A DNA stretch of 64,000 nucleotides from Escherichia coli (lineage in GTDB: Bacteria; Pseudomonadota; Gammaproteobacteria; Enterobacterales; Enterobacteriaceae): assembly GCF_044324875.1 (NCBI RefSeq), contig NZ_CP172186.1; one strand, written 5' to 3'. How positions within the stretch are numbered: position 1 is the stretch's first letter; every line of letters starts with the position of its first letter. Below the pieces are notes generated by a model. The model did not search any database. It was not told where the DNA came from and saw only the letters and a list, made by a program, of their open reading frames with translations. Positions 1 through 64,000 of this stretch are shown one piece after another. Made by a program: the position numbers and the translations under genes.

Positions 1-2
1 TT

Positions 3-101
3 CGTAAGGCATGGAACCACCTTGGCGAAAAGGTGGTTCTTATGGATGAACCTCAGACAGCGCTGGTCCAGGCTATTGCACGCTTCAAAGCGGAGGAGTA
101 A
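3..101 (+). CDS. C-terminal end of upstream gene, probably actin-like segregation ATPase (StbA/ParM-type), partial
   Basis: Frame 3 reads ...GEKVVLMDEPQTALVQAIARFKAEE then stop at 99-101, 3 bp before the ParR-like gene; identity inferred from position only. Confidence 0.4.
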   Translation, partial: RKAWNHLGEKVVLMDEPQTALVQAIARFKAEE

Positions 102-104
102 TCG

Positions 105-497
105 ATGTACGACGGCGAAGAAAGGAAAAAACTTTCACTCTACCTTCACCCGGAGGACTCTGCCGATTGTCTTGCACTGGCTGAAATCGAAACTGTTCCC
201 CGGAAAAAACGGGGGGAGTTATATCGGCAGGCTTTGATAACCGGCCTGATAATGCATCAGCTTGATGAGAGAATTCCCGCCGTGTTAACCGCGCTATTCA
301 CCAGAGAACTGAATGCGGATGAGGTCATTAGTCAGATTGCCAGGATAACAGGCTGGAAACCCTCCTCCGGTGATTTAAAAGAGGTACTGAAGGCGTTGGG
401 AGGGCTTCAGAGTACAGTTTCACCAGAACTCTCTCAGGATGACGGTGAACAGGCCCGTCTGAAAGCGGCTAGGGTGAAGATGCAAAACCTAATCTAA
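105..497 (+). CDS. stbB: ParR/StbB-like partition adaptor protein
   Basis: 130 aa; core ...RGELYRQALITGLIMHQLDERIPAVLTALFTRELNADEV... resembles ParR of R1/StbB of R100 as recalled. Confidence 0.65.
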   Translation: MYDGEERKKLSLYLHPEDSADCLALAEIETVPRKKRGELYRQALITGLIMHQLDERIPAVLTALFTRELNADEVISQIARITGWKPSSGDLKEVLKALGGLQSTVSPELSQDDGEQARLKAARVKMQNLI

Positions 498-652
498 AAA
501 AGTCTCGCTCCGTGAAACCTGCAAAATTTCTCGGGGTGTGCGGCTTAATTTTTAGATTTCCGCGTTTCCCGTCATTTGAGTCAATGGAGTGCTGGTTGAC
601 AGCTCCCTGCTCTGAAGGACGGGGATTCCCACATATGCAGCCAGATTTCCGG

Positions 653-760
653 CTAGTGTGGTTTCAGACGTTGTTCGATTTCATTCTGTAGCGCCTGAAG
701 TGTGCCTGATTTGAGGTTTTTTGTGCTCTGGCGGTCGAAAAGAATTTCAATGCGGATCAT
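653..760 (-). CDS. micro-ORF (35 aa, MIRIEILFDRQSTKNLKSGTLQALQNEIEQRLKPH) immediately downstream of a LexA box; possibly a longer gene broken by an in-frame TAG
   Basis: ATG at 758-760 (minus) preceded by AAGGGAG Shine-Dalgarno; below the ORF-track length cutoff; 23 further sense codons follow the TAG. Confidence 0.3.
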   Translation of the reverse strand: MIRIEILFDRQSTKNLKSGTLQALQNEIEQRLKPH

Positions 761-781
761 GTTCTCATCTCCCTTTTATTT

Positions 782-801
782 TACTGTGTATATATACAGT
801 A
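782..801. promoter_or_regulatory. LexA (SOS) box
   Basis: TACTGTGTATATATACAGTA = CTGT-N8-ACAG palindrome, near-perfect match to the E. coli LexA operator consensus. Confidence 0.6.
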
Positions 802-1153
802 TTCTAATAACTGAATCCACACACAGTCAAATGTCATTGTTGTGACTAAAAAACGCTCAATTCTCTGAGAGTGTGGCTGTATGCCTGCTGTGGACTGCTG
901 TGTCCAGCTTATCCACAGCATTTTGTGCACGGTTCTGTGGACAAAATACCTGGTTACCCAGGCCGTGCCGGCACGTTAACCGGGCTGCATCCGATGCAAG
1001 TGTGTCGCTGTCGCCGGCCTTCTCACCCGGTCACGTTTCGTCGTTCCTCCTCCACGAGCTGCGGCTTCGGGGCCGCACCTGCATTCGTATGCGGTCGCCC
1101 GGTTACAGGTGCGGCACGGCCTGATGGAGGCCGCATGTGAGAGGAGAATTCCC

Positions 1154-2080
1154 ATGCCAAACTGGTGCTCAAATCGTATGTATTTTTCTGGTGAACCGGC
1201 ACAGATTGCTGAGATTAAACGACTGGCCAGCGGTGCAGTCACACCGTTTTATCGCCGCGCCACAAATGAAGGTATTCAGCTGTTTCTGGCCGGAAGTGCC
1301 GGACTTCTGCAGACCACTGAAGATGTGCGGTTTGAACCATGTCCCGGACTGACGGCTGCCGGACGTGGCGTTGTATCGCCGGAGAATATCGCGTTCACCC
1401 GCTGGCTGACATACCTGCAGGACGGTGTACTGCTGGATGAGCAAAACTGCCTGATGCTGCATGAACTCTGGCTGCAGAGCGGTACTGGACAGCGTCGCTG
1501 GGAAGGATTACCGGACGATGTCAGGGATACCATCACCGCACTTTTCACCGCAAAAAGAGGTGACTGGTGTGGCTTCTGGAGTAACGAAGATGTATCGGTG
1601 TGGTGGAACCGTCTGTGTGACAACGTACTGCCGGAAAAAACCATGCCGTTTGACCTGCTGACGGTTCTGCCCACCCGCCTGGATGTTGAAGTGAATGGCT
1701 TTAACGGTGGTGTTCTGAACGGTGTTCCTTCTGCATATCACTGGTATACGGAACGGTATGGCGTGAAGTGGCCTGTGGGGTATGAGGTGAATATCAGTAA
1801 TCAGGGAGACAACTTCATTAAGGTGGATTTCGACACGCCGTGGTGTCAGCCGGAAAGCGACGTTATTGCAGAATTAAGCCGCCGTTTCAGCTGCACGCTG
1901 GAGCACTGGTATGCCGAACAGGGCTGTGATTTCTGTGGCTGGCAGTTGTATGAGCGCGGAGAGCTCGTTGATGTGCTGTGGGGGGAACTGGAATGGTCTT
2001 CCCCGACAGATGACGATGAGCTGCCGGAAGTCACCGGACCTGCGTGGATAGTCGACAATGTGGCGCATTATGGCGGATGA
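1154..2080 (+). CDS. leading-region hypothetical protein (possibly DUF1281-like)
   Basis: 308 aa from MPNWCSNRMYFSGEP; GAGGAG Shine-Dalgarno 8 nt upstream; start chosen inside the 1109..2080 ORF. Confidence 0.6.
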   Translation: MPNWCSNRMYFSGEPAQIAEIKRLASGAVTPFYRRATNEGIQLFLAGSAGLLQTTEDVRFEPCPGLTAAGRGVVSPENIAFTRWLTYLQDGVLLDEQNCLMLHELWLQSGTGQRRWEGLPDDVRDTITALFTAKRGDWCGFWSNEDVSVWWNRLCDNVLPEKTMPFDLLTVLPTRLDVEVNGFNGGVLNGVPSAYHWYTERYGVKWPVGYEVNISNQGDNFIKVDFDTPWCQPESDVIAELSRRFSCTLEHWYAEQGCDFCGWQLYERGELVDVLWGELEWSSPTDDDELPEVTGPAWIVDNVAHYGG

Positions 2081-2462
2081 AGTATGACGGAGACGGGCGG
2101 GCAACTGCCCGTTTCTTTTCCGGTAAAGGATGTCGCCATGCTCCTCTTTTTACTGCGCCGGCTGACGCGGCGCGGCATAAACGCTGCCTGTGGTCAGTGT
2201 CCCGCGTCCGGTGGGCACGGGACGGGCGCTTTTACCGCTCCCGGCTGGCGTCGGTGACAGTGTACGCCAGCCTGTCGCCCTTTTCTGATGAACGCCCTTC
2301 AAGCCGCTTTCGCGGCATAACCTTGCCGTCAAACAGACGACGGCTGCGGTATTCCACGGTCGGCCTGACCCGTTACCGGACGCGGTGAACAGCCCACAGG
2401 CAGCGGGGAACGGGCACCACAGGGGTGCCCTCCCGGTGCCCCCTGTAAGAGAAGGAGCTGTT

Positions 2463-3146
2463 ATGTCCCGTTTTATCCTGGGTGACTGCGTGCGTGTTAT
2501 GGCCACGATTCCTGATAACGCCATTGATTTCATATTAACCGATCCGCCATATCTCGTCGGTTTCCGTGACCGTTCCGGGCGCACCATTGCCGGTGACGTT
2601 AATGATGACTGGCTGCAACCGGCCTGTAATGAGATGTACCGCGTACTCAAAAAAGACGCGCTGATGGTCAGCTTCTACGGCTGGCACCGTATTGACCGCT
2701 TTATGGCGGCCTGGAAACGCGCCGGATTCAGCGTGGTTGGCCACCTGGTCTTCACCAAAAACTACACATCCAAATCTGCGTATGTCGCGTACCGCCACGA
2801 ATGCGCTTACATCCTGGCAAAGGGCAGTCCGGCCCGGCCCCGTAACCCGCTGCCGGATGTGCTGGGCTGGAAATATTCGGGCAACCGCCATCACCCGACG
2901 GAAAAGCCCGTTACCAGCCTGCAACCGCTGATTGAGAGCTTCACACATCCGAACGCGATTGTGCTGGATCCGTTTGCAGGCAGCGGTTCAACCTGCGTGG
3001 CCGCCCTTCAGTCCGGACGCCGGTATATCGGTATCGAGCTGCTTGAACAGTATCACCGTGCCGGACAGCAACGACTGGCCGCCGTGCAACGGGCCATGCA
3101 GCAGGGGGCCGCGAATGATAACTGGTTTATGCCGGAGGCTGCGTAA
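2463..3146 (+). CDS. orphan DNA methyltransferase (amino-methyltransferase, DPPY motif)
   Basis: 227 aa; ...FILTDPPYLVGF... catalytic motif and ...LDPFAGSGST... AdoMet-binding motif; GAAGGAG RBS; no adjacent restriction gene. Confidence 0.85.
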   Translation: MSRFILGDCVRVMATIPDNAIDFILTDPPYLVGFRDRSGRTIAGDVNDDWLQPACNEMYRVLKKDALMVSFYGWHRIDRFMAAWKRAGFSVVGHLVFTKNYTSKSAYVAYRHECAYILAKGSPARPRNPLPDVLGWKYSGNRHHPTEKPVTSLQPLIESFTHPNAIVLDPFAGSGSTCVAALQSGRRYIGIELLEQYHRAGQQRLAAVQRAMQQGAANDNWFMPEAA

Positions 3147-3368
3147 ATGAACTATGCCGGACACGAAAAACTTCGCGCCGACGTGGCGGAGGTGGCCAAT
3201 GCCATGTGCGACCTGCGTACAACCATGAATGAGATGGAGCGGCGGTACAGCTTTAATGCTGACACCCTGCCGGAACGTCTGGTGCGTCAGACGTTGTTTC
3301 GCGCAAACCGCCTCCTGATGGAGGCATATACCGAAATTCTGGAACTGGATTCCTGCTTCAAAGATTGA
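3147..3368 (+). CDS. hypothetical small protein, translationally coupled to the methyltransferase
   Basis: 73 aa; start overlaps methyltransferase stop (TAAATG). Confidence 0.45.
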   Translation: MNYAGHEKLRADVAEVANAMCDLRTTMNEMERRYSFNADTLPERLVRQTLFRANRLLMEAYTEILELDSCFKD

Positions 3369-3381
3369 GAAGGAGACGAGA

Positions 3382-3816
3382 ATGTACGGAACATGCGAAA
3401 CGCTATGCCGGGCGCTGGCAGCAAAGTATCCGGGAGATACGCCGCTGATGCTGGTTATCTGGTCCCCGGAAGAAATTCAGGCCCTCGCTGACGGAATGGA
3501 TATTTCCCTGTCCGATCATGAAATCAGGACTGTCCTGGCGCGGCTGGCGGACATCCCGGAAGACCAGCGGACTGAGTCCGGTATTTCTTCCGGCGTGGCG
3601 ATGGAGATTATCAGCAACGTGAGCGAAAACCGCCAGGTGACCGTCCCGGCTGAACTGCTGGCGTCCCTGATTCAGACCGCCGAACAGGCACTGTGGAAAC
3701 GTGAATGGGCCGCCCGTGATTACGGCCTCGCCGTCCCGGAATGCGTCACCCGCCGTCAGGCGGTGGTTAATCAGGCCCGCATCCTGCTGAAAAACAACCC
3801 ACACGAAAACGACTGA
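3382..3816 (+). CDS. leading-region hypothetical protein (paralog of 5518..5937)
   Basis: 144 aa; shares length, acidic character and a VTVPA motif with the 5518 ORF. Confidence 0.6.
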   Translation: MYGTCETLCRALAAKYPGDTPLMLVIWSPEEIQALADGMDISLSDHEIRTVLARLADIPEDQRTESGISSGVAMEIISNVSENRQVTVPAELLASLIQTAEQALWKREWAARDYGLAVPECVTRRQAVVNQARILLKNNPHEND

Positions 3817-3860
3817 TGTTATCGCCGCCTTCGGGCGGCGATTCAGGGAGACCATGAATC

Positions 3861-4631
3861 ATGAACAAAACGCTGAATGCACTGGTTTGTCACCACGCCC
3901 GTAACCTGCTGCTGGCGCAGGGCTGGCCGGAAGAGACGGATGTTGACCAGCGTAACCCGAAGTATCCGGGCTGGATCAGCATTTATGTTCTGCTGGATGC
4001 GCCCCGGCTGGCGACGTTACTTATCAACCGTCACGGCGGCGTACTGCCGCCGCTCCTGGCCTCCGCCATTCACAAACTGACCGGAACCGGGGCGGAAGTT
4101 GTACTGTCCGGCAGTCAGTGGCAGTCGCTGCCGGTACTTCCGGCAGACGGAACGCAGGTGTCTTTCCCGTATGCCGGAGAATGGCTGACCGAAGACGAAA
4201 TCAGGGCAGTTCTTGATGCAGTGCGCGATGCGGTACGCAGTGTCAGTTGCCGGGTGACAGAAGATGCGCGGCGTATCAGGGCGGCGCTGACCACAACCGG
4301 TCAGACGTTGCTGACCCGCCAGACGCGGCGCTTTCGCCTGGTTGTGAAGGAAAGCGATCACCCCTGCTGGCTCGATGAAGACGACGAAAACCTGCCCGTG
4401 GTGCTCGATGCCATCCTGAACCGGGGCGCTCGTTTTTCTTCGGTGGAAATGTATCTGGTCAGTGAGTGTGTGGAGCATATCCTGTCCAGTGGGCTGGCCT
4501 GCGATGTGCTGCGTATACCGGATGAACCGCCCCGCCGGTGGTTTGACCGTGGTGTTCTGCGGGAGGTGGTCCGGGAAGCCCGGGCCGAAATCCGCAGCAT
4601 GGCGGATGCCCTGGCAAAAATCCGGAAATGA
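3861..4631 (+). CDS. leading-region hypothetical protein
   Basis: 256 aa ORF, same strand and codon style as neighbours. Confidence 0.6.
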
Positions 4632-4687
4632 TGACGCTGGCGGGGAAAAATCTCCGCCTTTTCCAGCCGGTCCCCGGAAAGAGCAAA

Positions 4688-5040
4688 AGGATGTCGCCGC
4701 AGGCTCCGCTTTACTCGGCCATGCGGGGCATGGCCTTGTGGGTTTTCAGTTATGTGGCCTCAGCGTCGTGTGCGGGCTGTGCCGTGCCTCCATCGTAGCC
4801 GGGCTTCTGCGGGCGGGTTGCAAGGTAAGGTGAACCGCTGCGGTCACCCGGTCCCTCCTTCCCGTCTGCCGTGATTTTCCGGTCGTTCACCCGCTCAGAT
4901 TTCGCGGTCTCACCCTCCAACTCCCGCCAGCCGTGTGCGTCAGGCTGCGGCTTCCCTTGCGCCCTTGCAACCCTGCAGGCCCGGCAAAGATGGAGGCACG
5001 GCACCGCCCGGTGTCGCGGAATATGTGAACAACGGAGGAA
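4688..5040 (+). promoter_or_regulatory. single-strand-promoter-like structured element, family A copy 1 (upstream of klcA)
   Basis: ~350-bp GC-rich element with long-range inverted repeats (TGCCGTGCCTCCATC ... GATGGAGGCACGGCA), near-identical to 16918..17275. Confidence 0.5.
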
Positions 5041-5045
5041 ATCCC

Positions 5046-5471
5046 ATGCAGTATGCGAAACCTGTCACCCTGAACGTTGAAGAGTGCGACCGCCTTTCTT
5101 TTCTGCCTTACCTGTTTGGCAACGATTTTCTGTATGCCGAGGCGTATGTGTACGCGCTGGCGCAAAAAATGATGCCGGAATATCAGGGAGGCTTCTGGCA
5201 TTTCATCCGCCTGCCGGACGGTGGCGGTTACATGATGCCGGATGGCGACCGTTTTCATCTGGTCAACGGTGAAAACTGGTTTGACCGCACTGTGAGTGCT
5301 GATGCCGCAGGCATCATTGTTACGTCTCTTGTGATTAACCGCCAGTTGTGGCTGTACCACGACAGCGGGGATGCGGGACTGACACACCTGTACCGGATGC
5401 GTGATGCGCAGTTGTGGCGTCACATCGAATTTCACCCCGAATGCAACGCGATTTACGCGGCACTGGACTGA
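5046..5471 (+). CDS. klcA: antirestriction protein KlcA/ArdB family
   Basis: 141 aa from MQYAKPVTLNVEECDRLSFLPYLFGNDFLYAEAYVYALAQ..., recalled KlcA/ArdB signature. Confidence 0.75.
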   Translation: MQYAKPVTLNVEECDRLSFLPYLFGNDFLYAEAYVYALAQKMMPEYQGGFWHFIRLPDGGGYMMPDGDRFHLVNGENWFDRTVSADAAGIIVTSLVINRQLWLYHDSGDAGLTHLYRMRDAQLWRHIEFHPECNAIYAALD

Positions 5472-5517
5472 TTAACGGACGGGGCGGCAATGCCGCCCCT
5501 GTAAAGGAGACGAGAAC

Positions 5518-5937
5518 ATGTACTGTACTGTTAAAGAAATTATCCGCGAAGTGCTGAATACAGACGTGCCGGACAGTGAATGTGTTTTTGCCGTGGTGCT
5601 GACCCGCGGGGATGTGCGCCACATAGCCCGGGACTGGAACCTGTCAGACGATGAGCTGGAAACCGTCATGCAGCGGCTGGACGATGCTTTTGTATATGGC
5701 GCATGTGACAGAGTTGTTTCCGATATTGTCAATGAACTGATGGAGGAAAAGCGCGTAAACCGTCTTGTAACAGTTCCTGCGGTGCTGCTGGAAAAAGTGA
5801 TGGTGATGGCTGGTAGTGAAATTTATCGCCTCCATGCTGTAGGGAGCGAGAACGGGGGCGACGGTGACGCATTTGTCAGGGAAGAACGTGAGATTATGCG
5901 GGTAATGCGTCAGGCGCTGGACGGGGAGAACGGGTAA
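5518..5937 (+). CDS. leading-region hypothetical protein (paralog of 3382..3816)
   Basis: 139 aa; RBS GGAGACGAG. Confidence 0.6.
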   Translation: MYCTVKEIIREVLNTDVPDSECVFAVVLTRGDVRHIARDWNLSDDELETVMQRLDDAFVYGACDRVVSDIVNELMEEKRVNRLVTVPAVLLEKVMVMAGSEIYRLHAVGSENGGDGDAFVREEREIMRVMRQALDGENG

Positions 5938-6128
5938 TGAATATCAGCACGGAAACCCGCGAAATTCTGCGTAATTACAGGGCCGTGATTAATGCGCGGC
6001 GTCGTGAAATGGGGCAGAAACCGCTCACCACCGCGCAGATTGTTGATGAAATCTGTGATTTTGTGGCGAATCAGCAGGCGGTTTTCCTCGGTGGTCACTA
6101 TATCCTTCAGGGCAGCAGGCACAGGTGA
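5937..6128 (+). CDS. hypothetical small protein
   Basis: 63 aa, start overlaps previous stop. Confidence 0.35.
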   Translation: MNISTETREILRNYRAVINARRREMGQKPLTTAQIVDEICDFVANQQAVFLGGHYILQGSRHR

Positions 6129-6289
6129 TACAGGGGCAGGCGGTGGAGGCCGCCTGTCAGCCCGCGCGAAAACCCCTGGCAGGCTGGCGCCTGCCGGAAG
6201 GGATGCGGGCCACGCTGGCGCGTCGCCCGTTACCCTTCCTGTTGGTGACAGGCGTTGTTTCAGGAAGTACCTGTTACAGACCTGTCGTT

Positions 6290-6875
6290 AAAGAACCTTC
6301 TTACACATGCGCCCCTTCGGCTCCCGGCTGCCTGGCGGCATCCGGTCGTCAGGCCCGACTCCGACAGGCAGCTGCTGGCGCACCCGCCAGTCTCCGCCGA
6401 ACCCGCTGGCGCGGTTTCGGGCTGTCGCTACGGTCCGATGCGTGAAAACCCGGGCTTGCAGCGACCGTTCCGGTCGCGCCGCCTCTGTCGCGCCGTGACC
6501 TGCGCTCCCTGCACACCTGACGGTGTGTGAGGAAACTGCGCCTGATGGCGCAGCAGTCCTCCCTCCTGCCGCCACCTCTGCGGCCTGTTTCCCGCTGTGG
6601 ACTTTCCGGGGGGCAGACGTAACCCCCTCCCGTTCCATCTGTCCAGGGTGAGATGCACCGGCCACAAAATTTTTAGCCATGAACCCGGCAAAAAATTTTG
6701 CGTCCGCCCCCGGACAGCTGCCCCGTGAGGCGGTAAACGGGCCCCCATCGGAAAGGTCCACTGCGGGGAGAAACCCCTGTGAAGTGGACGGCAGGAGGAG
6801 CTTTCGCTCCTCTGAAGGGGCACATGAACGTCCCGTCGCCGGTATCCGGTTTATCTCACATCTTTCAGTCAGGAG
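6290..6875 (+). promoter_or_regulatory. single-strand-promoter-like structured element, family B copy 1 (upstream of ssb)
   Basis: ~580-bp GC-rich repeat also found at 17935..18505 and, 3' part only, 20990..21380; contains CCACAAAA(C/T)TTTT...GCGTC(C/T)GCCCCCGGACA(G/A)CTGCCCCGTG core. Confidence 0.5.
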
Positions 6876-6881
6876 GTTCTT

Positions 6882-9800
6882 ATGAGTGCACGTGGTATCA
6901 ACAAGGTCATCCTCGTCGGGGTGCGCCGTTGAAGCGCGGTGTTTTATGGAGTGTTGCCTGAAAAGCAACATGGCTTAGTGGTATAGCCATTGCATACTGT
7001 GGTTAGCCTTGCTTGGTAACAGGCTCGGAGATCCTGAAAAGGAGAGGTGAACATAGCATCCACAGAAAAGGGTGGTGAATATGGAAATCGTTATAAGTAT
7101 CACCATTCAATGCAAGATGTATATGGATAAACTGGGTTTGTTGAAGTCGAGATCTATGTGGGAAACAGGAAACCAATAACGCAGAACGATTGAAGCGTTA
7201 TTCCCGTACTAGCACAAGAAATCCGTCCGACGTTGATTGTGACCACTCTAACGGGCCAGCTATTGATGAAATAGTTAAACGATCGAAAGACATCCTAAGT
7301 ACATCGCATCTCCACACCGTGAAACTACGGGACTACCTAAACTGGATTTATACCCAGCATGGTAGCGGAGTCTCCATAGTACTCAAGGTCGGCCTGTAAT
7401 GGGTTCCGGCAGTCCGCATTATACGGAAGCAGCAAAGGTATAAATCAACCGGAAGGAAGATGAAAGCCTCACAGTGCTGCGGGGAAGGGAGACAGTTGTT
7501 AGATACATCAATCTCTAAGAGGAGGGTTAGCCAATGCTGCCTGATGAACTTGAGAAAAGATTAGATGGAATTGAGGATGCTTCAAAAAAAGGGTATCCAG
7601 TACGTAATCTATACAAAATTGCGTGTGAGCCCGGACTGTGGCTGCAAGCCTACGTGAATATACGGGCCAATGCAGGTGCACTGACTCAAGGTGTATCAAC
7701 AGATACCATTGATGGCTTTTCTATCGAAAGAGCAGAGAAGCTGGCAAAAACATTGCGGAGTAGAGAATACGTAGCGAAACCTGTACGCAGAGTTCAGATC
7801 CCAAAAAAGGACGGAAAAACCAGACCGCTGGGGATTCCAGGTGGAGACGATAAACTGGCGCAAGAAGTAGCAAGAATTATTCTGGAAAGGGTTTATGAAC
7901 CAGTATTCTCTGAACACTCTCATGGATTCAGACCAAAACGTTCGTGTGAAACTGCGCTCAGATCTATTCGTCCAGTCTGGAACGGAGTTAAATGGATCGT
8001 GGATGTTGATATCAAAGGTTTCTTTGACAATATCCCCCACAAACTATTGCTGAATACACTGGCAGAGAAAATTAAGGATAAGAATTTCCTGAAATTAATC
8101 GAACAGTGGCTGAAGGCAGGATATGTGGACAATTGGAAATACCATCGCTCATATTCTGGCACGCCACAAGGTGGGATAATTTCTCCCTTACTGGCAAATA
8201 TATACCTCGACAAACTGGACCGTTTTGTAGAACAGAATTTAATTCCTGCATATACAAGCGGTACAAAACGAAGAGCGAATCCAGATATGAACAGGCTGGC
8301 CCATAAGATTCATAAACTACGAAAGAAAGTAGACGGTATGGCAACTGATTCTGAATCAGAAAAAGAAGCCATAAAGAAAGAAATTGAACGACTGCTTGAA
8401 GAAAAACGTTCTATACCATCTCAGGTCATGAACGATCCAAACTTCAGGCGTATGTACTATGTTCGATATGCTGATGACTTCGTAATCGGTGTCATCGGCT
8501 CGAAGAAAGATGCTGAACATATATCAAGACAGGTCAGAAACTTTATTACTACTTCACTGGGATTGGAAGTTAATGAAGCAAAGACCAGGATCCGCCATAT
8601 CTCAGAAGGAGTTAATTTTTTAGGCTATGAAATCAGACAGGCAGATGCAAAGAAATTGCTGAAGCAGAAAATGCAAGGGCGGCACGCTCTCCGGAGATCC
8701 ACCACAGGAATTGTGCAGCTCTTCGTTCCTGACAATATAGCCGCTAAATTTTGTCACCAAAAGAAATATGGCTGTTATGAGAATGTGAAGGCTGTACATC
8801 GTTCAAGTCTACAAAATCTCAGTGAAGCTGAAATTGTTCTGACTTTCAACGCGGAAATGCGCGGATTGGCGAACTACTACAGTCTGGCGCTGGACATGAA
8901 ATATAAATTATCAAAATTATATTTCATATGGCAAATAAGCCTTTTTAAGACCCTGGCGAATAAACGACGTAGTTCAGTGAATAAAGTCGCCAAATCGCTA
9001 CGGCAAAATAATGGAGATCTGGCTATTACCGTTCAGGCCAAAAATGGATCCCGAAAGATTGAGGTTTTCAAACTCAAACATGTCAATCGCAACCGAACAA
9101 CGATTGTCGATACGGAACCGAGAACCGCACATATCACAACCCGCACAACAGAGATCATGCGTCGATTAGGGGCAAGGATCTGCGAGTATTGTGCGAAGAC
9201 TGGGCGCTGCGAAGTACATCATGTCAGAAAGCTAAAAGACCTGAAGAAAGGTCGTAAGGCCGGATATAAACCCAGCTTGTGGCAACTAATGATGATCGCA
9301 CGCCGCCGGAAAACGATGATTTTGTGCGCAAGTTGCCACGACAAGTTACATAGCGGAAAACTACCCGATTTGAGACAGGAAAAGGGAAGAATACTCCTGC
9401 AACCACCTGTCTCAAGCGGGGATTCTGCTAAATGAGTTTATCCCCAATAAGCTAGCAATGGAGAGCCGTATGCACTGAAAGGTGCACGTACGGTTCGGAG
9501 GGGGGGTAACGGTGATCTAACTCAAGATAAGCAGGACATATTCGCCATTTATCTTGAAAGACCACACGTACCCTACCCTACCGTCTGGGCAATGATCCGG
9601 AAGTCTGTTACATCCCCAACGGGGGCGCAGTGGCAAACCTGCAGGTCGCCACGTCAGAAAGCTGGCGCGACAAACAGACGGGGGAGATGCGGGAGCAGAC
9701 GGAATGGCACCGCGTGGTGCTGTTCGGCAAGCTCGCGGAAGTGGCTGGTGAATATCTGCGCAAGGGCGCGCAGGTCTACATCGAGGGGCAACTCCGTACC

Positions 9801-10064
9801 CGTAGCTGGGAGGATAACGGTATCACCCGTTACGTCACTGAAATTCTTGTTAAGACCACGGGCACCATGCAGATGCTGGGGAGTGCACCACAGCAGAACG
9901 CTCAGGCGCAACCGAAGCCTCAGCAGAATGGGCAGCCACAGAGTGCTGACGCGACGAAAAAAGGTGGCGCGAAAACGAAAGGCCGTGGACGTAAGGCCGC
10001 GCAGCCGGAGCCTCAGCAGCCGTCTGAACCCGCGTATGACTTCGATGACGACATTCCGTTCTAA
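6882..10064 (+). CDS. ssb: plasmid single-stranded DNA-binding protein, split by a group II intron (exon 1 6882..6920, exon 2 9582..10064)
   Basis: Exon 1 [13 protein letters not shown]; exon 2 [35 protein letters not shown]...DDIPF; exons are in frame and together match the plasmid SSB N-terminus. Confidence 0.8.
7534..9435 (+). CDS. group II intron-encoded reverse transcriptase/maturase with HNH endonuclease domain
   Basis: 633 aa; RT motifs [31 protein letters not shown]; C-terminal CEYC...HHV...CASCHDKLH zinc/HNH motif. Confidence 0.9.
   Translation: MLPDELEKRLDGIEDASKKGYPVRNLYKIACEPGLWLQAYVNIRANAGALTQGVSTDTIDGFSIERAEKLAKTLRSREYVAKPVRRVQIPKKDGKTRPLGIPGGDDKLAQEVARIILERVYEPVFSEHSHGFRPKRSCETALRSIRPVWNGVKWIVDVDIKGFFDNIPHKLLLNTLAEKIKDKNFLKLIEQWLKAGYVDNWKYHRSYSGTPQGGIISPLLANIYLDKLDRFVEQNLIPAYTSGTKRRANPDMNRLAHKIHKLRKKVDGMATDSESEKEAIKKEIERLLEEKRSIPSQVMNDPNFRRMYYVRYADDFVIGVIGSKKDAEHISRQVRNFITTSLGLEVNEAKTRIRHISEGVNFLGYEIRQADAKKLLKQKMQGRHALRRSTTGIVQLFVPDNIAAKFCHQKKYGCYENVKAVHRSSLQNLSEAEIVLTFNAEMRGLANYYSLALDMKYKLSKLYFIWQISLFKTLANKRRSSVNKVAKSLRQNNGDLAITVQAKNGSRKIEVFKLKHVNRNRTTIVDTEPRTAHITTRTTEIMRRLGARICEYCAKTGRCEVHHVRKLKDLKKGRKAGYKPSLWQLMMIARRRKTMILCASCHDKLHSGKLPDLRQEKGRILLQPPVSSGDSAK
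9461..9494 (+). ncRNA. group II intron domain V (catalytic hairpin)
   Basis: 34-nt hairpin GAGCCGTATGCAC-TGAAAG-GTGCACGTACGGTTC matching the domain V pattern. Confidence 0.65.
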
Positions 10065-10119
10065 CGAAAGACAGTGACAACCGCCCCGTCCAGTGCGGGG
10101 CATCACCGGAGAGATGAGG

Positions 10120-10353
10120 ATGAGCGAATATTTCAGAATACTTCAGGGACTGCCTGACGGTCCTTTTACCCGCAAACATGCCGAAGCCGTTGCCGCACAG
10201 TACCGGAATGTCTTTATCGAGGATGATCAGGGAACGCATTTTCGCCTGGTTGTCCGCAATAACAGTGGCCTGGTCTGGCGTACCTGGAATTTTGAGGACG
10301 GTGCCGGGTACTGGATGAACCATGCCATCCGTGATTTCGGCATTCTTAAGTAA
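10120..10353 (+). CDS. hypothetical small protein
   Basis: 77 aa from [10 protein letters not shown] (internal start of 10093..10353 ORF) after GGAGA RBS. Confidence 0.45.
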
Positions 10354-10416
10354 GAGAGGTGCCGGACGGGAACGCGTCCGGCAGACATACAACCATCCCG
10401 GTCAAAGGAGAAATAT

Positions 10417-12375
10417 ATGTCAGTTACAGAGTCTAAGACAAAAACGGAGCGTAAATCCAGCCGTAAACCTGCAAAAACGCAGGAAACCGTCCTGTCAGCC
10501 CTGCTGGCGCAGACGGAGGAAGTGAGCGTGCCGCTGGCCTCGCTGATTAAATCACCGCTGAATGTGCGCACGGTGCCGTATTCTGCGGAGTCTGTCAGCG
10601 AACTGGCGGACTCCATTAAAGGTGTCGGCCTGTTACAGAATCTGGTTGTTCATGCCCTGCCAGGTGACCGTTACGGTGTCGCCGCAGGCGGTCGCCGACT
10701 GGCTGCACTCAACATGCTGGCAGAGCGTGGCATCCTTACGGCTGACTGGCCTGTACGCGTGAAGGTTATTCCGCAGGAGCTGGCGACTGCCGCATCAATG
10801 ACTGAAAACGGTCATCGTCGGGATATGCACCCTGCTGAACAGATCGCCGGATTCCGCGCAATGGCGCAGGAAGGCAAAACACCTGAGCAGACTGGCGACC
10901 TGCTGGGCTATTCACCCCGCCACGTCCAGCGAATGCTGAAACTGGCAGACCTTGCACCCGTCATCCTTGATGCGCTGGCAGAAGACCGCATCACCACCGA
11001 ACACTGTCAGGCGCTGGCGCTGGAGAACGACACCGCGCGTCAGGTGCAGGTGTTTGAAGCCGCCTGCCAGTCAGGATGGGGCGGTAAACCGGATGTGCGG
11101 GTTATCCGCAACCTGATTACCGAAAGTGAAGTGGCGGTGGCGGGGAACAGTAAATTCCGCTTCGTGGGGGCTGATGCCTTCTCGCCAGACGAACTGCGCA
11201 CCGATTTGTTCAGCGATGACGGGGACGGTTATGTCGACCGCGTGGCGCTCGATGCCGCCCTGCTGGAAAAACTCCAGGCTGTCGCTGAACACCTTCGGGA
11301 AGCCGAAGGCTGGGAATGGTGCGCCGGGCGCATGGAGCCTGTCGGTGAGTGCCGTGAGGATGCCGGAACATACCGCTGTCTGCCGGAGCCGGAAGCGGTG
11401 CTGACGGAGGCGGAATACGAACGCCTGAACGAACTGATGACGCGTTACGACGCGCTGGAAAACCAGTGTGAGGAATCCGACCTGCTGGAAGCAGAAATGA
11501 AGCTGATGCGCTGCATGGCGAAGGTCAGAGCGTGGACGCCGGAGATACGTGCCGGAAGCGGTGTGGTGGTGTCCTGGCGTTATGGCAACGTATGTGTCCA
11601 GCGTGGTGTGCAGTTGCGCAGTGAAGATGACGCGACTGACGACGCTGACCGCACGGAACAGGTGCAGGAGAAAGCGTCAGTGGAGGAAATCAGCCTGCCG
11701 TTGCTGACGAAAATGTCCTCAGAGCGCACGCTGGCAGTCCAGGCGGCACTCATGCAGCAGCCGGACAAATCCCTGACACTGCTGGCATGGACGCTCTGCC
11801 TGAATGTGTTTGGCAGCGGGGCGTACAGTAAACCAGCACAAATCAGCCTGGAATGTGAACATTATTCGCTGACCAGCGATGCGCCATCGGGGAAGGAAGG
11901 TGCCGCATTCATGGCGCTGATGGCAGAAAAATCCCGTCTTGCAGCCCTGCTGCCGGAGGGATGGTCACGGGACATGACGACATTCCTGTCCCTCAGTCAG
12001 GAGGTGCTGTTATCCCTGCTCAGTTTCTGCACCGCATGCAGCCTTAACGGTGTCCAGACCCGTGAGTGTGGTCACACGTCACGCAGTCCGCTTGACTCGC
12101 TGGAAATCGCTATCGGATTCCACATGCGCGACTGGTGGCAGCCGACAAAAGCAAACTTCTTCGGACACCTGAAAAAGCCACAAATTATCGCAGCCCTGAA
12201 TGAGGCCGGACTGTCCGGTGCCGCACGGGACGCGGAGAAGATGAAGAAAGGTGATGCGGCTGAACATGCAGAGCACCATATGAAAGACAACCGCTGGGTT
12301 CCAGGCTGGATGTGTGCACCACATCCACAGACAGATGCCACTGAACGCACCGATAACCTGACTGATGCCGCCTGA
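10417..12375 (+). CDS. ParB/Srx-like nuclease-domain protein (large leading-region ParB-like protein)
   Basis: 652 aa; N-terminal ParB-like box ...VPLASLIKSPLNVRTVPY...GLLQNLVVHAL...GGRRLAALNML... Confidence 0.75.
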   Translation: MSVTESKTKTERKSSRKPAKTQETVLSALLAQTEEVSVPLASLIKSPLNVRTVPYSAESVSELADSIKGVGLLQNLVVHALPGDRYGVAAGGRRLAALNMLAERGILTADWPVRVKVIPQELATAASMTENGHRRDMHPAEQIAGFRAMAQEGKTPEQTGDLLGYSPRHVQRMLKLADLAPVILDALAEDRITTEHCQALALENDTARQVQVFEAACQSGWGGKPDVRVIRNLITESEVAVAGNSKFRFVGADAFSPDELRTDLFSDDGDGYVDRVALDAALLEKLQAVAEHLREAEGWEWCAGRMEPVGECREDAGTYRCLPEPEAVLTEAEYERLNELMTRYDALENQCEESDLLEAEMKLMRCMAKVRAWTPEIRAGSGVVVSWRYGNVCVQRGVQLRSEDDATDDADRTEQVQEKASVEEISLPLLTKMSSERTLAVQAALMQQPDKSLTLLAWTLCLNVFGSGAYSKPAQISLECEHYSLTSDAPSGKEGAAFMALMAEKSRLAALLPEGWSRDMTTFLSLSQEVLLSLLSFCTACSLNGVQTRECGHTSRSPLDSLEIAIGFHMRDWWQPTKANFFGHLKKPQIIAALNEAGLSGAARDAEKMKKGDAAEHAEHHMKDNRWVPGWMCAPHPQTDATERTDNLTDAA

Positions 12376-12429
12376 TGAACAACCACACCGCCCCGCCGGA
12401 GACGGGGCGGCAGCAAGGGAGATACCGTG

Positions 12430-12864
12430 ATGAAAACTGAACTGACCCTGAATGCCCTGCAGTCCATGAACGCACAGGAATATGAAGATATCCGTGCTGC
12501 GGGAAGCGATATGCGCCGTAATCTCACTCACGAGGTGATGCGTGAAGTGGACGCACCGGCTAACTGGATGATGAATGGCGAGTATGGCAGTGAGTTCGGG
12601 GGCTTTTTCCCCGTCCAGGTTCGTTTCACGCCAGCCCACGAACGTTTCCACCTGGCATTATGTTCGCCGGGAGACGTCTCTCAGCTCTGGATGCTGGTTC
12701 TGGTGAGTGGTGGTGGACAGCCTTTCGCCGTCGTTCAGGTGCAACATATCTTCACGCCTGTCGCGATCAGTCACACGCTGGCGCTCGCCGCGACACTTGA
12801 TGCGCAGGGATACAGTGTTAACGACATCATTCATATTTTGATGGCAGAAGGAGGTCAGGCATGA
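12430..12864 (+). CDS. psiB: plasmid SOS inhibition protein PsiB
   Basis: 144 aa [27 protein letters not shown]...[32 protein letters not shown]...; near-identical to recalled PsiB. Confidence 0.9.
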
Positions 12865-13071
12865 GCGCATGCAAAATGGCATCTGAATCGATCGCAGTTT
12901 GGCATTCGAATCGATCATGATTTGGCATCCATCTCCGATCACAGTTTGGCATCACAATCGATCACGATTTGGCATGCTTCCGATCATTGATTGGCATCCT
13001 GCCAGTCACTCCGGGAATTAACTCTTTTCACCACAGTCTCCATTGCCGTGTTTAAACCAGTGGAGACGTCA

Positions 13072-14637
13072 ATGTCCAGAAAGAGAAAATCCAGGAGCAC
13101 TATGGAAACCTGTTTTAAGATCCTTCAGCTCAAGTTCGACAAGAAGCTGACTAACCGTTGTATCGGACTGACGTTACACATCAGCGCCTCAACCGTTTTT
13201 GAGGTTCTTGCCCGCTTCAAAGCCTCTTCTCTGTCATGGCCATTACCTGCTGATATATCCCATGACACGCTGGAGAAACTCATTTTTCCGCCCAAAGACA
13301 CCTTTGCATCAGAGCTTGTAATGCCTGACATGTTGTACTTCGATACGGAAATGAGAAAACCAGGTGTGACGCGGCAACTGTTGTGGATGGAATACAAGGC
13401 ACAGGCGGGTAACAAAGCGATGGGATACTCGCACTTCTGCCGTTGCTACCGGGAGTGGAAAAAAACGCGACGTCTCTCCATGCGCCAGGAGCATCGTGCC
13501 GGCGAAAAGCTTTTTATCGACTTCTGTGGTCCTACGGTTCCTGTTATTAATCCGGACACCGGTGAGATACGCCGCGTGGCAATCTTCGTGGCCGTAATGG
13601 GGGCGTCCAACTATACCTACGTTGAAGCGTGCGAAGGTCAGGACATGATGTCATGGTTAAATGCCCACAGCCGTTGCCTGACCTTCCTGGGCGGCGTACC
13701 GAAGCTGCTCATCCCCGATAACCTCAGAAGCGCAGTGAAAAAGGCCGATCGATATGAGCCTGTCATCAACGACAGTTATCAGGCACTGGCTGAGCACTAT
13801 GGCACGGTTATCATCCCGGCCCGACCACGCAAACCTAAAGATAAACCAAAAGCAGAAAACGGCGTCCTCATCGTTGAACGATGGCTTCTTGCCCGCATCC
13901 GTAATGAAACCTTCCACACGCTCAGGGCGCTGAATGCGCGCCTTAGGGAGTTACTGACAGACATGAATAACCGGCCAATGAAGGGGTACGGCAATCAAAC
14001 CCGTGCAGAACGCTTCCGCATACTGGATGCGCCAGCACTCTCTCCGCTGCCTCTGGCACCTTATGAATACACGGAATACAAAGCTGTGAAGGTTGGCCCT
14101 GACTACCACGTTGAATATGCCCGTCACTGGTACTCCGTTCCACACGAACTGGTCGGTCAGCGTCTGTCACTGAAGGCGGGGCAGTCGGTGGTACAGCTCT
14201 GGCACAAGGGGCAGTGTGTGGCGCAACATCCGCGCAGCACACATGAATATAAACACACAACCAATCCGCTTCACATGCCAGAGCGCCACCGGCAGCACGG
14301 GACATGGACACCGGAACGCCTGATCGAGCAGGGAAAACGTACGGGCCCGTCCACAGGCCGGGTGGTTGAATCCATGCTGAAGGCAAAACCCCATCCGGAA
14401 CTGGCTTATCGTGCAGTTCTGGGGCTGCTGGCACTTCAGAAAAAATACGGCCCGGAACGGCTGGAAAAGGCCTGTTACGTTGCCCTGCACTATAACGCCC
14501 CTGACAGACGCTTTATCGACAATCTGCTGCGTCACCATCGGGAGAACCTGGAGCTTCCATTATCCCGCCAGGGCGAACAACATCCGGCATATGCTTCAGA
14601 GCATGAAAACCTGCGTGGTCCGGGCTACTACCACTGA
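13072..14637 (+). CDS. istA: IS21-family transposase IstA
   Basis: ~521 aa, HTH N-terminus and DDE integrase core; start chosen at MSRKRKS after GGAGACG RBS. Confidence 0.85.
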   Translation: MSRKRKSRSTMETCFKILQLKFDKKLTNRCIGLTLHISASTVFEVLARFKASSLSWPLPADISHDTLEKLIFPPKDTFASELVMPDMLYFDTEMRKPGVTRQLLWMEYKAQAGNKAMGYSHFCRCYREWKKTRRLSMRQEHRAGEKLFIDFCGPTVPVINPDTGEIRRVAIFVAVMGASNYTYVEACEGQDMMSWLNAHSRCLTFLGGVPKLLIPDNLRSAVKKADRYEPVINDSYQALAEHYGTVIIPARPRKPKDKPKAENGVLIVERWLLARIRNETFHTLRALNARLRELLTDMNNRPMKGYGNQTRAERFRILDAPALSPLPLAPYEYTEYKAVKVGPDYHVEYARHWYSVPHELVGQRLSLKAGQSVVQLWHKGQCVAQHPRSTHEYKHTTNPLHMPERHRQHGTWTPERLIEQGKRTGPSTGRVVESMLKAKPHPELAYRAVLGLLALQKKYGPERLEKACYVALHYNAPDRRFIDNLLRHHRENLELPLSRQGEQHPAYASEHENLRGPGYYH

Positions 14638-14653
14638 CAGAAGGAACAACAGT

Positions 14654-15409
14654 ATGAGTGATAACCTGTTAAACAAACTGACCCAACTGAAACTCCCGGC
14701 GATGGCCGGGAGCCTGATACGGCAGCGGGAAACGCCTCAGACCTACGACGAACTGTCGTTCGAGGAAAGGCTGACGCTGCTGGTTGATGACGAGCTTCTG
14801 AGCAGGGAAAACAGCCGTGTGGCACGGTTGAGAAAAAATGCCGGCCTGAAATACCAGGCAACACCGGAAGGGCTGCGCTATCCGGCCTCAAGAGGTCTGC
14901 GGGCTGAACAGATGAGAGAACTGCTGAACGGCCACTACATAACCCACAGGAAAAACCTGCTGATAACCGGTCCGACAGGATGTGGCAAGAGCTGGATAGC
15001 CAATGCGCTGGGCGAACAGGCATGTCGACAGAAACACAGCGTCCGGTACTGTAGAACCGGGCGATTACTGGAACAACTGGCTCAGGGACGTGTTGATGGC
15101 AGCTGGCTGAAATATCTGAAACAGTTGCAAAAAATACAGGTTCTAATCCTGGACGATCTGGGGCTGGAACAGTTAAGTAACGCCCAGTGTAATGACCTTC
15201 TGGAGCTCATAGAGGATCGTTACGGACAAAGCAGCACGATAGTGGTAAGCCAGTTCCCGGTAGATAAATGGCATGGTCTGATGGAGAACCCAACAACAGC
15301 AGATGCCATCCTGGACAGACTGGTACATAACTCACACCGAGTGGTCCTTCAGGGAGAGTCACTGAGGAAAAATCCCCCGGTAGTGGAAAGCAGCGAAAAA
15401 ACGCGTTAA
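14654..15409 (+). CDS. istB: IS21-family helper ATPase IstB
   Basis: 251 aa; Walker A LLITGPTGCGKSW, Walker B ILILDDLG. Confidence 0.9.
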   Translation: MSDNLLNKLTQLKLPAMAGSLIRQRETPQTYDELSFEERLTLLVDDELLSRENSRVARLRKNAGLKYQATPEGLRYPASRGLRAEQMRELLNGHYITHRKNLLITGPTGCGKSWIANALGEQACRQKHSVRYCRTGRLLEQLAQGRVDGSWLKYLKQLQKIQVLILDDLGLEQLSNAQCNDLLELIEDRYGQSSTIVVSQFPVDKWHGLMENPTTADAILDRLVHNSHRVVLQGESLRKNPPVVESSEKTR

Positions 15410-15509
15410 AAAGCGGTAGAAAAAGTTAAGTTCCCGGTTGATCGAATGGATGCGAATCGCTGATCGGACTTCGATGCCAATCCGTGATCGAATAGAGCGG
15501 AATACGCAA

Positions 15510-16225
15510 GCGCACGTTCACGGGCACTGATCCCCCTCAGCGCAGAACAACAGGCCGCTATGCAGGCTGTGGCTGTCACCGAACAACGTCGTCGTCAGGG
15601 ACGCACACTTTCAGCATGGCCTTATGCCACCGCTTTCTTTCGCTGCCTGAATGGCAGTCGCCGGATTTCGCTGACCGATCTCCGCTTTTTTGCCCCTGCG
15701 CTGACGAAGGAGGAATTTCATGGCAACCGTCTCCTGTGGCTGGCTGCAGTGGACAAACTGATTGAAAGTTTTGGTGAAGTCTGTGTTCTTCCCCTGCCAT
15801 CCGATGCGGGGCATCGTTTGTTCCCGTCCGTTCCTTTTCGTGAAGGTGAGCGGCGTCGTCAGAAAACCACGCTGACAGAGCAGAAATACAGCCGCCAGCG
15901 GGAACGTGAGGCAGAACGACGGGAACGGGAATACCAGACATGTTTTGCTCAGGCGCAGATTGACCTTGCGTTTCATACTCCCGCCACGGTCGGAAGCTGG
16001 TTGTCCCGCTGGTCTGGTGTTGTTGAGGAGCATGATCTGGAAACGATTTTCTGGGGGTGGTGCGGGCGTTTTCCATCACTGTCATCATTTGACCGGTTTT
16101 TCTGGCAGGAGGAACCACTCTGGCGGTTGATTTTTGAAGCCGGTGAGGCCGGTCGTGGTGCACCGGTACAGGTACGTGCACTTGAGCAGTGGATGATCCC
16201 GAACAAGCTGGAGAACGTAATATGA
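15510..16225 (+). pseudogene. psiA: plasmid SOS inhibition protein PsiA, separated from its first three codons (12861..12869) by the IS21-family insertion
   Basis: Joining ATGAGCGCA to the sequence after the IS gives MSARSRALIPLSAEQQAAMQAVAVTEQRRRQGRTLSAWPY..., matching PsiA. Confidence 0.8.
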
Positions 16226-16818
16226 TGAAATCAGACGAAAAATACCAGGTTCCCGCGTGGATGCGACCTCTGTTGCCGTTGCTCTGCAACACCGGGGAGA
16301 ACGATCCGGAAGAACTGCTGAATGATACAGAAACCACTGCCAGTGCGAATGTTGTCCGTTATGTGCTGATAGTTGCTGTGCGGTCGCAGGTTGATCTGCT
16401 GCAGCTTCTGTACAGGAAAGGGCTGTTGCGCACAGAGATACCAGGTGGCTTTTCACCGGAAGAAGCGCAGGAACTCCTGGATAATCTGGTGCGCAGCCAT
16501 ATCAGCAGGGCGCTGTCGGGTGAGCGAATGGCAGCCCGTGACAGGAATGCCGATCTGGCCTGGATTCGACAGCAACTGGTCGATGCCGCCTGGTTTGTCC
16601 GTGCCACACTGGAAGCGCATGGGATGAGCGTCGGAAATGAGAGTCCCCCTGCTCAGCCGGAGACAATGCCGGACATACAGACACGGGAACTGGTGATGTT
16701 GATCAAGCGACTGGCATCATCGCTGAAAGCGGTGAAACCGGACAGTTGTGTGGTGCGTGAAGCGCAGGACTGGCTGCGCGACAGAAAACTTGTGAGCATC
16801 ACGGATGTTCTTCGGTGA
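16222..16818 (+). CDS. leading-region hypothetical protein
   Basis: 198 aa from MMKSDEKYQ; start overlaps psiA stop. Confidence 0.55.
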   Translation: MMKSDEKYQVPAWMRPLLPLLCNTGENDPEELLNDTETTASANVVRYVLIVAVRSQVDLLQLLYRKGLLRTEIPGGFSPEEAQELLDNLVRSHISRALSGERMAARDRNADLAWIRQQLVDAAWFVRATLEAHGMSVGNESPPAQPETMPDIQTRELVMLIKRLASSLKAVKPDSCVVREAQDWLRDRKLVSITDVLR

Positions 16819-16917
16819 ACCAGTGGAGGTATGCTTGAGGAGCAGGGACATGCCGGCCATGATCGTTTCGTTCCAGGGGTGGTCTGGAGATCATGCGGCG
16901 TGTCCTCTGCACTCGCC

Positions 16918-17275
16918 GGAATAAGGACGTCGCCGCCGGCTCCGCTTTTACCCGGCCATGCGGGGCATGGCCTTGTGGGTTTTCAGCTCTGTGGCCTCAG
17001 CGTCGTGTGCGGGCTGTGCCGTGCCTCCATCGTAGCCGGGCTTCTGCGGGCGGGATGCAAGGTAAGATGAACCGCTGCGGTCACCCGGTCCCTCCTTCCC
17101 GTCTGCCGTGATTTTCCGGTCGTTCACCCGCTCAGATTTCGCGGTCTCACCCTCCAACTCCCGTCAGCCGTGCGCGTCGGGCTGCGGCTTTCCTTGCGCC
17201 CTTGCATCCCTGCAGGCCCGGCAAAGATGGAGGCACGGCACCGCCCGGTGTCGCAGAACATGTGACTATGGAGGA
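16918..17275 (+). promoter_or_regulatory. single-strand-promoter-like structured element, family A copy 2 (upstream of ardA)
   Basis: Near-identical to 4688..5040. Confidence 0.5.
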
Positions 17276-17282
17276 TTCGGGA

Positions 17283-17783
17283 ATGTCTGTTGTTGCACCT
17301 GCTGTATACGTTGGAACCTGGCACAAATATAACTGCGGAAGCATCGCCGGCCGCTGGTTTGACCTGACCACGTTTGATGATGAACGCGATTTTTTCGCCG
17401 CCTGCCGTGCCCTTCACCAGGATGAAACCGATCCGGAACTGATGTTTCAGGATTATGAGGGTTTCCCGGGGAATATGGCCTCTGAATGTCATATCAACTG
17501 GGCCTGGGTTGAAGGCTTCCGCCGGGCACGGGATGAAGGCTGCGAAGAGGCTTATCGTCTCTGGGTGGATGATACCGGTGAGACGGATTTTGACAGCTTC
17601 CGCGATGCCTGGTGGGGCGAGGCTGACAGTGAGGAGGCTTTTGCGGTTGAGTTCGTCAGTGATACCGGCCTGCTGGCTGACGTGCCGGAGACGGTGGCGC
17701 TCTATTTTGACTATGAGGCGTATGCGCGGGATTTATTCCTGGACTCCTTCACCTTTATTGACGGTCATGTGTTCCGTCGGTGA
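17283..17783 (+). CDS. ardA: antirestriction protein ArdA
   Basis: 166 aa MSVVAPAVYVGTWHKYNCGSIAGRWFDLTTFDDE...; acidic DNA-mimic, matches recalled ArdA. Confidence 0.9.
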   Translation: MSVVAPAVYVGTWHKYNCGSIAGRWFDLTTFDDERDFFAACRALHQDETDPELMFQDYEGFPGNMASECHINWAWVEGFRRARDEGCEEAYRLWVDDTGETDFDSFRDAWWGEADSEEAFAVEFVSDTGLLADVPETVALYFDYEAYARDLFLDSFTFIDGHVFRR

Positions 17784-17934
17784 TTTACTCCCCCGCTCCG
17801 GCGGGGGTATGGCCTGCCGGGCCGCCGGAAAACCCTGGCAGGCTTACGCCTGCCTGAAATACAGGAGGGCCGCGCCTGCGGCGCTGCCCTTCCTGCCCGT
17901 CATGGTGTGAGGCATTTTTCTGTTTTGTCGTTTC

Positions 17935-18505
17935 TGTTGTTCTGATGCCCGGAGGCGGGGACACCCTTCGGCTCCCGGCTGCCTGGCGGCATCCGGTCGT
18001 CGGCCCGACTCCGACAGGCAGCTGCTGGCGCACCCGCCAGTCTCCGCCGAACCCGCTGGCGCGGTTTCGGGCTGCCGCTACGGTCCGATGTCTGAAAAAC
18101 CAGGCCTGCAGCGACCGTTCCGGTCGCGCCGCCCCTGTCGCGCCGGAAACGGCGCTCCCTGCACACCTGACGGTGTGTAAGGCCACTGCGCCTGATGGCG
18201 CAGTCAACCCTTCCGCCGCCACCCCTGCGGCCTGTTTCCCGCTGTGGACTTTCCGGGGGCTGAAGCGGCCACAACACGGGGCAGCCGTCCAGGGGAGAGA
18301 TGTACCAGCCACAAAACTTTTTGCCGCAGGCGTCAAAAACTTTTGCGTCTGCCCCCGGACAACTGCCCCGTGCCGTGGCAGTCGCTGCCCCATCGGAAAG
18401 GTCCACTGCGGGGAGAAACCCCGAAGAAGTGGACGGCAGAAGGGGCTTTCGCCCCTCCGGGGGAGCAACCGGTCGGCCCGGCGACCTGATTCAGCAGAAG
18501 GAGAC
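17935..18505 (+). promoter_or_regulatory. single-strand-promoter-like structured element, family B copy 2
   Basis: Near-identical to 6290..6875. Confidence 0.5.
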
Positions 18506-18511
18506 GTTTTC

Positions 18512-18946
18512 ATGACAGTCAGCAGCACGATTTCCGTTTTTTGCCGAGACGGGGTGTTCCGTACCGTTTACTGCCACCTGCACGGTGAGCCGACCTGGAA
18601 CGGTCGCATCCTGCATACCCACTATGCCACCGGTCAGCTGGCCGAAGCCCTGGTTGAACACGGAGATATCCGTTGCCTCGGTCCCCGTTGCGACAAACCC
18701 GCCGGGCATACGCTTCAGAACCCGGTGGACGGTGTGACGGCTTATTACGGACGTGACAGTGGTTTCCGGATGGACAGTGAGGCGCGTGAGTACCGTTCTT
18801 TCAGGGAGGCTATTGCCACTGAAAGCACTGAAGAGGTGCGCTTCCATTATGTGTTCATCGACGGCTACTGGAAGGTGATGTACCGCACGCCGGAAGGCTG
18901 GAAGATGAAAGCGCTCGCGCTGGCACTGCGTCGCTGTCCGGAATGA
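18512..18946 (+). CDS. hypothetical protein directly downstream of a family-B element
   Basis: 144 aa from MTVSSTISVFCRDG; GAAGGAGACG RBS; the long 17945..18946 ORF upstream of this start is the repeat element read in frame. Confidence 0.6.
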   Translation: MTVSSTISVFCRDGVFRTVYCHLHGEPTWNGRILHTHYATGQLAEALVEHGDIRCLGPRCDKPAGHTLQNPVDGVTAYYGRDSGFRMDSEAREYRSFREAIATESTEEVRFHYVFIDGYWKVMYRTPEGWKMKALALALRRCPE

Positions 18947-19037
18947 AAAAAAGCAGGGCGATAAACCCTGCCTCTCTCCGCCGCTGCTTCCCGGCCAGGA
19001 AGAGCGGCAGTCATCAACAACATAAGGAGAAATATTT

Positions 19038-19304
19038 GTGAGACCATCAATTATCTTCGCAACCGCCGAGTATGTAAAGCGTCTGCGTGAAGAGTGCCTG
19101 CGGGAGAATAAACCCCTGCACCGCCATACCCGCTTCAGACGTCAGGAGCTGGCACAGGATGAGATTAACCCGGACGTCCTGGCGATGAGCGGTCATATCG
19201 CCAGACGCTGCAGTGAGCAGAAGCGGGTGCGTATCCCCGCCATGAAAGTCAGCGAATGGGGCCACCTGCTCCGCGCGCTTGAAATTGAACGGGTCTGTCA
19301 CTGA
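19038..19304 (+). CDS. hypothetical small protein (GTG start)
   Basis: 88 aa; AAGGAGA RBS 8 nt upstream. Confidence 0.4.
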   Translation: MRPSIIFATAEYVKRLREECLRENKPLHRHTRFRRQELAQDEINPDVLAMSGHIARRCSEQKRVRIPAMKVSEWGHLLRALEIERVCH

Positions 19305-19368
19305 TTAACCCTTGCCGTCTGCCTGTGCAGGCGGCAGGATACGTTCAGACATCTCACCAGGAGGAACC

Positions 19369-20247
19369 GTGAGTAAGAAGAAAAACACCACAACGCCCAC
19401 GCCGCATGATGCCGCGTTCCGGTCGTTCCTGGCGAATCCCGACGTTGCCAGGGATTTTCTGGAGTTGCATCTTCCTGCGGAGTACCGGCAGTTGTGCGAC
19501 CTGTCCACCCTGAAGCTGGAACCCGCCACCTTTGTTGAGCCGGACCTGCATCAGTACGCCAGCGATATCCTCTGGAGTGTGAAAACCACCGGGGGTGAAG
19601 ACGGCTATGTTTATACGCTCATCGAGCACCAGAGCACCGAAAATCTGTACATGCCTTTTCGCATGTTACGTTACAGTGTGGCGGCGATGCAGAGACATCT
19701 GGAGCAGCACAAAACGTTGCCACTGGTCATTCCGGTGCTGTTCTATCACGGTGAGCGCAGCCCGTACCCGTACAGCATGAACTGGCTGGACTGTTTTGAG
19801 AATCCGGCACTTGCGGCTAAAATATACACAAAGCCGTTTCCGCTGGTTGATATCACTGTCGTTGATGACAATGAAATCATGAACCATCGCCGGATGGCCG
19901 CACTGACGCTGCTGATGAAGCATATCCGCCATCGTGACATGATGGAGCTGCTGGACAAACTCCCGCAGGTCATGGTGGAAATTTCAGACGAGCAGGTGCG
20001 TGTTCTGATTCATTACATCGTTAACGCAGGGGACACTGTATCACCGGAATTTATGCGGGCGCTGGCCGAGCGCCTGCCGCAGCATGAGGATAAACTGATG
20101 ACAATCGCAGAACGTCTTGAGCAGAAAGGTGCGCTTGAAAAAGCCCTGGCCATTGCGCGTCAGCTTCAGAAAATGGGGATGACACCTGAGCAGATTAAGC
20201 AGGCCACCGGACTTTCCGAAGCTGAACTGAAAAAAGTCATTCACTGA
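19369..20247 (+). CDS. rpn: Rpn-family (YhgA-like, PDDEXK) recombination-promoting nuclease
   Basis: 292 aa from GTG after AGGAGG RBS; ...TPTPHDAAFRSFLANPDVARDFLELHLP...DILWSVKT...YTLIEHQSTENLYMPFRMLRYSVAAM... typical Rpn N-terminal nuclease domain. Confidence 0.8.
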   Translation: MSKKKNTTTPTPHDAAFRSFLANPDVARDFLELHLPAEYRQLCDLSTLKLEPATFVEPDLHQYASDILWSVKTTGGEDGYVYTLIEHQSTENLYMPFRMLRYSVAAMQRHLEQHKTLPLVIPVLFYHGERSPYPYSMNWLDCFENPALAAKIYTKPFPLVDITVVDDNEIMNHRRMAALTLLMKHIRHRDMMELLDKLPQVMVEISDEQVRVLIHYIVNAGDTVSPEFMRALAERLPQHEDKLMTIAERLEQKGALEKALAIARQLQKMGMTPEQIKQATGLSEAELKKVIH

Positions 20248-20259
20248 TGAGAGCATCAC

Positions 20260-20285
20260 AGCCCGGCAAAATGCCGGGCTTTTTG
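20260..20285 (+). terminator. intrinsic terminator after rpn
   Basis: AGCCCGGCA-AAA-TGCCGGGCT followed by TTTT. Confidence 0.5.
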
Positions 20286-20308
20286 CCAGCAGGAGCAGAG
20301 CAAACAGC

Positions 20309-20527
20309 ATGACGATTGCAGAACGTCTTATACAGAAAGGTTTCGACGAGGGTTTTAAAGAAGGTTTTAAACAAGGTTTTAAACAAGGTTTTAAACAAGG
20401 AGCTCTTGAAGTGGCGCGGGAAATAGCCTGCCGGCTTCGGGATATAGGCTGGTCGCCGGAACGGATTCAGGAGGTCACGGGACTTTCCGGTGAAGAACTG
20501 AAAAAGCTGTTTCCTGATGAGCAGTAG
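20309..20527 (+). CDS. free-standing Rpn C-terminal-tail (RpnS-like) small protein with GFKQ repeats
   Basis: 72 aa MTIAERLIQKGFDEGFKEGFKQGFKQGFKQGALEVAREIACRLRDIGWSPERIQEVTGLSGEELKKLF; parallels the last ~50 aa of the upstream Rpn (MTIAERLEQKGALEKALAIARQLQKMGMTPEQIKQATGLSEAELKKVIH); AGGAG RBS. Confidence 0.65.
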   Translation: MTIAERLIQKGFDEGFKEGFKQGFKQGFKQGALEVAREIACRLRDIGWSPERIQEVTGLSGEELKKLFPDEQ

Positions 20528-20557
20528 CCTGGCATTCAGCCAGGCTGTGAATCACGC

Positions 20558-20809
20558 TCACACATCCTCTGCCGTTTCCCCCAGTTCATTTTCCAGTCGC
20601 CTGATGATATCTGCCTTACGCATCCCCTGCATGTGAGGCAGCAGGTCACGGACTGAAAGTGCCTGGGTGGTCCTCCAGACGGTGACGTCCACCTGTTCCG
20701 CATTTTCCCAGGCGTGCCATGTTCTCTGCGTCACGCCAAATTCTCTGGCCGCTTTTTCGCGTGACCAGAGCATGCTTTTTCGCCAGATTCGCAGTTCCCA
20801 TCCGGTCAT
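20558..20809 (-). CDS. putative helix-turn-helix regulator
   Basis: 83 aa; ...WSREKAAREFGVTQRTWHAWE... HTH-like segment; AAGGTG RBS. Confidence 0.5.
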   Translation of the reverse strand: MTGWELRIWRKSMLWSREKAAREFGVTQRTWHAWENAEQVDVTVWRTTQALSVRDLLPHMQGMRKADIIRRLENELGETAEDV

Positions 20810-20823
20810 AAAACACCTTTGAA

Positions 20824-20908
20824 AAAGTGAAAAAACTTCACTTTATTTTATCATCACAATTGCCAAATCAGCGCGATAAATAAGTGTAAAAAAGTGAAGA
20901 AATTTCAC
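20824..20908. promoter_or_regulatory. two palindromic operator-like sites AGTGAA-N5-TTCACT
   Basis: AAAGTGAAAAAACTTCACTTT at 20824..20844 and AAAGTGAAGAAATTTCACTTT at 20890..20910, upstream of the minus-strand HTH gene. Confidence 0.45.
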
Positions 20909-20989
20909 TTTTTTTGGTTGTAAATGTCGTGCGGTTTTCTCTGTTTTCACCTGTGCGGGAGTGGTGTGCCAGTGACCACCACATGCCAT

Positions 20990-21380
20990 TGTTGTGCCGT
21001 CGTTTTTCTTCAGTCGCGCCGGATGCGGCGCTCCCTGCACACCTTACGGTGTGTAAGGCCACTGCGCCTGATGGCGCAGCTGCCTCTGCCTGTCTGCCGC
21101 CGCACTGCGGCCTGTTCTCCGCAGACGGACTTTCCGGGGGTACATACACGACCACATCCCGTTTCAGTCGTCCAGGGGAGAGATGTACCAGCCACAAAAC
21201 TTTTTGCCGCAGGCGTCAAAAACTTTTGCGTCTGCCCCCGGACAACTGCCCCGTGACGTGGTGAGCGTCCCCCGTCGGAAAGGTCCACTGCGGGGAAATC
21301 CCCGAAGACCCGGACGGCAGAAGGAGCTTCGCTCCTCCGGGAAATGACCTGGCTGACCCGGCAGTCGTGACGATGAGGAG
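20990..21380 (+). promoter_or_regulatory. single-strand-promoter-like structured element, family B copy 3 (3' two-thirds only)
   Basis: Matches the 3' part of 6290..6875 and 17935..18505. Confidence 0.45.
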
Positions 21381-21385
21381 ACAAT

Positions 21386-22237
21386 GTGATGAATCAGACT
21401 TTACCCACTGCTGACCTGAATACTGCCGGCACGACAGATGTTATTCCGTCTGTGGCTATCGACCGCATCATCGCGCAGCGTAACGAAGGTATTGCACTGT
21501 TCATGCAGGCGATGGAATGCCTGGCGACAGCGCGCAGGATTCTGCTCGATGCTTCCGGTGACATTTTTCTCTACGGGTTTGAAGACTGCGTGACTGACTC
21601 CGTTCGATGCATGGATAAACCGGAAGAAGCGAAAAGGAATATCACCCGTCTTGCCGACCGGAAAATCTGGGACCGCCTGATGACAGATACGGGCATGTAC
21701 ACCTTCATGAGTTCATGCCAGCGTGATGAGTGGAACAGCCAGCTGATGAGCGACACCTGTCCTGAAATCACCCTGGACAATGTACTGGCAACATTCCGCC
21801 ATCTTAATGCCAGCAAGATGCAGACATTTGAACAGGGACTGATTGATGTCTACCGGAAATTGTCATGGGATTACAGAACCAATAATCCCTGCCGTCTGGG
21901 CAAGAAAATCATTATTGAAAACCTGCTGTACCGCTGGAGTAACGGGCGTGTGACGCTGGACTGCAGCAGACGGGAGGCACTGGATGACCTGGTACGTCCG
22001 TTTTATCTGCTGGAGGGGCGCAACGTTCCTGACTTCAGGAACAGCATCGGGGCGCAGTATGGTGAATTTCTCAGGAACGGCGACAATGTCGGTAAGTTGT
22101 TAGAAGGGGAATATTTTACGGTGCGTGGCTACCAGAAAGGGACCGTACACATTGTCTTTAAGCGTTCTGACCTTGTTGAAAAACTGAATGATATTATTGC
22201 ACGGCATTATCCTGGTGCATTGCCGCCACGAGTCTGA
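21386..22237 (+). CDS. hypothetical protein directly downstream of a family-B element
   Basis: 283 aa; GAGGAG RBS; hairpin plus T-run at 22248..22280 follows. Confidence 0.6.
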   Translation: MMNQTLPTADLNTAGTTDVIPSVAIDRIIAQRNEGIALFMQAMECLATARRILLDASGDIFLYGFEDCVTDSVRCMDKPEEAKRNITRLADRKIWDRLMTDTGMYTFMSSCQRDEWNSQLMSDTCPEITLDNVLATFRHLNASKMQTFEQGLIDVYRKLSWDYRTNNPCRLGKKIIIENLLYRWSNGRVTLDCSRREALDDLVRPFYLLEGRNVPDFRNSIGAQYGEFLRNGDNVGKLLEGEYFTVRGYQKGTVHIVFKRSDLVEKLNDIIARHYPGALPPRV

Positions 22238-22322
22238 TTAAACAGAAAAGCCCTGGTATTTATGCCGGGGCTTTTTTTTCTGTAATCATCATAATCTCAG
22301 AACACGATGTGACATTGTCACA

Positions 22323-22664
22323 TCAATTGTTGTTCATATCGATGCCATCTTTCCTGCCTGAATCTGTCTTTTTAGGTGCTGTTTTAGAGGAAGAACGGCG
22401 GGATGTTTTTTTCGATTCTGCTTCCCGAATAATGTCACGAAGTGCCTTCTCTCCTACTTCATACCCTGCATTTTTGAGCGTGTCACGAATATCTGCCAGT
22501 GTATAACCCTTTGTCCTTACCAGGACAATAATGTCATCACGAATGGCATCAAGAAAATCACGCAATGTTTTCCGTTGAGCGGTGAGATCTGGCAATTCCG
22601 ATAAAGCAGCTTTTGCCAGCTGGATGTCATCATCTGAGTAAAATTTTTTAGAAGCCATTGGCAC
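22323..22664 (-). CDS. hypothetical protein with basic C-terminal tail, divergent from oriT
   Basis: 113 aa; K/R/S-rich tail ...KKTSRRSSSKTAPKKTDSGRKDG. Confidence 0.5.
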   Translation of the reverse strand: MPMASKKFYSDDDIQLAKAALSELPDLTAQRKTLRDFLDAIRDDIIVLVRTKGYTLADIRDTLKNAGYEVGEKALRDIIREAESKKTSRRSSSKTAPKKTDSGRKDGIDMNNN

Positions 22665-22699
22665 TTTCTCTCCGTTTAATCTTGAAGCCTGATTTTATC

Positions 22700-22885
22700 A
22701 TCAAAAACTGACTCCTGGCAGGGCTGCGCCCTGCCTCTGCCGTCTGCATAAGACTATGATGCACAAAAATAACAGGCTATAATGGCATGAAAAACGGGAC
22801 AGGATGTGTAATCGTATAACCGCGCACGCACGGCTATACGATTACCACCTGGTCAGGGCTTAGCCCCGACACCCCGGTAAGGAGC
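22700..22885. other. oriT: origin of transfer (oriT) region upstream of nikA
   Basis: Intergenic region with inverted repeat GTAATCGTATA...TATACGATTAC (22810..22848) and hairpin GGCAGGGC-TGC-GCCCTGCC; location immediately 5' of nikA. Confidence 0.65.
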
Positions 22886-22890
22886 AGACC

Positions 22891-23223
22891 ATGAGTGAGA
22901 AGAAAACCCGAAGTGGCAGTGAGAAACGGCAAAAGAATGTCCTCATTGCTGTTCGTTTTTCACCAGAAGAGGCTGAGATTGTTAAAGAAAAGGCAGAAAA
23001 AAACGGACTGACAGTTTCAACTCTGATAAGAAAAACTGTGCTGGGAAAACAGATAAATGCCCGCATTGATGAAGATTTTTTGAAAGAGCTGATGCGTCTT
23101 GGTCGCCTGCAGAAGCATCTGTTTGTGGAAGGAAAACGCACGGGAGATAAAGAGTATGCAGAGGTTCTCGTTGCTATTACAGAACTTGCTAATACTCTGC
23201 GAAGAGATTTAATGGGACGCTGA
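22891..23223 (+). CDS. nikA: relaxosome accessory protein NikA (ribbon-helix-helix)
   Basis: 110 aa, size and position as in IncI1 oriT operon; NVLIAVRFSPEEAEIVKEKA... RHH-like. Confidence 0.8.
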   Translation: MSEKKTRSGSEKRQKNVLIAVRFSPEEAEIVKEKAEKNGLTVSTLIRKTVLGKQINARIDEDFLKELMRLGRLQKHLFVEGKRTGDKEYAEVLVAITELANTLRRDLMGR

Positions 23224-23234
23224 GATAATCGCTG

Positions 23235-25937
23235 ATGAATGCCATCATTCCGAAAAAAAGACGCGACGGAAAGTCTTCTTTTGAAGACCTGATTGCGTAC
23301 ACCTCAGTGCGGGATGATGTGCCGGAAGATGAACTCAGACCAGACACGGAAGTGAAAGGTGAGGTTCCGCACCGGAATCGCTTCAGACGTCTTGTTGATT
23401 ATGCAACACGTCTGCGTAATGAAAAATTTGTTTCCCTGATTGATGTGATGAAAGACGGCAGTCAGTGGGTGAATTTCTATGGTGTGACCTGCTTTCATAA
23501 CTGTTTGTCTCTTGAATCTGCGGCTGAAGAAATGCAGAAAGCAGCAGACCTTGCTTATTTTTCCAAAGATGATACAGATCCTGTTTTTCACTATATTCTC
23601 TCCTGGCCTGCGCACGAAAGTCCGCGTTCTGAGCAGCTTTTTGACTGTGTGCGTCACACCCTGAAATCCCTTGAGCTGTCAAAACATCAGTATGTGGCAG
23701 CCGTTCATACAGACACGGATAACCTGCATGTACATGTTGCAGTGAATCGTGTCCACCCTGAAACCGGCTATATCAATTGCCTTCCGTGGAGCCAGGAAAA
23801 ACTCAGCCGTGCATGTCGTGAACTTGAACTTAAGCACGGATTCGCGCCGGATAATGGCTGCTTTGTGCATGCACCCGGCAACCGTATTGTGCGCAAAACA
23901 GCGCTGGTACGTGAGCGCCGTAATGCCTGGCGACGCGGGAAAAAGCAGACGTTCAGGGAATATATTGCTCAGATGTCGATTGCCGGGCTGCGTGAAGAGC
24001 CTGCACAGGACTGGTTATCTTTGCATAAACGGCTGGCCAGCGATGGTCTGTATATCACGATGCAGGAAGGGGAACTGGTGGTGAAGGATGGCTGGGACAG
24101 AGCGCGGGAAGGTGTTGCACTCAGTTCGTTCGGACCGTCATGGACAGCTGAAAAACTGGGGCGGAAACTGGGGGAATATCAGCCTGTACCGACAGATATT
24201 TTCAGTCAGGTGGGGACACCCGGTCGTTATGATCCGGAAGCCATAAACGTTGATATCCGGCCGGAAAAAGTGGCAGAAACGGAGAGTCTGAAACAGTACG
24301 CCTGCCGTCACTTTGCTGAACGCTTACCGGCAATGGCGCGCAATGGTGAACTGAAAAGCTGCCTGGCTGTACACCGTACTCTGGCAGAGGCGGGATTATG
24401 GATGGGGATCCAGCACGGGCATCTGGTACTGCATGATGGATTTGATAAACAACAGACACCAGTACGTGCAGACAGTGTGTGGCCGTTGTTAACGCTGGAA
24501 AATATCAGAAAACTGAATGGCGGCTGGCAGTCTGTACCGAAGGATATTTTTACTCAGGTTGTACCACAAAGTCGCTTTAGTGGGCATCGAATGGATATGC
24601 ATCCGGTCAGTGATCATGAATGGCACAGAATGAGAACAGGGGCTGGCCCACAGGGGGCAATTAAGCGGGAGATTTTCTCTGACAAAGAGAGTCTGTGGGG
24701 ATATGCAGTCAGCCATTGTGCCCGTGATATTCAGTACATGATCTCTGAAGGGCGCTTTAGCTGGCAGAACTGCCATGAACTGTTTGCCCGCAGTGGACTG
24801 ATGTTACAGAAACTGCATCATGGTCTTGTGATTGTGGATGCGTTTAATCATGACCAGACACCGGTTAAAGCCAGCAGCATTCATCCGGATTTGACTTTGT
24901 CCAGAGCAGAGCCGCAGGCCGGGCCATTTGAAATTGCAGCGGCGGATATTTTCGATCGGGTGAAGCCTGAAAGCCGTTATAACCCTGATATGGCTGTCAG
25001 TGACAGTAAGGAACCCGGGTTTAAACGGGATCCTGAATTGCGCCGCCGTCGTCGTGAAACCCGTGCAGCTGCGCGGGAAGATTTGCGTGCGCGTTACCTT
25101 GCATGGAAGGAGCACTGGCGTAAACCCGATTTACGTTACGGCGAACGGTTACGGGAAGTTCATGCTGCCTGCCGCCGGCGCAAGGCGCATATCCGCGTAC
25201 AGTTCAGGGATCCGCAAGTGCGTAAGCTGCATTACCATATTGCGGAAGTGCAGCGAATGCAGGCGCTGATCAGGCTGAAGGAAAGCGTCAGGGAAGAGCG
25301 ACTGTCGCTGATGGCGGAAGGTAAGTGGTACCCGCTGTCTTACAGGCAGTGGGTGGAGCAGATGGCGGTTCAGGGGGATTCTGCTGCTGTATCTCAGTTA
25401 CGTGGATGGAATTATCGCGACAGAAGGAATGATGAGGTGCTTTTAACCACGCCTCAACGCTGTGTGGTTCTTTGTGAACCAGGCTCCACCCCGATTCACA
25501 GGGATATCGGTGGCATGGTGGCGACTTTGCAGCGTAATGGCAGTGTGCGTTTCCGTGATGCGACAACAGGAGAGTACGTCTGTACAGATTATGGTGATCG
25601 CGTTGTTTTCAGCAACAGTGCCGATAACAAAACACTGAAGAAAAGGATGGTCAGGGTGTCCAGTGTGCTTTTTGCAAGGGATCCCCGAATGGGGTTTGAG
25701 CCGGAAGGTCAGGATGCACAATTTAACCGTATGTTTGCTGATATGGTTGCGTGGAAAAACGTGCAGCGGGATGAGCGTAAGGGGCACTACAGGATAAGTC
25801 GTTCTGATGTTGATCAACTGAGGGTCAGTAGTGAAAAACGTTTTCGTGATTATCTTAAAGGGCGTGATACTGAATCACACACTTACCATCATGCAACGGA
25901 TGAAAATAAGTGGGAGCCGCCATCACCGGGGATGTAA
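23235..25937 (+). CDS. nikB: relaxase NikB (MOBP-type)
   Basis: 900 aa; N-terminal relaxase domain with HxDTDNLHVHVAVNRV histidine motif. Confidence 0.85.
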   Translation: MNAIIPKKRRDGKSSFEDLIAYTSVRDDVPEDELRPDTEVKGEVPHRNRFRRLVDYATRLRNEKFVSLIDVMKDGSQWVNFYGVTCFHNCLSLESAAEEMQKAADLAYFSKDDTDPVFHYILSWPAHESPRSEQLFDCVRHTLKSLELSKHQYVAAVHTDTDNLHVHVAVNRVHPETGYINCLPWSQEKLSRACRELELKHGFAPDNGCFVHAPGNRIVRKTALVRERRNAWRRGKKQTFREYIAQMSIAGLREEPAQDWLSLHKRLASDGLYITMQEGELVVKDGWDRAREGVALSSFGPSWTAEKLGRKLGEYQPVPTDIFSQVGTPGRYDPEAINVDIRPEKVAETESLKQYACRHFAERLPAMARNGELKSCLAVHRTLAEAGLWMGIQHGHLVLHDGFDKQQTPVRADSVWPLLTLENIRKLNGGWQSVPKDIFTQVVPQSRFSGHRMDMHPVSDHEWHRMRTGAGPQGAIKREIFSDKESLWGYAVSHCARDIQYMISEGRFSWQNCHELFARSGLMLQKLHHGLVIVDAFNHDQTPVKASSIHPDLTLSRAEPQAGPFEIAAADIFDRVKPESRYNPDMAVSDSKEPGFKRDPELRRRRRETRAAAREDLRARYLAWKEHWRKPDLRYGERLREVHAACRRRKAHIRVQFRDPQVRKLHYHIAEVQRMQALIRLKESVREERLSLMAEGKWYPLSYRQWVEQMAVQGDSAAVSQLRGWNYRDRRNDEVLLTTPQRCVVLCEPGSTPIHRDIGGMVATLQRNGSVRFRDATTGEYVCTDYGDRVVFSNSADNKTLKKRMVRVSSVLFARDPRMGFEPEGQDAQFNRMFADMVAWKNVQRDERKGHYRISRSDVDQLRVSSEKRFRDYLKGRDTESHTYHHATDENKWEPPSPGM

Positions 25938-26005
25938 AAATCATGTAGACAGGGTGATTAAATCACCGTAATGTGTCCTCGTTGTGTATACATTATGGGG
26001 GAGAT

Positions 26006-26254
26006 ATGCGAACACAGGTGACACTGCAAAAATGGGGCAACAGTATTGCTCTCCGGTTAACCGGAAATCTGAAAACCGTGCCGGGTTTTTCGGCAGGAGA
26101 TGTGGTTGATGTGGAAATCAGTGAGAAAGGATTGATCGTGGAAAAACCGGTGAGACCTCGTCTTACAGAGGCTGTATTGCTTGCGGGGCTGACGCCATTT
26201 TCCGCGCATGCAGATGAAGCTGCCACTCTTCTTGATAAGGAGAGTGAGTTCTGA
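26006..26254 (+). CDS. MazE/PemI-like antitoxin (AbrB/SpoVT fold)
   Basis: 82 aa MRTQVTLQKWGNSIALRL...; immediately precedes and overlaps the toxin gene. Confidence 0.7.
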   Translation: MRTQVTLQKWGNSIALRLTGNLKTVPGFSAGDVVDVEISEKGLIVEKPVRPRLTEAVLLAGLTPFSAHADEAATLLDKESEF

Positions 26255-26598
26255 TGTTTGTTCCAAAGCGTGGTGATATTTGCTGGCTTGATTTTGAACC
26301 CCAAAAAGGAAAAGAAATTGGCAAATATCGTCCGGCATTAATCCTGTCCCATGAGCAATATAATCGTTTAACAGGGCTTGTCATATGCTGCCCTGTCAGT
26401 ACGAGTATCCGGGGCGCTCCAACAGAGGTTCCTGTTACTAATCTCGATGCACCAAGTGTGGTGGCCACAACGCTCATACAGACACTTGACTGGCGGCAAA
26501 GGCAAGTGCGTTTAATTACGGAAGCAGAAGAGGGCGTATTTGATGAGGTGCTTGAGAGAGTGATCACTCTGATTGGTGGTGAACATTTACTGAAGTGA
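26254..26598 (+). CDS. MazF/PemK-family endoribonuclease toxin
   Basis: 114 aa ...KRGDICWLDFEPQKGKEIGKYRPALILS...GLVICCPVSTS... PemK-like. Confidence 0.75.
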   Translation: MFVPKRGDICWLDFEPQKGKEIGKYRPALILSHEQYNRLTGLVICCPVSTSIRGAPTEVPVTNLDAPSVVATTLIQTLDWRQRQVRLITEAEEGVFDEVLERVITLIGGEHLLK

Positions 26599-26600
26599 AG

Positions 26601-26854
26601 GAGCCTGTTTAAGATTCTGTGTAAATGCCTTTCTCAGAAGTGACCGTCCAGGCGGTCACCGAACTCGATAATAAAGCGGCTCATTGCCATTCGCCAGTCC
26701 TTCAACGGCATCGTCCATTTCCGGGACGCAGACTGGATTGCCAGCCACACCACTTTTTTCACCGAGTCGTCTGTCGGGAACACTTTACGCTTTTTGATCG
26801 CATGGCGGATCACGCTGTTTAGCGACTCGATGGCATTCGTCGTATAGATCACTT
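26601..26854 (-). mobile_element. IS256-family element, right-end fragment with transposase C-terminus
   Basis: 72-aa ORF 26634..26852 ...TNAIESLNSVIRHAIKKRKVFPTDDSVKKVVWLAIQ... typical IS256-family Tnp C-terminus. Confidence 0.7.
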
Positions 26855-28144
26855 TGAACCGCCCCGGAAATCCTGGAGACTAAACTTCCTGAGAAAGATG
26901 TAAACAGGATGACTAAAAATACTCGTTTTTCCCCCGAAGTCCGTCAACGGGCAGTTCGTATGGTTCTGGAAAGCCAGGGCGAATATGACTCACAATGGGC
27001 GGCAATTTGTTCCATTGCTCCAAAGATTGGCTGTACGCCAGAGACCCTGCGTGTCTGGGTTCGCCAGCATGAGCGGGATACCGGGGGCGGTGATGGTGGG
27101 CTCACCACCGCTGAACGTCAGCGTCTGAAAGAGCTGGAACGCGAAAATCGTGAACTGCGCCGCAGTAACGATATCCTTCGCCAGGCTTCCGCTTATTTTG
27201 CGAAGGCGGAGTTCGACCGCCTCTGGAAAAAATAATGCCACTGCTGGATAAGCTGCGTGAGCTGCAGTGAGCTGCATATTGCCCCGTCAACGTATTACCA
27301 CTGTCAGCAACAGCAGCATCATCCTGATAAACGCAGCGCCCGTGCGCAGCGTGATGACTGGCTGAAGAAAGAGATACAGCGCGTATACGATGAAAATCAC
27401 CAGGTGTACGGTGTGCGTAAAGTCTGGCGTCAGTTGTTACGGGAAGGTATCAGAGTGGCCAGATGCACTGTGACACGTCTTATGGCGGTTATGGGTTTTG
27501 CCGGTGTTCTCCGGGGTAAAAAGGTCCGCATTACCGTCAGCCGGAAAGCCGTTGCCGCAGGCGACCGCGTAAACCGTCATTTCGTGGCAGAACGTCCTGA
27601 CCAGCTGTGGGTGGCTGATTTTACTTACGTCAGCACATGGCAGGGCTTTGTTTATGTGGCGTTCATCATTGATGTGTTTGCCGGATACATCGTGGGATGG
27701 CGGGTCTCCTCGTCCATGGAAACGACATTCGTGCTGGATGCACTGGAGCAGGCGTTGTGGGCCCGTCGTCCGTCTGGCACCATCCATCACAGCGATAAAG
27801 GCTCTCAGTATGTATCGCTGGCCTACACGCAGCGGCTTAAGGAAGTCGGATTACTGGCATCAACAGGGAGCACAGGCGACTCGTATGACAACGCGATGGC
27901 GGAGAGCATCAATGGTCTTTACAAGGCGGAGGTAATACACCGTAAGAGCTGGAAAAACCGGACAGAAGTGGAGCTGGCTACACTCACGTGGGTGGACTGG
28001 TATAACAATCGACGATTGCTGGAAAGGCTGGGCCATACTCCCCCGGCAGAAGCAGAAAAAGCTTATTATGCTTCCATCGGAAACAATGATCTGGCAGCCT
28101 GAGTTCACAGACAAAACATTCTCCAGGAAACCCGGGGCGGTTCA
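26855..28144 (+). mobile_element. IS629/IS1203-like IS3-family element, copy A (small internal deletion, frameshifted orfB)
   Basis: Ends TGAACCGCCCCGG...CCCGGGGCGGTTCA; orfA 26909..27235, orfB remnant 27257..28102; ~20 bp missing at orfA/orfB junction relative to copy C. Confidence 0.85.
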
Positions 28145-28603
28145 GTTTTGCCATTCTACAACCTGCTCCATCACGGCATCGGTAACCTTTGATATCAGTG
28201 CCGGTGAAACATCTGCGTCATACAGTTCTTTGAACGCAGCGGCTATCTCACGGGTGGTCATCCCTTTGGCATACAACGAGAGGATCTGGTTATCCATCCC
28301 GGTAATACGGGTCTGATTTTTCTTTACCAGTTGTGGTTCGAAGGTACCGTCACGATCGCGCGGAGTACGCAGTTCCAGTGGACCGTCGCCTGTGATAACG
28401 GTCTTTGTGGAATAACCGTTGCGGGAGTTAGCTCCTGGTCTGGACTGATTTTTCTCATACCCAAGATGGTGTGTCATCTCTGCATTGAGAGCGGCTTCAA
28501 CGCTGAGCTTTTTCAGCAGCCGATCAAACTGACTGAGGTCTTCAGGGGTTTTGAGGTTTTTGGCCAGTTCGTTAGCCAGAGCCTGTAACTGTTTTTCGTC
28601 CAT
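28142..28603 (-). pseudogene. IS256-family transposase, N-terminal 153 aa (interrupted by IS629 copy A)
   Basis: MDEKQLQALANELAKNLKTPEDLSQFDRLLKKLSVEAALNAEMTHHLGYEKNQ...; middle ~175 codons absent. Confidence 0.75.
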
Positions 28604-28689
28604 AAATTAACCTTCATTTGATGCTGGATTGAACATATCAAAATCAGGCAATTACACAAATCTATGTACAGGCTCTTCCGCTGGCTGGC

Positions 28690-28935
28690 TCACCTGCGTC
28701 GCGCCGGCTGCCAGGTAAACGTGTTCTCTGCGGCACGATACGCTTTTGTTCGTTGAGCCTTTGCGGTTCTCGCTTTGCGCTCTGCCCGAATCATTCTCAA
28801 AACTTTTACACGCACTTTTCTCTTAACTTCCCGTGGCAGTTCATCCCTGCCGGACAACTTTAACTGTGCAGCCTGTGCGGCATAAGCATCGTTGATACGC
28901 TTACGTTCTGCTTCCGTCAGTTTCATCCAAGACAT
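28690..28935 (-). CDS. hypothetical highly basic small protein (cargo of the IS256-bounded insertion)
   Basis: 81 aa; strong AGGAGGA RBS 5 nt upstream of ATG. Confidence 0.45.
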   Translation of the reverse strand: MSWMKLTEAERKRINDAYAAQAAQLKLSGRDELPREVKRKVRVKVLRMIRAERKARTAKAQRTKAYRAAENTFTWQPARRR

Positions 28936-29073
28936 AATTCCTCCTGGTGACTTATCCGTGTTATGTCTTTAATCTGTATCCCCTTCGTTGCTATGCCTCC
29001 GGGATATCAGGTATTACCTTTCGAAGAATTTTATAAAAAACCACCTGTGCAGAGGGAAAGAGTGGATTTGCCC

Positions 29074-29979
29074 CTATATTTCCAGACATCTGTTATCACT
29101 TAACCCATTACAGGCCCGCTGCCGCAGATATTCCCGTGGCGAGCGATAACCCAACGCACTATGCGGATGCCATTCGTTATAATGCTCGAACGCCTCTGCA
29201 AGGTTCTTTGCTGCCGTTAACCCGTCTGGTTTGGGCATGACACTGATGTAGTCACGCTTTATCGTTTTCACGAAGCTCTCTGCTATGCCGTTACTCTCCG
29301 GACTCCGCACCGCCGTGTTCTTCGGTTCAAGCCCCAACATCCGGGCAAACTGCCGTGTTTCATTAGCCCGGTAGCATGAACCATTATCCGTCAGCCACTC
29401 TACTGGAGACGCCGGAAGCTCGTTGCCGAAGCGGCGTTCCACCGCTCCCAGCATGACGTCCTGTACTGTTTCACTGTTGAAGCCGCCCGTAGTGACCGCC
29501 CAGTGCAGTGCCTCACGGTCACAGCAGTCCAGCGCGAACGTGACTCGCAGTTTTTCTCCGTTATCACAGCGGAACTCGAACCCGTCAGAGCACCATCGCT
29601 GATTACTTTCTTTCACAGCCACTCTGCCGGTATGTGCCCGTTTCGATGGCGGTACAGCGGTTTTTCGCTCAAGCAACAGCGCATTCTGGCGCATGATCCG
29701 GTAAATACGTTTGGCATTGATCGCAGGCATACCATCAAGTTCTGTTTGTCTGCGAAGCAGCGCCCATACCCGACGATAACCATATGTGGGTAGCTCTCCG
29801 ATAACATGGTGTATACGGCGAAGCACATCCGTATCATCCGTGTGACGGCTGCGGCGGCCGTCCTTCCAGTCATCGGCTCGTCTGAGAATGACGTGCAACT
29901 GCGCACGCGACACCCGGAGACAACGGCTGACGAAGCTTACTCCCCATCCCCGGGCAATAAGGGCGCGTGCGCTATCCAC
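29074..29979 (-). CDS. insD: IS2 InsD (OrfB transposase)
   Basis: 301 aa DDE transposase ...[26 protein letters not shown]... Confidence 0.9.
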
Positions 29980-30347
29980 TTTTTTGCTCGCCCATATTCA
30001 ACGGCTTCTTTAAGGAGTTCATTTTCCATCGTTTTTTTGCCGAGCAGACGCTGGAGTTCTTTAATCTGCTTCATGGCGGCAGCAAGTTCAGAGGCAGGAA
30101 CGATCTGTTCTCCGGCAGCCACAGCAGTAAGACTTCCCTCCTGGTATTGCTTACGCCAGAGAAATAGCTGGCTGGCTGCCACACCATGTTGCCGGGCAAC
30201 AAGGGAGACCGTCATTCCCGGTTCAAAGCTCTGCTGAACGATAGCGATCTTTTCCTGTGTAGTACGCCGTCTGCGTTTCTCCGGCCCTAAGACATCAATC
30301 ATCTGTTCTCCAATGACTAGTCTAAAAACTAGTATTAAGACTATCAC
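29937..30347 (-). CDS. insC: IS2 InsC (OrfA)
   Basis: [53 protein letters not shown]... Confidence 0.9.
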
Positions 30348-30394
30348 TTATTTAAGTGATATTGGTTGTCTGGAGATTCAGGGGGCCAGTCTAA

Positions 30395-31981
30395 AGAGTA
30401 AGGAACTTACTGATTCATTTAATATTATTATCCATCAATAACTGAGCATACAAAAAAATAACAAAACTCTGACACAGATACAACCAGCTCTCTCTATATC
30501 AGACTGACATTCTTCTCAAAAAGAGGCGTGTTCTGGAACACGGAACAGAAGCAATGAACATTGTAGACAGAAACACACTCTGTTTTTTACACGAGGATAT
30601 ATGTCGGGAAAATCAGGCAGAAGAAATTAAAGGACTTTGTGCATACAAAGGGAAAGCGCGTTTCCGGTGCACCATATTAGATATTATCCCTGCTACAAAC
30701 ACCAGAGACGCGCTCATAACTCTTCTAGCGTAAAATATCCTTTCAGGCAAGGAAAAGGTCGTGATACAGAATCACGACCTTAATTTTATCGAAAACACGG
30801 ATTTTAGTATGCACATGACTGTACTCCTCAGGAGTACAGGGAAATCATAATCAGTAACAAAAACACCCGGCAACAAAAATTTAACGCGTTTACGCTATTT
30901 TTGTGACAAATATTGCAAATATGGAATCACTGTATTTTTACTGCAACAAAATCTGGTTGATCCACAGGCGGATCCGGGGTAAAAAATTATCCGGAATGTT
31001 TCTGCGTGGTGTGGTAAAACCTCTAGCCGGATTGCCTTTGCAGCAACGCAGGAACATTCCATCCTTTATCAGTACTCCTGACGCTGTAAAGACCTGGCTG
31101 ATGCAGACAGGACTGCTGATATCGAATCAAAGCTTTCTCATTTTTTCGCGTACACAAAATAAAACAAATCAGGCAATTCCTTACACTCCCCCTCTAAAAT
31201 TGAGGGTTTTTTTTTACCATATAAATTACTTGCACAGCTTTTAAAAAAATTGCAAATCTTTACTGTAGTGTCGGGCTTCATGTAGCTCAACAGGGCATGG
31301 ACTAAAAAGAAGTAAACCCATCTTTTATCTCCCTGATATGGGGGTCTTTGTGGCATAAAGAATTCCTTGAATTATTATTTTGATCATATCAACATGAAAA
31401 GAATAATACTCTGACTTTTGATTTCCAGTGCCAGATATAAAATCAAATTCACTGTAAATATCACATAATGATATCTGGCTGCCCCCAGTCACTTCCTGTA
31501 TTCAGCCACACATATAAGCCCCCTGAATTTCCTTGTGGTTTTTATGTGATAAAAACCACAAGGAAACGATGGTTGAAATAATATTTAAAATGTGAAAGAT
31601 ATCACCCGTAGAATTTTTCAATCCGACACTCCATAGAATGGACCTTTAAGATTTAATCCTCATCATGTATGAGGATTTTTTTTCTGGCAGACAAAAATAT
31701 CTTTTCAGCAATCCCTGTTCAGTTCCGGTTCTGGTGACTCTGGAAGAGGTATTGTTACACGCTATAACCTGCCGGAATGACTCAGGTCCGTTCATCTCTG
31801 ATACCATTAAAAGAAGCATTAAGCACATTCTGAGCGCCTCTTACAGAAGAAGCGGAACGCGTTCCTGGCTCCTGTTGCATAATCTTACTAACCCCATGGT
31901 TTTCTTGACTGCCAGAAACGCGCCCACAGTTTTTTTAGCCTGTCTCCGGTTCCTTGTCTAGAATACTGTTGATTTTTTGTT
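30395..31981. other. AT-rich non-coding segment with three plus-strand intrinsic terminators and a 13-bp-arm palindrome
   Basis: No convincing ORF; hairpin+T-run at ~30760..30790, ~31188..31218, ~31663..31693; palindrome CCTTGTGGTTTTT-ATGTGAT-AAAAACCACAAGG ~31530..31565. Confidence 0.5.
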
Positions 31982-33163
31982 TGAACCGCCCCGGGTTTCC
32001 TGGAGAGTGTTTTATCTGTGAACTCAGGCTGCCAGATCATCGTTTCCGATGGAAGCATAATAAGCTTTTTCTGCTTCTGCCGGTGGGATATGGCCCAGCC
32101 TTTCCAGCAATCGTCGATTGTTATACCAGTCCACCCACGTGAGTGTGGCCAGCTCCACTTCTGTCCGGTTTTTCCAGCTCTTACGGTGTATTACCTCCGC
32201 TTTGTAAAGGCCATTGATGCTCTCCGCCATCGCGTTGTCATACGAGTCACCAGTACTTCCTGTTGATGCCAGTAATCCGGCTTCCTTAAGCCGCTGTGTG
32301 TAGGCCAGCGATACATACTGAGAACCTTTATCACTGTGATGGACTGTGCCGGACGGTCGACGGGCCCATAACGCCTGCTCCAGAGCATCCAGCACGAATG
32401 TCGTTTCCATAGACGATGAGACCCGCCACCCCACGATGTATCCGGCAAACACATCAATGATGAACGCCACATAGACGACCCCCTGCCATGTGCTGACGTA
32501 AGTAAAATCAGCCACCCACAACTGGTCAGGACGTTCTGCCACAAACTGACGGTTTACGCGGTCGCCTGCGGCAACGGCTTTCCGGCTGACGGTAGTGCGG
32601 ACCTTTTTACCCCGGAGAACACCGGCAAGTCCCATAACCGCCATGAGGCGCGCCACTGTACATCTGGCTACCCTGATTCCTTCCCGTAACAACTGACGCC
32701 AGACTTTACGCACACCGTATACCTGATGATTCCCATCGTATACGCGCAGTATCTCTTTCTTCAGCCAGTCATCGCGCTGCGCACGGGCACTGCGTTTATA
32801 AGGATGATGTCGCTGTTGCTGACAGTGGTAATACGTTGACGGGGCAATATGTAGTTCACTGCATACCGGTCCGACCCCGTACAGCTTACGCAGCTTATCC
32901 AGCAGTGGCATCACTTTTTCCAGAGGCGGTCGAACTCCGCCTTCGCAAAATAAGCGGAAGCCTGGCGAAGGATATCGTTACTGCGGCGCAGTTCACGATT
33001 TTCACGTTCCAGCTCTTTCAGACGCTGACGTTCAGCGGTGGTGAGCCCGCCATCACCGCCTCCGGTATCCCGCTCATGCTGGCGTACCCAGACACGCAGG
33101 GTCTCTGGCGTACAGCCAATCTTTGGAGCAATGGAACAAATTGCCGCCCACTGTGAGTCATAT
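31982..33163 (-). mobile_element. IS629/IS1203-like element, copy B, 5'-truncated
   Basis: orfB 32024..32914 intact; orfA loses its first ~30 codons at the junction with the IS66-family element. Confidence 0.8.
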
Positions 33164-33193
33164 GTAAGCGACTCGTCAGAACCGTATTGATAT

Positions 33194-34765
33194 TTACTGA
33201 GAGCTCAGATCAACTTTCCAGGGCAACAGATCGCGTACCCGGTTTGCCGGCCAGTCCTGGATATGTTCAATGACGTAACGCAGCCACTTTTCTGGCTCCA
33301 CATTGTTCAGACGGCATGTGCCGATCAGCGAGTACAACACCGCCGCATGTTCACCACCGCTGTCGGAACCCGCGAACATCCAGTTTTTCCGGCCTACGGC
33401 CACTCCCCGTAAGGCGTTCTCTGCGATGTTGTTGTCGATTTCCACCCAGCCATTACTGCAGTACACGTTCAGTGCATCCCACTGTTTCAGCAGGTATGCG
33501 AACGCTTTTGCCGTATCTGAGTGACGCGACAGTGTTTTCATCTGTTGCTGTATCCAGTCATACAGTGACTGCATCAGTGGCGCGGCTCTGGCTTTTCTTG
33601 CCGCCAGACGCTGTTCTGCTGAACAGCCCCGGACCTCTGCCTCGATGGCATACAGTTCACCGATACGCTGCAGGGCTTCCGTGGTGATGTAGGTGGGCGC
33701 TCTTGCATGCACATCGTGGATTTTTCTCCGGGCATGAGCCATACACGCGGCTTCCGTTATTCTGCCGGATTCGTATAACGCCCGGTAACCACCGTAAGCA
33801 TCGGCCTGAAGCACACCGCTGTAACCGGCCAGGTGATTTTGTGGATGGATACCTTTCCGGTCCGGACTGTACGCGAACCAGACCGCCGGGGGCATCTGTG
33901 AACCGGCGTTACGGTCATCACGGACGTAGACCCACAGCCGGGCTGTCCGGGTTTTACCGCTGCCCGGCTCCTGGACCGGGACGGGGATATCATCAGCATG
34001 GACTTTACCGGGCATCAGCACATACTGGCGCAGGACGTCATACAGCGGCTCCAGCAGTTCAGCAACAGCACCTGTCCAGCGCCCCAGTGTGGCACGGCTC
34101 AGCTCCACTCCCTGACGACGGTATATTTCTGACTGGCGGTATAACGGCAGATGGTCTGCATATTTCCCGGTGACAACATGGGCCAGAAGCCCCGCTCCGG
34201 CATAACTGCGTGCAATGGGTTTTGAAGGTACTGGTGCCTGCACGATATGGTCGCACCGGCAACAGGCCTGTTTCGGACGTTGTGTTTCGATAACCTTAAA
34301 GGCGCTGCTGATAAGCTCCAGTTGCTCTGACACATCACATCCCAGAGAACTGAGTTCACCACCACAGGCAGGACAGCATTCCTCTTCCGGCCGGATAACC
34401 CGGGTTTCACGGGGAAGTGAGGCCGGTAACGGTTTACGGGCTGAAGACTGGCGCAGGGCGGATGGCAGTACCGGGTCATATTGCTCACCCAGCGTTTCCG
34501 CCATTTCTTCCTGAAGTGCGCTGATTCGCTCCTGTGCTTCCTGTATCTGCCGTTCGGTTTTTGCACGAAGTTTTTCTGAGCTTTTACCGAACTGCATACG
34601 TTGCAGTTTCGCAACCAGCGCCTTCAGCCGGTTGATTTCGGAAGCATAAGCCGCCACCCGCTGTGAGAGCAGGCGGTTGTATTCAGCCATCTGGCGGATG
34701 GTGTCCTGTTGCGTCTGCAACAGTGCCCGCAGGCGGGCGTTCTCATGAGCAAGTGAGGTGTCCAT
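33194..34765 (-). CDS. IS66-family transposase (TnpC)
   Basis: 523 aa with leucine-zipper N-terminus and CPACGG zinc motif, typical IS66 TnpC. Confidence 0.85.
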
Positions 34766-34784
34766 ATCCTCACTTTACAACGGG

Positions 34785-35132
34785 TTATATGCGGATTCCA
34801 GCGCGTTCCGTTCGTTTCGGGTGCTTCCAGTTGATACCTTCAAGAAGCATGGATAACTGAGCCGGAGTAAGGTGCACCTTGCCGTCACGGGTGACTGGCC
34901 AGACGAAGCGGCCCCGCTCCAGGCGTTTGGTGAAGAGGCACAGTCCGTCACTGTCAGCCCACAACACTTTTATCTGGTCACCCCGGCGTCCGCGGAAGAT
35001 GAACAGGTGTCCGGAGAACGGGTCATCCTTCAGGACGTTCTGAACTTTTGATGCCAGGCCGTTAAAGCCATTTCGCATATCGGTGATACCTGCAACCAGC
35101 CAGATACGCGAACCTGCAGGGAGAGATATCAT
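34785..35132 (-). CDS. IS66-family TnpB (orf2)
   Basis: 115 aa MISLPAGSRIWLVAGITDMRNGFNGLA... Confidence 0.85.
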   Translation of the reverse strand: MISLPAGSRIWLVAGITDMRNGFNGLASKVQNVLKDDPFSGHLFIFRGRRGDQIKVLWADSDGLCLFTKRLERGRFVWPVTRDGKVHLTPAQLSMLLEGINWKHPKRTERAGIRI

Positions 35133-35809
35133 CAGTGGCTGCTCCCTTTTATTTCGCGGATAAGTGTCTGTAATAACGCCGGCGTCAGTTTACCTTTAAG
35201 CCTGAGAGTTCCGGCCGGCAGAACCAGCTCACAACACAGACTGTCGGACGGTGTATTTATCTGCTCTGGTTCCTGTGCGGGGGCCGGGATTTTATTATCC
35301 GGCTCCGGCGTTAACGTCACGGGAAGCAGTGCCGGCATATTTTTTCCGGAAGGCAGCAGGCCACCTTTCCGGTATTGATGGCGCCAGTTGAAGAGCAGGT
35401 TATCGTTGATTCCGTTTTCCCGGGCGATCTGCGCCACACAGGCTCCGGGCTGCAGTGACTGCTCCACTAAGGCGATTTTAAACTCATAAGGGAAGTTGGG
35501 CCGCCGGGGACGTTTTTTTACCACGGGGGCTTCGGATATAACGGTGCTTTCAGGACGTACGACTGGTACCGTGGAAAATTGTCCGTAAAGGCAGGCATCA
35601 AGTTCCTGCTCCGACATGCCTGCGGGCAAAGGCCACGAAAGGCCAGCTCTCCGAAAGCGCACGAACATACTACAAACTGTTGATTTTGGTACACCCAGGC
35701 GACGCCCGGCCACAACCCGGGGTAAATGTTCTTCAAAGTGAAGACGTAAAGCTTCAGTGATCCAGGTCCGGTGTTTCATACGATAGTGTCCATTAAAAAT
35801 GATGGACAT
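35132..35809 (-). CDS. IS66-family orf1 (TnpA-like HTH protein); start uncertain
   Basis: First ORF of the three-gene IS66 arrangement. Confidence 0.7.
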   Translation of the reverse strand: MSIIFNGHYRMKHRTWITEALRLHFEEHLPRVVAGRRLGVPKSTVCSMFVRFRRAGLSWPLPAGMSEQELDACLYGQFSTVPVVRPESTVISEAPVVKKRPRRPNFPYEFKIALVEQSLQPGACVAQIARENGINDNLLFNWRHQYRKGGLLPSGKNMPALLPVTLTPEPDNKIPAPAQEPEQINTPSDSLCCELVLPAGTLRLKGKLTPALLQTLIREIKGSSH

Positions 35810-35855
35810 TATTTTTGTAGAGCCGGAGGAAACAGACCAGACGGTTTAAATGAGC

Positions 35856-36042
35856 CGGTTACTTCCCGACAGACGACTCGGTGAAAAAAGTGGTGTGGCT
35901 GGCAATCCAGTCTGCGTCCCGGAAATGGACGATGCCGTTGAAGGACTGGCGAATGGCAATGAGCCGCTTTATTATCGAGTTCGGTGACCGCCTGGACGGT
36001 CACTTCTGAGAAAGGCATTTACACAGAATCTTAAACAGGCTC
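35856..36042 (+). mobile_element. IS256-family element, second right-end fragment (inverted relative to 26601..26854)
   Basis: Reverse complement of 26601..~26785 including transposase 3' end. Confidence 0.7.
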
Positions 36043-36086
36043 AAGTGAAGCTAAGCACACAATCAATTCAGGTCTTTGACATCCTC

Positions 36087-36151
36087 CATCTTAACTTCCA
36101 AAGGGTACTCCCGCCGACATAAGGCGGGAGTACCCTTTGGAAGTTAAGATG
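36087..36151. repeat. perfect 29-bp inverted repeat with 7-bp loop
   Basis: CATCTTAACTTCCAAAGGGTACTCCCGCC-GACATAA-GGCGGGAGTACCCTTTGGAAGTTAAGATG; flanked by 13-bp direct repeats TTGACATCCTCCA at 36076 and 36254. Confidence 0.6.
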
Positions 36152-36296
36152 GAAAACCGACATAAGAACCCTCTGTTATCCTGAAACTCTTATATTTATA
36201 TAACTTGTGAAGGCGTTATGCACACAACCAATCTTCGCAAAGTCGGCGTCTCGTTGACATCCTCCACGCCCTGACGAATGTGGAGGAATGTCAATA

Positions 36297-38570
36297 TTAA
36301 TGTCCGGGCCACTCCTGTTGTTCAGTGACGTGATGTGATATTTCTTCTTTAGCTGTAGCCTCATTCTGGAGGTTTGAAGTAAATATACGCTCCATTGTTT
36401 GTGCAACCGATGGTGGCATTTTTTCTTCCACACGTTCCTCTTCCGGACAACTCTGTGTGATATAGCATACGTGCCGTTCTTCCCGGGATGTGGTATTGAT
36501 GATGTGAACTGCCTTGTTCCACAGGCTGTTTCCCCGGGCAGAGATATCTGTATCATATTGCGGAAGCAGATCCAGCGATGTTTGTGTTTCGTTAAGCTGC
36601 TTCTGGAAGGTATCGATGATACGGTAAGGCTCTGTACGGTTTTTACGACGTTTACGGGATGGTTTTGCTGTCAGTACACCAATAATGCTGCTGACATGCT
36701 CCGGTGTGGGAAAACGGCGCTGCACTGTCCTGGGGACGAGACGGCGGAGACGCTCCAGGCGGGGGGCTTCAACGGAAATATAGCGGTTGATGACCACCGG
36801 ATCACTGTCGCAACTTTTCTCGCTGTCCGGAATATACACAGAGGCTGACGGCACCACATCCCCCTGGAAAACGGTAAAGAACTCACCGGCATTCAGTCTG
36901 ATCAAATCCTGCACGTCGATTTTGCTTTCCATCTGGATGGTGATCTGGTTACCGTCCACCCAGGACTCACCCATCACACCATCGTGGCGCTGCAGGCTGC
37001 CCATTCTGGCCCGAGCCTCTTCACCGGCGGCATTTTTCACCGTTCTTGCCGTTTTGTCGTCACTGACAATGCGTCCGGCGAATTTGGTGCCGGCGTTCTG
37101 CATCAGTGTGGCGGTGTTGGTGGCGGAGGTCTGCCCTTCAATTCGCTCCTGATCCTGCGCCATCATTATCAGGGAAAACTCCAGTGAACGTACCTGGGTG
37201 GCCTCCACAGCAATGCGGTCTGTGTAGTAGGCACCGACTTCGTCAAGGATACAGATATAGGGGAAGCGGCCTTTGTATTTTTTTACTTCCAGGGTCTGTG
37301 CGTCTGTGCCTTCCAGGCGGTAGCCCAGGTCACGGGCGAGGATCATGCTCTGCTGGGTGATGAACATACGACCGAGTGCCGACGTGGTATGGGCTGATGT
37401 GTCCAGTGCGGGGATCATCACAATCAGAATTCGGTCGCTGTGGATACTGTCGCGAATATCGATGTCGCCGGCATCTGCCGCAAAGACGTCCCCGAAGGTT
37501 TCGGCAAAGGTTGTGAATGTTTCCGAGAACTGACCGGAGAGATAAGCATGCTGTTTACGGGGCTCCTCAGTCCAGGCTGACGGCGTTCTCACCAGTGACA
37601 TATCGAATCCCGGAACGTCCTGCAGGTAATTTCTCAGTGGTGCGATGGCTTCTTCCGGCCACTGGTCATCAAGCCCACGGCAATAGAGTTTTGCCATACC
37701 TTCCAGCGTCATATGCTCCCGTAACATCTGCAGGGACATGGTTTTTCTTTCCCGGACGCACCAGAATTTTGTGCCAAAGACCAGGGCTTTGTTCATGGCT
37801 ATCGCCCGTGACTGCCATTCACCCCCCTGAACGTTCTGGGGAAGCATGGACTGCATGGTTTCGGCGGTGAAGGCTTCGGTGCTGAATGCGAACGGGTTCC
37901 AGGTGTTTGACTGTGGGCGGGATTTTTCGCCGCTCTGAATGATTTCACTGCGGGATTTTCCGCCGTTCATGAAGTTGATGACCTCGATATCATCCTCCCG
38001 GCCAAAACGTCGGGAGAGATACCAGATTGTCCTCGTGGTATCGTTCTGTGCCTTTCCGTCAACAAAGGTAAAGCCTCTTCCCCAGCAGAGAGGGTTGAGC
38101 AGCCAGGCAAAGGTGGTTTCTGTTTTACCGCCACCGGTGGTGGAAAAAAATATGATATGCCGGGTGAGGTCATCCATGCTCAGCCAGAGCTCACGACCGA
38201 TATCGTTGATACGGCGGTAACCGACATAAAAAATCCCCCGTGCGGGGGATGTTTCATCTGCTTCATACTGAAACAGGGTGGGCCAGAAGCTGAAGAGGCT
38301 TCGCCTGACCTTTCTGTCCTGGGAGGGGTCATCAAGGCTGAGCGTCATGGGCATACGCAGGGGGCATCGCCAGCGTTGCAGCGTGAATATCACGGAGGTG
38401 ACCAGGGTGAACAGCAGACAGACAGGAAGGGCCAGTGGCCATATCAGGGCCGTAATGATACTGCCGGCCAGACACAGACCAATGATGTTCAGGTTGTGCA
38501 GTGCATTCCACAGCGGGTTTCCCCAGGCCGTGCGGTGTATGAGGTCAGGATTAACGTGATGCTGGCTCAT
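36297..38570 (-). CDS. trbC: TrbC, conjugative coupling-type ATPase (N-terminal membrane segments, Walker A)
   Basis: 757 aa; ...FFSTTGGGKTET... Walker A; size/order as IncI1 trbABC. Confidence 0.8.
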   Translation of the reverse strand: MSQHHVNPDLIHRTAWGNPLWNALHNLNIIGLCLAGSIITALIWPLALPVCLLFTLVTSVIFTLQRWRCPLRMPMTLSLDDPSQDRKVRRSLFSFWPTLFQYEADETSPARGIFYVGYRRINDIGRELWLSMDDLTRHIIFFSTTGGGKTETTFAWLLNPLCWGRGFTFVDGKAQNDTTRTIWYLSRRFGREDDIEVINFMNGGKSRSEIIQSGEKSRPQSNTWNPFAFSTEAFTAETMQSMLPQNVQGGEWQSRAIAMNKALVFGTKFWCVRERKTMSLQMLREHMTLEGMAKLYCRGLDDQWPEEAIAPLRNYLQDVPGFDMSLVRTPSAWTEEPRKQHAYLSGQFSETFTTFAETFGDVFAADAGDIDIRDSIHSDRILIVMIPALDTSAHTTSALGRMFITQQSMILARDLGYRLEGTDAQTLEVKKYKGRFPYICILDEVGAYYTDRIAVEATQVRSLEFSLIMMAQDQERIEGQTSATNTATLMQNAGTKFAGRIVSDDKTARTVKNAAGEEARARMGSLQRHDGVMGESWVDGNQITIQMESKIDVQDLIRLNAGEFFTVFQGDVVPSASVYIPDSEKSCDSDPVVINRYISVEAPRLERLRRLVPRTVQRRFPTPEHVSSIIGVLTAKPSRKRRKNRTEPYRIIDTFQKQLNETQTSLDLLPQYDTDISARGNSLWNKAVHIINTTSREERHVCYITQSCPEEERVEEKMPPSVAQTMERIFTSNLQNEATAKEEISHHVTEQQEWPGH

Positions 38571-39669
38571 TGTGATTATCCTCGGTATCTGTGGCTTTCA
38601 GGAACAGGCTGACGGTAGTGGCGTCTTTCAGGATGCCGGACGGCAGGTGCCAGCCGGTATCGGATAACACCCATGGGGTACCGCCAAAACCGAACTGGCG
38701 GAAAGCCTGGTTATTGACATCGATGGCAGCACGAGCAGCGGTCAGACACTTTTCATCCGGTGCAGCCGGTGCATCGCCGGTGGGTGCCATACCACCGTCT
38801 GCGGAATACAGCTGATGCCATCCGGTCGCCCGTTTTTGTGCGTCCGGTTCACACAGCAGTGGCGCAGTCCGGTTTGTGCTGGCCTCTCCGCCGATTACGG
38901 AGACCGGATAAATCACCACGCTGAATTCCCGGGCCAGTTGCTTAAGCGCGGGCTCCAGAAGACGGCAGTTGATGCATGCGGGGTCAAGGAAGGCGTAGAG
39001 TGTGCGTTCATGACCAGTGGAGAGATTAATGGTGAACATACCCCGGTCCGCGTTGCGTTTAAGTACAGTGGCCAGATTACGGCGGGCTTCAGCGACCAGA
39101 GTATTTTTGTCTGCTGTTATCGCCGGGGTAGCGGATGTCTCCTGCATTTCCTGTGATGCCGGGTGAACGATTTCATTTTTCGTCTCTGACGGGGCTACTG
39201 ACCGGACAATTTCCTTGTCGATGTGTAATGGTGCTGTTTCTGTTACGGATTCTGTGACAGGTACCCTGAGAGGGGAATCGCTGTCCGGTTTCAGTAAAAT
39301 ATATCCGGCTGTTACCGCTGTCAGAAGTGCCAGCACTAATCCTGCACCGTATATCAGCCCTCTCATGAAGCTGGTTTTCCGGGCAGGAAGTTCTGCATAT
39401 GCCGCGCTCAGACAGCTGTCAATCGCGGAGAGCATTCTGCCGATGTGATGTCCGGGACGTTCAGTATCAACGGTATCAACAAGCAGTGTTTCGGTTATTT
39501 CACGAAAAGGGGTGCTGAAGGACAGGTGCATCAGCCTGTTATTACGGTTAATCAGTGCGCCCAGTTCTGTAACCGGCAGGATGGCAATAACCTCCTGACC
39601 ACCGTCAGGGTACAGGGCGGTCAGGGACAGGTGTTTATTGTTCAGTGTTGCAGTGTAGCGGATGGTCAT
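38551..39669 (-). CDS. trbB: TrbB, thioredoxin-fold (DsbC-like) conjugation protein
   Basis: 372 aa; C-x-x-C motif PACINCRLL. Confidence 0.75.
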   Translation of the reverse strand: MTIRYTATLNNKHLSLTALYPDGGQEVIAILPVTELGALINRNNRLMHLSFSTPFREITETLLVDTVDTERPGHHIGRMLSAIDSCLSAAYAELPARKTSFMRGLIYGAGLVLALLTAVTAGYILLKPDSDSPLRVPVTESVTETAPLHIDKEIVRSVAPSETKNEIVHPASQEMQETSATPAITADKNTLVAEARRNLATVLKRNADRGMFTINLSTGHERTLYAFLDPACINCRLLEPALKQLAREFSVVIYPVSVIGGEASTNRTAPLLCEPDAQKRATGWHQLYSADGGMAPTGDAPAAPDEKCLTAARAAIDVNNQAFRQFGFGGTPWVLSDTGWHLPSGILKDATTVSLFLKATDTEDNHNEPASR

Positions 39670-40982
39670 TGTGCTTTTTCCTTGTCGGCGGGATGCTGTT
39701 TTTCGGTGGTTTCGGTGGTTTCGGTGGTTTCGGTGGTTTCGGTGGTTTCGGTGGTTTCGGTGGTTTCACCAGTGTCAGTGTCTTCGTCGTTATCATGGCG
39801 GCGGGGTATCACGTCATCCGTGAGTGACCAGCGGGTCCTGATCTGACGTTTACGATCGCGATCTGGCTGAGGTTCGTCCCATATCAGGCCCAGCCCCAGC
39901 ATGTCCCGTCGAAGCCCTTCAATGGCCTCTTCCACACAGGGTTCCGGGCAGGGGAGGCCGAGACGGCTGGCTTCATTTTCTGCCCGGGCAACGGCCACCA
40001 CGCCGGCCCCTTCGATGAAGCCTTTTGTGGTGTTTGCCCGGTGAAGGGCATAGAAGAGCGTCCGGTCAACGCCCTTGAGCCACAGCCAGTTCGGAGGCGT
40101 CAGGCGCAAATCATGTGCGTAAAGCCAGACCAGACCGCTGCGAACGTAACGGTGCTGCCTGAGCCACTTTTGTGCGCCTTCTGTTTTGATGACCCGGATA
40201 AAGGCGTTTCTGGCCAGTGAATACACCGGCGTGCTGAAACGCCCCTGGTCCCGTTTACTTTTGAGCCTGCAGGAGAGATTGAGGTTGTTCATCAGGGCTA
40301 CCGCTGCTTTCCGGTCACCGAGGAAGAACTGCAGGCCAAAGATGGCAAAGAGCGCTTTTTCATGTGGGGCCATGTCTTTCCAGCTGGTCAGTGGTTGCCC
40401 CAGTTGCGCCATGAAGCACTGGCGTGTGGACGCAACATCGAGCTGCATGTTGCGGATAAGGTTGTTCTGCTCCACAAAGGCTTCGGGGGTTAGTGCGACA
40501 CGGCGCTCGGGACGTTTTTGTCCGTGGAAGAGTCTGTTGTTGTCTCCGTCAGCCAGAACGGGGGCGATCGCCGGTGACAGAGCTGAAAAAATATGGGGCA
40601 GTGTGTGGATATTCAGTGGCCTGCGGGTAAAACGGGGCTGGGCCGGATGGTGAAACCACATCCACAGAAAGCCGAATGTCATGGGAAGCAGAATCAGCCA
40701 GAGGATCCCCACTGTCCGGGACATAACATCCAGCCACTGGCTGAAAGTGATGGTTGCCGCGTTGTTAGCAGTGATGGCCAGCAGGTTGTAACGGGGGACG
40801 GCAAAGTTGTGAAAGGGCCCCCAGTCAATCATGCCCCACAGTGTGTGCAGGATCAGGCAGGAGGCGAAGACGATTTCAGGTAAAAAGCGCCAGATGATAA
40901 TCGCAAAGAGCAGGCATATGGCACCGACGATATACCATATAGCCATTGGATCTTCGGCGGCAGACGTCTGTTGGTAAGACAC
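39666..40982 (-). CDS. trbA: TrbA conjugation protein with C-terminal TET repeat
   Basis: 438 aa, N-terminal membrane segments; ends ...TGETTETTETTETTETTETTETTEKQH... Confidence 0.75.
   Translation of the reverse strand: MSYQQTSAAEDPMAIWYIVGAICLLFAIIIWRFLPEIVFASCLILHTLWGMIDWGPFHNFAVPRYNLLAITANNAATITFSQWLDVMSRTVGILWLILLPMTFGFLWMWFHHPAQPRFTRRPLNIHTLPHIFSALSPAIAPVLADGDNNRLFHGQKRPERRVALTPEAFVEQNNLIRNMQLDVASTRQCFMAQLGQPLTSWKDMAPHEKALFAIFGLQFFLGDRKAAVALMNNLNLSCRLKSKRDQGRFSTPVYSLARNAFIRVIKTEGAQKWLRQHRYVRSGLVWLYAHDLRLTPPNWLWLKGVDRTLFYALHRANTTKGFIEGAGVVAVARAENEASRLGLPCPEPCVEEAIEGLRRDMLGLGLIWDEPQPDRDRKRQIRTRWSLTDDVIPRRHDNDEDTDTGETTETTETTETTETTETTETTEKQHPADKEKAQ
39700..39770. repeat. tandem 9-bp repeat (GGTTTCGGT x ~7) inside trbA
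   Basis: Visible tandem array; encodes the TET repeat on the minus strand. Confidence 0.8.
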
Positions 40983-41438
40983 GGGGATTCCTCCATAGAT
41001 GAATGGATAAATTTCGGGATTAAGTCGGGTGGCATGAATGCGAATCAGCGCCGGTAATAACCGGACAGGAATGAATTCAACAGGACATTTTTACAGAGAA
41101 GAGCGAACGGCAGAAGGTGGTGGGAGACAGGTACAAAAAAACCGACTGGTGAGGCCGGTTTTTTTGCGATTCCGGGGTGGAGTTGGTGGCTCTGACCGGA
41201 GGAAGTCTCTTTTCAGCTAACAATGAGAGAGCTGTTGTGACAGGCAATGTAAGAGTAAGCAGCAGTGATTTCCTCCATTGACGGAGAAACGGATGATTAA
41301 CCTGTTAATCATCGTTCTCAGGGCGGTTGTTGCTGTGGCTAACGCAGTGATAGCTCTCCGGGAACTGGTTGACTGATAATCCCGGAAACGTACTTAAGGG
41401 CAGAGGGTCACCTCCTTCTGCCCTTTAACAAAATATGC

Positions 41439-41615
41439 TCAGGTTAAAAATCGAAAACCTTCCTGCACTTCCTGTGCCTGTTCCCGTGAGCCAAACATGA
41501 GCCGGCTTTTACCCGGAACTCCCCAGGAAATATATTCTACATCCACCCACCATTTTCCGTATTCTTCATACGGTCCGGATATCACTTTAGTGACAAATGC
41601 ATCAATCAGGTTCAT
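41439..41615 (-). CDS. hypothetical small protein (58 aa) not in the ORF track
   Basis: MNLIDAFVTKVISGPYEEYGKWWVDVEYISWGVPGKSRLMFGSREQAQEVQEGFRFLT; GAAAGGTG RBS; IS21-family copy 2 lies ~70 bp upstream. Confidence 0.3.
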   Translation of the reverse strand: MNLIDAFVTKVISGPYEEYGKWWVDVEYISWGVPGKSRLMFGSREQAQEVQEGFRFLT

Positions 41616-41785
41616 TTTTACACCTTTCTGTTATTCTGCTTATTACGACCAGCAGACAGCAAATATTAAAAATAACGCGGCGGTAATGCGTATTCCGCTC
41701 TATTCGATCACGGATTGGCATCGAAGTCCGATCAGCGATTCGCATCCATTCGATCAACCGGGAACTTAACTTTTTCTACCGCTTT

Positions 41786-42541
41786 TTAACGCGTTTTTTC
41801 GCTGCTTTCCACTACCGGGGGATTTTTCCTCAGTGACTCTCCCTGAAGGACCACTCGGTGTGAGTTATGTACCAGTCTGTCCAGGATGGCATCTGCTGTT
41901 GTTGGGTTCTCCATCAGACCATGCCATTTATCTACCGGGAACTGGCTTACCACTATCGTGCTGCTTTGTCCGTAACGATCCTCTATGAGCTCCAGAAGGT
42001 CATTACACTGGGCGTTACTTAACTGTTCCAGCCCCAGATCGTCCAGGATTAGAACCTGTATTTTTTGCAACTGTTTCAGATATTTCAGCCAGCTGCCATC
42101 AACACGTCCCTGAGCCAGTTGTTCCAGTAATCGCCCGGTTCTACAGTACCGGACGCTGTGTTTCTGTCGACATGCCTGTTCGCCCAGCGCATTGGCTATC
42201 CAGCTCTTGCCACATCCTGTCGGACCGGTTATCAGCAGGTTTTTCCTGTGGGTTATGTAGTGGCCGTTCAGCAGTTCTCTCATCTGTTCAGCCCGCAGAC
42301 CTCTTGAGGCCGGATAGCGCAGCCCTTCCGGTGTTGCCTGGTATTTCAGGCCGGCATTTTTTCTCAACCGTGCCACACGGCTGTTTTCCCTGCTCAGAAG
42401 CTCGTCATCAACCAGCAGCGTCAGCCTTTCCTCGAACGACAGTTCGTCGTAGGTCTGAGGCGTTTCCCGCTGCCGTATCAGGCTCCCGGCCATCGCCGGG
42501 AGTTTCAGTTGGGTCAGTTTGTTTAACAGGTTATCACTCAT
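41786..42541 (-). CDS. istB: IS21-family IstB (copy 2)
   Basis: Protein identical to copy 1 IstB. Confidence 0.9.
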   Translation of the reverse strand: MSDNLLNKLTQLKLPAMAGSLIRQRETPQTYDELSFEERLTLLVDDELLSRENSRVARLRKNAGLKYQATPEGLRYPASRGLRAEQMRELLNGHYITHRKNLLITGPTGCGKSWIANALGEQACRQKHSVRYCRTGRLLEQLAQGRVDGSWLKYLKQLQKIQVLILDDLGLEQLSNAQCNDLLELIEDRYGQSSTIVVSQFPVDKWHGLMENPTTADAILDRLVHNSHRVVLQGESLRKNPPVVESSEKTR

Positions 42542-42557
42542 ACTGTTGTTCCTTCTG

Positions 42558-44123
42558 TCAGTGGTAGTAGCCCGGACCACGCAGGTTTTCATGCTCTGAA
42601 GCATATGCCGGATGTTGTTCGCCCTGGCGGGATAATGGAAGCTCCAGGTTCTCCCGATGGTGACGCAGCAGATTGTCGATAAAGCGTCTGTCAGGGGCGT
42701 TATAGTGCAGGGCAACGTAACAGGCCTTTTCCAGCCGTTCCGGGCCGTATTTTTTCTGAAGTGCCAGCAGCCCCAGAACTGCACGATAAGCCAGTTCCGG
42801 ATGGGGTTTTGCCTTCAGCATGGATTCAACCACCCGGCCTGTGGACGGGCCCGTACGTTTTCCCTGCTCGATCAGGCGTTCCGGTGTCCATGTCCCGTGC
42901 TGCCGGTGGCGCTCTGGCATGTGAAGCGGATTGGTTGTGTGTTTATATTCATGTGTGCTGCGCGGATGTTGCGCCACACACTGCCCCTTGTGCCAGAGCT
43001 GTACCACCGACTGCCCCGCCTTCAGTGACAGACGCTGACCGACCAGTTCGTGTGGAACGGAGTACCAGTGACGGGCATATTCAACGTGGTAGTCAGGGCC
43101 AACCTTCACAGCTTTGTATTCCGTGTATTCATAAGGTGCCAGAGGCAGCGGAGAGAGTGCTGGCGCATCCAGTATGCGGAAGCGTTCTGCACGGGTTTGA
43201 TTGCCGTACCCCTTCATTGGCCGGTTATTCATGTCTGTCAGTAACTCCCTAAGGCGCGCATTCAGCGCCCTGAGCGTGTGGAAGGTTTCATTACGGATGC
43301 GGGCAAGAAGCCATCGTTCAACGATGAGGACGCCGTTTTCTGCTTTTGGTTTATCTTTAGGTTTGCGTGGTCGGGCCGGGATGATAACCGTGCCATAGTG
43401 CTCAGCCAGTGCCTGATAACTGTCGTTGATGACAGGCTCATATCGATCGGCCTTTTTCACTGCGCTTCTGAGGTTATCGGGGATGAGCAGCTTCGGTACG
43501 CCGCCCAGGAAGGTCAGGCAACGGCTGTGGGCATTTAACCATGACATCATGTCCTGACCTTCGCACGCTTCAACGTAGGTATAGTTGGACGCCCCCATTA
43601 CGGCCACGAAGATTGCCACGCGGCGTATCTCACCGGTGTCCGGATTAATAACAGGAACCGTAGGACCACAGAAGTCGATAAAAAGCTTTTCGCCGGCACG
43701 ATGCTCCTGGCGCATGGAGAGACGTCGCGTTTTTTTCCACTCCCGGTAGCAACGGCAGAAGTGCGAGTATCCCATCGCTTTGTTACCCGCCTGTGCCTTG
43801 TATTCCATCCACAACAGTTGCCGCGTCACACCTGGTTTTCTCATTTCCGTATCGAAGTACAACATGTCAGGCATTACAAGCTCTGATGCAAAGGTGTCTT
43901 TGGGCGGAAAAATGAGTTTCTCCAGCGTGTCATGGGATATATCAGCAGGTAATGGCCATGACAGAGAAGAGGCTTTGAAGCGGGCAAGAACCTCAAAAAC
44001 GGTTGAGGCGCTGATGTGTAACGTCAGTCCGATACAACGGTTAGTCAGCTTCTTGTCGAACTTGAGCTGAAGGATCTTAAAACAGGTTTCCATAGTGCTC
44101 CTGGATTTTCTCTTTCTGGACAT
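42558..44123 (-). CDS. istA: IS21-family IstA (copy 2)
   Basis: Protein identical to copy 1 IstA. Confidence 0.85.
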   Translation of the reverse strand: MSRKRKSRSTMETCFKILQLKFDKKLTNRCIGLTLHISASTVFEVLARFKASSLSWPLPADISHDTLEKLIFPPKDTFASELVMPDMLYFDTEMRKPGVTRQLLWMEYKAQAGNKAMGYSHFCRCYREWKKTRRLSMRQEHRAGEKLFIDFCGPTVPVINPDTGEIRRVAIFVAVMGASNYTYVEACEGQDMMSWLNAHSRCLTFLGGVPKLLIPDNLRSAVKKADRYEPVINDSYQALAEHYGTVIIPARPRKPKDKPKAENGVLIVERWLLARIRNETFHTLRALNARLRELLTDMNNRPMKGYGNQTRAERFRILDAPALSPLPLAPYEYTEYKAVKVGPDYHVEYARHWYSVPHELVGQRLSLKAGQSVVQLWHKGQCVAQHPRSTHEYKHTTNPLHMPERHRQHGTWTPERLIEQGKRTGPSTGRVVESMLKAKPHPELAYRAVLGLLALQKKYGPERLEKACYVALHYNAPDRRFIDNLLRHHRENLELPLSRQGEQHPAYASEHENLRGPGYYH

Positions 44124-44408
44124 TGACGTCTCCACTGGTTTAAACACGGCAATGGAGACTGTGGTGAAAAGAGTTAATTCCCGGAGTGACTGGCAGGATG
44201 CCAATCAATGATCGGAAGCATGCCAAATCGTGATCGATTGTGATGCCAAACTGTGATCGGAGATGGATGCCAAATCATGATCGATTCGAATGCCAAACTG
44301 CGATCGATTCAGATGCCATTTTGCAGGTAAAAATGGCAATTTTTTTCATGCTGTATTTTTGCCATTTATTTTCTTTGAAATGGTTTTTTTCTTCATATCA
44401 GCAAATAA

Positions 44409-44876
44409 TTATTTCTTATTCTGTTTTCTCCAGGTCCATGGTGGTACCGGATTTTTATCTGCCCATAATCCCCGCTTCAGGGCGCGGGCATCACGCTGGA
44501 GCGGCGGGAGAGTATAGTCATTATTGTAGTCCGGGTACACCCAGGCAGCGCCGTTACGGACCTGCCAGCGATTTGCTTCTGTGCCGTCAGCGGTATAGAC
44601 CCGGCCGAGAATACGGCCATACCTGTCTGTCTGCGCGTATTGCACGGTTACGGGCTTTCCGGCCACCAGGTCCTTCAGCTGAGTGGCTGACCAGCGTCCA
44701 AAGGGCTGTTTCTTTTCCGGTGCATCAATATTAGCCAGACGGACCCTGACAGGCTTTTTGTCCTGTAATATTTCCAGCGTATCACCATCAAGAACGCGGA
44801 TGACGTGCCCCTGAATCTGTGCGGCACAGAGAGAAGCGGAAAAAATAATGGTGAGTGAAAAGATATATTTTATCAT
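44409..44876 (-). CDS. nuc: secreted thermonuclease-type (SNase-like) endonuclease
   Basis: 155 aa, signal peptide MIKYIFSLTIIFSASLCAA, ...RVLDGDTLEI...RVRLANIDAPE... SNase motifs. Confidence 0.8.
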   Translation of the reverse strand: MIKYIFSLTIIFSASLCAAQIQGHVIRVLDGDTLEILQDKKPVRVRLANIDAPEKKQPFGRWSATQLKDLVAGKPVTVQYAQTDRYGRILGRVYTADGTEANRWQVRNGAAWVYPDYNNDYTLPPLQRDARALKRGLWADKNPVPPWTWRKQNKK

Positions 44877-44978
44877 TTCATCGTCTCCTTTTTATTTATG
44901 AAAACAGGTGCAATTAATATTGCGAAATAATAACGTTCAGGTGTGTTTTTTTTGGCAGTGTGATACTTCACGCAGGGC

Positions 44979-45659
44979 ATGAATTCCAGTACGCTGATAT
45001 CCGTGATGATACGGCAACAGATATCCGGTGACGGTATGCAGGAACATATTGATTATCAGATTGAGAAATATCAGTTCAGGGCCAGGAATGAGTCACCGCG
45101 ACTGATGCGCCAGTGGGAAGATGTCATGCGTGAATGCCGTGATACCGGAGCAGGAGCCAGGGAGCGGCTGCGGATTGCCTTACTTAATGTTGATTATGTG
45201 ACCAGTTTTGAACTGCCGTTTCGTCTGCTGTTAACCCGGACACCGCAGATGATTGACAGCGTGCGGCGGGAATGGCAGCTCAGCCAGAAAAAAGTCGTAT
45301 TCAATGAGCGGCAGCGGGGATGTGTATACAGTCTGCAGAATGACTTATCCGGCGTGCCGGATAGCTTCAGTTACAGTCTTGCGACGCGAATACGGCGGGT
45401 GGACAGCTATGGCATGACGACGCGTTGTTTCACTGATATAGCCGGGCAGGTTAAAGCCCCGACAGCACGGCTGAAACTGGCGCTGGAAAGCGGGTTAATT
45501 GTCACCGCGCTGGATGGTCTGTTCTGGCTTGGTATTCAGCGTATTGCCGCAGATGTGCAGCGGCTGCGTCAGTCCGGAATGACAATCATCACCCGGGATG
45601 TTGAGGTCTCAGACTCGCTGACCGGAACCACACGGGTTGTTTCCGGGTACAGACTTTGA
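44979..45659 (+). CDS. hypothetical protein; start uncertain
   Basis: 226-aa ORF. Confidence 0.5.
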   Translation: MNSSTLISVMIRQQISGDGMQEHIDYQIEKYQFRARNESPRLMRQWEDVMRECRDTGAGARERLRIALLNVDYVTSFELPFRLLLTRTPQMIDSVRREWQLSQKKVVFNERQRGCVYSLQNDLSGVPDSFSYSLATRIRRVDSYGMTTRCFTDIAGQVKAPTARLKLALESGLIVTALDGLFWLGIQRIAADVQRLRQSGMTIITRDVEVSDSLTGTTRVVSGYRL

Positions 45660-45860
45660 TTTATGCAACAAAGTATCGCAGCGTCGAATATGAGCTATGG
45701 CCAGATTTTTGTTAATCGTGGTTGTTGCAACATGTAAGGCGAATGACCACACTATTCTGGTACGCTCGTAATCACGCTGAAATTCTGCTTCCTGTCCTGC
45801 CGTGATGAGTTCCGACCAGGACATACGGCGAAGTGTATGTCTGTCAGTAATATCCGTCAT
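45609..45860 (-). CDS. hypothetical small protein
   Basis: 83 aa, start overlaps previous stop. Confidence 0.4.
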   Translation of the reverse strand: MTDITDRHTLRRMSWSELITAGQEAEFQRDYERTRIVWSFALHVATTTINKNLAIAHIRRCDTLLHKSKSVPGNNPCGSGQRV

Positions 45861-46072
45861 GAGCTCTCAGCCTCCTCCTTCGTATTTCCGTCAGAAACAC
45901 AAACGCCCCGCAGAGAAAATTCGCCAACATTCTCCTTTTTAATGGCGCGCAATGCATCGCGGCAGGCCCGTTCGGTATGAAAGGCCTGGCTGTGCACCGC
46001 CAGTGTGGGCTGACGGGCATCACCGGAAGAGACATTAAAGGGCGATGAAAGCCAGAAAATCAGTAGCCACAT
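45857..46072 (-). CDS. hypothetical small exported protein
   Basis: 71 aa, hydrophobic N-terminus MWLLIFWLSSPF. Confidence 0.45.
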   Translation of the reverse strand: MWLLIFWLSSPFNVSSGDARQPTLAVHSQAFHTERACRDALRAIKKENVGEFSLRGVCVSDGNTKEEAESS

Positions 46073-46075
46073 GCG

Positions 46076-46459
46076 TCACACCTCGTCCTTTTTATGCGGG
46101 TATCTGGACAGAATATTGAGCGCCTGTAATGGCGCTTCATGCATTTCACGGATACAACGGGCATCGGTGATATTTTCCCGGTAATGTGTGGTTTCCAGCA
46201 TCATATGATGCATATGGAGCATCCGGGCCAGGGCTGCGCGGAGTTCTTCAATATGTTGTTCATGGGAATGCTGGCGGGGCTGTATCCGGCAGAGAGGGAT
46301 AACCTCCACATCATCCGGGTGCGCGCGAAGCCACGCGTCAGTGACTGCAATGTCGTCAGTGTAAAACCATGTGCCGGATGTCCCGTTGGCCAGAAAACGC
46401 ATTTTCCAGGCTTCTGGGGTGGCGGTTGTGTTGTTATCTTTCATGGTGCCACCACTCAT
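46076..46459 (-). CDS. hypothetical protein
   Basis: 127 aa. Confidence 0.5.
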   Translation of the reverse strand: MSGGTMKDNNTTATPEAWKMRFLANGTSGTWFYTDDIAVTDAWLRAHPDDVEVIPLCRIQPRQHSHEQHIEELRAALARMLHMHHMMLETTHYRENITDARCIREMHEAPLQALNILSRYPHKKDEV

Positions 46460-46647
46460 TCAACAGGCTTAATGCTGTCCAGGCGCAGTCTGCTCAGACT
46501 GTCGTGGCTGCCACAGCGGCGTCCAGTGCTTTTGCTGTAGCACTCCTGCCCCCTGATACACCATGCCGTTGGCGTTTCGTAGAGGCTGACACGTCGGGTT
46601 TTATCTTTAATGATGAGAAGCCCGGTGTGAGTTTTTGTCTTTTTCAT
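46456..46647 (-). CDS. hypothetical small protein (first ORF of a four-ORF overlapping minus-strand string)
   Basis: 63 aa; stop overlaps next start. Confidence 0.35.
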   Translation of the reverse strand: MKKTKTHTGLLIIKDKTRRVSLYETPTAWCIRGQECYSKSTGRRCGSHDSLSRLRLDSIKPVE

Positions 46648-46991
46648 CGGTGGGGTACAAACGCAGAAATTTTGTTGTCATTACATCATCAGTTTTAGCC
46701 TGCAGAGACGCTGAAAAATCAGCGTTTTCAGACCCTGTTCAGGTTAGTGAATATTCTTGCCTGGCCTTTCGGCAATATCAATCCCCTGATGTGTGCACAC
46801 GTAGTCACTTTCCGGCTTTATTTCTGTCCCTGACACAAAATACGTGGTGGCATGAAAAGGATTGTGGCGGACAGGAAAACGATTAGAATAGCGGCGGGCG
46901 CTTGAGGCTGTATGCCGAAAGCGTTTTGTGGACGGCATGTAGCAGAAAGCCCCAGGCGATTTTTTTATCAATCAACCCAGGGCCCACTGTA

Positions 46992-47195
46992 ATGCCTAGA
47001 CAACATTATAGTAGCCCGATGACGGCCGAAAGGCAATGGAGGGGCTGCGATGCCACAACGAACGTTTTTAATGATGTTAATCGTCGTCTGTGTGACGATA
47101 CTGTGTTTTGTCTGGATGGTGAGGGATTCGCTTTGCGGATTTCGTATCGAGCAGGGAAATACGGTGCTTGTGGCAACGTTAGCCTACGAAGTTAA
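46992..47195 (+). CDS. pndC: possible PndC (mok-like overlapping reading frame); start uncertain
   Basis: Alternate frame overlapping almost all of pndA, as in hok/mok-type loci. Confidence 0.35.
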   Translation: MPRQHYSSPMTAERQWRGCDATTNVFNDVNRRLCDDTVFCLDGEGFALRISYRAGKYGACGNVSLRS

Positions 47196-47202
47196 ACGTT
47201 AA
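47050..47202 (+). CDS. pndA: Hok/Gef-family post-segregational killing toxin PndA
   Basis: 50 aa MPQRTFLMMLIVVCVTILCFVWMVRDSLCGFRIEQGNTVLVATLAYEVKR; below ORF-track cutoff, read directly. Confidence 0.8.
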   Translation: MPQRTFLMMLIVVCVTILCFVWMVRDSLCGFRIEQGNTVLVATLAYEVKR

Positions 47203-47339
47203 CGGGCAACACGGCGGTAGAGAATCTGCCGCCGGATTGTTGCGAAGGCTGACCTCAATGCGCCTTGTTTGTCTTTTTTACCGGACGACTGCTGGTTGCT
47301 GCTGTCCGGCAGCTATTATTTTTTCCGTCCTGTGCGTCA

Positions 47340-47555
47340 TCAATTATGACAGTCGCTCTCATTTAGTTGTCTCTGGTTAGATGTATTATTATATATTTTC
47401 GGGGTAATTCGATAAAAGTTATCCACTTCAGCACCAGACTGAATGATATATGCAATAAGATCTAAACGATGAATCTCGTATCGTGTACGTAACTCCATTA
47501 TTTCACGCCATGGAGTACCATGTCGTGCTGGAAAATTGCTGCGGGATTCAGACAT
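47340..47555 (-). CDS. hypothetical small protein in AT-rich spacer
   Basis: 71-aa ORF only. Confidence 0.25.
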   Translation of the reverse strand: MSESRSNFPARHGTPWREIMELRTRYEIHRLDLIAYIIQSGAEVDNFYRITPKIYNNTSNQRQLNESDCHN

Positions 47556-47759
47556 GATTTTATCTTTATGTTTTCTAGGTACTGCCTTGAGTGTGTGGAT
47601 ATGATAATTATTTATAATGATATTGTTATCTTTTATAGATAACTGATATGCAGAATTGTATTGATTTTGTCTACAGTGGGCAAGACAGTGCTAAGAATTT
47701 GTGGGGAAAACATAGAGACTCCATGCTGCGTCCTGAGATAGACGGCAGACAGGCATTCT

Positions 47760-47800
47760 GCCTGAAAAGAAAAAGCCGGTTCAGAGAAAACCGGCTGACG
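47760..47800 (-). terminator. intrinsic terminator after excA
   Basis: Minus-strand hairpin AGCCGGTTTTCTCTGAACCGGCT followed by T-run. Confidence 0.5.
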
Positions 47801-47828
47801 GATTATCGTCTAACAGTTGATAGCTACC

Positions 47829-48476
47829 TCAAAATACTTCTGCAACAGGAACACCGGCAACTTTTTCCCACTCTTTAACCCGATACCGGATCATCTGTGG
47901 GAAACGTTCCTTGTACTCATATCCACGTGCAGCCATGGTGTGCATGGTGTTGGCCAGCGTCCTTGCTGAGATGCCGGAGATCTCAAGAGGAATCATCGGC
48001 AGACTCACATAGGTGGTGTGGATTTCCAGCTTGCCGTCCTCAGCAACCGTGCGGGTAAAGTTGTGAATATCCAGACCAATCACATCCATCACATTGTTTG
48101 GATAAATACGCACATACAGCATGGTGCCGTTTTTAATGTCGATCCCGAAATAACAACTCTTCGAGAATGACAGTTGCTCATAATCGCTGGTCGGCGCAAA
48201 GGGACTGCTTTCTTTTATCTGCTGAACAACCTGCTGGACTTTCTTTTTCTTCGCCCTGGTTCTTAGATATAGCCAGAGTAATGGGAGGATAATCAGCGTT
48301 GAACATCCATATGTTATCATATAGATATTAGGGGAGGAGTATCTGGCGTAGCTAATACTTAATGTACCTAATATTGCATATATTAATAGGAATGGTATTC
48401 CAATAATAAAATAAGCATTGCGGATCAGGTAATAATATGCCCACCAGGAAGGATATCTGTTTTTTGTTGTACTCAT
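47829..48476 (-). CDS. excA: entry-exclusion inner-membrane protein ExcA
   Basis: 215 aa, membrane-embedded N-terminal half, position after traY as in IncI1. Confidence 0.7.
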   Translation of the reverse strand: MSTTKNRYPSWWAYYYLIRNAYFIIGIPFLLIYAILGTLSISYARYSSPNIYMITYGCSTLIILPLLWLYLRTRAKKKKVQQVVQQIKESSPFAPTSDYEQLSFSKSCYFGIDIKNGTMLYVRIYPNNVMDVIGLDIHNFTRTVAEDGKLEIHTTYVSLPMIPLEISGISARTLANTMHTMAARGYEYKERFPQMIRYRVKEWEKVAGVPVAEVF

Positions 48477-48563
48477 AATAAACCTCCATATTCACCTGAA
48501 TGTATTTTAATCTCTTCAGGTGAATATGGCAATGGTATTTTAGTGGTTTTTCGATATTTTCAT

Positions 48564-50723
48564 TTATTGTTTTATTCCGTCTTTATCATCTCTATTAATA
48601 TTTTTCAGTTTTTCTTCACGAACGCCAGGTGTTCTGCGCATATTGGTATTACCTCCGGCAATAATATCTTTGACGGATGAAACCATATTCCCCAGCATAT
48701 TAACACCGTCACGTCCGCCCAGAAAATTAATCACATGGTCAGGCAGATAAGCCTGAAGCGCAAAAACGGCCGCAACCAGCGTGGTACAGACTCGGGCATA
48801 AATCAGCAAAAATCCTGCCATGCTGAATAGCCCCGTCAGGGAGTCTGTCTGTACATTGGCCAGTGCAGCTCCAAACAACGAATTTAGAATGGTTCCGGCA
48901 GCAATGATAGCGACTGACGCAAAGAAGAACCCGAATACCATCAGCAGCGGTCTGATCATGCTGTCTATCAGGTAGATGTAACCGTAAGCGGCCCGGCTTC
49001 CCCGGTCCTGGCTTGTTCCCAGGTGGGTGGCCGCCCAGAGGGGGCCAGCAGCACATCCAATCAGCACGCTGACTATCCAGTTACCAATGCCGGTCATCCA
49101 GAAGATAAACGGAATAAACGGCAGGTAAATGGATAACGAAAAGCCGGCACAGAACAGCAAAAACAGCAGGAAGTAGAGCGGTGGAGCGGCTGCTTCCATA
49201 AAAGCCTTTGCAGCCTCAGGTAAGCCCGTAACGGTATTAACCAGCCGACCAAAAATGGAGTTGCTGCCGGCAGTCGAAAGCACCCTGACTGTGGTATAAC
49301 CCGCCCAGATGCTTTCAGTAATGCCCATAGTGTAATCACCGATATTTTTCATTTTTATCAGTGGGTTTAGTTGGTCAGTGGTTGTGCCGGTTTTTGTAAA
49401 GATTGTTGCTACATTATTTGTAAGTTCTACTCCAGGAATTGAACTTAAAATAGCACTTTGCGGATCGTTACTGCCTGCGCTGTTATATTCATTTGCTGAT
49501 TTTAATGTTCCCAGTGCAGGAGTATACGTTGAGTTCTGTAGCTGTGCCTGGTAAGCCCCCTTGACTTCCTTCAGGAACTCCGTATCCCCGGCTTCGCCCA
49601 GTGACGAGACGCCACTCACAGTAGGAGCGCGGTTGGCCAGGTCTTCCAGTCGCTGGTTGGCGGTGGCAAAGGTCTGGTACCAGGCGCCCAGGGCAACCCA
49701 GCCGTAGGTGGTCAGGTAGGATTTCAGCTGCTCCCTGCGCTCAGTTTCTGCGTTATCTGCCGGCAACGCCTTCTGCACCGTTTCTTCATACCGGTTGGCA
49801 GCCTGCTGAATACGGCTTTCAATATCCGGCAGGTTGCCGTTACCCGTGTCGCGTCGGGTCCGGTACGCTGACACAAATTCCTGCGCCGCGCTGTCCAGGT
49901 CACGGAGCATGGTATCCATGGCGGAGCGCTGTGCCGTCAGAACCCCCTGATATTCCGTTTCAATGAAGGGATTGAAAAAATGGGCCAGCGCGGACTGCTT
50001 GTTACTGCCGTTTCCTTTCACGGAGAGACTCACACTCCCGCAGGTGGCGCTGCCATTTGAGACGGTGACGGTATATCTGCCATTCTCTGTCCGTGAGGAT
50101 TCGCTCATGGGCGGCGTTGATGAACGTGCGGTACGGTTAAAGTCATCGAGGCCCGTATTCATGGCGTGTTTGCACAGTTCCATCTCCAGTATTCCCCGTG
50201 CTGCCGTGCGGGTGGAGACATGTACTGGCTGTACGGTCATTGAATAGCCTTCAGCGATGTTTTCTGCCGCTGTCTGAACCATGATATTGGCGGAACCGAT
50301 GCCCATGATGGATGCGCCCCACAGCATGACCAGTTGTGCCAGACTCCAGCCGGAAGCGGTGGGCACAATCATCATAAAACCGCTCACAATACTGAGCATT
50401 CCGACGACGTCCCGTCCGTTGTTAAAGACATTGCCCTGGTGTCCCGTGCGGACAGCATGACGGATACCAATAAACAGAAACCAGACTATCCCCATCGTGG
50501 CGATAATTGCGTTAAACACCATGAACAGGTTGCCAATGATGGTGTTGCTGCTGGCTGTCAGGGGATTTGTGACCACATCACCAAAAATGGTGACCAGTGC
50601 CTGGCGCGACAGGTCATCCGGATTGGTGGCGGCACTCACAATGTCCTGATAGGTGACGAAAGCCTGTGCAGGTACGGCAGCCAGCGCCAGACCTGCACTC
50701 AGTGCTCTGGGTATGATTTTCAC
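48564..50723 (-). CDS. traY: TraY polytopic membrane protein (IncI1 transfer)
   Basis: 719 aa, multiple hydrophobic segments; order traU-V-W-X-Y-excA. Confidence 0.75.
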   Translation of the reverse strand: MKIIPRALSAGLALAAVPAQAFVTYQDIVSAATNPDDLSRQALVTIFGDVVTNPLTASSNTIIGNLFMVFNAIIATMGIVWFLFIGIRHAVRTGHQGNVFNNGRDVVGMLSIVSGFMMIVPTASGWSLAQLVMLWGASIMGIGSANIMVQTAAENIAEGYSMTVQPVHVSTRTAARGILEMELCKHAMNTGLDDFNRTARSSTPPMSESSRTENGRYTVTVSNGSATCGSVSLSVKGNGSNKQSALAHFFNPFIETEYQGVLTAQRSAMDTMLRDLDSAAQEFVSAYRTRRDTGNGNLPDIESRIQQAANRYEETVQKALPADNAETERREQLKSYLTTYGWVALGAWYQTFATANQRLEDLANRAPTVSGVSSLGEAGDTEFLKEVKGAYQAQLQNSTYTPALGTLKSANEYNSAGSNDPQSAILSSIPGVELTNNVATIFTKTGTTTDQLNPLIKMKNIGDYTMGITESIWAGYTTVRVLSTAGSNSIFGRLVNTVTGLPEAAKAFMEAAAPPLYFLLFLLFCAGFSLSIYLPFIPFIFWMTGIGNWIVSVLIGCAAGPLWAATHLGTSQDRGSRAAYGYIYLIDSMIRPLLMVFGFFFASVAIIAAGTILNSLFGAALANVQTDSLTGLFSMAGFLLIYARVCTTLVAAVFALQAYLPDHVINFLGGRDGVNMLGNMVSSVKDIIAGGNTNMRRTPGVREEKLKNINRDDKDGIKQ

Positions 50724-50797
50724 GGTAACTCCGGAACCGAAGGGGATGCCCGGGCATCAGCCCCCGGAATGAGGAAAAGAAATTGCAGACCGGACGG

Positions 50798-51367
50798 TCA
50801 GTACTGCCGGTGGGTAATGGCCAGCCATGTGGCCTGTTTCCAGCCGTGCCGGGCCTGCAGGTAATCGGGGAAGGTGCCCTGTTCGTCCTCGCTGACCCGC
50901 CGTTCATTCAGCTGCCAGAGGCGGTATGACGCAATCAGGGCTTTTGAGGCACACAGTGCTGCAATGGTGCTCATCAGTAACAGGCAGACCAGGATACGTA
51001 TCAGGGTGATGACCGGCAGTGCGGTGGCCGCAAGGGCCATACCACACAGCAGAAGTACCGGTATCATCATCAGCCAGAATCCTGTCCGCCAGAACATCCT
51101 GCGACGTCGCAGACGCCGGTCCAGTTCGTCGACCGTCAGTCCGCTGGCCCTGACCGCTTCCTCCCAGGTCATACAGACCGGACTCTCCGGTTGCCGGTCG
51201 GGCATGAGGCGCTTCAGGCGCGTTTTATGCTGGTCCAGCATATGGCGGCAGCTGCGCAGCATCCAGCGGGTTTCTGCCAGTGGTGCGAACAGATTTATCC
51301 CTATATCACCGATGCGGCGGAGACGGGGGGCCGGTTTTTTTTCGTCGATGCTGTTGTCGTCTTTCAT
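50798..51367 (-). CDS. traX: TraX
   Basis: 189 aa membrane protein, synteny. Confidence 0.65.
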   Translation of the reverse strand: MKDDNSIDEKKPAPRLRRIGDIGINLFAPLAETRWMLRSCRHMLDQHKTRLKRLMPDRQPESPVCMTWEEAVRASGLTVDELDRRLRRRRMFWRTGFWLMMIPVLLLCGMALAATALPVITLIRILVCLLLMSTIAALCASKALIASYRLWQLNERRVSEDEQGTFPDYLQARHGWKQATWLAITHRQY

Positions 51368-52569
51368 CTTACGCTCCCCTGGCTCATGGCCTGTGACAGT
51401 TCGCCAAGGCGCTGTCCGTAATACTGCCGTGCGGCCAGCGCAAGTTGCTGCCCGGCGATAACGTTACCCTGACGAATCTGCTCTTTCAGGTCGTTCATCT
51501 GCCAGTTCAGCAGGGCGGTGGTGCGCAGCAGTTCACGGAGAAGGTTATCGCCTTCCATGCCCTGCAGATCCTGCTGCCAGTCGGTGTTTGCATAGCGTCT
51601 GCCGGCTTCAAAGGCCTCAAACTCCCGCTGGCTCATGTGACCACGGGTGCGGGCCTCTGATGATGCGGTCCGGTCAAAATATGCCGCAGCGGATGGTGAC
51701 TGCAGGGCTTCAGTCAGCGCTCCACGGGTGGCCTCATTAGGGGTGCTGTCAGCTATCAGTGACAGTTGCGGATGAGAGGCGGCATCGATGATGCCGTTGT
51801 ATTCATTCTGCAGGCCCACATACGTGCGCCCGGTCTGTGTTCCCACTTCACCTTTCCCCGGGGCACGACCCGCTGACGGTCTGGCGGTGTTTTTCATGTA
51901 AGCCGTGGCAGCATCAATCTGTTTCTGATCCCAGGTGAGGGCGGCAGGGGTATCTGCTGTGCCTGCACCCTGATAGAGCGATCGCACCTGGCTGTCTCCG
52001 CCCGGCAGCTCGCCCACGGCAGGGCAGACATCGGTTCCGCCAAAGCGGGCATATTCAGCTTCCGTGCAGTAACCGGCATGAATGCCTGCACTGTCATATG
52101 CCTCGCGGGTTGGTGAGTCTGCTGCCCGGGAGAGACGTTCACGGATGAGTTTACTGCTGACGCCTCCTCCCTGACTCAGACGTGCAGCCGCAGACGCTGC
52201 TGCACGGCGACTTTCAGCTGCAACTCCGGAGGCGGATTCACTGCAGATGGAGTCCGGCACGCTGAAGCTCTTCCGGGCTTCCTCAAGCCGGCGGGTTTCA
52301 TTACTGAATATCATCTGCTGACGGGTGGCCTGCCCATCCTGTGCGATGACAGAGGCCAGCTTCTCTGAACTCTGGTTGATGGCTGTGCCGGTGGCTGTCT
52401 GCATACGGACCATCTCTGCCATCACGCCCTGAATGGCGGCCAGCTCCGGCATGATTTGTGTGGTGACAGGCTGGCTGGCCACTACGGTCACAGAATAGGC
52501 GTGGGTGGACGGGATAACCGCACAGCCTACCAGGAGTGCAAGCAGTGTGGTTGCTGGTTGTCTTTGCAT
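51364..52569 (-). CDS. traW: TraW lipoprotein
   Basis: Start set at MQRQPATTLLALLVGCAV (lipobox LVGC); the longer upstream extension is less likely. Confidence 0.7.
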   Translation of the reverse strand: MQRQPATTLLALLVGCAVIPSTHAYSVTVVASQPVTTQIMPELAAIQGVMAEMVRMQTATGTAINQSSEKLASVIAQDGQATRQQMIFSNETRRLEEARKSFSVPDSICSESASGVAAESRRAAASAAARLSQGGGVSSKLIRERLSRAADSPTREAYDSAGIHAGYCTEAEYARFGGTDVCPAVGELPGGDSQVRSLYQGAGTADTPAALTWDQKQIDAATAYMKNTARPSAGRAPGKGEVGTQTGRTYVGLQNEYNGIIDAASHPQLSLIADSTPNEATRGALTEALQSPSAAAYFDRTASSEARTRGHMSQREFEAFEAGRRYANTDWQQDLQGMEGDNLLRELLRTTALLNWQMNDLKEQIRQGNVIAGQQLALAARQYYGQRLGELSQAMSQGSVR

Positions 52570-53147
52570 TCTTTTTTCTCCGTTTTCAGGGGATACAGGA
52601 TGTCTGGTACGCGGTGACTGTGTGATTCCGGCAGCGGAGCCAGCGGGAAACACTGGAAGCGGCGCGTGATCCATCCCTGACGGTTACGGTTATCGATGAG
52701 CGTGAAGGTACGACGCTTCACGCGTTTCAGTGTCGGGGTGTCGCTTTCCATGACCGGCCAGTCTCCGGCTGTGAGTGCCGGTGTGCCGGGGACATCCGGC
52801 CACAGCCAGGTGTTGTCAGACATCAGCGCCGTGAGAGGCGAGGGCAGAAGCCAGTGAATGACATGCTGTATATCAAAAGGCGGTCGCTCCGGCACGTTAA
52901 CCTGCCAGGTGGCCGTTGTTATCAGCGTGCCTGTCTCTCCGGGCAGGGCCAGGCGAATACCACTCATCTCCCCGTCAGCCCGTCTGTCACTGGCAAAAAT
53001 GACCCGGGGATTGGGGGACGGTCGCAGTGTGAAGCAGGCGGACGGCAGGGTGAAGCTGAAACTGTCACCGTCCACGCGCAGCGTTTTCAGGAAGACCTGT
53101 CCCCGTGCAGGACGCCGGCAGCGGGGAGTGATGTGTATGCTGTACAT
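52527..53147 (-). CDS. traV: TraV
   Basis: 206 aa, synteny. Confidence 0.65.
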   Translation of the reverse strand: MYSIHITPRCRRPARGQVFLKTLRVDGDSFSFTLPSACFTLRPSPNPRVIFASDRRADGEMSGIRLALPGETGTLITTATWQVNVPERPPFDIQHVIHWLLPSPLTALMSDNTWLWPDVPGTPALTAGDWPVMESDTPTLKRVKRRTFTLIDNRNRQGWITRRFQCFPLAPLPESHSHRVPDILYPLKTEKKECKDNQQPHCLHSW

Positions 53148-56100
53148 CAGAGGTGATATCCCTGCTTACGGATGAGTTCCGCAGCCAGATCATGGATGAC
53201 GTTTTCACTGTCATGTGTACGGGCGCGGTGTTCTATCAGTGAGGTGGCTGAACCACGGGGAAAGTTTTCTGCCAGGATCTGGCGTGCCCGCAGTGACCCG
53301 AGCTCCTGCGTCAGCGCACGTCTCAGGGCGCTGTCTTTGGGTGAGGAATTCAGAGCCCACAGCTCCAGTGGACCGAGAGTGAATTTCAGGATCCGGGCCA
53401 GCGTACCGTTTTTTACACGGAACACAGCCAGTACCGGGACACCGCTGCCATCCGGTGCAGCCCCTTCCGGCATTTTCAGAAAGCGCCGCAGGGTGACTTC
53501 AGGGACACCAAAATTATCCCGCAGAAACGGAATTTCGTCAGGGCGGTAACGCAGCAACCAGAGGGTGTTGGCGGATTTGAGAACTGCCGGTGGATAGTCC
53601 TGCAGTAGCTGGGTGCTCAGCACTGTGCGTATCCCGAACTTACGCTGCTCCAGCTCCTGGGTGTCCAGGGCTTCCCAGATGAAGTTGATCCCTTTTGCAT
53701 TGTGCAGTTCGTCATAGACTTTGGTCTTGACCTCCTGATCAAGCTGTTCAATGCGGCGGAAAATCACCTCATGGTAGCGTGGGTCGAGATTTTTCCGTAT
53801 TTCCTCCTGATACTGCGGCAGGACAAAATCCCCGCCGGCGATTTGTCCTGCCAGCAGGTACATGATGCCGGTGCGCAGACGCCCGGCAGGTGTCTTGTCA
53901 CCGGCCACATTGTTCAGATCAACGGCCACAACGCGGGTGTCGGGGCTGAGCATAAACCGGGTACAGCCGGACATCATCGGGTAGTCACTGTGTCCCTGAT
54001 CGAGGGCACGGCGGATGTAGTCCAGTAACAATTCTGCTGAGTTATCGCGCTGAACTGTGCCGAACACATCCCGGATGGATGGCTGTCCCAGCAGGGCGGA
54101 CATTTCAGCCAGCAGGGGCATGGCCTGGTAGTGTGCCCGCTGGGCTGCGGGGATATTGCCAGCCATATGCAGCATGTCCCTGATTTCAAACCAGGTGGCA
54201 GCATTCCACCATCCAGAGTCATGTTGTTCTGCGATGCCACTCTCTTCCAGGGCGAGATCCACAAGGGGCTCTGTTCCTGCACGGTACAGTCTGGGGTTGT
54301 TTTCGCCATACTCCCTGAAGGCCAGATCCACCAGGTTGCTTATGATTTGCCGGGTGTCACCGGGATTACAGGGCTGACCGGTGCCGGTATCCACGCACAG
54401 TGCGCAGAGTACAGATACCATGAAGTTCTTTTCCGGGGTGGCGGGTTTTTTAGCACCGTACATCACATCAAACAGGTTACGGGTGTGTTCCGGATCATTG
54501 CTCAGAATGATCCCCACGGCTTCGTCCTTTCTCTGCTCCGGCAGGCTGTCACGGATAAGCTGTACCAGTCCCTGTGCACTGAATCCCTTGTCGATATAGG
54601 CAATGAAAGGCAGGTTCTTCTGGGCTGAGGCTATCTGGATCTCCGACAGTGCGTTGATGAGTACCGATTTGCCCAGACCGGGTGCGCCGGGCGTCAGTTC
54701 CGTGTGCTTGTTCTGTTGTGACGATGCCAGTGCGACCTCCCATGCAGAGCCGTCCTCGGTGTGCATCATCAGATTTCCCTGTCCCCGCCAGACAGAGCCT
54801 GCCCTGTTCAGGGGAAACAGGGAAAGGGCGTGTGAAAGGGGCGGGTAAAGGGGGATCGGGCCGGAGCTGTGGGAGGCTGCCAGAACCGTGTTCACCCAGG
54901 CACGTCTCGGATCACCGAAGGTGGTGGTGGTGCCGCATACCCCCCAGCCTTCCAGCGCAGATTTCAGGAGAGCCTGGTTACGGGTACAGACTTCCCGGCT
55001 GTTTCCCCATGTGGTGGCAACAATGGTCATGATACAGACCGGATCATGTTTGTTGATGTCATTCAGCATCATCACCGAGTCATACATGGGCCGGAGAGGG
55101 GAAATAAAGCTGCTGTAGGTTAGCAGGGTTTTCTTGACTCCAAGCGCCTTCATGCCGCCGGGCATCAGATCCATCCGGATACGCCAGGGGATTGCGCGGG
55201 GCACATCCCTGACCAGCTGGTTGAATGTCCGCAGATTCTGGGGTGGCAGGGTAATGGCGACCATACCGTGCCAGAGGTCACCGGCCTTTATCAGGCTGCC
55301 GTGTGTTTCAGGCTGTGTGGTGAATAACTGCAGATTCAGCGACGGTGCGTGGAATACAGAGGTATCCTCGCCCTGTCGCCAGCCGGCAGGACGGGCATCT
55401 TCAGGCAGATGAGGCTGCCATACTGCAGGTGTGCTGTTGCGCTCCAGTTGACGGCGGATTTCCCGTCCCACTTCATGAATATCCATCAGGCGAACCAGCA
55501 GACCATCAGAATCATGTGTCAGGGCCTGCTCCAGCGTGTCCAGAAAGGCGTCATGCCGTATTTTGAGTGCGGAAAGTGTCCAGCGCCATGGATCCTGCGC
55601 AAATCGGGCTGGCGGAGCGTGTTCAGCGAGTTTCCTGATACGGGTCTGGTGGTCCTTGCGATCGGTCCGGCTCAGCAGTTCTTCAGAGCTCCAGACGGTC
55701 AGCCAGCAGCGTTCCCGGACAAGCCAGGGGGTGAGGGTGGTGACTTTTTCATCCAGAACGTCCTGAAGCAGGATCCCCGTACGTGCGATGGATTTTCGCT
55801 GGGGTAAGAGCATGGCTTCGATTTCATCCCTTCCACGCTCCGGATCGCGTTCGAAAACAAAACTGATTTTGTGACCGGTGTTTTTATAGGCAGTGTTCAT
55901 TCGCTCTGCCAGCGCTGTAATCAGTGATTCCAGTGTGCCGGGGGCTGTCAGGTCCGGGTTTTCATCCATTTCTTTCAGGGCACCGCTGATTTCAAAGACG
56001 GAAAGGTAATACCCCTGTTTTGTGGTGGCAATGTAGGGGGCTTTCAGCCAGGGGCGGCGTTCGCGGTCCTGTTGGTCCAGACCGATGACGGTGTGCAGAT

Positions 56101-56203
56101 CACAGTAATCGGGGAAGAATGCGGAAACGGAATACCGTGACAGGGTACTGATACAGTCTTCAATGGCAAAAATAATGCGGTTGATATTCATGGCATGGAG
56201 CAC
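53147..56203 (-). CDS. traU: TraU, large ATPase of the IncI1/Dot-Icm-type secretion system
   Basis: 1018 aa; Walker A ...GAPGLGKSV... Confidence 0.8.
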   Translation of the reverse strand: MLHAMNINRIIFAIEDCISTLSRYSVSAFFPDYCDLHTVIGLDQQDRERRPWLKAPYIATTKQGYYLSVFEISGALKEMDENPDLTAPGTLESLITALAERMNTAYKNTGHKISFVFERDPERGRDEIEAMLLPQRKSIARTGILLQDVLDEKVTTLTPWLVRERCWLTVWSSEELLSRTDRKDHQTRIRKLAEHAPPARFAQDPWRWTLSALKIRHDAFLDTLEQALTHDSDGLLVRLMDIHEVGREIRRQLERNSTPAVWQPHLPEDARPAGWRQGEDTSVFHAPSLNLQLFTTQPETHGSLIKAGDLWHGMVAITLPPQNLRTFNQLVRDVPRAIPWRIRMDLMPGGMKALGVKKTLLTYSSFISPLRPMYDSVMMLNDINKHDPVCIMTIVATTWGNSREVCTRNQALLKSALEGWGVCGTTTTFGDPRRAWVNTVLAASHSSGPIPLYPPLSHALSLFPLNRAGSVWRGQGNLMMHTEDGSAWEVALASSQQNKHTELTPGAPGLGKSVLINALSEIQIASAQKNLPFIAYIDKGFSAQGLVQLIRDSLPEQRKDEAVGIILSNDPEHTRNLFDVMYGAKKPATPEKNFMVSVLCALCVDTGTGQPCNPGDTRQIISNLVDLAFREYGENNPRLYRAGTEPLVDLALEESGIAEQHDSGWWNAATWFEIRDMLHMAGNIPAAQRAHYQAMPLLAEMSALLGQPSIRDVFGTVQRDNSAELLLDYIRRALDQGHSDYPMMSGCTRFMLSPDTRVVAVDLNNVAGDKTPAGRLRTGIMYLLAGQIAGGDFVLPQYQEEIRKNLDPRYHEVIFRRIEQLDQEVKTKVYDELHNAKGINFIWEALDTQELEQRKFGIRTVLSTQLLQDYPPAVLKSANTLWLLRYRPDEIPFLRDNFGVPEVTLRRFLKMPEGAAPDGSGVPVLAVFRVKNGTLARILKFTLGPLELWALNSSPKDSALRRALTQELGSLRARQILAENFPRGSATSLIEHRARTHDSENVIHDLAAELIRKQGYHL

Positions 56204-56526
56204 TCCGGTAAGGATGAATCATCACGGTCTGATATTTTTTGATGCCACAGCAGGGGATGTGGCATGAAAAAACAGCAGAGGAAATAAATAATCTGTTGAG
56301 GGACAGGTGCGTATTTCTGTGTGATTACAGTAAATAATAAAAATGTAATAAGGTGGAAACACGCTGTCAGCTTAGTGAATTTACAGGCGGATAAGTGATT
56401 TTATTAATATGTACAACAATAGATTTTCTTCTTTTATTTTGTATAAATACCGGTGGGACATAAAAGAAACGGAGACTGCAGAGACAGAGATGAAGGGGTT
56501 CTACGCCGGAACCGCCGAAATTTCCG

Positions 56527-56769
56527 TTACCCTAGTTTTAGGCCGGCGACCAACTCATCTAAATCAATAATTTCATTACTGTTTTGAAAGGTATAATGGC
56601 CGTTCAGTAAAATGTGTTGCCAGGCCACCGGTGATATCCGAGTTAGAGCATCAATGCCTTTAGTATTGCCTTCCGCTTCCAGTCGCTCTAGTAATCGTGA
56701 CAGGATCGCTGAGTTGTAGTAGATGATTGCATTGGAAATTAACCGACCACATTGGTTGCTGATTTCCAA
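56527..56769 (-). pseudogene. tnpA: Tn3-family transposase TnpA, C-terminal fragment ending inside the IR
   Basis: ...ISPVAWQHILLNGHYTF... typical Tn3-family TnpA C-terminus. Confidence 0.75.
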
Positions 56770-56842
56770 TGCAATGTCATTTTTTCCTGTTAATTCCTTC
56801 TTTCCACCTACTTTGGCTATTGCAGCACGTAACTGGTGGTAG

Positions 56843-57120
<278 letters not shown>

Positions 57121-57148
57121 TAAACTCCCTGAGAAAGAGGTAAACAGA

Positions 57149-57475
57149 ATGACTAAAAATACTCGTTTTTCCCCCGAAGTCCGTCAGAGGGCGATTCGTA
57201 TGGTTCTGGAAAGTCAGGGCGAATATGACTCACAGTGGGCGGCAATTTGTTCCATTGCCCCAAAGATTGGCTGTACACCGGAGACTCTGCGTGTCTGGGT
57301 ACGCCAGCATGAGCGGGATACCGGAGGCGGTGATGGCGGGCTCACCACCGCTGAACGTCAGCGTCTGAAAGAGCTGGAACGTGAAAATCGTGAACTGCGC
57401 CGCAGTAACGATATCCTTCGCCAGGCTTCCGCTTATTTTGCGAAGGCGGAGTTCGACCGCCTCTGGAAAAAGTGA
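57149..57475 (+). CDS. IS629 OrfA
   Basis: 108 aa [41 protein letters not shown]... Confidence 0.9.
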
Positions 57476-58362
57476 TGCCACTGCTGGATAAGCTGCGTAA
57501 GCTGTACGGGGTCGGACCGGTATGCAGTGAACTACATATTGCCCCGTCAACGTATTACCACTGTCAGCAACAGCGACATCATCCTGATAAACGCAGTGCC
57601 CGTGCGCAGCGCGATGACTGGCTGAAGAAAGAGATACTGCGCGTATACGATGGGAATCATCAGGTATACGGTGTGCGTAAAGTCTGGCGTCAGTTGTTAC
57701 GGGAAGGAATCAGGGTAGCCAGATGTACAGTGGCGCGCCTCATGGCGGTTATGGGACTTGCCGGTGTTCTCCGGGGTAAAAAGGTCCGCACTACCGTCAG
57801 CCGGAAAGCCGTTGCCGCAGGCGACCGCGTAAACCGTCAGTTTGTGGCAGAACGTCCTGACCAGTTGTGGGTGGCTGATTTTACTTACGTCAGCACATGG
57901 CAGGGGGTCGTCTATGTGGCGTTCATCATTGATGTGTTTGCCGGATACATCGTGGGGTGGCGGGTCTCATCGTCTATGGAAACGACATTCGTGCTGGATG
58001 CTCTGGAGCAGGCGTTATGGGCCCGTCGACCGTCCGGCACAGTCCATCACAGTGATAAAGGTTCTCAGTATGTATCGCTGGCCTACACACAGCGGCTTAA
58101 GGAAGCCGGATTACTGGCATCAACAGGAAGTACTGGTGACTCGTATGACAACGCGATGGCGGAGAGCATCAATGGCCTTTACAAAGCGGAGGTAATACAC
58201 CGTAAGAGCTGGAAAAACCGGACAGAAGTGGAGCTGGCCACACTCACGTGGGTGGACTGGTATAACAATCGACGATTGCTGGAAAGGCTGGGCCATATCC
58301 CACCGGCAGAAGCAGAAAAAGCTTATTATGCTTCCATCGGAAACGATGATCTGGCAGCCTGA
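57472..58362 (+). CDS. IS629 OrfB (DDE transposase)
   Basis: 296 aa; ...[13 protein letters not shown]...[10 protein letters not shown]...[15 protein letters not shown]... Confidence 0.9.
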
Positions 58363-58425
58363 GTTCACAGATAAAACACTCTCCAGGAAACCCGGGGCGG
58401 TTCAAAACGTCAGCCACATCACAAA

Positions 58426-60271
58426 ATGGTAGCTGTTCATAGAATCGCGTCTCTTTTGCCTTATTACGATTGACAACGGGTTTATGCCAAGTCAGCTTCT
58501 GCGTTTCTCTATCGTATATCACATGCTTCAACTTTCCCTGTTTTAGCTCGCGGTTGAATGCTTTCCATTGTCGATGCAGTTCAGACTCCAACTTCTTTAG
58601 TTGTGTTTTGATCGGCTTGTGCAAAAATGGGATATTCATTTCAGCCAGCACCGTCGCCTTTTTTCCTTCTGGTACCAGTTCATCAGAAAGATGACGATGA
58701 CGGAGACTGTTATTGAGGTGGAATTCACCTGCCTGAAAGCGTTTTCTAATCTGTCGGTAGAGCCAGAACTCATAGCGCCCAGCATTCAGTCCAATGACTT
58801 CGCCACTCTCATCAAACTCTAGCAAATACGGGCGTAATCGTTTGGGTAATGTTCCCTTTGGGCATTCTGTTAGTGGTCGCTGCGAAAGCGTCTGCTTTTT
58901 ACTGAATACCACCTTAAGCCAGTTCATGGCTTTTACCCACGGACTATCGCTGACTACACTGTTGAGGTCGAGCGACAGAAATAATGGTCGAAGGTGACGC
59001 CGGATTAATCCGGTCATACCATCGACAGCTTGCCACTGTAATGCCAGTTTGCTGACGGGTTTTACGCTCATACGCTGAGCGGTGGTTTGCAGTGTCTCCC
59101 GTGGCATAATCTTCCACGCTCTACGGCGCACTTCGCCAAAGGTGGTAAAGTCTGAGACACTATCATCAACATAAAGAGACAGCAGTCGTCCGATCTTAGG
59201 CGTTTCACGCCGGTGTTTTTCTTGAACGTCAACCAGAAGCTGCTTAGCTACACGGCGACTCTCATCCTCGATCTTTTTCAAATGGAAAAACATGGCTTCC
59301 ACCAAGTTATCGCTGAACTGACGATAACGAACCCATGCATAACACAGCAGATAAAGACGCGCCTGCTCGGGTTTCAGTTGACGCAGATCGTAAACGGTAT
59401 AGAAATTTGCCAGACTCGCGTAGTACAACAGGTTTTGCTGAGAAATATTCAGTGTAGGTAAAATATTGCAGGCTTTATGGTGCAGTGCTTCCAAAATGGT
59501 TCGTTTTTCCCTTTCTTGGGTCATCTGTCGCCATCCGAAGTCTCGGGCATCTTGCCTGAGAATGGCAAGGCGGGAAAGAGTTTCATCGCGTTCAATCAGC
59601 TTGTTCAAATGAGCAATAGTCGCGTCATCGAGTTGTTCCGTTAAAATATGTCCTAATCTTTGTCTTTCATTAGAAAGGACTTTGCTGACTAGCTCTTGAA
59701 GTGTGGTATAGCCGGGTCTGATAATTTTGTTCTCGTTGAGCCAGATAATTAGCTCTGTGGCAACAAATCCGGGAGTGATATCGCGGTGAACAATATGGAC
59801 AGCTTGTTGTTCAACCAATGAAGACAATGCTGAGGACCATGGACGATAATTATACAATTTGAATATTTTTTCTCGCTGAGCATAGCGTTCATATTTAGAG
59901 GGCGATTGAAGTGGAATTGACTCTCCAGGAAAATAACGACTCAGGATAAAGTTGCAGTCGTCCAAGACATCATGCCAATTGAAATGAAAAAACAGACTTT
60001 TAGCTTTAAAGTAAGCAATCTGCAGAATGCAACAAAGCTGCGCATGAAGCCCTTTTCGACTGTTGACTAACGCTAACTCCGATTCATCCAGAACCAAAAA
60101 CTCTAATTGTTGTGCATCATCGAAATCAGGGAGGCCATAGAGAGCTTCTTGTTCAGCATTACTTAATACCGCTAGTCGTTCACTTTTACCAGCGGCTTTA
60201 CCACCACTTACCATCTTGCCCCCCGAAATTAATGTCCGTAAGAGGATCGTTAAGCGGACAGTAATAACCAC
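58426..60271 (-). pseudogene. tnpA: Tn3-family TnpA, N-terminal portion (truncated by IS insertions)
   Basis: ~615 aa of TnpA-like sequence; the ORF-track protein 58244..60271 reads on into IS629. Confidence 0.7.
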
Positions 60272-60362
60272 TTTTATAATCCGCCTATTTATTAGGCTGA
60301 CGTTGTCTCATATAACTGGTACGATATCAATCTCTTTTATCCCCCCTTAAACGTACATTAAT

Positions 60363-60938
60363 ATGACTGGAATCAAGATTGGCTATGCTCGTTGCTCCAC
60401 AGACCAACAAGACCTAACTGCCCAGATAGATGCGCTGATAAATCTAGGCATTTCCACTGACAGGATCTATACAGACAAAGGACTGACTGGTTCAAACCGA
60501 CAGAGGCCGGGCCTAGAACAGGCGCTTGCAGCGGTTCGAGAGGGAGATACGCTAGTTGTTCCAAAACTAGATCGTTTAGCCCGTTCAGTACCTGATGCAA
60601 GAGGTATTGCTGATATCCTACAAGCTCGAGGAGCGAAACTCGCTCTAGGGGACAGTATCTATGATCCAACAGACCCGATGGGGAAAATGTTCTTCAATAT
60701 TCTTGCTACTTTTGCAGAGTTTGAAGGAGACCTTATTCGACTACGAACTAAAGAGGGGATGGCTGTTGCCCGTTCAAAGGGAAAATTGAAAGGAAAACAG
60801 CCTAAATTATCTGAAAAACAACAAAAAGAACTATGCCGTATGCGTGATACTGGCCAGTACTCTATCAGCGATCTAGCGGAACTATTTACCGTCTCGCGTG
60901 CAACGGTTTATCGAACACTTTCACGAGGACAAAAATGA
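60363..60938 (+). CDS. tnpR: Tn3-family resolvase (serine recombinase) TnpR
   Basis: 191 aa; MTGIKIGYARCSTDQQDLTAQ... catalytic Ser region, C-terminal HTH; divergent from tnpA with ~90-bp res-like spacer. Confidence 0.9.
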   Translation: MTGIKIGYARCSTDQQDLTAQIDALINLGISTDRIYTDKGLTGSNRQRPGLEQALAAVREGDTLVVPKLDRLARSVPDARGIADILQARGAKLALGDSIYDPTDPMGKMFFNILATFAEFEGDLIRLRTKEGMAVARSKGKLKGKQPKLSEKQQKELCRMRDTGQYSISDLAELFTVSRATVYRTLSRGQK

Positions 60939-61149
60939 CCGATTTAACTACACAGCAACATCTAGTAAAAATTGTCCATGATTATGCCTGCCCTCAAAAG
61001 GGTCATGGACAGTCCATCAAAGGTTCAAATGGATTACATCTGCATTCAATACCCAGATTACTTCCGCTTTGCTAAATGGATAGAACGGTTGGCGTAGGGT
61101 ATTGTTGATGGTGTAATTAAAGTTCCTAAAGATCATTAAAATATCAGAT

Positions 61150-61188
61150 CGGAAATTTAGGCGGTTCCGGCGTAGAACCCAGAACCCC
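61150..61188. repeat. internal degenerate copy of the Tn3-family terminal IR
   Basis: CGGAAATTTAGGCGGTTCCGGCGTAGAACCCAGAACCCC: same orientation as the right IR, with one substitution and a 7-bp duplication. Confidence 0.65.
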
Positions 61189-61197
61189 TTATCCGAA

Positions 61198-62061
61198 TTA
61201 TTGTTCAGTTAACTTCATTTCGACAAGTAAAGGTAAATGATCTGAGACAGATGCATATGGCTTACTTTCAGGGGTCGCTCTATCTGACGGTTTAGGAATA
61301 TATACATCTTTAATGTCCCATTTTTGAGCATTTGATGTAAGTATATAATCAATTTTCCTGTCTGGATTCCATGATGGTGCCGTGTACTTCAATTCCTTAT
61401 CAGTGTCATTGAACCATGCTGTTAAATCCAAGTACTCTGTTGATTGAGGTGGTAAATTAAGATCACCCACTATAATTGGAAGTGCATTTTTAAACTGCCA
61501 AGAAGAGAATTTTGTTTGAAGAGTTCTTACTTGCTCTGCTCGTAATGGCTGCGTAGTGAAGTCCAAATGAGTAGTTACTAACATAACAGGCGCAGGATAA
61601 TTAGGGACATCAACTTCTACAGCACAGGCCGCTCTTTGCTCCGCACCTTTGATGTTAGGTAGTTCCATCCTTTTACTCAATTTCAAATCATACTTAGACA
61701 GTACTGCTGTACCATATTCCCCACCATCATGATCTATAGCCTTGCAGAAGTAATAATTCATTCCCAACTTATTAGCTATATACTCTGCTTGATTGACTGG
61801 GTTAGAACCCTCTTTACTAAAGTTCTTACCAGAACGCCTAGTCATGTTATCAACTTCTTGCAGTCCAATAATATCAACATTCATTTTACGAATTGCTTCT
61901 ACAATGGCATCAGTACTCCCCATTCTAGAGGCCATTATGTTATATGACCCAACACGAATACTATCGGTATCTGCTGGACCATCCATGAGGCGATCAGAAG
62001 CTAAAGTTGAAGAGGAAAGAACTATAAACCCTATAACCGCAGCAATGCTTGTTAATTTCAT
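61198..62061 (-). CDS. secreted endonuclease/exonuclease/phosphatase (EEP, DNase I-like fold) family protein
   Basis: 287 aa; signal peptide MKLTSIAAVIGFIVLSSSTLA; ...VGSYNIM...IIGLQEVD...TTHLD...VGDLN...SDHLPL... EEP motifs; visibly AT-rich gene. Confidence 0.7.
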   Translation of the reverse strand: MKLTSIAAVIGFIVLSSSTLASDRLMDGPADTDSIRVGSYNIMASRMGSTDAIVEAIRKMNVDIIGLQEVDNMTRRSGKNFSKEGSNPVNQAEYIANKLGMNYYFCKAIDHDGGEYGTAVLSKYDLKLSKRMELPNIKGAEQRAACAVEVDVPNYPAPVMLVTTHLDFTTQPLRAEQVRTLQTKFSSWQFKNALPIIVGDLNLPPQSTEYLDLTAWFNDTDKELKYTAPSWNPDRKIDYILTSNAQKWDIKDVYIPKPSDRATPESKPYASVSDHLPLLVEMKLTEQ

Positions 62062-62067
62062 TTGGAT

Positions 62068-62389
62068 TTGCCCCTATATTTCCAGATACCTGTTATCACT
62101 TAACCCATTACTGGCTTGCTGCCGTAGATATTCCCGTGGCGAGCGATAACCCAGTGCACTATGCGGATGCCATTCGTTATAATGCTCGAACGCCTCTGCA
62201 AGGTTCTTTGCTGCCGTTAACCCGTCTGGTTTGGGCATGACACTGATGTAGTCACGCTTTATCGTTTTCACGAAGCTCTCTGCTATGCCGTTACTCTCCG
62301 GACTCCGCACCGCCGTGCTCTTCGGTTCAAGCCCCAACATCCGGGCAAACTGCCGTGTTTCATTAGCCCGGTAGCATGAACCATTATCC
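62068..62389 (-). mobile_element. IS2 3'-end fragment
   Basis: IS2 right terminus TGGATTTGCCCCTATATTTCCAG and InsD C-terminal ~104 codons. Confidence 0.8.
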
Positions 62390-62936
62390 GTCATCCATAT
62401 CACCACGTCAAAGGGTGACAGCAGGCTCATAAGACGCCCCAGCGTCGCCATCGTGCGTTCACAGAATACGTGCGCAACAACCGTCTTCCGGAGCCTGTCA
62501 TACGCGTAAAACAGCCAGCGCTGGCGCGATTTAGCCCCGACATAGCCCCACTGTTCGTCCATTTCCGCGCAGACGATGACGTCACTGCCCGGCTGTATGC
62601 GCGAGGTTACCGACTGCGGCCTGAGTTTTTTAAGTGACGTAAAATCGTGTTGAGGCCAACGCCCATAATGCGGGCAGTTGCCCGGCATCCAACGCCATTC
62701 ATGGCCATATCAATGATTTTCTGGTGCGTACCGGGTTGAGAAGCGGTGTAAGTGAACTGCAGTTGCCATGTTTTACGGCAGTGAGAGCAGAGATAGCGCT
62801 GATGTCCGGCGGTGCTTTTGCCGTTACGCACCACCCCGTCAGTAGCTGAACAGGAGGGACAGCTGATAGAAACAGAAGCCACTGGAGCACCTCAAAAACA
62901 CCATCATACACTAAATCAGTAAGTTGGCAGCATCAC
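62390..62936 (-). mobile_element. IS1 5' fragment (insA plus start of insB) fused to the IS2 fragment
   Basis: InsA 62607..62882 [39 protein letters not shown]...; InsB N-terminus reads in frame into IS2 InsD; IS1 terminus ...GGCAGCATCACC. Confidence 0.8.
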
Positions 62937-63228
62937 CCGCGAATTATTAAATAAATACCATGGGCTCTCTCGTATTAGCCAAAAATTAAGGCAAAAAGGC
63001 TCGAGACCTTAGTAATAGAACAAGAGCTTGAAGATACCGATGTCAATTGGTTTGAGACGTGCCTTAAAGCAAAAGAAAAAAGTTTGGCAGCAGCTTCCCC
63101 CAAAATCAGAGTTAGAAAACAAAGATGATTCGTGACCTTCTATATTAAGGTCACTCGTTATCAATGATATTAGAGTGCATAAGCAAATAGAAAGAACATA
63201 CCAGTCAATTACTTATACTTTCTTTGAC

Positions 63229-63678
63229 TCAATGTCGGAAATTTCGGCGGTTCCGGCGTAGAACCCCATGAAGTTGTTTTCTCCGTTTCCTTAATGAAAA
63301 TTCAGCCAGAGGCGCAGCAGGATGATTATGTAGTGCACTTAATGCCCTGTTGAACTGAAGTATTCCGGCAATATCCATCCATGAGAGATATTTATCGACG
63401 CTCACTGTGACGGTGATGCAGTCATGGGTACGGGATTTTTCATGAATTTCTGCAGCCAGAAAGAGCAGCCAGCCGCCGTTAAATGCCGGGTGGCGGAGAA
63501 TGAACCGGGCAATCTCTTTTTCAACTCCATCAGGCGGAATATCGTCCGTCAGTGTCCGGATAATAAAGTGCCGGAATGCATCAGCGGTGAACTGATATGC
63601 GGCAGAGAGGGTATCCATTTTTGTTCCTCTGTAAGTTGAGAGGGCCGGCAGAACGTCACCGGCACCGGTGTGTGTCAC
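63229..63678 (-). CDS. hypothetical backbone protein whose 3' end is displaced by the Tn3-family insertion
   Basis: ORF reads from backbone across the IR outer boundary (63267) and terminates inside the IR. Confidence 0.4.
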   Translation of the reverse strand: MTHTGAGDVLPALSTYRGTKMDTLSAAYQFTADAFRHFIIRTLTDDIPPDGVEKEIARFILRHPAFNGGWLLFLAAEIHEKSRTHDCITVTVSVDKYLSWMDIAGILQFNRALSALHNHPAAPLAEFSLRKRRKQLHGVLRRNRRNFRH

Positions 63679-63974
63679 ATGACGTACTTTTTGTCAGGAA
63701 ACGAATCCGGCAGCAGGATAAGCGCCACACCGTCCATTTTCTCCCGCAACATTTGACGCTGTGCCGGCGGCCAGCGGCGCAGTGCATCAGCAAAATCCGC
63801 CGGACGCCAGGTGCGAAATTTCTCCTCAACGGCCAGGCGGTTCTGTACCAGGGCATTCAGTACGGCCCGTCCCTGTCTGACTCGCTTACGCTCATCGCTG
63901 AAAATTTCCTTCAGTGCCCGTGCATTGAGAGCAACTACCGAGGCCGGATGCAAATCAGGGAGCCAGACCATCAC
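63675..63974 (-). CDS. hypothetical backbone protein
   Basis: 99-aa ORF ending 4 bp before the next start; may continue beyond the window. Confidence 0.4.
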   Translation of the reverse strand: MMVWLPDLHPASVVALNARALKEIFSDERKRVRQGRAVLNALVQNRLAVEEKFRTWRPADFADALRRWPPAQRQMLREKMDGVALILLPDSFPDKKYVM

Positions 63975-64000
63975 CCCCTGTGCGGCAGCGTAGCCGTTCA

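Follow-up and report, generated by a model that had tools for sequence, protein, structure and literature searches.

A putative autorepressor with a family-wide operator consensus, encoded antisense in the leading region of I-complex plasmids

The C proteins of restriction-modification systems and the Cro/CI repressors are XRE-type dimers of about 80 residues that act on two adjacent palindromic operators in the promoter of their own genes, with concentration-dependent feedback as the result. Aca2 of Pectobacterium phage ZF40 is a small helix-turn-helix (HTH) autorepressor of a mobile element, with two inverted repeats of the form TTCG-N6/8-CGAA in the promoter and the 5′ UTR of its gene (PMC6765145). 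It is about 120 residues long (about 115 to 125) and carries a C-terminal dimerization domain (PMC8434428). In plasmids, ArdK/KorA of IncN pKM101 and IncW R388 provided a precedent for a repressor that is dedicated to leading or establishment genes and works by negative feedback (PMC9723621, PMC3937220). More recently, in 2025, Orf20 (DNDJGHEP_0014), an XRE-like protein of the IncL plasmid pOXA-48, was reported to be essential for maintenance of this plasmid in E. coli (PMC12365149, PMC12361523). Compared to these proteins, the 83-residue HTH protein analyzed here is an uncharacterized XRE-type regulator with a family-wide operator consensus, and the definition of that consensus for the whole protein family is new.

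The window, by which we mean the whole stretch of 64,000 nucleotides that was analyzed, comprises the leading region and the transfer region of an I-complex plasmid. Over its segment 20400–21400, it matches pLH50-c-A (IncK2/Z, MOBP, MPF_I) at 100% identity and IncI1 plasmids at about 99%, one example being TY474p2, which is the second plasmid of Salmonella Typhimurium ST4/74. In conjugative plasmids, leading regions harbor anti-defense and SOS-inhibition genes that are decisive for the establishment of resistance plasmids, and for this reason they are intensely studied. In the current view, the genes of leading regions have a single orientation and are served by single-stranded DNA (ssDNA) promoters. 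On the plus strand of the window, ssb, psiB, psiA, ardA, rpn, a 72-residue open reading frame (ORF) resembling the tail of Rpn, and a DUF4942 gene follow one another toward oriT/nikA (about 22.7–22.9 kb). As the initial annotation had stated, the HTH gene (20558..20809, minus strand, 83 aa with an ATG start in the ORF list) runs antisense to these leading-region genes, being opposite to ssb, psiB, psiA, ardA, rpn, and the DUF4942 gene. It is named ygeA in some IncI1 annotations and Hp21 in pESBL (WP_000148285.1), and the records of both pLH50-c-A and pESBL annotate it as an HTH regulator. The gene was found at 95% or higher nucleotide identity in about 2000 PLSDB plasmids. It represents a conserved exception to one-way leading regions, antisense and dependent on double-stranded DNA (dsDNA), yet placed beside an ssDNA promoter, and it occurs as such in about 2000 sequenced plasmids of the I-complex as well as in related plasmids of the Enterobacterales.

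On the upstream side of the HTH gene lies a Frpo/ssi-like (class 1) ssDNA-promoter element (21013..21261, plus strand), which stands upstream of the DUF4942 gene. It is a direct repeat, with 93–96% identity, of a second such element at 18137–18378; the two copies are 2.88 kb apart, each of them upstream of a leading operon, and plasmid searches gave double matches because the copies are nearly identical. Class 1 elements (ssi1–3) have been described for the IncI1 plasmid pESBL, where they are ssDNA promoters of the early operons and lose their activity upon conversion to dsDNA (PMC12672017). An Rfam scan of 17000–23500 returned sub-threshold chance matches only. The element at 21013..21261 is a neighbor of the HTH module, and its control by the HTH protein is not shown. 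Downstream of ardA and of the first ssi copy, a gene of 144 codons (18524–18958, plus strand) corresponds to Hp16 of pESBL, which has a score of 0.24 for "essential for maintenance." We assume that this gene may correspond to gene "810" of pMS7163B. The latter gene is toxic if over-expressed (PMC10286972).

On the downstream side, a G+C-rich hairpin (20526..20546) is located between the HTH gene and the convergent 72-residue ORF. It folds at −18.5 and −19.6 kcal/mol on the two strands, has no T-run, and was not called in a terminator scan; it is possibly a two-way transcript end. The 72-residue ORF (20309–20527, plus strand), which begins just after rpn and resembles the C-terminal tail of Rpn, matches residues 247–310 of a PHROG transposase family, and Pfam HTH_Rpn_C gives a weak match in the related locus L039. 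It contains a 12-nt tandem repeat (ggttttaaacaa) at about 20346–20399 that encodes GFKQ three times, and its length differs among plasmids (58–72 aa). It looks like a free-standing small Rpn-tail protein.

The initial annotation had described an 83-residue minus-strand ORF with an HTH-like segment. The ORF is present, and the segment is borne out by a match to Pfam HTH_31 over residues 3–40 (E 1.2e-4), followed by HTH_3 (E 0.022). An AlphaFold2 model built from a 25-sequence alignment (pLDDT 90.4) is a bundle of five helices (residues 3–12, 17–24, 28–35, 42–60, and 65–76), with helices 2 and 3 forming the HTH. All Foldseek matches of this model are XRE-type proteins, Aca2 at the top with 28–30% identity and weak E-values, and HipB antitoxins next. 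By its family-profile match and by its fold, the 83-residue protein is an XRE/Cro-C1-type HTH regulator. NCBIfam and PADLOC gave no family above threshold for it; the best NCBIfam scores were weak hints of MqsA and HipB (12.7–15 bits against cut-offs of 62–79), and in PHROGs it fell into phrog_6962 (E 1.8e-13), a family without annotation. When 1.84 billion representatives were searched with the profile, 877 clusters were recovered at E ≤1e-3 and 85 at E ≤1e-10. Members of the family mostly have 75–110 residues and share the signature MTG(Y/W/F)(E/D)L(R/K)LWR. Compared to the 84%-identical variant in L039, the gene shows a dN/dS of 0.07 (with synonymous sites saturated at a dS of 1.35), and it is therefore a real, constrained gene under strong purifying selection.

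Among solved structures, Aca2 (PDB 7vjo/7b5j; homolog 7ezy) was the best match in sequence as well as in fold. The single sequence matched Aca2 with an E-value of 8e-4, and the family profile matched 7ezy with 1.7e-6 over residues 1–65. Aca2 resembles the HTH protein, a putative autorepressor, in that it is small, is encoded on a mobile element, and has a promoter with two inverted repeats. However, the two differ in several features. First, Aca2 is the longer protein, the alignment ends at about residue 65–68 of its 125-residue chain, and the C-terminal dimerization domain is missing in the 83-residue protein. Second, the aca2 gene is located downstream of an acr gene in one operon, whereas no acr gene is found upstream of the HTH gene. 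Third, the repeats found here read AAGTGnA-N5-TnCACTT in place of the TTCG core, and the second site is located about 60 bp upstream rather than in the 5′ UTR. Since the C-terminal domain, the operon position, and the TTCG repeats of Aca2 are all lacking, the protein is not a member of the Aca2 family even though it shares homology in the N-terminal HTH.

Compared to the operators of C proteins and Cro/CI, which are adjacent, those of the HTH gene are 55–67 bp apart. The HTH gene is not followed by a restriction gene in the window, and a search of the PDB with the family profile at E ≤1 returned no C protein. The same search returned no KorA or ArdK chain, and the fold of ArdK/KorA, a KorA-type tri-helical HTH with a dimerization domain, is unrelated (PMC9723621). 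ArdK binds to direct repeats located at the −35 of several of its targets, whereas the sites described here are confined to the gene's own region. ArdK and the AcrIE9/10-associated HTH proteins were rejected as identities, as they are different proteins. A type II antitoxin of the HipB, HigA, or MqsA kind was also rejected because no toxin gene is adjacent: the HTH gene has no co-directional neighbor and is flanked by the convergent 72-residue ORF and the divergent ssi element.

Two AGTGAA-N5-TTCACT palindromes had been noticed upstream of the HTH gene, and both proved to be exact: AGTGAAAAAACTTCACT at 20826–20842 and AGTGAAGAAATTTCACT at 20893–20909. With its A/T flanks, the proximal putative operator (AAAGTGAA-N5-TTCACTTT) spans 20824..20844, its center being 25 nt upstream of the ATG. 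The distal putative operator (AAAAAAGTGAA-N5-TTCACTTTTTT) spans 20888..20914 with its A/T flanks and has perfect arms of 11 nt; its center is 67 bp from the proximal center and about 100 bp from the ssDNA-promoter element. Apart from these two, nothing in the 64-kb window matches at one mismatch or fewer (0.19 expected by chance), and two or more palindromes occurred in one of 100 shuffles. A search for the same palindrome elsewhere on the plasmid, which had been proposed as a check, yielded no convincing further copy in the window or in the remaining 76 kb of pLH50-c-A, the closest complete plasmid, at 0–3 mismatches. In that remainder, one site with a single mismatch lies inside the coding sequence of fdrA, and sites with two or three mismatches occur at chance level.

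The proximal palindrome had been thought to overlap both the ribosome-binding site and the promoter of the gene. The overlap with the ribosome-binding site does not hold, as the palindrome stops 4 nt upstream of the Shine-Dalgarno sequence (AAGGTG, 20814..20819, minus strand), which itself is 4 nt before the ATG and forms a block kept in L039. The relation to the promoter does hold: the palindrome abuts a predicted extended −10 (TGnTAAAAT; TGATAAAAT; 20845..20853, minus strand) and covers the expected start site. Both the Shine-Dalgarno sequence and the −10 were read from the sequence; the promoter in the window has no recognizable −35, and a promoter scan of the window did not call it.

Homologous loci, 36 in total, were collected from records of plasmids and from genomes (one for each species), and all of them belong to the Enterobacterales except two from Gilliamella (Orbales). 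In 25 of these loci, the 160 nt that precede the gene contain the strict pattern AGTG-N9-CACT at least once, compared to seven matches in the other 232 kb of the same loci, several of which are displaced distal copies. The consensus of the family motif, (A/T)AAGTGnA-N5-TnCACTT, persists where protein identity has fallen to about 35%. Even in loci where the protein is 35–53% identical and the intergenic DNA can no longer be aligned, such a palindrome is found just 5′ of the start codon. When 24 distinct proximal sites were aligned on their centers, they gave (A/T)AAGTGCAAT(A/T)ATTGCACTTT, with GTG and CAC invariant. The center of the proximal site is 22–26 nt from the ATG in 24 of 29 aligned loci, and a TAnAAT hexamer ends 10–11 nt upstream of the operator center in at least 14 of 21; the −35 of the relatives is usually T(T/C)GAAA-like, at a spacing of 17–18 bp. 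This position of the −10 relative to the operator center places the expected start site within the operator. When the window is compared to L039, the blocks conserved upstream of the gene coincide with the distal palindrome, the −10, the proximal palindrome, and the Shine-Dalgarno sequence, and the spacer has diverged. The motif also accompanies the gene outside leading regions, as in a Providencia chromosome (L037), in Erwinia (L021), and in L038. The retention of the motif sequence, its distance, and the −10 across distant relatives amounts to phylogenetic footprinting of an operator and not of a terminator.

The second copy is less widely kept in its strict form. It is found 55–67 bp further upstream in seven of the 36 loci (L003, L004, L009, L011, L022, L035, and L039), with one or two mismatches in L014, L020, L023, and L026, and probably also in L018 and L019. 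In L006, variant palindromes are 37 bp apart. The strict motif is missing in 11 of the 36 loci, some of which have other palindromes (L006, L029/L030). At the variable inner position of the half-site, the window has A and most relatives have C, and L039 has a mixture of A and T. A clean covariation of the half-sites (A...T versus C...G) was considered, and it is weakened by the mixed GTGAA/GTGTA sites of L039, which are not always symmetric.

The proposal that the gene is autoregulated through the palindromes is well supported by this comparison, as the motif, its distance from the start codon, and the adjoining −10 are all kept in loci with 35–53% protein identity. The best-supported reading is that the HTH module would work like Aca2, the C proteins, Cro/CI, and HipB, as an autorepressor on palindromic operators. 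Aca2 and HipB, its neighbors in fold and sequence, are both autorepressors at palindromic operators. We consider it likely that the 83-residue protein is a dimeric XRE-type autorepressor that binds (A/T)AAGTGnA-N5-TnCACTT at its own promoter; we infer DNA binding, dimerization, the start site, and repression from sequence comparison. A dimer would bind the palindrome of 17–21 bp, in which 12 bp separate the GTG core from the CAC core, i.e., about one helical turn. Dimers of the Cro/CI type have a half-site spacing of about one helical turn. Natural tandem duplicates with two copies of the HTH domain (P0111 and P0117) are consistent with a dimeric unit.

In the proposed mechanism of autorepression, the proximal operator would begin right after the −10 of the gene's own sigma-70 promoter and cover the start site, so that a bound dimer would block formation of the open complex. 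Such negative autoregulation would hold the HTH protein at a low and steady level. In most relatives, the distal operator is on a helical face similar to that of the proximal one; it probably serves cooperative binding or looping, or else marks a boundary to the adjacent ssDNA-promoter element. Because the HTH mRNA is equal in sense to the transferred strand, transcription of the gene has to await complementary-strand synthesis in the recipient. If the protein regulates only itself, it would be an ordinary small repressor, and autoregulation alone does not reveal its purpose.

In at least 14 loci, the homolog is located 1.5–3.8 kb from a yggA-like gene, and in several of these it is next to nikA/nikB. 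In those loci the homolog shares its strand with yggA, and nikAB, psiA, the hyp267-like gene, DUF4942, and ardA are encoded on the other strand; only L027 departs from this, its yggA-like gene being opposite in strand to the homolog. This strand pattern indicates that the antisense placement is conserved in MOBP/MPF-I leading regions. In the window, the corresponding gene of 113 codons (22323–22664, minus strand) is next to oriT and carries the PGAP label "MobC," although it is actually yggA; it shares the strand of the HTH gene, and in leading-region loci it is always the companion of that gene. Orf35 of pCTX-M3, a YggA homolog, represses nikA, nikB, and traH 23- to 80-fold (PMC6112013). The pCTX-M3 genes orf35 and orf36 were rejected as relatives of the HTH gene, as orf35 corresponds to yggA and orf36 is unrelated.

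The ssi element of the window showed no nucleotide homology to the distant loci in blastn searches. A scan of ssDNA folding took in 16 loci, and in 10 leading-region loci the most stable or second most stable fold of 240 nt within 4 kb on either side is located immediately 5′ of the HTH gene (z −2.3 to −3.1). Such an adjoining strong ssDNA fold is missing from the non-leading loci that were tested. The linkage of the HTH gene to ssDNA-promoter elements is conserved. In L012 (3184–3849), L015, and L033, a cassette encoding a RelE/HigB-like toxin and an HTH antitoxin, with large twin palindromes of its own (TATTCGTACTCAGTACGAATA), is inserted exactly between the distal and the proximal operators, and in L034 the two operators are likewise split by an insertion. 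In all four loci, the distal operator still adjoins the strongly folding element at 835–1112 bp from the gene (about −835 from the HTH start in L012, L015, and L033, and −1112 in L034).

A wider role had been suggested in the initial annotation, namely that the repressor gates leading-region expression once the plasmid is established. ArdK, although unrelated, is the known precedent for such a role. The repressor would be made when the plasmid has become double-stranded, and the twin operators would then silence or insulate the early unit (the ssi element, the DUF4942 gene, and the oriT side), either by repression of a divergent dsDNA promoter with its −35 in the proximal operator or by a block to read-through from the rpn operon. 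The arrangement of the locus is consistent with such a role: the HTH gene can be expressed from dsDNA only, it holds a fixed antisense place 1.5–3.8 kb from oriT in at least 14 loci, in 10 leading-region loci it stands back to back with the strongest or second strongest ssDNA fold, and the distal operator remains on the ssi side despite the cassette insertions. A promoter-like GTGAAA-16-TATCAT on the plus strand (20827–20854) overlaps the proximal operator and is kept in L039. Furthermore, over-expression of several I-complex leading genes is harmful (PMC10286972).

However, several results argue against gating. First, no operator is found before any other leading operon in the window and pLH50-c-A. 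Second, the plus-strand promoter is lost in L009 (TATCAC) and absent from other relatives, and conservation of a divergent promoter does not extend past the closest I-complex relatives. Third, ssDNA promoters turn off at conversion to dsDNA and need no repressor for this. Fourth, in a Himar1 TnSeq study of pESBL, Hp21 (68116–68367, minus strand), whose product is identical to the window protein, scored 1.00 as non-essential, 0.00 for maintenance, and 0.00 for transfer; transposon disruption of the gene altered neither property, and the gene is dispensable for the plasmid under laboratory conditions. In a TraDIS screen of an I-complex plasmid, which may or may not carry the HTH gene, only the replicon and parAB were essential. 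Collectively, these results do not sustain the gating claim, and we regard such a role as unlikely.

Some weight is given to a wider role by pOXA-48. By sequence, Orf20 is the closest characterized relative by descent, a full-length homolog with 31.6% identity and a shared N-terminal MTG(F/W)(D/E)L.LWR; the 83-residue protein carries the signature MTG.(E/D)L..WR...W....AA within this full-length homology. We infer from gene order and descriptions that Orf20/DNDJGHEP_0014 is the protein encoded at L005:4001–4249. The promoter of the Orf20 operon, too, carries a palindrome with A/T flanks, but this candidate operator, ATGTTCA-N4-TGAACAT, is unlike the motif of the window. Orf20 is encoded second in a co-directional operon (orf19–orf20, then a nuclease-like gene), whereas the window gene is monocistronic and antisense, and Orf20 is essential, whereas the identical pESBL copy of the window gene is dispensable.

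The pattern ATGTTCA-N4-TGAACAT occurs exactly twice in the 63.6-kb pOXA-48 (L043, NZ_CP071260.1), at 21845–21862 and 37203–37220, and one of 300 shuffles of this plasmid contained any such site. The first copy is at the orf19–orf20 promoter. The second belongs to the leading region and precedes, by about 45 bp, the promoter of the hyp–ssb operon, which is near consensus (TTGATA-17-TATAAT) and has another inverted repeat (ACGTCTGATGAG...CTCATTAGACGT). The site at 37203–37220 is a candidate remote target of Orf20, and a concrete candidate for a second target site of this protein is new. That an essential relative with about 31% identity has a second copy of its candidate operator upstream of the ssb operon favors gating to some extent. 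It may be imagined, with little confidence on our part, that the HTH gene, the twin operators, and the ssDNA-promoter hairpin form one conserved switch module in MOBP/MPF-I leading regions that locks or insulates the early unit, and that the essentiality of Orf20 reflects a failure to silence the ssb-upstream leading operon. In such a module, the early unit would fire from the incoming single strand, the antisense repressor would be made only after complementary-strand synthesis, and the repressor at the operator beside the hairpin would block read-through, residual activity, or cruciform-dependent firing.

It is rather improbable that the protein resembles Aca proteins or antitoxins in its function and has a partner gene or protein as its real target, the local operators setting only its own level. 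Candidates for the partner would be an anti-defense gene, the convergent pair of Rpn and the small Rpn-tail protein, or genes of the host or of a co-resident plasmid. The closest solved relatives, Aca2 (profile E 1.7e-6) and HipB, point in this direction, as do the weak NCBIfam hints toward MqsA and HipB, the location of the gene amid anti-defense genes (ardA, psiB, and the methylase-like DUF4942 gene), and an rpn gene that is also near the homolog in L031. Against a partner, no conserved ORF precedes the gene in its operon, no toxin gene adjoins it, the C-terminal dimerization domain and the TTCG inverted repeats of Aca2 are absent, and the neighbors vary from locus to locus. The HTH gene is monocistronic, and the only same-strand ORFs upstream of it are not conserved in relatives. 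Many RefSeq records annotate such upstream ORFs as hypothetical (20843–21040 on the minus strand of the window; 3620–3907 in L004), and these extend across the G+C-rich ssi hairpin and the distal operator. The 65-residue ORF at 20843–21040 was considered as an acr-like partner and rejected: it is not kept in the 84% variant L039 or in distant relatives and is therefore probably a spurious call.

That the palindromes are instead intrinsic terminators, acting in one or both directions at the end of the rpn unit or of divergent transcripts, is very improbable. Both palindromes are flanked by an A-run and a T-run and resemble weak two-way terminators, the distal one forming, on either strand, a hairpin of 11 bp with U7 behind it (−9.0/−9.5 kcal/mol, z −2.9/−4.7). 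However, the hairpins are weak overall (−6.3 to −9.5 kcal/mol), their A/T-rich stems have two G-C pairs only and drew no call in the terminator scan, a sense terminator between the −10 and the Shine-Dalgarno sequence would abort the HTH mRNA, the GTG...CAC bases are invariant beyond what pairing requires while the T-run is not conserved (e.g., in L003 and L014), and the motif follows the HTH gene into unrelated contexts; it is the sequence rather than the pairing that is conserved.

The family of the proposed autorepressor also includes proteins of a different build. P0136, P0145, P0159, P0170, and others are 600–1050 residues long and carry 5–8 tandem copies of the same HTH domain, and such many-copy arrays are an unusual architecture for XRE-type domains.

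Follow-up and report, generated by a model that had tools for sequence, protein, structure and literature searches.

Among the described systems closest to the locus considered here are the ssi/Frpo-driven early leading-region genes of the plasmids ColIb-P9 and F, including ardA, whose product counters restriction by mimicking DNA, psiB, whose product inhibits the SOS response, and ssb, whose product binds single-stranded DNA. Evasion of restriction that is independent of ardA has also long been reported for plasmids of the ColIb-P9 type. In the IncI1 plasmid pESBL, RNA-seq of transconjugants, as set out by Wen et al. 2025, reveals six leading-region operons upregulated by up to ~500-fold at 15 min, with three of these six lying behind ssi1–3, which are "class 1" promoters and show the highest rates of transcription (PMC12672017). 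The same study describes ssi1–3 as single-stranded DNA promoters active in transconjugants of pESBL and maps their start sites by 5′ RACE (PMC12672017). Supplementary Table 1 of Samuel et al. 2024 lists family 24 as "Uncharacterized; DUF4942; Methyltransferase", with 2,171 members in leading regions compared with 1 elsewhere and with T-strand orientation, together with a second DUF4942 family, number 76 (551 leading-region members compared with 6).

The gene studied here lies at 21389–22237 on the plus strand of the window, the whole 64,000-nt stretch of Escherichia coli DNA that was analysed, and is the IncI-complex leading-region gene known as ygfB in R64 and Hp22 in pESBL, encoding a standalone DUF4942 protein. 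The open reading frame at 21386–22237 (plus strand) described in the sequence-only reading is present and genuine; the RefSeq start is the ATG at 21389, giving a protein of 282 residues, with the GTG at 21386 an in-frame alternative start. A ribosome-binding site, GAGGAG (21375–21380, plus strand), is read directly from the sequence 8 nt 5′ of the ATG. RefSeq WP_112038154.1 has exactly the sequence of this protein, and the match to Pfam DUF4942 (PF13708) has E = 2.4e-52 and a score of 177.8, residues 91–276 aligning with positions 5–189 of the 190-position model, and all of the family-invariant residues W94, L158, D200, H254, and N267 are present. "DUF4942 domain-containing protein" was the only name returned in the first homolog search, and 2,083 homologous clusters at 50% identity were recovered when 1.84 billion representative proteins were searched exhaustively. 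The Pfam match, these 2,083 clusters, and the selection and structural model described below (dN/dS 0.135, pLDDT 92.5) establish the open reading frame as a real gene rather than a chance one. The novelty implied by the sequence-only reading falls away, with the gene already known as an exact RefSeq protein, as a member of a Pfam family, and through the published listing of leading-region-enriched family 24 by Samuel et al. 2024. What is new here is the AlphaFold model with no solved relative, the W/D/H/N core held in common with methyltransferase fusions, the rarity of such a methyltransferase near standalone copies, and the purifying selection acting on the gene.

The stretch 20800–22900 is 100% identical to the E. 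coli plasmid pLH50-c-A (IncK2/Z, MOBP, MPF_I) and matches 2,250 plasmid records, mainly from Escherichia, Salmonella, and Shigella, of which 1,925 span 80% or more of its length, nearly all at 95–99% identity; the stretch carrying the gene is present in about 2,000 IncI-complex plasmids. Identity to pLH50-c-A is local, and the window as a whole was rejected as a copy of this plasmid, from which it differs further upstream. A group II intron is carried in this differing upstream part of the window.

Directly upstream of the gene lies the third copy of a dispersed repeat, as had been recognised from the sequence, however this element is not the partial copy that had been proposed. It is a complete copy of the 329-nt ColIb-P9 ssi1/Frpo1, a class 1 single-stranded DNA promoter at 21011–21339 on the minus strand, with comparison to the reference Frpo/ssi sequences of Samuel et al. 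2024 (Supplement 4) aligning window positions 21339–21011 to ColIb-P9 AJ238399.1:1459–1787 over 329 of 329 nt at 99.4% identity. The ~170 nt of additional flank shared by repeat copies 1 and 2 lies outside the defined 329-nt element, and the other two copies in the window are Frpo3 (6815–6485, 99.4%) and Frpo2 (18459–18135, 89%). The complete ssi1 sits 50 nt 5′ of the DUF4942 gene, with its hairpin in the transferred strand and transcription directed rightward into the gene, and the minus strand of 20960–21385 folds at -116 kcal/mol, with a z score of -7.65 relative to shuffled controls. An ssi1-like element with 84% conservation also stands in front of an ortholog of 78% identity. Another Frpo-like hairpin, distinct from ssi1 (z = -7.1), lies 5′ of a plasmid ortholog sharing 57% identity, and the association of this gene with single-strand promoters therefore predates ssi1.

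At its 3′ end the gene is followed by an intrinsic terminator at 22246–22279, consisting of an A-run, a G+C-rich stem (22250–22256/22265–22271), and a T8 tract. The hairpin and U8 tail fold at -25.9 kcal/mol (z = -6.55), and the minus strand also folds as a hairpin with a U-rich tail, which confirms the bidirectional terminator of the sequence-only reading. The ssi1 promoter, ribosome-binding site, coding sequence, and terminator make up a one-gene unit lying 0.56–1.8 kb from the nick.

The core of oriT, on the minus strand, comprises a nick motif, CATCCTG/T (22799–22806, the slash marking the nick), and an 18-nt inverted repeat (22808–22825 and 22828–22845), with the motif conforming to the MOBP nick consensus YATCCTG/Y and taken by us to be the nick site. 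The oriT defined by Tn-seq in pESBL (70354–70436; PMC4288162) corresponds to about 22796–22878 in the window and agrees with the nick motif. The location of this motif identifies the minus strand as the one transferred; the 5′ end of that strand lies at ~22799, and the strand runs toward lower coordinates. Counted from nic, ssi1 then lies at 1,461–1,789 nt, in agreement with the published ColIb-P9 coordinates 1459–1787.

The closeness to oriT that had been claimed for the gene holds, with the nick site ~560 nt beyond the DUF4942 stop codon, as does its place among the earliest genes to be transferred, with the gene and its promoter both within 1.8 kb of the nick. It is not, however, the last leading-region gene before oriT, as a 113-residue yggA-like open reading frame intervenes on the minus strand (22323–22664). 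This gene is YggA in R64 and Hp23 in pESBL; its protein has no match in Pfam or NCBIfam, and RefSeq mislabels the product as [quoted passage not shown]. The sense strand of yggA is the transferred strand, and as such yggA cannot be transcribed before second-strand synthesis. The DUF4942 gene, on the plus strand 0.56–1.41 kb from nic, has the transferred strand as its template. Although yggA enters earlier, its orientation is the wrong one, and transcription from single-stranded DNA is first possible for the DUF4942 gene.

Early expression of the DUF4942 gene on the recipient side is, on this arrangement of promoter, gene, and transferred strand, very probable. Judging from ColIb-P9 and pESBL, the ssi1 hairpin promoter would drive a burst of expression in the new transconjugant and would fall silent once the DNA is double-stranded. 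As the sole gene between ssi1 and a terminator, Hp22 would constitute the ssi1 operon among the induced operons described for pESBL. In the IncI complex, the DUF4942 gene is the first that is recipient-readable on the incoming strand, and ssi1 is among the strongest single-strand promoters.

From orthologous plasmids, we infer that the gene product probably stands outside the transfer and maintenance machinery. In the Tn-seq study of pESBL by Yamaichi et al. 2014, Hp22 (68947–69795, plus strand) was scored 1.00 as non-essential, 0.00 for maintenance, and 0.00 for transfer (PMC4288162), and the gene does not encode a known relaxosome or maintenance component, the identification that the sequence-only reading had named as the one that would count against it. 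A donor-side or backbone function, whereby the gene encodes a relaxosome accessory, a regulator of nikAB or tra, or a maintenance protein that merely lies beside oriT, would fit the ~560 nt separating it from the nick site and the character of its neighbour, with the yggA family regulating transfer genes in pCTX-M3, where the YggA homolog Orf35 represses nikA-nikB-traH (PMC6112013). However, the maintenance and transfer scores of 0.00 for Hp22 largely refute such a function, the pOXA-48 homolog is absent from the genes that its paper names as needed for transfer, and homologs are found in phages and in islands without an adjacent relaxase. The gene also possesses its own single-stranded DNA promoter and, as is usual for zygotically induced genes, has the transferred strand as template, leaving a donor-side role with very little likelihood. 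The dispensability of Hp22 in a laboratory E. coli recipient is compatible with an anti-defence role and gives no positive support for one.

The full-length gene is intact across the 2,083 clusters, from 98% to about 30% identity, and is under purifying selection, with a dN/dS of 0.135 relative to the 78%-identical ortholog of a diverged Salmonella IncI-type plasmid; the same comparison gives 0.138 for yggA, 0.114 for nikA, and 0.110 for nikB. Among close IncI/K variants the ratio is 0.78, a value drawn from 22 differences only (16 nonsynonymous and 6 synonymous). This higher ratio, and the dispensability of the gene in laboratory matings, would be expected of a decaying remnant of a methyltransferase fusion or of a neutral hitch-hiker on the conserved oriT-proximal segment. 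Such an origin is nonetheless disfavoured by the ratio at greater divergence, which equals that of yggA, nikA, and nikB, by the survival of full-length copies over so wide a range of identities, by the preservation of the invariant core, and by the retention of a dedicated strong promoter and terminator, and we consider it highly improbable.

Beyond the IncI complex, the leading region of pOXA-48 carries a DUF4942 ortholog in the same orientation, and no DUF4942 gene was found in the leading region of the F plasmid. DUF4942 homologs also occur in phage early regions, and in ICE and island modules with RadC, DUF932, a YqaJ-like nuclease, and CbtA/CbeA. In 80 chromosomal loci with a standalone DUF4942 gene, gathered with a 10-sequence subset and biased toward Burkholderiales, Nitrospira, and Enterobacterales chromosomes, the same-strand neighbours include RadC/JAB (34 loci), CbtA/CbeA toxin-antitoxin, and DUF932 and TIGR03299 proteins, with a lambda-exonuclease-family protein, a YeeP-like GTPase, and a downstream NikB-like relaxase (9 loci) also found. 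These conserved neighbours are an accessory set typical of integrative elements.

The window protein has no match in NCBIfam and no relative in the PDB when searched by sequence with either the single sequence or a 110-sequence profile, and a search of the literature on DUF4942, ygfB, ydiA, and Hp22 found no functional study, which bears out the sequence-only reading in assigning the gene no function. PHROG matches were to families of unknown function and to a 548-residue "DNA methyltransferase" family. The AlphaFold2 model, built with 110 homologs (pLDDT 92.5, pTM 0.82), predicts a long N-terminal helix, a helical bundle (residues 64–158), and an alpha/beta domain (residues 166–273). Comparison of this model with solved structures found no relative, and a search of AFDB50 returned DUF4942 proteins only; as modelled, the DUF4942 fold is apparently new. 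The earlier remark that no catalytic motif could be recognised also stands, with no known catalytic motif or fold detected. Residues W94, L158, D200, H254, and N267 are invariant in the 110 standalone homologs, and R31, D90, and R203 are kept in 91–98% of sequences in both the standalone set and the fused set described below.

Comparison of sequence, fold, and surface acidity with the ArdA, Ocr-type, ArdB/KlcA, and ArdC anti-restriction proteins revealed no similarity. A DNA mimic of the ArdA/Ocr type was rejected, as the protein is not acidic, with a pI of 6.35 and a family median of 7.4. PADLOC returned no significant defence match, with a 37-residue match to a 2TM effector being marginal (E = 0.0012, 16 bits). 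The window protein also has no methyltransferase Pfam domain and no SAM-binding motif I, and a six-frame scan found no [DNS]PP[YFW] motif IV within 21389–22234. The standalone protein therefore cannot methylate alone, and the "Methyltransferase" labels given to standalone members in databases are annotation carry-over.

Relatives of the protein do, however, occur fused to a methyltransferase. A fusion profile prepared from four long homologs retrieved 1,839 proteins, and the 121 top matches were examined, with 115 of these 121 being at least 430 residues in length and all 115 possessing an N-terminal DUF4942 domain, a linker of ~30 residues, and a C-terminal methyltransferase module. These fusions are found in phages, ICEs, and chromosomes (~440–580 residues; phrog_6263, "DNA methyltransferase"), and the whole 280-residue module aligns with them, with residues 17–279 of the window protein matching residues 2–271 of fusion P0098. 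The difference lies in the methyltransferase domain, which the fusions carry and the window protein lacks, along with motif I and the (D/N/S)PP(Y/F) motif IV. The fused module is a minimal class-I methyltransferase with FFPTP, VLEPSAGxGA, and NPPF motifs, with motif IV being NPPF in 115 of 116 matches among the 121 sequences. Only ~85–95 residues follow NPPF, leaving no room for a target-recognition domain placed C-terminally as in M.TaqI. Pfam assigns the module to MTS, and in the PDB it matches best, and about equally well, the catalytic domain of M.TaqI (E = 6e-4) and the RsmC-type rRNA m2G methyltransferases (E = 4e-4). As the module is about as near to the rRNA m2G methyltransferases, it may act on RNA or protein and not on DNA.

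All 115 fusions carry W94, D200, H254, and N267, with R31, D90, and R203 conserved in ~98%, and the presence of the same invariant residues indicates that the domain does the same job with or without an enzyme attached. In a model of the full-length fusion (pTM 0.61), both domains are confident, the linker has a pLDDT of ~60, and no defined interface is seen between the domains, which suggests that the fusion consists of two autonomous parts held together by a tether and is not a single rigid body.

This pattern of conservation is also what would be expected if the DUF4942 protein were itself an enzyme, such as a hydrolase, transferase, or nuclease with an Asp/His/Asn/Trp core, modifying or cleaving a host factor or nucleic acid while the plasmid becomes established, in which case the fusions would be two-enzyme proteins. 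The strict invariance of W94, D200, H254, and N267 across the 110 standalone and 115 fused sequences, the retention of R31, D90, and R203 in 91–98%, and the apparent independence of the linker-joined fusion domains all fit such an enzyme, and since the protein has no relative among solved structures, an active site could have escaped recognition. Even so, the searches detected no known catalytic motif or fold, a binding pocket would account for invariant polar residues equally well, and the pESBL Tn-seq reports neither toxicity nor a phenotype, making an enzymatic activity of its own improbable.

The fusions further raise the idea that the standalone protein is the specificity subunit of a split methyltransferase, pairing in trans with a catalytic subunit supplied by the plasmid or the host and directing protective methylation to the entering DNA. 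The DUF4942-NPPF fusion architecture forms a large and conserved group, the same invariant residues are found in both forms, and the leading region of the window carries an orphan DNA methylase at 2385–3146. However, the DPPY motif of this methylase is close to the N-terminus, the protein is unrelated to the fused module (tblastn E > 0.03), and no homolog of the fused module is present in the window. Furthermore, a homolog of the module, and then a weak one, lies within 6 kb in only 2 of the 80 chromosomal standalone loci, and no confident interdomain packing is predicted by AlphaFold even in the covalent fusion (pTM 0.61). The split-methyltransferase idea is therefore not supported, and we judge it to have a small chance of being correct.

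The best reading of the gene, which we put forward tentatively, is that it encodes an early recipient-side establishment or anti-restriction factor with a putative methyltransferase-linked mechanism. An establishment or anti-defence role of any kind is slightly more likely than not; the specific methyltransferase-linked mechanism, taken alone, is doubtful. For such a factor, the 280-residue module would be autonomous and non-catalytic, and in a large sister clade would be tethered through a flexible linker to a minimal NPPF (N6-adenine-type) methyltransferase. As this methyltransferase lacks a target-recognition domain, the role of the module would most likely be to recognise the substrate, probably the incoming DNA, or to dock onto such a methyltransferase. 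The standalone early protein would then act at the restriction-modification interface without methylating, and may either shield DNA or engage a host methyltransferase or restriction complex, thereby favouring survival of the plasmid in restricting recipients.

A more pointed form of this reading, which we regard as unlikely, is a new-fold anti-restriction factor made within seconds of entry, a methyltransferase-partner module without catalysis of its own. Its target would be either the incoming DNA, which it would cover, or a captured host enzyme, namely an N6-adenine methyltransferase or a Type I restriction complex. Such capture could block assembly of the Type I complex, or could push it toward modification in a manner similar to lambda Ral. 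If correct, this anti-restriction capture could explain part of the ardA-independent evasion reported for ColIb-P9-type plasmids, and an anti-restriction factor of this kind would represent both a new protein fold and a new route past restriction barriers.

Plasmids of the IncI, IncK, IncB/O, and IncL/M groups are major carriers of ESBL and carbapenemase genes, and the DUF4942 gene is present in thousands of them. With ~1/3 of abundant leading-region families uncharacterised, its function would fill a large blank, and the gene, clearly defined and very widespread, is a candidate that lends itself to experiment. The present analysis narrows what its product may be, in that a DNA mimic and a methyltransferase are excluded and a transfer component is improbable, and the product has a strictly conserved W/D/H/N core that is the same as that of the NPPF-tethered module. 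For the specialist, surprise is limited to the apparently new fold and to the conserved core common to the methyltransferase fusions.

The proposed anti-restriction capture resembles lambda Ral in concept. Ral is a modulator of Type I modification, a small early invader protein acting on a host restriction-modification enzyme, and the likeness is conceptual only, with no sequence or structural relationship found. The F plasmid offers a positional counterpart in a DUF932 protein (273 residues, WP_001234417.1), encoded by the last gene pointing at oriT, which is equivalent in position and orientation and similar in size. Kinship between the two proteins was rejected, with an hhalign probability of 0.2%, and they are positional analogues only. 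DUF932 genes are also found beside DUF4942 in chromosomal islands.

The window protein differs from the products of ardA, psiB, and ssb in not being acidic (pI 6.35) and in having neither sequence nor fold in common with them. The genes themselves, in contrast, are comparable, with the ssi/Frpo-driven genes of ColIb-P9 and F matching the DUF4942 gene in the kind of hairpin promoter, in strand orientation, and in region, and with ssi1 being one of the three class 1 promoters of IncI1 plasmids. Of the DUF4942 family itself the window protein is a direct member that differs from it in nothing, with the leading-region position and T-strand orientation reported for that family.

The DUF4942 gene (21389-22237, plus strand), which lies directly downstream of the single-strand promoter element ssi1, has orthologs on other plasmids, among them a Scandinavium plasmid and IncL pOXA-48-type plasmids. 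On the Scandinavium plasmid (L092), the DUF4942 ortholog is followed after ~1.1 kb, past yggA-like and nikA-sized ORFs, by the gene for a 274-aa protein (5959-6783), in which the N6-methyltransferase motif GQFFTP and a motif-I-like EPTCGAGG are present, but the catalytic motif (D/N/S)PP(Y/F) is absent. Judged by these motifs, the DUF4942 gene here seems to have a methyltransferase-like protein close by that is catalytically dead. On IncL pOXA-48-type plasmids (L002, 6070-8129), a DGQHR-domain (DndB-like) gene is split by IS1, with the DUF4942 ortholog found just downstream, and this neighbour may be a further link between DUF4942 and DNA modification.

Approximately 2,000 alleles of the DUF4942 gene are on record. 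Comparison of close IncK2/Z and IncI-gamma/K1 alleles (L089 versus 21389-22234 of the window) reveals 16 nonsynonymous and 6 synonymous differences and a dN/dS of 0.78, counts too few to separate relaxed or diversifying selection from noise, with a dN/dS of 0.135 obtained at larger divergence.

Directly upstream of ssi1 lies a gene for an 83-aa HTH regulator (20558-20809), whose minus-strand orientation rules out its transcription from the strand that enters the recipient. Further upstream lie an Rpn-family (Transposase_31) gene (19312-20247) and, after it, a 72-aa ORF (20309-20527), which duplicates the HTH-like C-terminal end of the Rpn-family gene and carries a GFKQ repeat. The first two ssi copies of the window, ssi3 and Frpo2, share an additional conserved flank of ~170 nt (6313-6485 and 17964-18135, 93–95% identity) on their oriT-distal side, beyond the defined 326–331-nt elements; ssi1 lacks this flank. 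The flank could serve as a second signal or for priming, or it could extend the structure of the element.

The leading region also contains a group II intron (7534-9581), comprising a 633-aa ltrA-like ORF (7534-9435) and a match to Rfam RF00029 (9461-9581, 67.4 bits). With the ssi3 copy (6485-6815) just upstream and the ssb-region genes downstream, the intron therefore lies inside a unit that a single-strand promoter drives. At this spot, between one and three copies of ltrA are present in the best-matching plasmids.

The window contains 20 copies of YATCCTGY, the octamer of the MOBP nick type, compared with 7.95 ± 2.87 occurrences expected from dinucleotide-preserving shuffles, none of which (0/100) attained this count. 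Only one of the 20, at 22799-22806, adjoins the oriT inverted repeat.

A 113-aa YggA/Hp23-like ORF (22323-22664, minus strand) is named [quoted passage not shown] in RefSeq, which looks like a naming error, and searches of Pfam and NCBIfam returned no match to this ORF. The ORF is probably a local regulator of the relaxase operon, its pCTX-M3 homolog Orf35 having been shown to repress nikA-nikB-traH 23- to 80-fold (PMC6112013).

What the first reader, a model, noticed from the sequence alone, without database searches (positions are those of the whole stretch)
22323..22885. Basic-tailed 113-aa protein transcribed divergently from oriT
The gene ends in a K/R/S-rich tail and its promoter region shares the intergenic space with the oriT inverted repeats (GTAATCGTATA...TATACGATTAC) and a GGCAGGGC-TGC-GCCCTGCC hairpin. 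It could be an uncharacterised relaxosome accessory or nucleoid-associated factor acting at oriT.
Basis: inference. Interest (0 to 1): 0.3.

Follow-up and report, generated by a model that had tools for sequence, protein, structure and literature searches.

The report
oriT-adjacent StbA-like regulator gene yggA
The flagged ORF is the conserved plasmid gene yggA (mislabelled "MobC"), a small predicted DNA-binding protein beside the transfer origin that most likely turns down the neighbouring relaxase genes and is not needed for transfer.

Summary
There is a real gene on the minus strand, 22323-22658 (111 aa from ATG; 113 aa from GTG at 22664). It diverges from oriT-nikA-nikB and ends in a basic K/R/S-rich tail.

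The window is an IncK2/Z plasmid of the IncI complex. The gene is yggA, the first leading-region gene of R64-type plasmids. RefSeq mislabels it [quoted passage not shown].

- **Selection:** the 82-aa core is under strong purifying selection (dN/dS 0.05); the tail keeps its composition but not its sequence.
- **Context:** relatives occur in about 3,500 plasmids, and in every context examined they lie divergent from a NikA-like/MOBP relaxase pair.
- **Published genetics:** yggA is dispensable for IncI1 transfer. Deleting the IncM homologue orf35 raises nikA/nikB/traH transcripts 23-80-fold and oriT-plasmid mobilisation over 100-fold.

Best reading: an HTH repressor of the divergent oriT operon, not an essential relaxosome accessory. 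This is a member of a known kind; the StbA link is a modest new point.

The parts
22323..22658 (-). yggA coding sequence (111 aa from ATG; an alternative GTG start at 22664 gives 113 aa). RefSeq labels it 'MobC'.
   Evidence: ORF list; PGAP annotation of the 100%-identical plasmid NZ_CP100501.1; 97% identity to a 2,695-member protein cluster; dN/dS 0.14 overall.
22413..22634 (-). Folded helical core, residues about 9-82. It comprises an N-terminal helix, the conserved LPDL motif and a tri-helical HTH. Residues 54-63 form the second HTH helix and residues 70-87 the putative recognition helix.
22326..22412 (-). Disordered basic K/R/S/T-rich C-terminal tail, residues 83-111.
   Evidence: pLDDT 57-64 with no secondary structure beyond residue 87. 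Net charge +6. Tail dN/dS is 0.54, but net-positive composition is kept in 40 of 41 homologues.
22668..22673 (-). Shine-Dalgarno sequence GGAGAG of yggA.
   Evidence: Read directly from the sequence; conserved in the relatives aligned.
22692..22721 (-). Predicted yggA promoter: -35 CTGCCA at 22716-22721 and extended -10 TGATAAAAT at 22692-22700.
   Evidence: Consensus scan. The -10 block is conserved in all five IncI-complex relatives. No transcription start site has been mapped.
22717..22735 (.). Perfect GC-rich palindrome GGCAGGGC-TGC-GCCCTGCC overlapping the yggA -35. It is a candidate operator or a T-strand hairpin.
   Evidence: The E. fergusonii plasmid carries a compensatory variant, GGCAGGAC-TCA-GTCCTGCC. 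Function is inferred.
22778..22783 (+). Probable -10 box (TATAAT) of the nikAB (oriT operon) promoter. It lies back-to-back with the yggA promoter and has only a weak -35.
   Evidence: Perfect hexamer, invariant in all five aligned relatives. The promoter assignment is an inference.
22796..22808 (-). Nick region: CACATCCTG|TCCC on the minus strand, with nic inferred between 22800 and 22799. The minus strand would be transferred with yggA entering first.
   Evidence: Near-invariant in the IncI-complex relatives, 11-12 of 12 positions. The same motif sits at the same place in IncL/M, Serratia and other loci. It matches the IncP/IncI-type nick consensus from my own knowledge. PMC6112013 calls yggA the first gene of the R64 leading region.
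22808..22845 (.). 18-nt inverted repeat of oriT. By analogy with R64 this is the NikA-binding repeat.
   Evidence: It folds as a long hairpin in the T-strand. It is part of the oriT core shared with small mobilisable plasmids.
22852..22870 (.). Second oriT palindrome, GTCAGGGC-TTA-GCCCCGAC, just upstream of the nikA ribosome-binding site.
   Evidence: It is strongly conserved across distant MOBP/MPF_I plasmids.
22891..23223 (+). nikA, the ribbon-helix-helix relaxosome accessory protein.
   Evidence: Pfam NikA-like E 4.9e-22; NCBIfam MobA E 2.3e-32.
23235..25937 (+). nikB, the MOBP relaxase.
   Evidence: Pfam Relaxase E 4.7e-28; NCBIfam TraI_MobP_relax E 2e-124.
22246..22283 (.). Bidirectional intrinsic terminator shared by yggA and the convergent DUF4942 gene.
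   Evidence: The inverted repeat AAAAGCCCTGGTAT/ATGCCGGGGCTTTT is flanked by A and T runs. The terminator role is an inference.

Best explanation
The ORF is yggA, the first gene of the leading region of IncI-complex plasmids. [quoted passage not shown]

It encodes an ~82-residue helical domain carrying a tri-helical helix-turn-helix. The closest solved structure is the DNA-binding domain of StbA from plasmid R388. A ~29-residue disordered basic tail follows.

Most likely mechanism (inferred): the protein binds the 232-bp yggA-nikA intergenic region, where its own promoter and the nikAB promoter sit back-to-back beside the nick site. There it represses the oriT operon (nikA-nikB) and probably its own promoter. 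The basic tail would add non-specific DNA affinity. The result is a limited supply of relaxosome proteins.

The gene is therefore dispensable for self-transfer. Its loss should show mainly as higher nikAB mRNA and higher mobilisation of small plasmids that carry an IncI-type oriT.

Shown: gene reality, conservation, synteny, predicted fold. Borrowed from a 32-40%-identical homologue: the repression phenotype. Inferred: the operator sites and the mode of action.
For: 1. Real and constrained gene. dN/dS is 0.05 in the core at dS 1.3. There are 77 relatives among 1.8 billion representative proteins, with an invariant Tyr and near-invariant residues including the Pro of the LPDL motif and K-G of the KGY motif.

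2. Conserved linkage. The gene lies divergent from a NikA-like protein plus MOBP relaxase in the window and in the IncL/M, Serratia, Pseudomonas and two further loci. tblastn finds it in 3,545 plasmid records, 3,203 of them conjugative.

3. DNA-binding fold.
   - AlphaFold2 mean pLDDT is 81.5, above 90 across the HTH.
   - 7pc1 has the highest Foldseek probability and TM-score in the list.
   - hhalign of the family against R388 StbA gives probability 85%, E 6.5e-6; against a StbA alignment, probability 68%, E 4.8e-5 over 76 columns.
   - The family profile also matches the sigma-54 C-terminal HTH (E 9e-4) and StbA (E 0.057) in the PDB.

4. Same position and direction as stbA. stbA lies beside oriT, divergent from the MOB operon, and enters the recipient first (PMC3098194). 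StbA is an autorepressor, and its deletion raises conjugation 50-fold.

5. Homologue genetics. In orf35::cat, nikA, nikB and traH transcripts rise about 40-, 23- and 80-fold, pToriT mobilisation rises over 200-fold, and self-transfer is unchanged (PMC6112013). Strains lacking orf35 mobilise about 100-fold better (PMC7440800). The window protein and the IncL/M homologue share 40% identity, E 8e-13.

6. Dispensable in IncI1. The TnSeq study of pESBL scored YggA non-essential 0.99.

7. Promoter geometry. The predicted yggA -35 overlaps the palindrome, which shows a compensatory variant in a relative. An invariant TATAAT for nikA lies 57 bp away.
Against: - No experiment exists on yggA of any IncI-complex plasmid beyond the TnSeq dispensability result.
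- The orf35 phenotype was only weakly complemented in trans, so a cis effect of the cat insertion is not excluded.
- In the IncI complex, nikAB is not fused to the tra operon as it is in IncM. The regulatory reach may therefore be smaller.
- No operator has been identified. GGCAG-type repeats recur upstream in 3 of 6 lineages, but the enrichment (p = 0.0012) is post hoc and does not survive correction for 512 k-mers.
- A single stbDR-like octamer at 22756-22763 is at chance level and is not conserved.
- The pESBL TnSeq study did not report insertions in yggA as enhancing transfer.
Confidence: 0.5

Rival explanations
1. TraK-like architectural relaxosome accessory. YggA would bind or wrap DNA beside nic and help NikA/NikB assemble or nick, acting as a positive factor.
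For: The position matches that of traK in RP4-type plasmids: divergent from traJ-traI and beside oriT. Guynet et al. linked StbA to TraK_RP4 and to MobC of pTF-FC2 by iterative PSI-BLAST (PMC3098194). An HTH plus basic tail is a plausible DNA-wrapping protein.
Against: YggA is non-essential for IncI1 transfer. Deleting orf35 raises rather than lowers mobilisation. Small plasmids use the oriT core without the gene in cis. Direct hhalign of the YggA family against RP4 TraK is not significant (probability 0.6%, E 0.11).
Confidence: 0.15
2. StbA-type plasmid positioning factor. [quoted passage not shown]
For: The closest structure and the gene position are those of StbA. One distant relative (L013) has a tandem array of ATGACG/ATGATG repeats just upstream of its gene.
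Against: There is no stbB or stbC partner, no StbA C-terminal domain, and no direct-repeat array in the window. The plasmid already carries ParA-type and ParM-type partition genes. YggA scored 0.00 for maintenance in TnSeq.
Confidence: 0.1
3. Establishment factor acting in the new host. As the first gene to enter, it would be expressed early in the transconjugant, for example to shut off nikAB or to protect incoming DNA. A variant of this idea is that the basic tail is a type IV secretion signal.
For: It is the first leading-region gene (inferred nick orientation). Leading regions are enriched in early-acting genes (PMC11541004 and PMC12672017, listed).
Against: The transferred strand is the sense strand of yggA, so it cannot be transcribed from the incoming single strand. 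This is the opposite of ssb, psiB, ardA and the other plus-strand leading genes. The six ssDNA promoters mapped in pESBL are described upstream of other operons, with no mention of Hp23/YggA. There is no match to known anti-defence families, though PADLOC was not searched.
Confidence: 0.1
4. The intergenic palindrome acts on its own as a single-strand DNA signal in the incoming T-strand (priming or termination), and the protein has some unrelated role.
For: The T-strand from nic to yggA folds better than all 200 shuffles (z -3.3), with the GC hairpin present in the centroid structure. A compensatory change preserves pairing in a relative.
Against: A palindrome with compensatory change is equally expected for a dimer operator. 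It overlaps the predicted -35. It is degraded in the S. salamae relative.
Confidence: 0.1

Closest known systems
YggA of IncI1 plasmid R64 / Hp23 of pESBL
   Same: Same gene. It is 336 bp on the strand opposite to nikA, lies immediately beside oriT, and is followed by a convergent DUF4942 gene. It is 94-98% identical to the common IncI-complex protein clusters.
   Different: Essentially nothing differs. The window copy is the IncK2/Z allele, a few residues apart from the IncI1/B/O and IncI-gamma alleles.
Orf35 of IncM plasmid pCTX-M3 ('MobC' in IncL/M annotation, e.g. pOXA-48-like plasmids)
   Same: Homologous core (40% identity, E 8e-13). Same position as first leading-region gene, divergent from nikA-nikB. 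Same overall layout of folded core plus tail.
   Different: In IncM, nikAB is the head of the whole tra operon, so Orf35 loss de-represses the T4SS as well. In the IncI complex, nikAB is a separate operon. The tails are unrelated in sequence.
StbA of IncW plasmid R388 (PDB 7pc1)
   Same: Best structural match for two family members. Profile similarity runs across the whole N-terminal domain. The gene lies beside oriT, divergent from the MOB operon, and is first to enter. A disordered segment follows the HTH.
   Different: YggA is 111 aa against 135-175 aa. It lacks the StbA C-terminal domain, has no stbB/stbC downstream, and has no arrays of 9-bp stbDR repeats. It belongs to MOBP/MPF_I plasmids, which are outside the groups listed for StbA.
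TraK of IncP plasmid RP4
   Same: Same gene position beside oriT and divergent from the relaxase operon. A small protein with a central GY...F.Y.TFR HTH-like segment and a low-complexity C-terminal part rich in P, A and K.
   Different: Direct profile comparison is not significant. From my own knowledge, TraK is a positive relaxosome factor, whereas genetic data for the YggA family point to a negative or neutral role.
MobC of RSF1010 / ColE1 / RA3 (Pfam PF05713)
   Same: Only the name, and a general association with mobilisation regions.
   Different: No sequence match to PF05713 at E up to 1. Different gene position.

Membership tests
YggA / Orf35 / IncL-M 'MobC' family | Sequence homology over the ~82-aa core (LPDL ... 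KGY ... HTH). | tested here: met
   97% identity to the main cluster. phmmer finds 77 relatives. Conserved columns are listed. BLASTP against the IncL/M homologue gives E 8e-13.
YggA / Orf35 / IncL-M 'MobC' family | First leading-region gene, divergent from nikA-nikB across oriT. | tested here: met
   Window layout. The same layout is seen in L002, L003, L004, L011 and L013. Literature statement in PMC6112013.
YggA / Orf35 / IncL-M 'MobC' family | Negative effect on nikAB(-tra) transcription and on mobilisation; dispensable for self-transfer. | not testable with these tools
   Known only for orf35. Dispensability is known for pESBL YggA.
StbA family (R388) | N-terminal tri-helical HTH domain of StbA type. 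| tested here: met
StbA family (R388) | Gene adjacent to oriT, divergent from the MOB operon, first to enter the recipient. | tested here: met
StbA family (R388) | Operon partner stbB (ParA/MinD-like ATPase) downstream. | tested here: not met
   The next gene is a convergent DUF4942 gene behind a terminator.
StbA family (R388) | Arrays of 9-bp direct repeats (stbDR, TTGCATCAT) around its promoter. | tested here: not met
   There is only one ATGATGCA octamer, at chance level. No repeat array is present. Compare the R388 arrays.
StbA family (R388) | Size of 135-175 aa with a C-terminal domain carrying the conserved R..LG.KY motif. | tested here: not met
   YggA is 111 aa and its tail has no such motif.
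TraK (RP4) relaxosome accessory | Detectable sequence homology to TraK. | tested here: inconclusive
   hhalign probability 0.6%, E 0.11, although the HTH segments do align. A link exists only via StbA, through PSI-BLAST reported in PMC3098194.
MobC of RSF1010/ColE1 type (PF05713) | Match to the Pfam MobC model. | tested here: not met
   No hit at E up to 1.
Molybdopterin-guanine dinucleotide biosynthesis proteins (the RefSeq product name) | Match to MobA/MobB-type cofactor-biosynthesis domains. | tested here: not met
   No Pfam or NCBIfam hit of that kind. The context is a conjugation module. The name is a misexpansion of 'Mob'.
Nucleoid-associated proteins (H-NS, HU/IHF, Fis) | Match to the corresponding domain families. 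| tested here: not met

The most novel reading that the evidence does not exclude
YggA/Orf35/'MobC' could be the MOBP/MPF_I branch of a StbA-TraK superfamily. In that case most MOBP and MOBF conjugative plasmids would share one ancestral HTH 'gatekeeper' encoded as the first gene next to nic. It would set relaxosome gene expression and oriT accessibility. In IncI-complex plasmids it would specifically throttle mobilisation of the many small plasmids that carry only an IncI-type oriT.
Probability: 0.3. Interest if true: 0.5.

Novelty: new member of a known kind. Interest (0 to 1): 0.3.

Why it matters
IncI-complex and IncL/M plasmids are major carriers of ESBL and carbapenemase genes, and this gene is present in thousands of them under a misleading name. 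If it represses the oriT operon as its IncM homologue appears to, it sets how readily these plasmids mobilise the numerous small plasmids that carry only an IncI-type oriT. Removing the homologue has already been used to build donor strains that mobilise about 100-fold better. The structural link to StbA gives a concrete DNA-binding model for a family that its investigators described as having no known DNA-binding motif.

Tried and rejected
- **Family and structure searches on the protein alone.** Pfam, NCBIfam and PDB sequence searches gave only sub-threshold noise: transposase HTH regions, an AAA lid, centrin.
- **Pfam scan of all 41 family members.** No shared family.
- **Foldseek against the PDB.** No hit with E below 0.4. 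Calmodulin-type helical hits were rejected as low-TM noise. 7pc1 had the best probability and TM-score.
- **AFDB50 fold search.** The library was unavailable.
- **stbDR-like sites.** One ATGATGCA octamer lies at 22756-22763. There are 5 in the window against 3.4 expected, and it is not conserved in the S. salamae relative. Rejected as an StbA-type operator.
- **GGCAG/CAGGC repeats upstream of yggA-like genes.** Among the top-ranked 5-mers, recurring in 3 of 6 lineages, but not significant after multiple-testing correction. Kept only as a lead.
- **Sigma-54 promoter reading of TGGCAG...TGC in the palindrome.** Rejected because the spacing is wrong (read directly from the sequence).
- **Direct hhalign to RP4 TraK.** Not significant.
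- **Rfam.** Nothing at the locus.
- **Literature gaps.** The R64 record AP005147, RK2 record BN000925 and Furuya & Komano 1997 (PMC179678) were not available. The R64 nick-site and NikA-site assignments therefore rest on my own knowledge plus conservation. Supplementary expression tables for pESBL Hp23 were not held. The pOXA-48 Tn-seq paper does not discuss this gene.

Full report
**What is there**

The window is an IncK2/Z plasmid of the IncI complex. It is 100% identical over the tested 2 kb to E. coli plasmid pLH50-c-A, NZ_CP100501.1. The flagged ORF lies on the minus strand at 22323-22664. PGAP starts it at the ATG at 22658, giving 111 aa. Homologue N-termini (MAxKKFYS...) favour that start.

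Across a 232-bp gap lie nikA (22891-23223) and nikB (23235-25937). nikA matches Pfam NikA-like at E 5e-22. nikB matches Pfam Relaxase and NCBIfam TraI_MobP_relax at E 2e-124.

- An 18-nt inverted repeat at 22808-22825 / 22828-22845.
- A perfect GGCAGGGC-TGC-GCCCTGCC palindrome at 22717-22735.

As single-stranded DNA, the region from the nick to the gene and the oriT core itself each fold better than all 200 shuffles, with z -3.3 and -5.4.

**oriT anatomy**

Read on the minus strand, the order is as follows:
1. nikA start.
2. GTCGGGGC-TAA-GCCCTGAC palindrome (22852-22870).
3. The 18-nt inverted repeat.
4. CACATCCTG|TCCC (22796-22808).
5. An invariant ATTATA, which is TATAAT on the plus strand at 22778-22783.
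6. The GC palindrome.
7. The predicted yggA promoter (-35 at 22716-22721, extended -10 at 22692-22700).
8. The yggA ribosome-binding site and start codon.

The same order of palindrome, long repeat and ATC(C/T)TG-TCCC is found in IncL/M, Serratia and other relatives, and in degenerate form in a Pseudomonas plasmid. The 22790-22880 core alone occurs on many 1.4-6 kb plasmids that lack the gene.

From the IncP/IncI nick consensus (my own knowledge), the minus strand is nicked 8 bp from the repeat. It would be transferred with yggA entering first. This agrees with PMC6112013, which calls yggA the first gene of the R64 leading region.

One consequence is that the transferred strand is the sense strand of yggA. 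The gene cannot be transcribed from incoming single-stranded DNA. Most of the leading-region genes, including ssb, psiB and ardA, lie on the other strand.

**The gene is real and widespread**

Against the S. salamae plasmid homologue, dS is about 1.3. dN/dS is 0.05 for residues 1-82 and 0.54 for the tail.

An exhaustive phmmer search of 1.8 billion representative proteins found 77 relatives. They are about 100 aa long with conserved LPDL and KGY motifs and an invariant Tyr. In 40 of 41 aligned members the segment after the core is net positive, although its sequence is not conserved.

tblastn with a distant member hits 3,545 plasmid records, of which 3,203 are conjugative. In every context examined, the gene is divergent from a NikA-like gene plus a MOBP relaxase. 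These contexts are an IncL/M pOXA-48-like plasmid, Serratia pSF001, a Pseudomonas tremae plasmid and two further contigs.

**Names**

RefSeq calls it [quoted passage not shown]. It matches neither cofactor-biosynthesis families nor the Pfam MobC family. The name appears to be a misexpansion of the IncL/M-style mobA/mobB/mobC labels.

In the literature it is YggA of R64, Hp23 of pESBL, and the homologue of Orf35 of pCTX-M3.

**Fold**

No curated family matches. An AlphaFold2 model built from the family alignment has mean pLDDT 81.5, with values above 90 over residues 31-80. It shows helices at 9-20, 32-38, 40-50, 54-63 and 70-87, followed by a disordered tail.

The evidence linking this fold to StbA is as follows:
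- Foldseek gives no significant E-value, but 7pc1 has the highest probability and TM-score.
- hhalign of the family against R388 StbA gives probability 85%, E 6.5e-6. Against a 28-sequence StbA alignment it gives probability 68%, E 4.8e-5 over 76 columns, covering YggA 10-91 and StbA 2-78.
- The family profile also hits the sigma-54 C-terminal HTH (E 9e-4) and StbA (E 0.057) in the PDB.

I conclude that the core is a tri-helical HTH whose nearest solved relative is StbA. Homology is plausible but not proven.

**What published work says about function**

- The TnSeq study of the IncI1 plasmid pESBL scores YggA as non-essential 0.99, maintenance 0.00 and transfer 0.01. The adjacent oriT, NikA and NikB are required (PMC4288162).
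- In pCTX-M3, replacing orf35 leaves self-transfer unchanged. It raises nikA, nikB and traH transcripts about 40-, 23- and 80-fold, and raises mobilisation of an oriT plasmid more than 200-fold.
- The authors proposed orf35-dependent repression and noted that the protein has no known DNA-binding motif. Complementation in trans was weak (PMC6112013).
- Donor strains lacking orf35 mobilise about 100-fold better (PMC7440800).
- StbA of R388 is encoded at the equivalent position, beside oriT, divergent from trwABC and first to enter. It binds stbDR repeats through its N-terminal HTH, represses its own and other leading-region promoters, and its deletion raises conjugation 50-fold.

**Most likely mechanism**

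YggA is an HTH protein that binds the yggA-nikA intergenic region and represses the nikAB promoter, and probably its own. The basic tail would add non-specific DNA contacts. My confidence is about 0.5.

Candidate operators are the GC palindrome and the stretch between it and the nikA -10. The palindrome overlaps the yggA -35 and shows a compensatory variant, GGCAGGAC-TCA-GTCCTGCC, in an E. fergusonii plasmid. These assignments are inferences.

GGCAG-type repeats recur upstream of yggA-like genes in 3 of 6 lineages, but the enrichment is post hoc and not significant after correction. A single stbDR-like octamer at 22756-22763 is at chance level and is not conserved.

**Rivals**

It has positional support, and PSI-BLAST work reported by others links StbA to TraK. 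The dispensability and de-repression data contradict it, and my direct profile test against TraK was not significant.
- **StbA-like positioning role.** The absence of stbB, of the StbA C-terminal domain and of repeat arrays argues against it. So do the plasmid's own par loci.
- **Early establishment role.** The strand orientation argues against it. So does the description of the six pESBL single-strand promoters, which lie upstream of other operons.

These readings are not mutually exclusive. A protein bound next to nic could both repress PnikA and affect relaxosome assembly.

**Verdict**

The protein is predicted to bind DNA and is linked to oriT, but it is more likely a repressor than a required accessory.

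The gene is a long-catalogued, widely distributed member of a family with one partly characterised homologue, so novelty is modest. The new points are the StbA-like fold assignment and the recognition that the RefSeq product name is wrong. They make the family's DNA-binding role directly testable.

Noticed in passing
window 22323-22658, and thousands of RefSeq records: The product name 'molybdopterin-guanine dinucleotide biosynthesis protein MobC' is propagated across a cluster of about 2,700 member sequences. The protein has no similarity to cofactor-biosynthesis proteins or to the Pfam MobC family. This looks like a systematic misannotation.
   Followed up: yes
window 22790-22880: The oriT core (nick region plus both inverted repeats) occurs at 75-92% identity on many 1.4-6 kb plasmids. 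Most of those listed have no annotated gene under the match, though one carries nikA. They are small plasmids that presumably exploit IncI-type relaxosomes.
   Followed up: partly
window 22306-22324: A perfect 9+1+9 palindrome, GATGTGACA-T-TGTCACATC, overlaps the yggA stop codon and extends just downstream of it. It is unique in the window (0.01 expected by chance) and is not followed by a T-run. Its function is unknown.
   Followed up: partly
window 22717-22735 versus L008 (E. fergusonii plasmid): The GC palindrome carries a compensatory double change in a relative: GGCAGGGC/GCCCTGCC becomes GGCAGGAC/GTCCTGCC. This indicates selection on symmetry or on pairing.
   Followed up: partly
L013:3408-3452: A distant yggA-like gene in a metagenome contig is preceded by a tandem array of ATGACG/ATGATG units about 70 bp upstream. 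It is reminiscent of the StbA stbDR arrays of R388.
   Followed up: no
window 22686-22697, 22756-22765 and L011:3857-3886: The 12-mer AGCCTGATTTTA is shared between the window and a 49%-identical lineage (L011), in opposite orientation. The 10-mer TTTTGTGCAT is shared between the window's minus strand and L011, at a similar distance from the nick in both.
   Followed up: no
proteins P0108/P0109 and P0112/P0123: Some distant family members end in short conserved C-terminal motifs: IRPDRER(L/V), and HAG(F/L)(D/N)E. These may be partner-binding peptides. They are absent from the window protein.
   Followed up: no
window 9461-9581: Rfam match to the group II intron catalytic domain (67 bits) inside the leading region.
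   Followed up: no
window 25973-26598 and 26600-36000: A MazE/MazF-type toxin-antitoxin pair and IS3-family elements follow nikB. Three ALIL frameshift pseudoknots were found, at 27190, 32840 and 57430; the first two lie in this stretch. These elements separate nikB from the trb genes.
   Followed up: no
window 46896-47052 and 41133-41220: Rfam finds a sok antitoxin RNA next to a Hok/Gef gene, and an AgrB antisense RNA next to a DinQ-like toxin gene.
   Followed up: no

Follow-up and report, generated by a model that had tools for sequence, protein, structure and literature searches.

A MazEF-like toxin–antitoxin gene pair in the nikB–trbC gap of an IncK2/Z conjugative plasmid

The window analyzed here, a 64,000-nucleotide stretch of Escherichia coli DNA, matches IncK2/Z conjugative plasmids, with pLH50-c-A (NZ_CP100501.1) as the best match. 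Its nikB gene encodes a relaxase of the MOBP/NikB type and is preceded by a NikA-like gene. Directly downstream of nikB lie two small, adjacent and co-oriented genes, the antitoxin first and the toxin second: the layout of a type II toxin–antitoxin operon. The features considered below are these:

23,235–25,937, plus strand: nikB, relaxase gene, 900 aa (Pfam Relaxase, 4.7e-28; NCBIfam TraI_MobP_relax, 416 bits)
25,938–26,005, plus strand: 68-nt spacer between nikB and the antitoxin gene, candidate autoregulated promoter/operator (putative function)
26,006–26,254, plus strand: antitoxin gene, MazE-like, 82 aa (ATG at 26,006, TGA at 26,252–26,254)
26,254–26,598, plus strand: toxin gene, MazF-like, 114 aa (ATG at 26,254, TGA at 26,596–26,598)
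26,593–26,600: left copy of an 8-bp target-site duplication, AAGTGAAG, which contains the toxin stop codon
26,601–36,042: insertion sequence (IS) block, 9.4 kb, with inverted IS256-family (IS1414-type) terminal repeats at 26,601–26,629 and 36,014–36,042
36,043–36,050: right copy of the target-site duplication, AAGTGAAG, with onward sequence as in uninterrupted sister plasmids
36,297–38,570, minus strand: trbC, convergent with nikB; the pair occupies the slot between these two genes
41,133–41,376: dqlB/agrB type I module, comprising a DinQ-like (dqlB-like) ORF at 41,293–41,376 on the plus strand and an AgrB-family antisense RNA at 41,133–41,220 on the minus strand
46,896–47,202, plus strand: pnd module, comprising the pndA Hok/Gef ORF (47,050–47,202) and a sok-family RNA (46,896–47,052)

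A first-pass annotation of this DNA had set the pair 70 bp after nikB. It is indeed directly downstream, but the gap between the nikB stop (25,937) and the antitoxin ATG is 68 nt. The overlap of stop and start codons claimed in the same annotation is real: the antitoxin stop and the toxin start have one base in common (TGATG, 26,252–26,256), an arrangement also present in relatives of the pair. A ribosome-binding site (GGGGGAG, 25,997–26,003) lies just 5′ of the ATG at 26,006. The antitoxin start given in a mechanical ORF list, GTG at 25,973, was rejected; homologues and the RefSeq annotation begin at the ATG (MRTQV...). Minus-strand ORFs across the locus (for example 26,163–26,567, 134 aa) are by-products of the same mechanical kind, and the homologues belong to the plus-strand ORFs. 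RefSeq names the pair at family level (WP_033810804.1 and WP_032354044.1). It is thus already named at that level in public annotation, and is a member of a very well known kind. A literature search for the pair on IncK/IncK2 plasmids or beside nikB returned nothing specific, only mentions of RelE/ParE and hok/sok.

The toxin scores 87.3 bits on the Pfam PemK_toxin profile (PF02452; cut-off 23.1), far above chance, with E = 1e-24 and coverage of profile positions 1–107 of 109, in agreement with its earlier assignment to the PemK family. The solved structures point to MazF: in the PDB, the best matches are MazF of Deinococcus radiodurans (4e-20), a toxin from Klebsiella (9e-20), and MazF of E. 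coli (1.5e-17), whereas Kid/PemK of R1/R100 is far weaker (1.4e-6). An AlphaFold model of the toxin monomer, made with 20 homologues, has a pLDDT of 88.6 and a pTM of 0.83, its uncertainty being confined to the β1–β2 loop (residues 19–23). In Foldseek this model matches solved MazF structures with probability 1.00, the TM score being 0.86 for the E. coli protein and 0.87 for that of D. radiodurans. The predicted fold is the SH3-like barrel of the MazF/CcdB type.

The catalytic residues of MazF are Arg29 and Thr52 (Arg25 and Thr48 in Bacillus subtilis; PMC7933679, PMC10893535). The first-pass annotation had held that a toxin without conserved catalytic residues would speak against its reading; the alignment shows no outright loss of this kind, with one of the two positions substituted. 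Residue R26 of the toxin aligns with Arg29 and is invariant across the subfamily, and E21, the equivalent of MazF E24, is kept. At the Thr52 position the toxin has S49, followed by T50, and serine is found here in at least 90% of the subfamily. Serine at position 49 retains the hydroxyl of threonine.

Kid uses other residues for catalysis: R73, D75, and H17. In a BLASTP alignment of the toxin with Kid (28% identity), both R73 and D75 fall within a five-residue gap, and H17 lies opposite K20. (The Kid sequence was checked against 1m1f, and the Kid and MazF sequences were both checked against PDB chains.) The label "PemIK" is therefore valid at the superfamily level only. Scores under both NCBIfam equivalog cut-offs, for MazF (NF007386, 94.5 bits against 120) and for ChpB (45.3 bits against 129), place the toxin outside MazF and ChpBK proper. 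Judged by sequence, it belongs to a MazF-like paralogous subfamily, and is neither E. coli MazF/ChpBK proper nor a Kid/PemK-type enzyme. The earlier description of the pair as "PemIK/MazEF-type" thus stands in its second half: the toxin keeps the MazF arginine and lacks the Kid triad. We regard it as a putative MazF-like endoribonuclease. An experimentally characterized member of the subfamily (above 60% toxin identity) was not found in the literature, including the Xenorhabdus PemK papers.

The phmmer matches of the antitoxin in the PDB are to 7d2n_E, D. radiodurans MazE (2e-6 over residues 6–72), and to E. coli MazE (5e-4). A profile built from antitoxin homologues matches 7d2n_E at 6e-15; the match of that profile to E. 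coli MazE is circular, since the sequence was itself in the alignment. The Pfam MazE_antitoxin profile (PF04014) gives 17.8 bits, under its cut-off of 24.7. An AlphaFold monomer shows a β-β...β-β pattern at a pLDDT of 62, although a monomer is a poor test of an intertwined-dimer fold. A low value is expected because of the intertwined dimer and its disordered tail, and the model was therefore not used. Homologues as distant as 26% identity still conserve the N-terminal WGNS region and the C-terminal AHADE motif, and residues H68, D70, and E71 are nearly invariant. Homology thus indicates a MazE relative with two parts: an N-terminal half of the AbrB/SpoVT type, its fold deduced from the homology, and a C-terminal tail that is acidic. 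The AbrB fold proposed in the first-pass annotation holds on these grounds, rather than through the model or Pfam.

The pair had also been described as the native left flank of a composite insertion. The IS block, which contains IS3-family and IS66-family copies, landed 2 nt past the toxin stop and left the toxin ORF intact. The block does not belong to the module, whose right edge it marks. The AAGTGAAG duplication flanks the block, so the pair was the left flank before insertion. Uninterrupted sister plasmids agree: in them, the toxin stop runs straight into the sequence that resumes at window position 36,043, and window positions 36,040–36,089 match positions 8,691–8,740 of one such plasmid (L001). 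The EAST1 (astA) peptide motif was searched for in the IS1414 copies and was not found.

Sister plasmids also reveal a short variable slot 3′ of the toxin gene, bounded by imperfect direct repeats (36,052–36,088 and 36,217–36,266 in the window). Its content differs: the window has a perfect inverted repeat of 31 nt there; some plasmids (L012) have about 280 bp; L017 has an IS605-type element; and L001, L013, L015, L016, and L019 have genes for a Dcm-type methylase and an EcoRII-type endonuclease.

How native is the pair to its plasmid? It occurs in 15 of 72,556 PLSDB plasmid records, over which its DNA is at least 99% identical (14 at 100%, one at 99.7%). Among 5,426 complete E. coli genomes it again occurs in 15, always plasmid-borne and always directly after nikB; the chromosomes of these genomes hold no megablast-level copy, and chromosomal relatives reach only about 76% DNA identity. 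In the assembly collection, 4352 blocks index the exact toxin, and none of these copies lies on a contig of more than 1 Mb. An IncI1/B/O plasmid has an empty site, its nikB and trbC converging across 220 bp. This is the usual I-complex arrangement, with nothing between the two genes, and the pair is not part of the general I-complex backbone.

The neighboring part of nikB, a divergent allele of its last 100–200 codons, is as rare as the pair. The final ~500 bp of the gene (25,430–25,937) reach at least 99% identity in 15 PLSDB records; in 1586 other I-complex plasmids they are only 60–80% identical. (The records with this divergent allele and those with the pair are equal in number, 15; the two lists were matched by count, not accession by accession.) Compared with the IncI1/B/O relaxase (L005), NikB is 97–100% identical over residues 1–400, whereas over residues 701–900 identity is 64% and then 39%. 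The rarity of the allele and the divergence of the NikB carboxyl terminus together argue that the pair belongs to a recombinant block comprising the nikB 3′ end, the pair, and the trbC 3′ end. "Native" is thus correct in that the pair preceded the IS block, but it applies to a rare lineage only: 15 plasmid records, a count equal to that of the divergent nikB 3′ allele.

The closest relative of the pair (P0001, on E. coli chromosomal contigs) allows selection to be estimated. The region of homology to this copy opens with the antitoxin ATG itself and extends only a few bases beyond the toxin stop. The toxins are 93% identical as proteins and 79.5% identical as DNA, with a dN/dS of 0.018 (Nei-Gojobori) at near-saturated synonymous divergence; for the antitoxin, by the same method, pN is 0.14 and pS is saturated. 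These values indicate very strong purifying selection on the toxin. They bear on the idea that the pair is an inert hitchhiker that looks intact while no longer being toxic or expressed. The replacement of the catalytic threonine by serine and the weakness of the promoter match (see below) would fit such a relic. However, the dN/dS value and the intact state of both ORFs in every copy seen weigh against it, and serine prevails in at least 90% of the subfamily, so the substitution is no lineage-specific lesion. We consider an inert pair highly improbable.

The 68-nt spacer holds several sequence features that could serve regulation. By eye, a weak σ70-like promoter can be drawn from TAGACA (25,946–25,951) and TAATGT (25,969–25,974), separated by 17 nt; in a consensus promoter scan of positions 25,700–26,900 it falls under threshold. 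The sole match of that scan lies within the toxin gene (26,384–26,357, minus strand) and was set aside as being at chance level (1 found, 1.5 expected). Within the promoter spacer lies a palindrome, GGTGATTAAATCACC (7-1-7; GGTGATT-A-AATCACC; 25,953–25,967). The motif TGTAKACA occurs at 25,944–25,951 and 25,985–25,992, two of only five sites in the 64-kb window. The chromosomal relative, whose upstream DNA cannot otherwise be aligned, has two copies of this motif there, and more distant relatives have repeated TTATACA cores at the same upstream place. Such motifs would suit a promoter under autorepression, the arrangement of other MazEF operons, and make the spacer a candidate operator.

Alternatively, the pair could be co-transcribed with nikAB, its expression being tied to conjugative transfer rather than to a free-standing autoregulated operon; it might then enforce retention in new transconjugants, for example, or penalize incomplete transfer. 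The two genes lie on the same strand as nikB, 68 nt past it, and a scan for intrinsic terminators between nikB and the antitoxin gene predicted none. Moreover, in the contexts examined the pair always immediately follows this nikB allele. Yet a single recombination event explains that linkage more simply, and the spacer contains a plausible −35/−10 pair flanked by palindromes. Chromosomal and prophage relatives, which have no upstream relaxase, carry about 80 bp of upstream DNA of their own with the same repeated motif. Transfer-coupled expression therefore seems improbable, and an autoregulated operon is the reading pursued here.

Relatives of the toxin at 63–93% identity are widespread in the Enterobacterales, Vibrio, and other Gammaproteobacteria. 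The cluster that includes P0001 has members in Salmonella, Yersinia, Photorhabdus, Vibrio, and Aeromonas; copies in Vibrio and Aeromonas are plasmid-borne. The 93% copy, also carried by four IMG/VR contigs, forms the terminal gene pair of a satellite-like island that has integrated next to hpt or at other sites. Genes of this island include those for an integrase, a primase, an Ogr/Delta regulator, and a major head protein of the P2 type. Copies at 68–70% identity reside as morons in lambdoid prophages, where unannotated ORFs precede them and the tail genes follow, those for minor tail protein Z and the tail tube lying just downstream. The toxin itself matches PHROG 1936, a "MazF-like growth inhibitor" in the moron category. 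A direct phage origin was considered and rejected: deposited phage genomes contain no close relative, only matches below 60% identity. Nor did the PADLOC-DB 2.0 defense models match either protein at E ≤ 0.01. Carriage by plasmids, a satellite-like island, and prophages, together with these two negative results, identifies the toxin subfamily as general mobile-element cargo.

Such company raises the prospect that the MazEF-type machinery acts chiefly against phages or competitors, by abortive infection, with the nikB–trbC gap as a small defense slot. A phage that shuts off host transcription or degrades the antitoxin would release the RNase. The satellite-like island and the lambdoid morons suit this proposal, as do the sister plasmids in which genes for a Dcm-type methylase and an EcoRII-type restriction enzyme directly follow the toxin gene in the same slot. 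Still, mobile-element carriage is equally expected of a pure addiction module, and the restriction system that neighbors the pair in some plasmids may be there simply because both use one insertion slot. With the PADLOC result and the distance of the phage matches also counting against it, a chiefly defensive role is possible but doubtful.

The pair is not the only killer module in the window. The first-pass annotation had noted a hok-type pnd killer, and this is borne out by the pndA ORF (Pfam HOK_GEF, 1.3e-12) and its sok-family RNA (Rfam, 125.6 bits). It had counted at least two unrelated modules; the dqlB/agrB module brings the number in the window to three. The AgrB-family RNA of this last module scores 51.8 bits in Rfam, and the dqlB-like ORF, whose peptide has no match in Pfam, is supported by RefSeq annotation of a sister plasmid. 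The vapBC genes of pLH50-c-A were considered as a further module and lie outside the window.

Together, these observations suggest that the pair is probably a functional MazEF-type type II toxin–antitoxin operon, carried as accessory cargo in the nikB–trbC gap of an IncK2/Z plasmid. By analogy with MazEF biology, the toxin dimer would cut single-stranded RNA as a sequence-specific endoribonuclease, independently of the ribosome. In the antitoxin dimer, the AbrB-type N-terminal half would bind DNA, and the acidic C-terminal tail (AHADE...ESEF) would wrap the toxin and block the RNA groove. Repression of the operon's promoter by the toxin–antitoxin complex would probably run through the two TGTAKACA sites of the spacer. 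With an unstable antitoxin, plasmid-free daughter cells would release the toxin and stop growing (post-segregational killing); shut-off of expression would likewise free the RNase. The pair would work together with pnd and dqlB/agrB, the two type I modules.

Plasmid retention seems the most likely pay-off of such an operon, and exclusion of phages or competitors is a possible one. Several observations count against this explanation: the toxin's shortfall against the MazF equivalog (94.5 versus 120 bits), its Thr-to-Ser change, and an antitoxin score under the Pfam MazE cut-off. The plasmid also has partition genes in addition to its two type I killers, so an extra addiction module may be redundant.

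A bolder synthesis can be drawn from the same material. The nikB–trbC gap may be a dedicated, repeat-bracketed cargo slot, with the pair as its fixed anchor and EcoRII-type defense genes swapped in beside it; the pair would then be an abortive-infection or anti-competitor RNase common to plasmids, satellites, and prophages, and not a simple addiction module. It might even be switched on by read-through from the relaxase operon during transfer. We think this synthesis unlikely.

As it stands, the pair is a routine toxin–antitoxin annotation. IncK2 plasmids are described in the literature as spreading blaCMY-2-type resistance in poultry E. coli. If a working MazEF-type module indeed accompanies pnd and dqlB/agrB, it would help this sub-lineage to persist without antibiotic selection, and would complicate plasmid-curing strategies. 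Moreover, the presence of the subfamily on plasmids, a satellite-like island, and prophages, and the slot held in common with a restriction system, make it a reasonable candidate for asking whether MazF-type modules defend mobile elements against phages.

Four known systems frame the pair. The first is MazE/MazF of E. coli (PDB 1ub4, 5ck9, and 5cr2), which has the same gene order and nearly the same sizes (82 and 111 aa, compared with 82 and 114 aa here). The N-terminal WGNS region and the acidic, toxin-binding C-terminal tail of MazE align with the antitoxin. The toxins agree in fold (TM 0.86) and in the catalytic Arg and E24 equivalents (R26 and E21), but are only about 30% identical, with Ser49 here in place of Thr52. 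In addition, E. coli mazEF resides in the relA-mazEFG locus, whereas the present pair is plasmid-borne. E. coli MazF cuts at ACA.

MazEF-dr of D. radiodurans (PDB 7d28 and 7d2n) provides the best solved-structure match for both proteins, with about 40% identity between the toxins. The catalytic Arg29 and Thr52 positions of its MazF align with the toxin, although its Thr52, too, lies opposite a serine. It differs in being a chromosomal stress-response module from a distant phylum. Its MazF is specific for UACA, going by a title cited in PMC7933679, and at 40% identity this specificity is not transferable to the present toxin.

Kis/Kid, the PemI/PemK of R1/R100 (PDB 1m1f), has the PF02452 superfamily in common with the pair, as well as the logic of an AbrB-type antitoxin joined to an RNase toxin, and a plasmid-stabilizing setting on enterobacterial conjugative plasmids. 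It stands apart in sequence (28% identity) and in its catalytic residues R73, D75, and H17, which are absent from the toxin here.

The nearest kin are the MazF-like toxins of the mobile-element subfamily, with 63–93% toxin identity and, where checked, the same 82-aa antitoxin partner. What sets them apart is their surroundings: other upstream DNA and other insertion sites.

The slot immediately 3' of the toxin gene is variable, and is flanked by two imperfect direct repeats (TAAGCACACAATCAAT...TTGACATCCTCCA):

36052-36088 and 36217-36266, the direct repeats in the window
6349-6403 and 6655-6722, the direct repeats in L012, a sister plasmid
36085-36153, inverted repeat in the window, its 31-nt arms matching perfectly around a loop of 7 nt

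Between the direct repeats, sister plasmids carry a Dcm-type methylase together with an EcoRII-type endonuclease. The slot may be a site where cargo is exchanged by recombination. In the window, the inverted repeat stands in place of about 260 bp found in those sister plasmids that carry the toxin-antitoxin pair only. This palindrome is complete in 18 PLSDB plasmids, with partial matches in about 174, and could represent either two IS ends lying back to back or a scar left by excision.

The insertion sequence beside the toxin is an IS256-family (IS1414-type) copy (26601-28700), interrupted by an IS3-family element (26854-28144) that contains a structured RNA:

27190-27276, ALIL frameshift pseudoknot

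The remainder of the 9.4-kb block is made up of copies of IS3 and IS66; no cargo gene is recognisable in it. Elsewhere in the window, a 2.6-kb IS21-family element is present as two inverted copies (12870-15508 and 41687-44325), each encoding IstB and an IstA-like protein of 548 aa; the sister plasmid pLH50-c-A has neither. The intervening segment of about 26 kb, which contains the relaxase gene, the toxin-antitoxin pair, and trbABC, could undergo inversion mediated by these copies. The leading region contains a group II intron (6921-9581), also absent from the closest sister plasmid:

7534-9435, intron reverse transcriptase/maturase reading frame
9461-9581, match to Rfam Intron_gpII

Upstream of the pair, NikB (23235-25937) is a mosaic. 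Its first 400 residues are 97-100% identical to an IncI1/B/O relaxase, whereas over the last 200 identity falls to 64% and then 39% (codons ~700-900). The divergent nikB 3' allele occurs in 15 plasmid records, a count equal to that of the toxin-antitoxin pair.

A third toxin-antitoxin module, unmentioned in the first-pass annotation, lies between trbA and a nuclease gene (41133-41376):

41293-41376, plus strand, DinQ-like type I toxin reading frame (dqlB-like)
41133-41220, minus strand, AgrB-family antisense RNA (Rfam, 51.8 bits)

Just 5' of the antitoxin start, a TGTAKACA / TTATACA core is repeated (25944-25992), as it is in the upstream regions of L026-L028, among loci whose promoters are otherwise unalignable. 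This core is a candidate for a conserved operator of this MazE subfamily.

Relatives of the pair reside on other mobile elements. The nearest (toxin, 93% amino acid identity; two-gene locus, ~76% DNA identity) makes up the two genes at the end of a satellite-like element integrated in E. coli chromosomal contigs (L006 5753-12345; also L007-L011 and L020-L023). This element encodes a P2-type major head protein, an Ogr/Delta regulator, an integrase, and a large primase; it adjoins hpt in some E. coli and occupies other sites in others. Relatives whose toxins are 68-70% identical lie within lambdoid prophages (L025 3711-6587; L027 3747-6558), with the genes for minor tail protein Z and the tail tube directly downstream, a position that is moron-like.

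Follow-up and report, generated by a model that had tools for sequence, protein, structure and literature searches.

The 9,442-bp block at positions 26601-36042 of the 64,000-nt Escherichia coli DNA stretch analysed here (the window) is very probably what remains, after decay, of a single composite-transposon insertion. It lies in the convergent pemK-trbC spacer of a conjugative IncK2/Z plasmid, where two outward-facing ends of IS1414, an element of the IS256 family, share a single 8-bp target duplication, AAGTGAAG.

Outer ends and IS1414 arms

Comparison of the window with itself revealed an inverted repeat of 180 bp, 100% complementary, formed by 26601-26780 and 35863-36042. The repeat corresponds to IRR, the transposase-distal end of IS1414, and both IRRs face outward. 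The initial annotation had described the block as bounded by inverted copies of one IS256-family end, which the alignment bears out, with no difference between the two copies over these 180 nt. The extent given there for the left copy (26601..26854, IS1414 nt 1-254) stands; the right copy had been started at 35856, and its true start is 35863, as 35856-35862 are the final bases of ISCro1 and have no IS1414 match. The IRR, GAGCCTGTTTAAGATTCTGTGTAAATGCC, is found in the window at 26601 and 36042, and the other end of the element (IRL; reverse-complemented, GAGCCTGTACATAGATTTGTGTAATTGCC) at 28675; the two are imperfect terminal inverted repeats.

The sequence AAGTGAAG is present at 26593-26600 and at 36043-36050, directly adjoining the terminal IRR base on both sides, and the 9,442-bp insert is what lies between these copies. 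The left copy takes in the pemK stop codon (TGA) and the final AAG codon before it, so that pemK is left intact and the site is neutral. When duplication length was measured directly on intact chromosomal IS1414 copies, all four of four had 8-bp duplications.

With the 1314-bp IS1414 copy annotated by PGAP as reference, numbered from the IRR, the arms are 99.6-100% identical to IS1414. The left arm comprises an outer piece (26601..26854, minus strand; nt 1-254, containing the IRR and the last 72 transposase codons; 99.6% identity) and an inner piece (28145..28675, minus strand; nt ~784-1314, containing the IRL and the first 153 transposase codons; 99.8% identity). The inner, 531-bp piece was not listed in the earlier inventory. 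The right arm (35863..36042, plus strand) is made of nt 180-1 and ends in the outward IRR. Between the two IRR-bearing arms lie 1,975 bp of non-IS DNA.

The N-terminal 153-aa and C-terminal 72-aa transposase fragments, which are the only transposase coding sequences in the window, both match the NCBIfam IS256-family profile NF033543 (E 2.3e-34, profile positions 1-114 of 338, and E 2.9e-10, positions 296-336 of 338, respectively). Both matches fall under the full-length cut-off because only fragments are present; with the DNA identity to IS1414, they uphold the proposed IS256-family assignment of the ends. IS1414 is described as an E. coli IS256-family element whose transposase gene contains astA, encoding EAST1 (McVeigh et al. 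2000, cited in PMC12585946), and its decay through deletion and point mutation is reported to be common (PMC12585946). The window copy lacks nt 257-780 (524 bp), where astA lies; this absence is secondary and leaves the family assignment unchanged.

In the sister plasmids pE16-3, pLH10-b-1-A and pGF43-A, one arm is a complete 1314-bp IS1414. It carries an intact astA, and its transposase gene has an internal stop (longest ORF 203 aa vs 402 aa). It is the only full-length arm found, and no arm encodes a working transposase. In every plasmid examined the other arm is cut at nt 220-256 or earlier, and the pemK-side arm is always shortened to nt 256 or less among the plasmids compared; the second arm never exceeds 256 bp, so that its origin from a complete IS1414 is conjectural. 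The complete arm has unlike flanks, TTCCGCTG on its inner side and AAGTGAAG on the other; therefore, the duplication belongs to the IRR pair and not to one IS. Since no duplication flanks the full-length arm by itself, we infer that the unit inserted as a block through its two IRR ends. The composite transposon with outward right ends that had been proposed is thus supported by the IRR pair, the shared duplication, the empty sites (below) and the unlike flanks of the complete arm.

An assembly of the region in place, step by step, is improbable. It would take two events: first, the arrival of a solitary IS1414 that made the AAGTGAAG duplication; second, the later addition of the cargo and of a second, inverted IRR by a small plasmid carrying IS1414, through recombination or fusion. 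Such a course would fit the single type of IRL-cargo junction, the pemK-side arm that always ends at nt 256 or earlier, and a cargo made of small-plasmid DNA. However, IS-mediated homologous recombination or replicon fusion yields direct, not inverted, copies, and the incoming DNA would need to land precisely at the boundary of the duplication and the terminal IS base. Furthermore, the complete arm lacks its own duplication while the two IRR ends share one, and a search of 72,556 plasmids revealed none of this lineage in which a lone IS1414 has AAGTGAAG next to each of its ends. These observations favour insertion as a block.

Empty sites and distribution among plasmids

The uninterrupted pemK-trbC spacer, with one AAGTGAAG, was found in pRM10042-1 (NZ_CP028120) and pA16EC0070-1 (CP088867). 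It is the same continuous spacer as that obtained by joining the two flanks of the window, as the initial annotation had foreseen. Because these one-copy empty sites exist, the repeat is a true target duplication and not a sequence natively present twice. Both plasmids belong to the I-complex; they are of different replicon types (IncI-gamma/K1 and IncK2/Z) and differ in the cassettes further along the spacer.

The insert occupies the pemK-trbC site in at least 13 IncK2/Z plasmids, mostly poultry-derived, and this one common site indicates a single ancestral event. An identical left junction is present in 12 PLSDB plasmids, and the right junction is also common to at least 8 of the 12. In PLSDB and 5,426 complete E. 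coli genomes, all copies of the 81-aa cargo gene are at the pemK-trbC site, except two diverged small-plasmid homologues. The uninterrupted composite element suggested by the initial annotation did not turn up in the plasmids and complete E. coli genomes searched, which also yielded no second insertion site and no donor carrying an intact composite. Since the unit is found at one site only, a single event underlies the case for its mobility as a block.

Where pemK lies at this position, occupied plasmids (about 13) outnumber empty ones (2), as would be expected if the spacers of pRM10042-1 and pA16EC0070-1 were products of precise excision and the occupied state were ancestral for pemIK-bearing plasmids. 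This is very unlikely: an element is rarely excised so precisely that one copy of the duplication is left, and the different replicon types and spacer cassettes of the two plasmids point to an old unoccupied state; even if it were true, the mechanism by which the insert arrived would be unchanged. The idea that the region is native or was recombined in without block transposition, the 8-bp repeat being coincidental or natively double, has only the shortness of the repeat in its favour and is already refuted by empty sites in which the spacer is continuous and AAGTGAAG occurs once, by a repeat that adjoins the terminal IRR nucleotide on both sides and has the length of an IS1414 duplication, and by a chance of about 1 in 65,536 (~1.5e-5) for an 8-base match at two fixed positions.

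Cargo and IS elements inside the insert

The non-IS DNA of the window is in two parts, which were contiguous before IS2 entered. Part 1 (28676..29062, minus strand, 387 bp) includes an ORF for an 81-aa basic protein (28690..28935, minus strand), and part 2 (30394..31981, 1588 bp) is AT-rich and ORF-poor (GC 0.34-0.42). The cargo originally listed, an 81-aa basic protein gene and 1.6 kb of AT-rich DNA, is therefore correct, with the refinement that it is one contiguous fragment related to ColE1-type plasmids. Cargo nt 15-1919 (~1.9 kb) are ~78% identical to an ORF-poor stretch of the ColE1-type colicin plasmid pLH10-b-1-D (NZ_CP100534), where the counterpart lies between the mbe mobilisation genes and exc2. 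The corresponding mbe-exc2 stretch of pSMS35_8 (NC_010485), another such plasmid, also aligned to the cargo at ~78% identity; both plasmids are relatives of the cargo, not its donor. At the IRL-cargo junction IS1414 is next to TTCCGCTGGC, the only such junction ever observed among the plasmids compared. Sister plasmids contain an extra 943 bp of cargo that is absent from the window.

Neither the 81-aa protein nor three ORFs of the AT-rich DNA matched a Pfam or NCBIfam family. The 81-aa protein has nine homologues in a large protein database (69-100% identity), all unnamed. Its ORF is not open in pLH10-b-1-D and pSMS35_8; other small plasmids, such as pRHBSTW-00814_4 (87% DNA identity), have it open. 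No cargo ORF is conserved with the ColE1-type homologues. The AT-rich DNA has no iterons or tandem repeats; a single perfect hairpin of 18 bp is present, along with some terminator-like stems. The whole cargo module is kept in nearly all occupied plasmids examined, and pCFSAN083829_2 keeps the AT-rich part only. That the module persists despite heavy IS traffic, and that it diverges by ~20% from its ColE1-type counterpart, could suggest a functional small-plasmid module, for instance non-coding RNAs or binding sites together with a small protein that binds nucleic acid; we regard this as a slim prospect. Terminator-like hairpins are in excess in the AT-rich DNA of the module.

The initial annotation listed two IS629 copies, IS2 and an IS66-family element as later arrivals. 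The inventory is right; as to how they sit, IS629 'a' and ISCro1 occupy deletion junctions and are not simple insertions. Variant 'a', an IS629-type element of the IS3 family (26855..28144, plus strand, 1290 bp; ALIL frameshift pseudoknot at 27190-27276), is ~20 bp shorter than the 1310-bp form, has no target duplication and stands in place of IS1414 nt ~257-780, the astA-carrying part. Variant 'b' (31982..33163, minus strand; nt 129-1310 present; ALIL pseudoknot at 32840-32956) is 93% identical to variant 'a' and lacks its first 128 bp; it is complete in pLH50-c-A. IS2 (29063..30393, minus strand, 1331 bp), identified by its junction sequences and an NCBIfam IS2 TnpB match of 704.6 bits (cut-off 597), is a simple insertion with a 5-bp duplication, AAGAG, at 29058-29062 and 30394-30398. 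ISCro1, of the IS66 family (33164..35862, 2699 bp, tnpA-tnpB-tnpC on the minus strand), has no target duplication and replaces 128 bp of IS629 'b' and 37 bp of IS1414 relative to pLH50-c-A. PGAP annotates the IS629/IS1203 isoforms only as 'IS3 family'. An Rfam scan of 25900-36700 returned the IS3-family ALIL frameshift pseudoknots, one sub-threshold palindrome match and nothing else.

Among the sister plasmids, IS positions vary, and so does the orientation of the central segment; the window has this segment inverted relative to some of them. A single inversion between IS629 copies does not convert the pE16-3-type arrangement into that of the window: IS1414 nt 257-780, the extra 943 bp of cargo and arm nt 221-783 would have to be lost as well. 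Getting from one of the two sister-plasmid arrangements to the other takes several steps and could not be brought down to one inversion. Recombination between the arms was ruled out as the origin of the opposite ISCro1 orientations in p135-2 and the window, because homologous inversion preserves junction sequences, yet the junctions differ.

Proposed history and relation to known elements

Taken together, the sequences suggest the following history. They show directly how the block is built, its duplication, the empty site, its one location and where the cargo came from, while block transposition and the succession of later events are deduced from them. The donor, for which a small ColE1-type plasmid is the likeliest source, would have carried two inverted IS1414 sequences, IRRs outward, with 2-3 kb or more of small-plasmid DNA between them. 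IS1414 transposase would have acted on the two outer IRR ends, so that the entire unit entered an IncK2/Z plasmid at the pemK-trbC spacer, with duplication of AAGTGAAG. The plasmid lineage would then have spread, mainly in poultry E. coli, while the insert became a landing pad and a recombination substrate. IS629-type elements would have inserted into both arms (nt ~220 and ~254), IS2 into the cargo and ISCro1 into the trbC-side arm. IS1414 nt 257-780, astA included, would have been lost through adjacent deletions, as would 943 bp of cargo and the junction of IS629 'b' with the right arm; the central segment is inverted between sister plasmids. With both IRR ends intact and no arm encoding a transposase, the unit would at most be movable in trans.

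The closest parallel is Tn4001, in which inverted IS256 copies surround aacA-aphD in staphylococci and enterococci; this IS256-flanked composite has flanking duplications and a progenitor plasmid with an empty site (PMC6496109). As in Tn4001, the arms are inverted IS256-family copies whose outer ends are of one kind, the target duplication surrounds the whole unit, and a progenitor-type plasmid with a single target exists (PMC6496109). In contrast to Tn4001, the arms are IS1414 rather than IS256; in place of a resistance gene, the cargo has an 81-aa orphan gene within ORF-poor DNA of a small plasmid; both window arms are broken and encode no transposase, and one site only is occupied. Of the marks of a composite transposon, the unit shows a duplication flanking the whole and not each IS, and an unoccupied target in related replicons; occurrence at more than one site and a working transposase within the unit are not among its features.

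The terminal repeats and the 8-bp duplication are those of the IS1414 reference; unlike plain IS1414, two IRR ends here bound a larger unit, and unlike the reference, the window copy lacks nt 257-780 and astA. The region also resembles the IS-nested regions of large E. coli plasmids, with the same nested IS types (IS629/IS1203, IS2, IS66-family, IS100), junction deletions and inversions between inverted copies; it differs from the usual ones in that its founding event can be read from the outer ends, the duplication and the empty site.

The element is of a known kind, an ordinary composite transposon, and nothing in it goes against current understanding. The insert brings an intact astA (EAST1) in the sister plasmids, and the window plasmid has lost this gene. 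The pemK|IS1414 and IS1414|trbC junctions mark one poultry-associated IncK2/Z plasmid lineage, found in Switzerland, China, Russia, Romania and Egypt, which could be sub-typed by its varying IS content. In conclusion, the region offers a clean case, from Enterobacteriaceae, of a composite unit in which an IS256-family element moved foreign DNA and which then decayed.

Ends of the insert and the target duplication

The window comes from a conjugative plasmid of the I-complex, whose nearest relatives are typed IncK2/Z. Genes for a NikB-type relaxase (23235-25937), mazE/pemI (25973-26254) and pemK/mazF (26254-26598) lie on one side of the insert (26601-36042), and trbC (36297-38570), on the strand opposite to pemK, on the other; pemK and trbC are convergent, and the insert therefore sits between two gene ends. 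The inverted IS256-family ends and flanking 8-bp repeat seen in the initial annotation were confirmed: a repeat finder returned two 180-nt arms (26601-26780 and 35863-36042), 100% complementary, and AAGTGAAG (26593-26600 and 36043-36050) adjoins the terminal base of each. The left copy extends beyond the arm, up to 26854. The coordinates first assigned to the copies were correct in all but 7 bases: the right copy starts at 35863, as 35856-35862 belong to the end of ISCro1.

As reference we used an astA-containing IS1414 copy from a Klebsiella plasmid (NCBI annotation 'IS256-like element IS1414 family transposase'), bounded to 1314 bp using its terminal repeats. It matched 26601-26854 (nt 1-254, carrying IRR, at the downstream end of the transposase gene), 35863-36042 (nt 180-1) and 28145-28675 (nt ~784-1314, carrying IRL and codons 1-153 of the transposase). 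The two transposase fragments of the window match the N- and C-termini of the NCBIfam IS256-family profile, and nt 257-780, the astA-bearing part, are missing. An intact astA (EAST1 enterotoxin) frame is kept in sister plasmids, relatives with the same insert (L007 9629-9742, L013 13329-13442), within an IS1414 that has an internal stop in its transposase; in the window plasmid a deletion has removed this portion of IS1414.

The 8-bp repeat is a target duplication, as supported by three tests. First, a search of the joined flanks against 72,556 plasmids found empty sites in pRM10042-1 (IncI-gamma/K1) and pA16EC0070-1 (IncK2/Z); in both, pemK is continuous with the spacer, AAGTGAAG is single and the next 39 bases are identical. 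Second, each of four intact chromosomal IS1414 copies is flanked by an 8-bp duplication (CCGCAGGC, TTCAGCAG, TATCCGGC and ATCCCAAG). Third, the trbC-side arm of pE16-3, pLH10-b-1-A and pGF43-A is a complete 1314-bp IS1414, with TTCCGCTG as inner flank versus AAGTGAAG as outer flank; therefore that copy did not insert alone, and the duplication belongs to both IRR ends jointly.

The pemK-trbC spacer also holds a perfect palindrome (36085-36153; 31-bp arms, 7-nt loop) between GACATCCTCCAT and ATGGAAAACCGAC. Its slot contains 200 bp of unrelated DNA in pRM10042-1; in pA16EC0070-1 it holds about 3 kb with genes for a cytosine methyltransferase and a type II restriction endonuclease. The joined-flank query gave 167 records in all; most of the others align with it over the palindrome alone (query 428-507), which makes the slot look like either a site for swap-in cassettes or a small mobile palindrome.

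Composition of the block and origin of its cargo

From pemK to trbC, the block consists of the target duplication, IS1414 nt 1-254, IS629-type 'a' (1290 bp), IS1414 nt 784-1314, 387 bp of cargo (non-IS DNA) holding an 81-aa ORF, IS2 (29063-30393), 1588 bp of AT-rich cargo, IS629-type 'b' (nt 129-1310, inverted), ISCro1, IS1414 nt 180-1 and the target duplication again; about 79% of it is IS DNA. IS2 went in by simple insertion and duplicated 5 bp (AAGAG). IS629a has unlike flanks and 524 bp of IS1414 are replaced; the flanks of ISCro1 also differ (GAGTCATAT vs TTCCCGAC). Sister plasmid pLH50-c-A, 99.9% identical to the window across the rest of the insert, is without ISCro1 and retains IS629b in full, with 217 bp of IS1414 after it; therefore 128 and 37 bp were lost beside ISCro1 in the window.

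ISCro1 adjoins IS1414 at one 8-bp target (GTCGGGAA, nt 173-180) in both the window (35855-35870) and p135-2, in opposite orientations (L003 4284-4299 and 6983-6998), a combination that arm-arm recombination cannot explain. The junction of the window recurs in CP057502.1, an unrelated 68-kb plasmid of E. coli from sheep. Together, these cases suggest an ISCro1 hot spot within IS1414.

The two cargo pieces join up when IS2 is taken out, and nt 15-1919 of the joined cargo are 78% identical to DNA lying between exc2 and the mbe genes of pLH10-b-1-D, which is a ColE1-type colicin R plasmid; pSMS35_8 aligns in similar fashion. The cargo shares no conserved ORF with these two homologues, no family could be assigned to the 81-aa basic protein, whose relatives number only nine, all unnamed, and the AT-rich DNA contains no iterons. 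Outside this insert, the 387-bp piece was absent from PLSDB and from 5,426 complete E. coli genomes, except for two small plasmids (85-87% identity). The likeliest reading of the cargo is a scrap from a small mobilisable plasmid. In ColE1-type colicin plasmids (about 8.9-9.4 kb), ~2 kb without annotated or conserved ORF separate the mbe genes from exc2 (L011 6528-8489 in pLH10-b-1-D; L009 7865-8909 and 1-531 in pSMS35_8), and a region of this type is the source of the cargo.

Spread and rearrangement in sister plasmids

The occupied plasmids are regarded as many descendants of one insertion event. The pemK|IRR junction is identical in 12 PLSDB plasmids, at least 8 of which also have the IRR|trbC junction, and RefSeq adds two more, with the insert likewise at this site. 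Most of these plasmids are from chickens or chicken meat, and the countries represented are Switzerland, China, Russia, Romania and Egypt.

In pCh101 and pCFSAN083829_2 the arms are symmetrical, both cut at nt 220. In pE16-3, pLH10-b-1-A and pGF43-A, the pemK side carries IS1414 nt 1-256, IS629a and an extra 943 bp that are interrupted by IS100 and resemble small plasmids (89-93% over about 350 bp); next come the AT-rich DNA, IS2 and the 81-aa piece, all in opposite orientation, then the complete IS1414 and trbC. Lineages thus differ by an inversion of the central segment, the outcome expected when inverted repeats recombine; no single event linking the two main arrangements was found. IS629-type elements entered IS1414 at four points (~220, ~254, ~781 and 1023-1025), ~781 being a junction that a deletion left behind and not a demonstrable insertion. 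IS2 occupies three different positions or orientations inside about 100 bp (window 29058-30398; L002 7306-8636; L003 9895-11225), having entered the cargo independently in different sister plasmids, which indicates a local hot spot.

The window has further IS remnants outside the insert: a 192-bp fragment of an IS100 end (56903-57094) adjoins a complete IS629 'b'-type copy (57095-58404), 99.5% identical to that of the insert and a potential partner for larger rearrangements; a 335-bp IS2 fragment lies at 62063-62397.

Proposed transposition and present mobility

IS256-family transposases act on terminal repeats and cut their target with a short stagger. The IS1414 transposase would have acted on both outward IRR ends of the donor unit, inserting it into AAGTGAAG; pemK is unchanged because the duplicated bases contain its stop codon. 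The empty sites, the 8-bp IS1414 duplications and the sister-arm flanks support, with small corrections, the earlier reading of a composite transposon with outward IRR ends. It resembles Tn4001, in which two inverted IS256 copies move the intervening DNA and leave a flanking duplication, and for which an empty-site progenitor plasmid is likewise known (PMC6496109).

The unit is now non-autonomous, because the window has transposase fragments only and the full-length arm of its relatives has an internal stop (longest ORF 203 aa vs 402 aa). IS1414 matches were present in 3,965 of the 5,426 E. coli genomes and many copies are intact (PMC12585946); putative mobilisation in trans is therefore conceivable. 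The block is very probably a conventional IS256-family composite transposon, previously unnamed and now a relic.
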